From Chlamydiia bacterium (GTDB taxonomy: Bacteria; Chlamydiota; Chlamydiia; Chlamydiales; 2-12-FULL-49-11): a stretch of DNA of 10,118 nucleotides. The stretch is from the NCBI GenBank assembly GCA_044359535.1, contig JBIKLZ010000035.1:1-10118 (forward strand), read 5' to 3'. The notes under the pieces were generated by a model. That model had not been told where the DNA came from and did not search any database. It worked only from the letters and a program-made list of their open reading frames with translations. The number at the start of each line of letters is the position of its first letter. Within the stretch, counting starts at the first letter, position 1. Below are positions 1-10,118 of the stretch, in pieces. The position numbers and the translations under genes were made by a program.

Positions 1-427
1 ACTTGAAGGAGAGGATAACGTTTATCTTGATTATTGCAGTTCTAAAAAGTTTATTGATACAACCGATCCGGCTAACAGCCTTCATTGGAAGGAGGGAATA
101 GCCCATAAATACGAAGGCCTCCTACTTGCTTATACAAAACCTGAAAATAAACCTATTCTTCCTCCAGCAATCAGTGGTGTATCGGAAAACTCAATTTGGT
201 GTTCCCCTATAGGAGAAGGAAATATCGTTGTTCTAAATAATCAAACTGCCTATCACGCATTACCAAGCTATAATGTTGTAGAAGTGGCTTATGGAAAAGG
301 ATCTGGAGATATTTTTTTTGATCCTACAGATACCTCAAAGCTCAATACAGCGACTAAAGCCTCTCCTCTGTTTCGTATTGCTTGCGTAACCTTCTTTAAA
401 AAGGAAGAAGACACTTCTTCCTTTTAA
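1..427 (+). CDS. 3' part of a hypothetical protein (141 codons visible, 5' end outside window); possible 2OG-Fe(II) oxygenase/DSBH fold
   Basis: Not in the ORF track because it has no start in the window. Frame 2 is open from nt 2 to TAA at 425-427: LEGEDNVYLDY...CSPIGEGNIVVLNNQTAYHALPSY...SPLFRIACVTFFKKEEDTSSF*. The product guess rests only on the GxxvvlnNxxxxH...R-hydrophobic strand pattern. Confidence 0.75.
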   Translation, partial: LEGEDNVYLDYCSSKKFIDTTDPANSLHWKEGIAHKYEGLLLAYTKPENKPILPPAISGVSENSIWCSPIGEGNIVVLNNQTAYHALPSYNVVEVAYGKGSGDIFFDPTDTSKLNTATKASPLFRIACVTFFKKEEDTSSF

Positions 428-460
428 GAAATCATTCATTTTTTATTTGAATTTTTGAAT

Positions 461-490
461 TTGAACTAAAATCCCCCCCTATGATAGAAT
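461..490 (+). promoter_or_regulatory. Putative sigma66/sigma70-type promoter of rpsU-dnaJ
   Basis: TTGAAC (461-466), an 18-bp spacer containing a C7 tract, then TGn-TAGAAT (485-490). AT-rich upstream sequence; AAAGGAAG SD-like motif before ATG 528. Confidence 0.5.
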
Positions 491-527
491 CTTAAGGACA
501 ACTTATGAACAAAGGAAGCAAATCGAC

Positions 528-716
528 ATGATCACAATTAAAGTTCGCATTGGCGAAACACTAGAAAAGGCTCTAAGAGCTCTTAAAAAGAAACTGGATA
601 AAGAAGGGGTAATGAAGTCTATCAAGGCTAAACGTTACTACGTAAAACCTTCTGTGAATGAAAAGTTAAAGCAAAAACAGGCTCTAAAATTCAAAAAAAA
701 GACAAGGATTAGTTAA
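528..716 (+). CDS. rpsU: 30S ribosomal protein bS21
   Basis: 62 aa, basic; IKVRIGETLEKALRALKKKLDKEG...RYYVKPS matches the S21 pattern. Lies directly upstream of dnaJ, as in Chlamydia. Confidence 0.95.
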   Translation: MITIKVRIGETLEKALRALKKKLDKEGVMKSIKAKRYYVKPSVNEKLKQKQALKFKKKTRIS

Positions 717-722
717 TCTATT

Positions 723-1877
723 ATGGCTGATTTCTATAATGTTTTAGGTGTATCAAAAGATGCCTCTCCAGAAGAGATCAAAAAAGCGTATCGAAAGCTT
801 GCGGTAAAGTATCACCCTGATAAAAACCCAAATGATACAGCGGCAATGGATCGATTCAAGAAAATTTCTGAAGCCTATGAAACATTATCGGATGAAAAGA
901 AGCGAAAAATCTATGATCAGTATGGAGAAGAAGGTTTAAAAGGGGGGATGGGCGGCATGGGTGGCCAAGGCTTTTCCTCTATGGAAGAGGCTCTTCGAAC
1001 CTTTATGGGTGCTTTTGGTGGAGGTGGGGGTCAAGGCTCAATGTTTGACAACATCTTCGGTTTTGAGCAACAAGGAGGAGGCGCTGGTGGCAACTATCCT
1101 ATGCAAGGGGCTTCAAAAAAGCTTCAGCTCACTATAGATTTTGAAGAAGCTGCAAATGGAGTGACTAAAGAGGCTGTCATTAATAGAAACGTCTCTTGCT
1201 CAAAATGCAGTGGCCGAGGAGCTGAAAGTCCCTCTGATATTAAAACTTGCTCCACTTGTAAAGGTTCTGGACAAGTGCAGCAAACAAGGGGCTTTTTCTC
1301 AATGTCAAGTGTGTGTCCTACCTGTCATGGTAGTGGCAGTATGATATCTAAACCCTGCAGTCAATGTCATGGAAATGGAAAAGAGAAAAAGAAAGAAGAA
1401 ATAAAAATTCAAGTCCCTGCTGGAATCGATTCTGGAATGCGCCTTAAAATGTCAGGATTTGGGGATGCAGGTGAAAACGGCGGTCCTGCTGGAGATCTTT
1501 ATGTCTACATCACTGTTAAAAATCATGATGTCTTTAAAAGAGATGGGGATGATGTCTATCTTGATCTTCCTATTACATTTACTGATGCCGCATTGGGCGC
1601 AAAAAAAGAGATTCCAACCCTTTTTAAAGAGGCCATTATCCTTTCTATACCTGAAGGCTCTCAGTCAGGCAAGATTCTACGGGTCAAGGGGAAGGGATTT
1701 AAAAATGTCCATGGCAATGGGGTAGGAGATCTGCTAGTTCGATTAAATATCGAAACACCTGTCAACTTAACCTCTAAGCAGAAAAAAACCTTTTTAGAAC
1801 TTGGTGAAAGCTTAAATACACAAAACTCCCCTACAACAAAGTCATTTTTTGAAAAGTTAAAGTCTTTTATTAAATAG
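723..1877 (+). CDS. dnaJ: Molecular chaperone DnaJ (class A)
   Basis: J-domain with HPD (KYHPDKNP), G/F-rich linker with the chlamydial-type [15 protein letters not shown] segment, four CxxCxGxG zinc motifs ([32 protein letters not shown]), and C-terminal GDLYV motifs. Confidence 0.98.
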
Positions 1878-2600
1878 ATGCTAAAAAGAATTCTTACTTT
1901 TGTCTGTTCTACCCTCCTTTTACACAGCGAGCCTTTACCCTCAAAAAAGGGTAAAGTGGTCCTTATTCATGGGATTGTTGTTCACAATTCGATGTCCTCT
2001 TTACATAGACACTTTAAAAGAGAGGGGTGGGAAGTGCTTGATTGGAGATATCCTAGCAGGGAAAAGTCTATAAGTGATCACGGAAAGGATCTTTCAGCAG
2101 CATTAAAAAATTTTAACAGGGATGAAAAGACCCCCATTCATTATATTGCTTTTTCTTTAGGCGGTCTTGTTCTAAGATCTGCACTTCAAGATGAAACGCT
2201 CCCCTCTTCAACAAAAAATGGAAAGATCGTCCTTGTATCTTCACCTATCAATGGATCAAAACTTGCTCGATCAATGGATTTTTTGCCCCTTGCAGAAAAG
2301 GTCTTAGGGAAACATGCAGGCAAGGAGCTCTTGAAGACCCCGAAAAAGATATTTTCAGAGCAACAGTTTCCTGAAAACATCCCTATTTTAGTCCTTTCCG
2401 GAACATTAGGGTTTAACCCTGTCTTTTCTGAACCCAATGATGGTAAGGTTTCCGTTTCTGAATCGTGCCCAAAAAATCCTCATATTCATAAATATATCTA
2501 TTCTGGGCATAGTTGGATTTGCAGAAATCCAAAAGTGTTTGATGAAGCCATTGAATTTTTTACACAAGGTTCATCTTTACCCCCCTGTACTATTCATTAA
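1878..2600 (+). CDS. Probably exported alpha/beta-hydrolase (lipase/esterase-like)
   Basis: N-terminal MLKR plus hydrophobic stretch; oxyanion motif VVLIHG; nucleophile elbow AFSLGG (Ser93); NDGKV (Asp188); GHSW (His211). ATG immediately follows the dnaJ TAG. Confidence 0.85.
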   Translation: MLKRILTFVCSTLLLHSEPLPSKKGKVVLIHGIVVHNSMSSLHRHFKREGWEVLDWRYPSREKSISDHGKDLSAALKNFNRDEKTPIHYIAFSLGGLVLRSALQDETLPSSTKNGKIVLVSSPINGSKLARSMDFLPLAEKVLGKHAGKELLKTPKKIFSEQQFPENIPILVLSGTLGFNPVFSEPNDGKVSVSESCPKNPHIHKYIYSGHSWICRNPKVFDEAIEFFTQGSSLPPCTIH

Positions 2601-2607
2601 AAAGTGA

Positions 2608-2636
2608 TTGCAATCCCTTAGGAAAAGGGCTACACT
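2608..2636 (+). promoter_or_regulatory. Putative sigma66 promoter of tspO
   Basis: TTGCAA (2608-2613), 17 bp, TACACT (2631-2636). The -35 box lies within the perfect palindrome GATTGCAATC (2606-2615). Confidence 0.6.
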
Positions 2637-2655
2637 TCCCATAAAAGGGGGTTGT

Positions 2656-3132
2656 ATGAAAAACAAATCTATTTTTAGCCTTATTCTATGGTACATTCCT
2701 GCACTGTTTGTTCAATATTTTGCAGCAACAGCAACAATGAAAAGTTTGGACCCTTGGTATACAGAGCTTGTAAAAGCCTCTTGGAATCCCCCACCTTGGG
2801 TCTTTGGCCCTGTTTGGACCCTTCTTTATCTGATGATGTCTTTGTCTGTGTGGACAATTTATCGAACCGACGCTCCTAGAAGAAAAAAGTGGGGGGCCTA
2901 CGCCCTTTATTTTGCTCAATTAGGGGTCAATGGTCTGTGGTCTTTTCTCTTCTTTAAATGGAAGCTATTGGGTGGATCAGCCGTTGAAATATTTTTAATA
3001 ATAGCTATTGTCCTTTGGATGACAGTCCACTACTTTAAAATCAATAAAACAGCTGGCTGGCTTTTAATCCCCTACCTAGGATGGTTGATTTACGCCTCTA
3101 CCTTAAATGTGGCTATCTGGGTCTTAAATTAA
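2656..3132 (+). CDS. tspO: TspO/MBR family tryptophan-rich sensory (translocator) protein, about 158 aa
   Basis: WYTELVKASWNPPPWVFGPVWTLLYLMM, QLGVNGLWSFLFF and LLIPYLGWLIYASTLN are TspO hallmark motifs, with five hydrophobic segments. Start moved to ATG 2656 (AAGGGGG SD at 2645-2651) because the TTG at 2608 coincides with the predicted -35 box. Confidence 0.93.
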   Translation: MKNKSIFSLILWYIPALFVQYFAATATMKSLDPWYTELVKASWNPPPWVFGPVWTLLYLMMSLSVWTIYRTDAPRRKKWGAYALYFAQLGVNGLWSFLFFKWKLLGGSAVEIFLIIAIVLWMTVHYFKINKTAGWLLIPYLGWLIYASTLNVAIWVLN

Positions 3133-3142
3133 ATTGATGCCT

Positions 3143-3183
3143 CTTAAAAAGGATGCTTTATCCTTAAAAAGGTTCACTTTATC
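3143..3183. repeat. Imperfect tandem 20/21-bp duplication containing a small hairpin, between convergent genes (possible weak terminator)
   Basis: cttaaaaaggatgctttatc (3143-3162) followed by cttaaaaaggttcactttatc (3163-3183). AAGGAT-gcttt-ATCCTT stem at 3149-3165, followed by a few U residues on the minus strand. Confidence 0.5.
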
Positions 3184-3225
3184 ATTAATTCATCCATTCT
3201 AAAACGAACTAAAAAAGAGGGTTTA

Positions 3226-3852
3226 TTATATGAGTTTTGCCCTAGAAAAGACCTTAAATTGAGCAGCATTTAAGTTTCCTTTAATGTATGGATCACTGTG
3301 ATAATCCATCAAGGCACGCTGCGCTAGAATATAGCCGCTATCGCCTTCAAATCCATATTTTTTAAACACTGACATGTAGACAGGAGCTAGTAAATCCAAA
3401 ACAAACTTTCTTTTTCCCATCATCGGAAGGGCTAAATACTGTGGATTTATCAATTTATCTACCTGCATTAAAAAGGAACTTGTTTGCATCGCCTCAGATA
3501 GATCTTGTGTGATTTGCTGTGCTTTTTCTAAGCTCAACTCTTTATATTCAGAAATGCCAAATGCGTTTTTAAGAAGAAAAGTCCACTTCTCTGCATTAAG
3601 CTCACCGAGTTTTGGATGGGATTTTGACATTTCAATCACATCCATATTGAATTTACTTAAGCCATCTTGATTGCCAGGGTACAAAAGGGTTCTAATTTCT
3701 GAAAACTGGACTGGAATAATCATTTCAATAAACTTTTGCCATCTTGATGCAAGGGAATCTTGAGAAGTTTTAAGTTGTTGAAGATCTTCTAATTTTTTTT
3801 CTAAAATTTCTCGGATGTTTTCTTGAGCCTTGATGAGTTCTTCTGCTTTCAT
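3226..3852 (-). CDS. Hypothetical all-alpha protein, apparently two tandem protein C10 (C12orf57/GRCC10)-like domains
   Basis: 208-aa ORF with AAGGAG SD (3861-3866) 8 nt before ATG and its own promoter. The two halves resemble each other, and the motifs LSxExA...A...YGFxxD-G...Y..DPxI match C10 as I remember it. Confidence 0.7.
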   Translation of the reverse strand: MKAEELIKAQENIREILEKKLEDLQQLKTSQDSLASRWQKFIEMIIPVQFSEIRTLLYPGNQDGLSKFNMDVIEMSKSHPKLGELNAEKWTFLLKNAFGISEYKELSLEKAQQITQDLSEAMQTSSFLMQVDKLINPQYLALPMMGKRKFVLDLLAPVYMSVFKKYGFEGDSGYILAQRALMDYHSDPYIKGNLNAAQFKVFSRAKLI

Positions 3853-3879
3853 TGTTCATTCTCCTTAATGTAAATTCGT

Positions 3880-3908
3880 ATAGTAGCACCCTTGCTCGCG
3901 AAAATCAA
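3880..3908 (-). promoter_or_regulatory. Putative sigma66 promoter (extended -10) of the C10-like gene
   Basis: Minus strand: TTGATT (3908-3903), 17 bp, TGC-TACTAT (-10 at 3885-3880). Confidence 0.65.
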
Positions 3909-3918
3909 TCTCTTTTTT

Positions 3919-3953
3919 ACTGAAACACACCCTTTAAAGAAATGTGTTTCAGT
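3919..3953. terminator. 11-bp perfect inverted repeat just downstream of the repeat-protein gene; possible terminator, RNA-stabilising hairpin or operator
   Basis: ACTGAAACACA (3919-3929) / TGTGTTTCAGT (3943-3953), 13-nt loop. No U-tract follows on the minus strand (an A-tract does), so it is not a canonical intrinsic terminator. Confidence 0.45.
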
Positions 3954-3968
3954 TTAAAACAAAAACCC

Positions 3969-4805
3969 CTACTTAGCTAAGTAACAATCTTTAAGAGAAG
4001 ATACTTCTTCTGCAGATAGATCCCCTGAGAAAAAGACCGCATCAGCATGTGAAAAAGTGTGGATCGATCCATCTGCAAGCTCTAGTGCCATACTATTTGC
4101 TTGTGTCCAGAAGAAAAAAGTTACAGCTTCATTTGCTACCGCCATTTCTTTTGCTTCTTCAAAACTGATCCCATGGCAAACCCCCACTAGATTTAAAGAT
4201 TCTACCCCAACATATTGAATTAGATCGGCAAACGCTTCGTCTGCTTGGTCTACTATTGGATAGGTAACCCCTTCACAAGGAAGACAGCACATAACACCTT
4301 CCCCCTCTAATGGTTTTTTATCCTTTGTCTCATCTTCTGGTTGTGGATCTATAGGTTGTGGATCAAAAGGTAGAGCACAGAAATACCCTTCTCCATCTGA
4401 AGGTTTTTTATCCTTTGTCTCATCTTCTGGTTGTGGATCTATAGGTTGTGGATCAAAAGGTAGAGCACAGAAATACCCTTCTCCATCTAGGGGTTTTTTA
4501 TCCTTTGTCTCATCTTCTGGTTGTGGCTCTTGAGGTTGCGGATCAAAAGGTAGAGCACAGAAATACCCTTCTCCATCTAGAGGTTTTTTATCCTCTGTTT
4601 CATCTTCTGGTTGTGGATCTATAGGTTGTGAATCTTTAGGTTGTGGATCAAAAGATAGAGCACAGAAGTACCCCTCACCTTCTAGAGGCTTTTTATCTGT
4701 TGGTTGTTCAATCGGTGGTTGTGGATCTAATTTTTCAATGCCTTGTAGTGACTTTGGACATAGTGTTGCTAACGCAAACAATGAACTTATTAAAACTTTT
4801 TTCAA
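3969..4805 (-). CDS. Probably exported acidic Pro-rich tandem-repeat protein with a small C-terminal globular domain
   Basis: TTG start with AAGGAG SD just upstream; Sec-type signal MKKVLISSLFALATLC; aa ~27-177 are ~30-aa repeats; aa ~190-278 are unique (ISFEEAKEMA...TFFFW...DAVFFSG). Confidence 0.88.
   Translation of the reverse strand: MKKVLISSLFALATLCPKSLQGIEKLDPQPPIEQPTDKKPLEGEGYFCALSFDPQPKDSQPIDPQPEDETEDKKPLDGEGYFCALPFDPQPQEPQPEDETKDKKPLDGEGYFCALPFDPQPIDPQPEDETKDKKPSDGEGYFCALPFDPQPIDPQPEDETKDKKPLEGEGVMCCLPCEGVTYPIVDQADEAFADLIQYVGVESLNLVGVCHGISFEEAKEMAVANEAVTFFFWTQANSMALELADGSIHTFSHADAVFFSGDLSAEEVSSLKDCYLAK
4275..4727 (-). repeat. Intragenic in-frame tandem repeat, 90-bp unit (30 aa), about 5 copies
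   Basis: Units 4312-4401, 4402-4491 and 4492-4581 (adjacent pairs 87/90 and 85/90 identical), 4582-4686 (105 bp, one extra 15-bp DPQPx subunit), plus degenerate flanking copies. Consensus DKKPLDGEGYFCALPFDPQPIDPQPEDETK. Confidence 0.97.
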
Positions 4806-4856
4806 AATAGCTGCTCCTTTTTAGTGTTTATGTATCTTCTTACACAGAAGAATGAT

Positions 4857-4885
4857 ACCATAGCATTCTAAGTAATAAGGGACAA
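4857..4885 (-). promoter_or_regulatory. Possible sigma66 promoter of the repeat-protein gene
   Basis: Minus strand: TTGTCC (4885-4880), 17 bp, TGC-TATGGT (4862-4857). Weaker match; alternative -10 boxes lie nearby. Confidence 0.35.
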
Positions 4886-4922
4886 CTACAACTTTAATTT
4901 GAAATATGAATTTTTTAAAAAA

Positions 4923-5006
4923 TGCCCAAAACAGGACTTGAACCTGCACGACCATACGGTCAAGGGATTTTAAGTCCCTTGTGTCTACCTATTCCACCAT
5001 CTGGGC
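4923..5006 (-). tRNA. tRNA-Leu (anticodon UAA), 84 nt, CCA not encoded
   Basis: Reverse complement GCCCAGATGGTGGAATAGGTAGACACAAGGGACTTAAAATCCCTTGACCGTATGGTCGTGCAGGTTCAAGTCCTGTTTTGGGCA: acceptor stem GCCCAGA/TTTGGGC, anticodon arm AGGGA-CTTAAAA-TCCCT (TAA at 4972-4970), long variable arm, GGTTCAAG T-loop, discriminator A. Confidence 0.97.
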
Positions 5007-5030
5007 ATAAGATTTAGATGAACTTGCGAT

Positions 5031-5059
5031 AGTATAGTATAGAGCACTCTATTTATCAA
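5031..5059 (-). promoter_or_regulatory. Putative sigma66 promoter of tRNA-Leu
   Basis: Minus strand: TTGATA (5059-5054), 17 bp, TATACT (5036-5031), about 25 nt upstream of the mature tRNA 5' end. Confidence 0.7.
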
Positions 5060-5103
5060 GGATCTTTTTTTTATTAATATCAAATGCTCTATAGATTCCC
5101 TTT

Positions 5104-5958
5104 TTACTCTTGTCCTTCTGGAACTTTCATTGAAGGAGACAACACCTTTTTCATCTTTTCTTTTAATGTGAGAGGCTTTTGAACTTCCTTTGAGCCTTCT
5201 TGACTATGTAGAGGGGCCAAAGGGGCTTCAGAAATAAGATTTGGGTCCTCAAGTGATGGGAAAAGGGGATTTTTTAAGGGTGCAGATTCAGCTCCTTCTT
5301 CAAAAATAGTGGAGGCTTTTTTTTCATTTTGACTATTGATGATATCCTGATATTTATGAATGCTGTCAGAAATAAGGGATTCTGGGGGGGTTAAAAGATG
5401 GCTAAAAAGTGCTTTTTGAACGGGTTGCTCTCCTGATAGAGGGGTTAAAGATTCCTTTTCAACCCTTTTTCTATCTTTAGAATTTCTCTTATTTTGACCT
5501 TTCTTTGGATGCTTTTCTTTTGAAATACTTTTTGGAGATTCGCTTAATTCTACACTCTCAGTGGGTTCTTGGACCTCCCCTTCCTGTAGCTTTTGATCCT
5601 CTTTTTCTTTCTGATGTTCCTTAGAAGGCTTTTGTTTCTTTTTGTCTTTGGCTTTTTCTAAAGATTGCTTATTTGTCGATTCTGAACCTGAGCCAATCTT
5701 GATAGAGCTTTCTGTAGCCGCTTTCAACGCAAGACGTACTTGCCGCACTTGCTCTATTTCAAAATCTTGAGCTGGAACAAAAAAGGTGTGTGCCGGCTCC
5801 CCTGATCTATAGAAATAGGTTGTTCCAAAACAAACCACTTCAACAGCATCGACTAAATAGGTTGCCCCCCCTTCGTTTTTTGTATTTTTGATTTTTAATT
5901 TATACTCTTCTTTTGCTGATATGATGGTTTCTAGTATTGGTTCTCTTGTAAAATGCAT
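5104..5958 (-). CDS. grgA: GrgA-family Chlamydiae-specific transcription factor (CT504 homologue)
   Basis: N-terminus MHFTREPILETIISAKEEYKL...VDAVEVV.FG...F..PA.DFE resembles C. trachomatis CT504 ([21 protein letters not shown]...) from memory. K/E-rich middle and LLTPPESLIS motif. Lies directly downstream of gap, as CT504 does of CT505. Confidence 0.85.
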   Translation of the reverse strand: MHFTREPILETIISAKEEYKLKIKNTKNEGGATYLVDAVEVVCFGTTYFYRSGEPAHTFFVPAQDFEIEQVRQVRLALKAATESSIKIGSGSESTNKQSLEKAKDKKKQKPSKEHQKEKEDQKLQEGEVQEPTESVELSESPKSISKEKHPKKGQNKRNSKDRKRVEKESLTPLSGEQPVQKALFSHLLTPPESLISDSIHKYQDIINSQNEKKASTIFEEGAESAPLKNPLFPSLEDPNLISEAPLAPLHSQEGSKEVQKPLTLKEKMKKVLSPSMKVPEGQE

Positions 5959-5982
5959 AATTTATCTCTTCTCTTTAAACTT

Positions 5983-6984
5983 TTATATTGTTGATGCGAT
6001 ATATCTCATCAAATCACAGACTCTATTTGCGTATCCCCACTCGTTATCATACCAAGCAACTAACTTAAAGAAATTTCCGTTTAATTCTATTGATGCACCC
6101 ACATCTAGTATTGATGATAGGATACACCCTTTAAAGTCAGTGGATACCACTGGATCGTCTGTTACACCCAATATCCCCTTTAAAGAACCAAGGGAATGAG
6201 CTTTCATTACCCTTACAATCTCTTCTAGGGACGTACTTTTTTCAACTCTTACAGTTAAATCGACCACTGAAACATCATTGACAGGAACTCTAAAAGCCAT
6301 CCCTGTTAATTTTCCATCTAAAGAAGGAATGATCTTACCGACTGCTTTAGCAGCGCCAGTACTTGATGGAATAATGTTGTCTAAAATAGCCCTTCCGCCA
6401 CGTCTATCTTTTTTTGAAAGGCTATCTTGCACTTTTTGTGTGGCTGTCACTGCATGAACTGTTGTCATTAGCCCTTCTACCACTGTAAAGGTGTCATGGA
6501 CCACTTTTACAAGGGGAGCTAAACAATTTGTTGTGCATGATGCACAAGAAACAATGTTGTCTATTTTAGGATCATATTCTCTATGATTGACTCCCATAAC
6601 AAACATTTTTGCATCCGATGGCGCTGTGATAATGACCCTTTTTGCACCTGCTTCTAAATGCTTTTTAGCACCTTCAAGAGTTGTATAGATCCCTGTGGCC
6701 TCTATTACAAAGTCTACAGGGATATCAAAATAGGGAAGCTCCTTTGGATCTGCTTTTGCAAATACAGGGATCTTCTTTTCATCGATACATAAAAAATGAT
6801 CCTCAGCATGAATTTTTTTATGAAGGGCTCCATGAATAGTATCATATTTAAGAAGGTAGGCTAAACATTCTGGTGTTCCTAAATCATTTATGAGAACAAT
6901 CTCATAATTTGGATCCTCCAATAATGCTCTACATACCAATCTACCTATTCTTCCAAAACCACTTATTGCAACTTTCTTTTTCAT
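5983..6984 (-). CDS. gap: Type I glyceraldehyde-3-phosphate dehydrogenase
   Basis: GFGRIGR Rossmann motif, [10 protein letters not shown] catalytic Cys motif, [26 protein letters not shown]. Confidence 0.98.
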
Positions 6985-7032
6985 TTATTCCTTATAGGAG
7001 TATGAATGTTTTTTTCATCAACTATTGTTCTA

Positions 7033-7061
7033 ATAATAGAAGAGACTCAATGAAAAGTAAA
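7033..7061 (-). promoter_or_regulatory. Possible internal promoter for gap-grgA
   Basis: Minus strand: TTTACT (7061-7056), 17 bp, TATTAT (7038-7033), in the 97-bp rplQ-gap gap. AT-rich, so a chance match is possible. Confidence 0.35.
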
Positions 7062-7081
7062 GATGTGATTGCAGCCTTAGC

Positions 7082-7504
7082 TTAAACACACTCAATGAAG
7101 CAGGTTAATGCAGCATCGCCCACTCTTTTTTCAGAAAGAACGATTCTTGTATACCCACCAGGTCTTTCTTTATAGCGAGGACCTAATACATTAAATAGCT
7201 TATCCATTACAATTCTATCAATATTGTACATAGAAGTGTCCCCTTCTTTTGCCTTTCTTGCTTCTTTAGGTGTTAAAGAATTAAAATGCAATCCAAGGTG
7301 AGATAAAACTAATCTTCTTGCATGTAAAGTATCATTTTTAGCTAGAGTTACTAAAGGTTCAAAAACCTTTTTTAATTCTTTCGCCTTTGCTTTAGTGGTC
7401 GATATCGTCTCATGTTTAATTAGCTCTTTGGCCAAATTTCTCATCAACGCCTTTTTATGCGCCGTTGTCCTATTAAGCTTTGTCTTATTGTTTCTGTGTC
7501 TCAT
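7082..7504 (-). CDS. rplQ: 50S ribosomal protein bL17
   Basis: MRHR...KLNRTTAHKKALMRNLA...TTKAKAKELK...RPGGYTRI...RVGDAA, with the chlamydial-type insertion (NSLTPKEARKAKEGDTSMYNIDR). Confidence 0.97.
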   Translation of the reverse strand: MRHRNNKTKLNRTTAHKKALMRNLAKELIKHETISTTKAKAKELKKVFEPLVTLAKNDTLHARRLVLSHLGLHFNSLTPKEARKAKEGDTSMYNIDRIVMDKLFNVLGPRYKERPGGYTRIVLSEKRVGDAALTCFIECV

Positions 7505-7515
7505 TTCTTTGTCCC

Positions 7516-8613
7516 TTAAGCTTTATCCGCTAACGTTTTAACCATTTCTTTTACATTTTCACGAGTGATACCATATTTAGAAAGATCCATTCCCAAATAC
7601 AGTTCCATCTCATCTAGTTTAGCCTTAATTTCATTTAAAGACTTTTTACCAAAGTTTCTAAATTTCAACATATCTGGCTCTGGCATAATTACAAGTTCTG
7701 CAATAGTGTCAATGTTTGCCTGTTGAAGGCAATTTGTAGACCTTACTGATAACTCAATTTCATTAATTTTAAGATACAATTTATTTAAAAGTGTATCTCT
7801 ATCCCCTTCTAACTCTTCTTGGTCATCCTCATAAGAAATTGTCTGAAAACGCATTTCATCAAAAACTGAGAAATGAAGATTTGCAATTTGAGTTGCATAA
7901 GTGAGCGCTTCTTTTGGGGTAATACGTCCATCTGTAGTGATTTCTAAAACCAATCTATCCATGTCTGTTTCTCCCCCTACCCTAGCGTTTTCAACAAAGT
8001 AGTTGATAATTCTAACAGGTGAGAAAATGGCATCGATATAAATTTCGTTTACTACTTTATTAGGAAGCTTGATCTCTTCAGACGGTTTATATCCACGTCC
8101 AATAACTACTTTAAATGCAATTCTTCGGGTCATCGGCTTTGTTACAGTAAAAAGAACATGATCCTTATTAAGGACTTCAAACTCACCATCTGCAACCACA
8201 TCACCAAGAGTGACTTTGTAAGAACCTTTAGCTCCTTCTATCATATCGGAAGTGACCTCAAGTTCTTTTACGATTGTCTTTACAGATCGAGCTGAGGGAT
8301 CATCTCCCATTGGAAGCCTTCTTAATAAAGCCCCTTTGACATTTAAAATGATTAAAGTCATATCCTCAATAATACCTTCACAGGCCATATACTCATGGGA
8401 AAATCCCTCAAGCTCAATTGAGACAATGGCTGGTGACTCTAAAGAAGTTAACATGATTCTTCGAAGAGAGGTTCCTATAGTGTGACCAAAACCTCTTTCA
8501 AAAGGGCCAGCAATAATACGAGCCTTTTTATTGAAGTCTTCCTCCTCTTGAGCTTCGATTTTCACCTTTGTAGGTAGTTCAAATTTTCCATATTTTATTA
8601 TTGGCTTATGCAT
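7516..8613 (-). CDS. rpoA: DNA-directed RNA polymerase subunit alpha
   Basis: PFERGFGHTIGTSLRR, IDAIFSPV, alpha-CTD IELSVRSTNCL...FRNFGKKSLNEI; located between rpsK and rplQ. Confidence 0.98.
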   Translation of the reverse strand: MHKPIIKYGKFELPTKVKIEAQEEEDFNKKARIIAGPFERGFGHTIGTSLRRIMLTSLESPAIVSIELEGFSHEYMACEGIIEDMTLIILNVKGALLRRLPMGDDPSARSVKTIVKELEVTSDMIEGAKGSYKVTLGDVVADGEFEVLNKDHVLFTVTKPMTRRIAFKVVIGRGYKPSEEIKLPNKVVNEIYIDAIFSPVRIINYFVENARVGGETDMDRLVLEITTDGRITPKEALTYATQIANLHFSVFDEMRFQTISYEDDQEELEGDRDTLLNKLYLKINEIELSVRSTNCLQQANIDTIAELVIMPEPDMLKFRNFGKKSLNEIKAKLDEMELYLGMDLSKYGITRENVKEMVKTLADKA

Positions 8614-8651
8614 ATCTTTTTATTCTCCAAAATTTTTTACTACAGTGAACT

Positions 8652-9065
8652 CTATACTCTTCTTGTCTTTCTCGCTCTGCAACCGTTATGATCTACCGGT
8701 GTGATATCTTTAATCACAGTGATTGTTAGTCCACCGCTTGCTAATCCACGAATAGCAGATTCTCGTCCGGCACCAGGACCTTTAAGCTTTACCTCAATTT
8801 CTTTCATTCCCATTCCAGCTACAGTCTTTGCAACATCTTGAGCTGCAACTGTGGCAGCAAATCCTGTAGACTTTCTTGAGCCAGAAAAATTAACTTTTCC
8901 CCCTGAAGCCCAAGCAACAACATTTCCATGTGGATCGGTTACTGTGATGATAGTATTATTAAAAGTTGCTTTAATATGAGCCACACCACTTGATATGGAA
9001 CGCTTTTTCTTTGCCTTTACAGGCTTTTTTTTCATTACTTTTTTTACTGCAATATCTTTAGCCAA
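8652..9065 (-). CDS. rpsK: 30S ribosomal protein uS11
   Basis: [39 protein letters not shown] start with GAGG SD. Confidence 0.97.
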
Positions 9066-9083
9066 TCTCTACTTCCTCACGTG

Positions 9084-9452
9084 TTATTTTTTCTTGTTTG
9101 CTACAGTTTTTTTCTTACCTTTACGAGTTCTTGCATTGGTGCTTGTTCTTTGACCGCGCACAGGCAATCCAAGACGGTGTCTTGTCCCCCTGTAACATCC
9201 AATTGTAATCAATCTTTTGATATTTGATTGAACTTCGCGTCTTAAGTCCCCTTCAACAAGATAGGTATTTTGAAGATGAGAAGTTAACTGTGCAACTTGA
9301 GCCTCTGTTAGCTCTTCTGCTTTCATATCTTCGCTTAAATTAAGCGACTTAATTACATCAGCTGATCTTTTTGGTCCAATTCCGTATACATATGTTAACG
9401 CTATTACTAAACGTTTTTTCTTTGGAATATCAGCTCCGGCTATTCTTGGCAT
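9084..9452 (-). CDS. rpsM: 30S ribosomal protein uS13
   Basis: MPRIAG...ALTYVYGIG...EGDLRRE...[25 protein letters not shown]. Confidence 0.98.
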
Positions 9453-9470
9453 ATTTCATTAATCCTATAT

Positions 9471-10118
9471 TTAAAATTTTCCTGTTACTCTGTTTTTAGA
9501 CATAAACCCTTCATATCTTTGCGTTATCAGATGAGATTCTATTTGCTGACTCACATCTAGAACAACCCCTACTAAAATCAAAATGGAGGTTCCACCAAAG
9601 AATTGAGATATTGTAGGATCCACCGATAATAATTTCCCTACTATTGTAGGCAAAATCGCAATAAAAGCCAGAAAAAAAGCACCGATTGTTGTTATTCTTG
9701 TCATGGAGTGTTTTATGTAGTCTTCCGTAGCCTTTCCTTGGCGTACTCCAGGGATAAATGCCCCACTTTTTATCATTTCTGAAGCGATTTTATCAGGTCT
9801 AAATTGAAGAGAGGTCCAAAGAAAAGTAAAAACGATAATAAGAGTTACAAATAAAATAATGTACCCTAATGATCCTGGAGCTAGATATCCAGCTAAATTA
9901 TTGATAATCTGTGAGCGTTTGATTAACATAGCCACAGTTGCAGGAAACATCAGAAGGGATGAGGCAAAGATCACAGGCATGATTCCAGCAAAATTAATTT
10001 TTAATGGTATAAAAGGAGATTTTTTACTCTCACCTGTACTATCAATGGATCTGCGCGCATACTGAATAGGGATCTTTCGTACCCCTTGAAGAATCATAAC
10101 TGTACCGACAATAATTGC
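9471..10118 (-). CDS. secY: Preprotein translocase subunit SecY (C-terminal part; 5' end outside window)
   Basis: RKIPIQYA, IPLKINFAGIMPVIFASS, FIPGVRQG, GGTSILILVGV. The frame stays open to the window edge (AIIVGTV precedes the ORF-track Met at 10097). Confidence 0.97.
   Translation of the reverse strand, partial: AIIVGTVMILQGVRKIPIQYARRSIDSTGESKKSPFIPLKINFAGIMPVIFASSLLMFPATVAMLIKRSQIINNLAGYLAPGSLGYIILFVTLIIVFTFLWTSLQFRPDKIASEMIKSGAFIPGVRQGKATEDYIKHSMTRITTIGAFFLAFIAILPTIVGKLLSVDPTISQFFGGTSILILVGVVLDVSQQIESHLITQRYEGFMSKNRVTGKF

Follow-up and report, generated by a model that had tools for sequence, protein, structure and literature searches.

The window analysed here, a 10,118-nucleotide stretch of a Chlamydiia genome taken as a whole, encodes a 208-residue protein that raises the question of whether a bacterium holds a true relative of protein C10 and, if so, whether the gene came from a host or belongs to a prokaryotic branch of the family. 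The human protein, C12orf57, is the product of a disease gene (Temtamy syndrome) and is named GRCC10 in the mouse. The earlier note on this DNA had proposed a tandem two-domain C10 protein, interpreted either as a host-derived gene or host mimic or as a sign of a prokaryotic branch.

The reading frame, taken from the list of open reading frames and its translation, starts with ATG and is a real, conserved gene; four full-length homologues share 61–71% identity and every one of them has 208 residues. Its coordinates and those of its parts are collected in Table 1. The stretches quoted for the C10 likeness are all present, LSLEKAQQ starting at residue 106 and IIPVQF...KLGEL spanning residues 45–85. 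The range of residues 106–200 given with them overran, as DPYI ends already at residue 190. The clean promoter and Shine-Dalgarno sequence announced for the gene held only for the second part, the AAGGAG motif being in place while a sigma-70 scan found no minus-strand site between positions 3853 and 3968, from the reading frame to the upstream gene. The terminator-like hits of the same scan fall within repeats of the adjacent gene. Metagenome runs that contain DNA of the window number 24, from lake water, freshwater or aquatic sources, and RNA is recorded for none of them.

Table 1 Features of the tandem C10 gene, in positions of the window.
Feature	Position	Strand	Basis
Complete CDS including stop, 208-aa tandem C10-domain protein (P0001)	3226..3852	-	ORF list, PF14974, four 208-aa homologues
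N-terminal C10-like repeat, aa 1-104	3541..3852	-	AlphaFold2 model, hhalign against C half, PF14974 stretch in relatives
C-terminal C10 repeat, aa 105-208	3229..3540	-	Best PF14974 stretch aa 106-183, model, conserved residues
Shine-Dalgarno-like AAGGAG	3861..3866	-	8 nt upstream of ATG; sequence read by eye only

The proposed homology to the C10 family is upheld by hmmscan of the whole protein against Pfam-A, in which PF14974 (P_C10, Protein C10) is the sole family matched, with an E-value of 1.5e-8 and a score of 35 bits, the curated cut-off being 27; the 208-residue protein has no match in NCBIfam. Two stretches are reported, and the match occupies residues 106–183 on positions 1–77 of the 103-position profile, which served as a stand-in for human C12orf57 in this comparison. 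When the genome that holds the window is searched in six frames, the best single stretch reaches only 21.9 bits, below the same cut-off, and the whole-protein score thus needs both halves. The relatives make the membership more secure, since 44 of the 57 scanned match PF14974 at E<=0.01 and 31 of these score between 27 and 59 bits. Database annotation agrees, with precomputed PF14974 tags already on P0001–P0005 in the collection and an ESM Atlas cluster for the protein automatically named 'putative protein C10' (61 members, Bacteria 92%, most commonly Chlamydiota). The next nearest Atlas clusters are arthropod and chordate 'Protein C10', with scores of 0.79 and 0.78 that are to be taken as leads only. 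At the sequence level the resemblance to C10 is well beyond chance. The canonical animal C10 is a single eukaryotic domain of about 110–130 residues, and the present protein departs from it on each count, being chlamydial, 208 residues long and built of two domains. It is best placed in an unnamed tandem-C10 subfamily common to Chlamydiales, Berkiella and protists.

The two halves of the protein are themselves related. When the halves of a 23-sequence alignment (A3) are compared with hhalign, the N half (residues 1–104) matches the C half (residues 105–208) with a probability of 97.1% and an E-value of 5e-11 over 72 columns. The alignment pairs residues 22–95 with 132–203, bringing together P47 and P157, the turn at 57–60 and G167-F168-E169-G170, and G64 and G173. 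For some relatives, such as P0009 (residues 5–92 on profile positions 1–91), P0022, P0032 and P0037, PF14974 matches best in the N half, and for others, such as P0006 (105–192) and P0007 (110–187), in the C half; many relatives display two such stretches. A structural model had been put forward as a check on this architecture, and the AlphaFold2 model built from a 65-sequence alignment is all-helical with a mean pLDDT of 95.8 and a pTM of 0.87. The N repeat is predicted to comprise helices 3–18, 21–29, 34–54, 62–76 and 80–98, and the C repeat helices 108–122, 125–133, the short 137–140, 144–165, 170–182 and 188–204. Each half thus contains five main helices over about 100 residues, a likeness to the human five-helix bundle that is drawn from its published description. 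Together, the PF14974 matches in either half of the relatives, the alignment between halves and the two five-helix repeats of the model bear out the tandem two-domain reading. A sequence search of the PDB returned no C10 chain, the two rows obtained being of chance level (E 1.2 and 1.8), and Foldseek gave no matches against the PDB at E<=1e-3. The two tandem C10 domains, a five-helix bundle each, would stem from an internal duplication.

Twelve columns are conserved at 82% or more across the 117 aligned rows, namely W38, Q49, G57, G64, W90, F98, G167, G170, G173, Y174, Q178 and D187. They are dominated by aromatic residues and glycine with a few polar positions, and six of them (G167, G170, G173, Y174, Q178 and D187) sit in the C repeat. 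The window's protein retains all twelve except G57, which is leucine there and in its close kin; the G57-F58 pair of the N repeat is lost in this clade. No recognisable catalytic set is found among these columns, and the tandem is therefore read as a non-enzymatic binding module.

In bacteria the gene is narrowly and patchily distributed. A profile search of 400 genomes of the phylum recovers it in 18, counting that of the window, and these belong without exception to one order; they represent 14 of 212 genera and are scattered over at least nine coded families. It is present in none of the 29 genomes of coded family f4, which has genomes of 1.0–1.2 Mb and which we take to be Chlamydiaceae. 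When one genome per prokaryotic species was searched with two peptide patterns from alignment A4, nine loci were obtained. Seven belong to metagenome-assembled genomes titled Parachlamydia, Simkania, Simkaniaceae, Rhabdochlamydiaceae, Chlamydiia, Chlamydiae and Chlamydia trachomatis, and the other two are titled Candidatus Berkiella, a gammaproteobacterial symbiont of amoebae. A homologue search with alignment A2 yielded nine proteins, none of them under a new name. In 400 genomes from the class of Berkiella, the Berkiella genome alone matches, besides one 19-bit hit that carries a stop codon. Both Berkiella sequences group with P0016 at a support of 100; the clade around them consists of bacteria-like sequences and lies within a larger set that contains the named chlamydial rows. 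Such a position suggests transfer between bacteria, and the Ca. Berkiella copy was probably acquired secondarily from chlamydiae. Far from being widespread in free-living bacteria, the family has chlamydiae and Ca. Berkiella as its named bacterial holders, which are obligate or facultative intracellular associates of protists, and a six-frame search finds PF14974 in 0 of 14 control genomes. The prokaryotic branch of the family envisaged in the earlier note is supported by the 18 genomes of the phylum and on Ca. Berkiella.

A much larger set of relatives emerges when 1.84 billion cluster representatives are searched exhaustively with a profile, with 149 proteins at E<=1e-3, 80 at E<=1e-10 and 24 at E<=1e-30, the matches spanning positions 1–208 or about 22–205. 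The A3 profile is matched by 154 proteins, and in 103 of them the match extends over at least 78% of its length and thus takes in both domains. Many relatives have 220–390 residues with both domains at the C-terminus. All of these with a species name or source tag are eukaryotic, namely those from Goniomonas avonlea (P0023), Salpingoeca kvevrii (P0049), Andalucia godoyi (P0038, a 'carboxylyase' by its source label), Monosiga brevicollis (P0067, XP_001745156.1, 'uncharacterized protein MONBRDRAFT_36787') and the diatom Helicotheca tamesis (P0080), with three further EukProt entries (P0042, P0054 and P0121); the source records of the named protist two-C10 proteins describe no function for them. 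By sequence comparison, the closest eukaryotic relatives of the chlamydial protein are these two-domain protist proteins of 220–390 residues and not the small animal C10. The identity part taken alone, that is a real gene whose product is a tandem C10 protein of a shared subfamily, is regarded as highly probable.

The eukaryote-like and bacteria-like proteins differ at the N-terminus. An extension of at least 30 residues precedes the domains in 47 of the 62 eukaryote-like proteins, and in 36 of these 47 the first 30 residues contain at least three R/K, at most one D/E and no long hydrophobic run. A basic, acid-poor N-terminal composition is typical of mitochondrial presequences, and the protist extensions look like such presequences under this crude composition rule, applied in place of a targeting predictor. 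Only six of the 34 bacteria-like proteins are extended. Of these, four contain a long hydrophobic run such as signal peptides have, P0112 also looks signal-peptide-like by eye, and in the sixth (P0022) a GyrI-like/Cass2 domain is fused to the tandem. Signal-peptide-like N-termini also occur in four of the 14 bacterial loci (L011, L018, L019 and L021). The window's protein has no N-terminal extension and aligns with its relatives from the first residues.

Transfer between the domains of life was approached through a quick maximum-likelihood tree (LG+C20+F+G4) of 219 columns and 117 rows, made up of the domain region of 103 full-length proteins and 14 reading frames from the loci, with no canonical single-domain C10 among the rows. 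Apart from the window's own row, the origin is known for 14 bacterial rows (nine named records and five coded genomes) and for eight eukaryotic rows (by species name or EukProt tag), and the remaining rows were assigned to a group from their length, the features of the N-terminus and their place in the tree, in part with the tree already in view. The tree, whose backbone is weak, separates 52 eukaryote-like rows from 65 rows that hold all the bacterial ones, with some eukaryote-like rows at the base of the 65-row group or scattered in it. A constraint placing 48 bacteria-like rows opposite 62 eukaryote-like rows, with seven rows left free (P0037, P0039, P0044, P0089, P0107, P0118 and P0132), lies 47.1 lnL above the free quick tree and has a p-AU of 0.90. 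A single split between bacteria and eukaryotes is thus not rejected, and one interdomain transfer is compatible with the data.

The internal duplication provides a root for the same sequences. N and C columns were paired according to hhalign (72 columns, 206 rows from 103 sequences, LG+G4, quick search), after removal of the seven unclassified rows and of the long-branch rows P0061, P0086, P0090, P0121, P0126, P0128 and P0137. The N and C domains split cleanly, 103 against 103, with an SH-aLRT of 98, and the duplication therefore predates the divergence of the bacterial and eukaryotic proteins. In the C subtree the root adjoins a split of 43 bacterial and four eukaryotic rows from 55 eukaryotic rows, and in the N subtree it is placed within bacterial rows; the branches that decide the root have low support (17–81). 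Since this rooting does not nest bacteria inside eukaryotes, the phylogeny proposed in the earlier note does not fix the direction of transfer. A host-derived gene or host mimic, the first interpretation of that note, is not supported in the form given there, in view of the acceptable single split, a rooting that does not put the bacteria inside the eukaryotes and the absence of an N-terminal extension that could serve as a signal.

On the wider question of where the family arose, a eukaryotic origin is favoured by its breadth across eukaryotes and by the restriction of single-domain C10 to them, and a bacterial origin stays in play through the mitochondrial appearance of the protist proteins and the position of the root. 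A more specific form of the latter, rather unlikely in our estimation, would make the tandem an ancient protein of the chlamydial lineage, acquired by an early eukaryote before the crown groups and recruited to the mitochondrion, with animal C10 as a later offshoot. It draws on the one-branch split, on a root at or within the bacterial side, although with weak support, and on the presequence-like extensions. Were it true, cytosolic animal C10, C12orf57 included, would be a later single-domain offshoot of a family of bacterial origin.

The surroundings of the gene offer little guidance to its role. It is convergent to a TspO/MBR gene (2608–3132, plus strand) and lies downstream of a repeat-protein gene (3969–4805, minus strand), and the window further contains an alpha/beta hydrolase gene and a GrgA-like gene as neighbours. 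This order is kept only in a genome of the same genus (L003/L014), and a GrgA-like gene adjoins the tandem C10 gene in L013 too. Elsewhere the neighbours include a MerR-TipAS regulator, alpha/beta hydrolases, DUF2608, a short-chain dehydrogenase, isochorismatase, peptidase S9, a MIP channel, FadL, FMN reductase and an ankyrin protein. In the loci compared, no gene is found repeatedly beside it from one family to another, and none provides a functional pointer. A specific link to TspO was considered and rejected, as TspO is simply common in the phylum, occurring in 188 of 401 genomes and, when the lists are compared, in 11 of the 18 C10-positive ones.

The best explanation of the whole, which we consider somewhat more probable than its contrary, is that a real tandem C10 gene of a shared subfamily, distributed by one interdomain transfer, encodes a cytoplasmic, non-enzymatic binding module. 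The protein would be a cytoplasmic, all-helical member of a two-domain subfamily common to patchy Chlamydiales, Ca. Berkiella and many protists. A cytoplasmic location is suggested by helix 1, which begins at residue 3 of the model (residues 3–18 at pLDDT of at least 95), by the alignment with relatives from the first residues and by an acidic N-terminus, seven of the first 30 residues being D/E. Apparently lacking an export signal, it would act inside the bacterium and not in the host. The two pseudo-symmetric bundles would present the G-F-x-G-x-x-G-[YL] turn together with Q49, Q178 and D187. By analogy with reports on animal C10, a protein partner would be preferred to a small hydrophobic ligand, and a protein is tentatively put forward as the binding partner.

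The alternative that survives best, although itself rather unlikely, is a small-molecule or lipid-binding carrier or sensor whose bundles enclose or clamp a hydrophobic ligand common to the bacterial cytoplasm, the periplasm and mitochondria. As relatives apparently act in the cytoplasm, in the periplasm or outside, and in mitochondria, a small ligand would suit the family better than a fixed protein partner. The fusion of P0022 with a GyrI-like/Cass2 effector-binding domain, which is a small-molecule-binding domain, points the same way, and so do the conserved residues (aromatic or glycine with a few polar) and the neighbours, which often handle hydrophobic compounds (TspO, MerR-TipAS, FadL, short-chain dehydrogenase, isochorismatase, FMN reductase and alpha/beta hydrolases). 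The neighbourhood argument is weakened, however, by the lack of any neighbour that recurs across families and by the frequency of TspO in the phylum. Moreover, the fold searches match no known lipid- or ligand-binding family, and the functional reports found for C10 concern protein partners only.

Less probable still, and on balance improbable, is a secreted effector or host mimic, exported by type III secretion or otherwise into a protist host, where it would imitate or disturb a C10-type protein of the host. The domain is otherwise eukaryotic, as the arthropod and chordate Atlas clusters may indicate (leads only), and the named bacterial holders are intracellular bacteria associated with protists. 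The signal-peptide-like N-termini of four of the 14 bacterial loci and of several other relatives suggest that some members are exported, and in one Berkiella locus (L020) an ankyrin-repeat gene lies two genes away. The chlamydial type III secretion signal is an unstructured N-terminal segment of about 20–30 residues. In contrast, the window's protein has no extension in which such a signal could lie, its residues 3–18 form helix 1 of the conserved domain with high model confidence, and its acidic start is unlike the disordered type III signals as generally understood. No chaperone-like neighbour is found in the loci examined, the gene is absent from all 29 genomes of coded family f4, and the phylogeny does not put the bacteria inside a host lineage. 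The eukaryotic relatives, in addition, look mitochondrial, and hence are no obvious cytosolic target. A chance resemblance, with a generic helical protein merely C10-like in appearance, is close to refuted and deserves next to no credence, for although the single-stretch score falls under the Pfam cut-off, weak matches are common among helical proteins and the PDB fold searches gave no structural confirmation, the whole-protein score exceeds the cut-off, 31 of the 57 scanned relatives do so too, both halves match the same profile collinearly and they align with each other at a highly significant E-value.

The cytoplasmic binding module stays the preferred reading, and the novelty of the protein is smaller than the earlier note had claimed. 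These bacterial proteins already go under the name C10 in the Pfam and Atlas annotations, and the bare homology is therefore not new. A literature search, with most subscription journals outside its reach, found no paper on bacterial or tandem C10 proteins. What is new here is the tandem architecture, the confident two-bundle model, the distribution across Chlamydiales, Berkiella and protists with presequence-like extensions in the latter, and the one-split phylogeny. A compact, confidently modelled bacterial protein with two copies of the domain and dozens of diverse relatives is tractable for structural work and for the search for binding partners. In addition, the gene occurs in Chlamydiales, in a second symbiont of amoebae and in a broad range of protists, in which its product seems mitochondrial, and this is of relevance to the debate over gene exchange between chlamydiae and eukaryotes.

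Comparison with known systems places the protein beside three groups. Human C12orf57 is described as a five-helix bundle of residues 11–110 and is predicted to bind the ankyrin repeats of ANKRD50 in a complex (PMC13478489). Animal C10 is a single domain of 126 residues, and C12ORF57 is reported to enhance CAMK4 activity through its autoinhibitory domain, in a study that includes two yeast two-hybrid screens (PMC11838199); both sources describe its function as unknown or little known (PMC11838199, PMC13478489). Similarly to human C12orf57 and mouse GRCC10, each half of the chlamydial protein matches PF14974 collinearly and forms a bundle of five main helices over about 100 residues without evident catalytic residues. 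It differs from C12orf57 in being bacterial, with two domains and 208 residues against one domain and 126, and in having two-domain protist proteins as its nearest eukaryotic relatives. To our knowledge, neither CAMK4 nor ANKRD50 has a chlamydial counterpart. Eukaryote-like proteins of Chlamydiae and Legionellales, carrying ankyrin, F-box or U-box domains, are usually secreted effectors nested in eukaryotic diversity. The tandem C10 resembles them as a eukaryote-typical domain present patchily in unrelated protist-associated bacteria (Chlamydiales and Ca. Berkiella), but in the window's genome it shows no apparent secretion signal and its bacterial members are not nested inside eukaryotes. The third group is that of the protist two-C10 proteins, with which the chlamydial protein aligns over both domains and shares W38, W90, F98, G170, G173, Y174, Q178 and D187. 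In contrast to these proteins, most of which are extended and the majority presequence-like (47 and 36 of 62, respectively), the chlamydial protein begins directly with its first C10 helix and lies on the other side of the split.

The tandem-C10 module, two collinear C10 domains as in the protein encoded in the window, occurs in variant forms among its relatives. In the metagenome protein P0022 (376 aa), a small-molecule-binding domain of the GyrI-like/Cass2 type is naturally fused to a complete module. In P0030, P0091, P0112 and P0137 the first C10 domain is preceded by a signal-peptide-like N-terminus and a short cysteine-rich stretch with CxC or CxxC patterns, and these four relatives, a subgroup of the tandem-C10 proteins, group together in the tree.

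Features of the C10 neighbourhood in the window and of the fusion protein P0022
Feature	Position	Strand	Match or character
Alpha/beta-hydrolase-like protein, 240 aa	1878-2600	+	Pfam matches all below cut-off
TspO/MBR family membrane protein	2608-3132	+	PF03073, E 2.9e-39
Repeat-protein ORF, 278 aa	3969-4805	-	Signal-peptide-like start; tandem repeats
GrgA-like transcription factor	5104-5958	-	NCBIfam NF045799, below cut-off
P0022, GyrI-like/Cass2 domain	aa 13-162		PF14526, PF06445
P0022, tandem-C10 module	aa 166-376		Complete

The same-genus locus L014 (CAMBZN010000002.1, 1-10113), titled as a Chlamydia trachomatis MAG, shares with the window the gene order DnaJ, hydrolase, TspO, C10, GrgA, GAPDH, with identities of 87% for DnaJ, 84% for GAPDH and 61-70% for the remaining four. 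None of the 29 genomes of family f4, which is taken to be Chlamydiaceae, yielded a C10-type gene. Given this gene order and this count, the species label of L014 looks doubtful.

The TspO/MBR gene is convergent with the C10 gene. Genes of this family are common across the phylum, occurring in 188 of 401 genomes, and a search of 30 f4 genomes detected none. The adjacent hydrolase-like gene overlaps the dnaJ stop codon by 1 base, and its product has a hydrophobic N-terminus and sub-cut-off matches to DUF7379 (31.2 bits; cut-off 33) and palmitoyl-protein thioesterase (23 bits).

Upstream of the C10 gene, the repeat-protein ORF contains a tandem array at 4297-4634 (3.8 copies, 92% matches) whose 90-bp unit encodes 30 aa and reads approximately DPQP..DET.DKKPL.GEGYFCALPF; the C-terminal part of the protein beyond the array is not repeated. 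It matches no Pfam family above cut-off and aligns over 146 aa with a 168-aa ORF of L014 (34% identity). The terminator-like hits of the window scan sit within these repeats.

A homologue of the GrgA-like gene also adjoins the C10-type gene of L013, another bacterial locus. Residues 1-166 of the window's GrgA-like protein match NF045799 with only 79.6 bits, under the cut-off of 350, and the protein is therefore a divergent relative of chlamydial GrgA.
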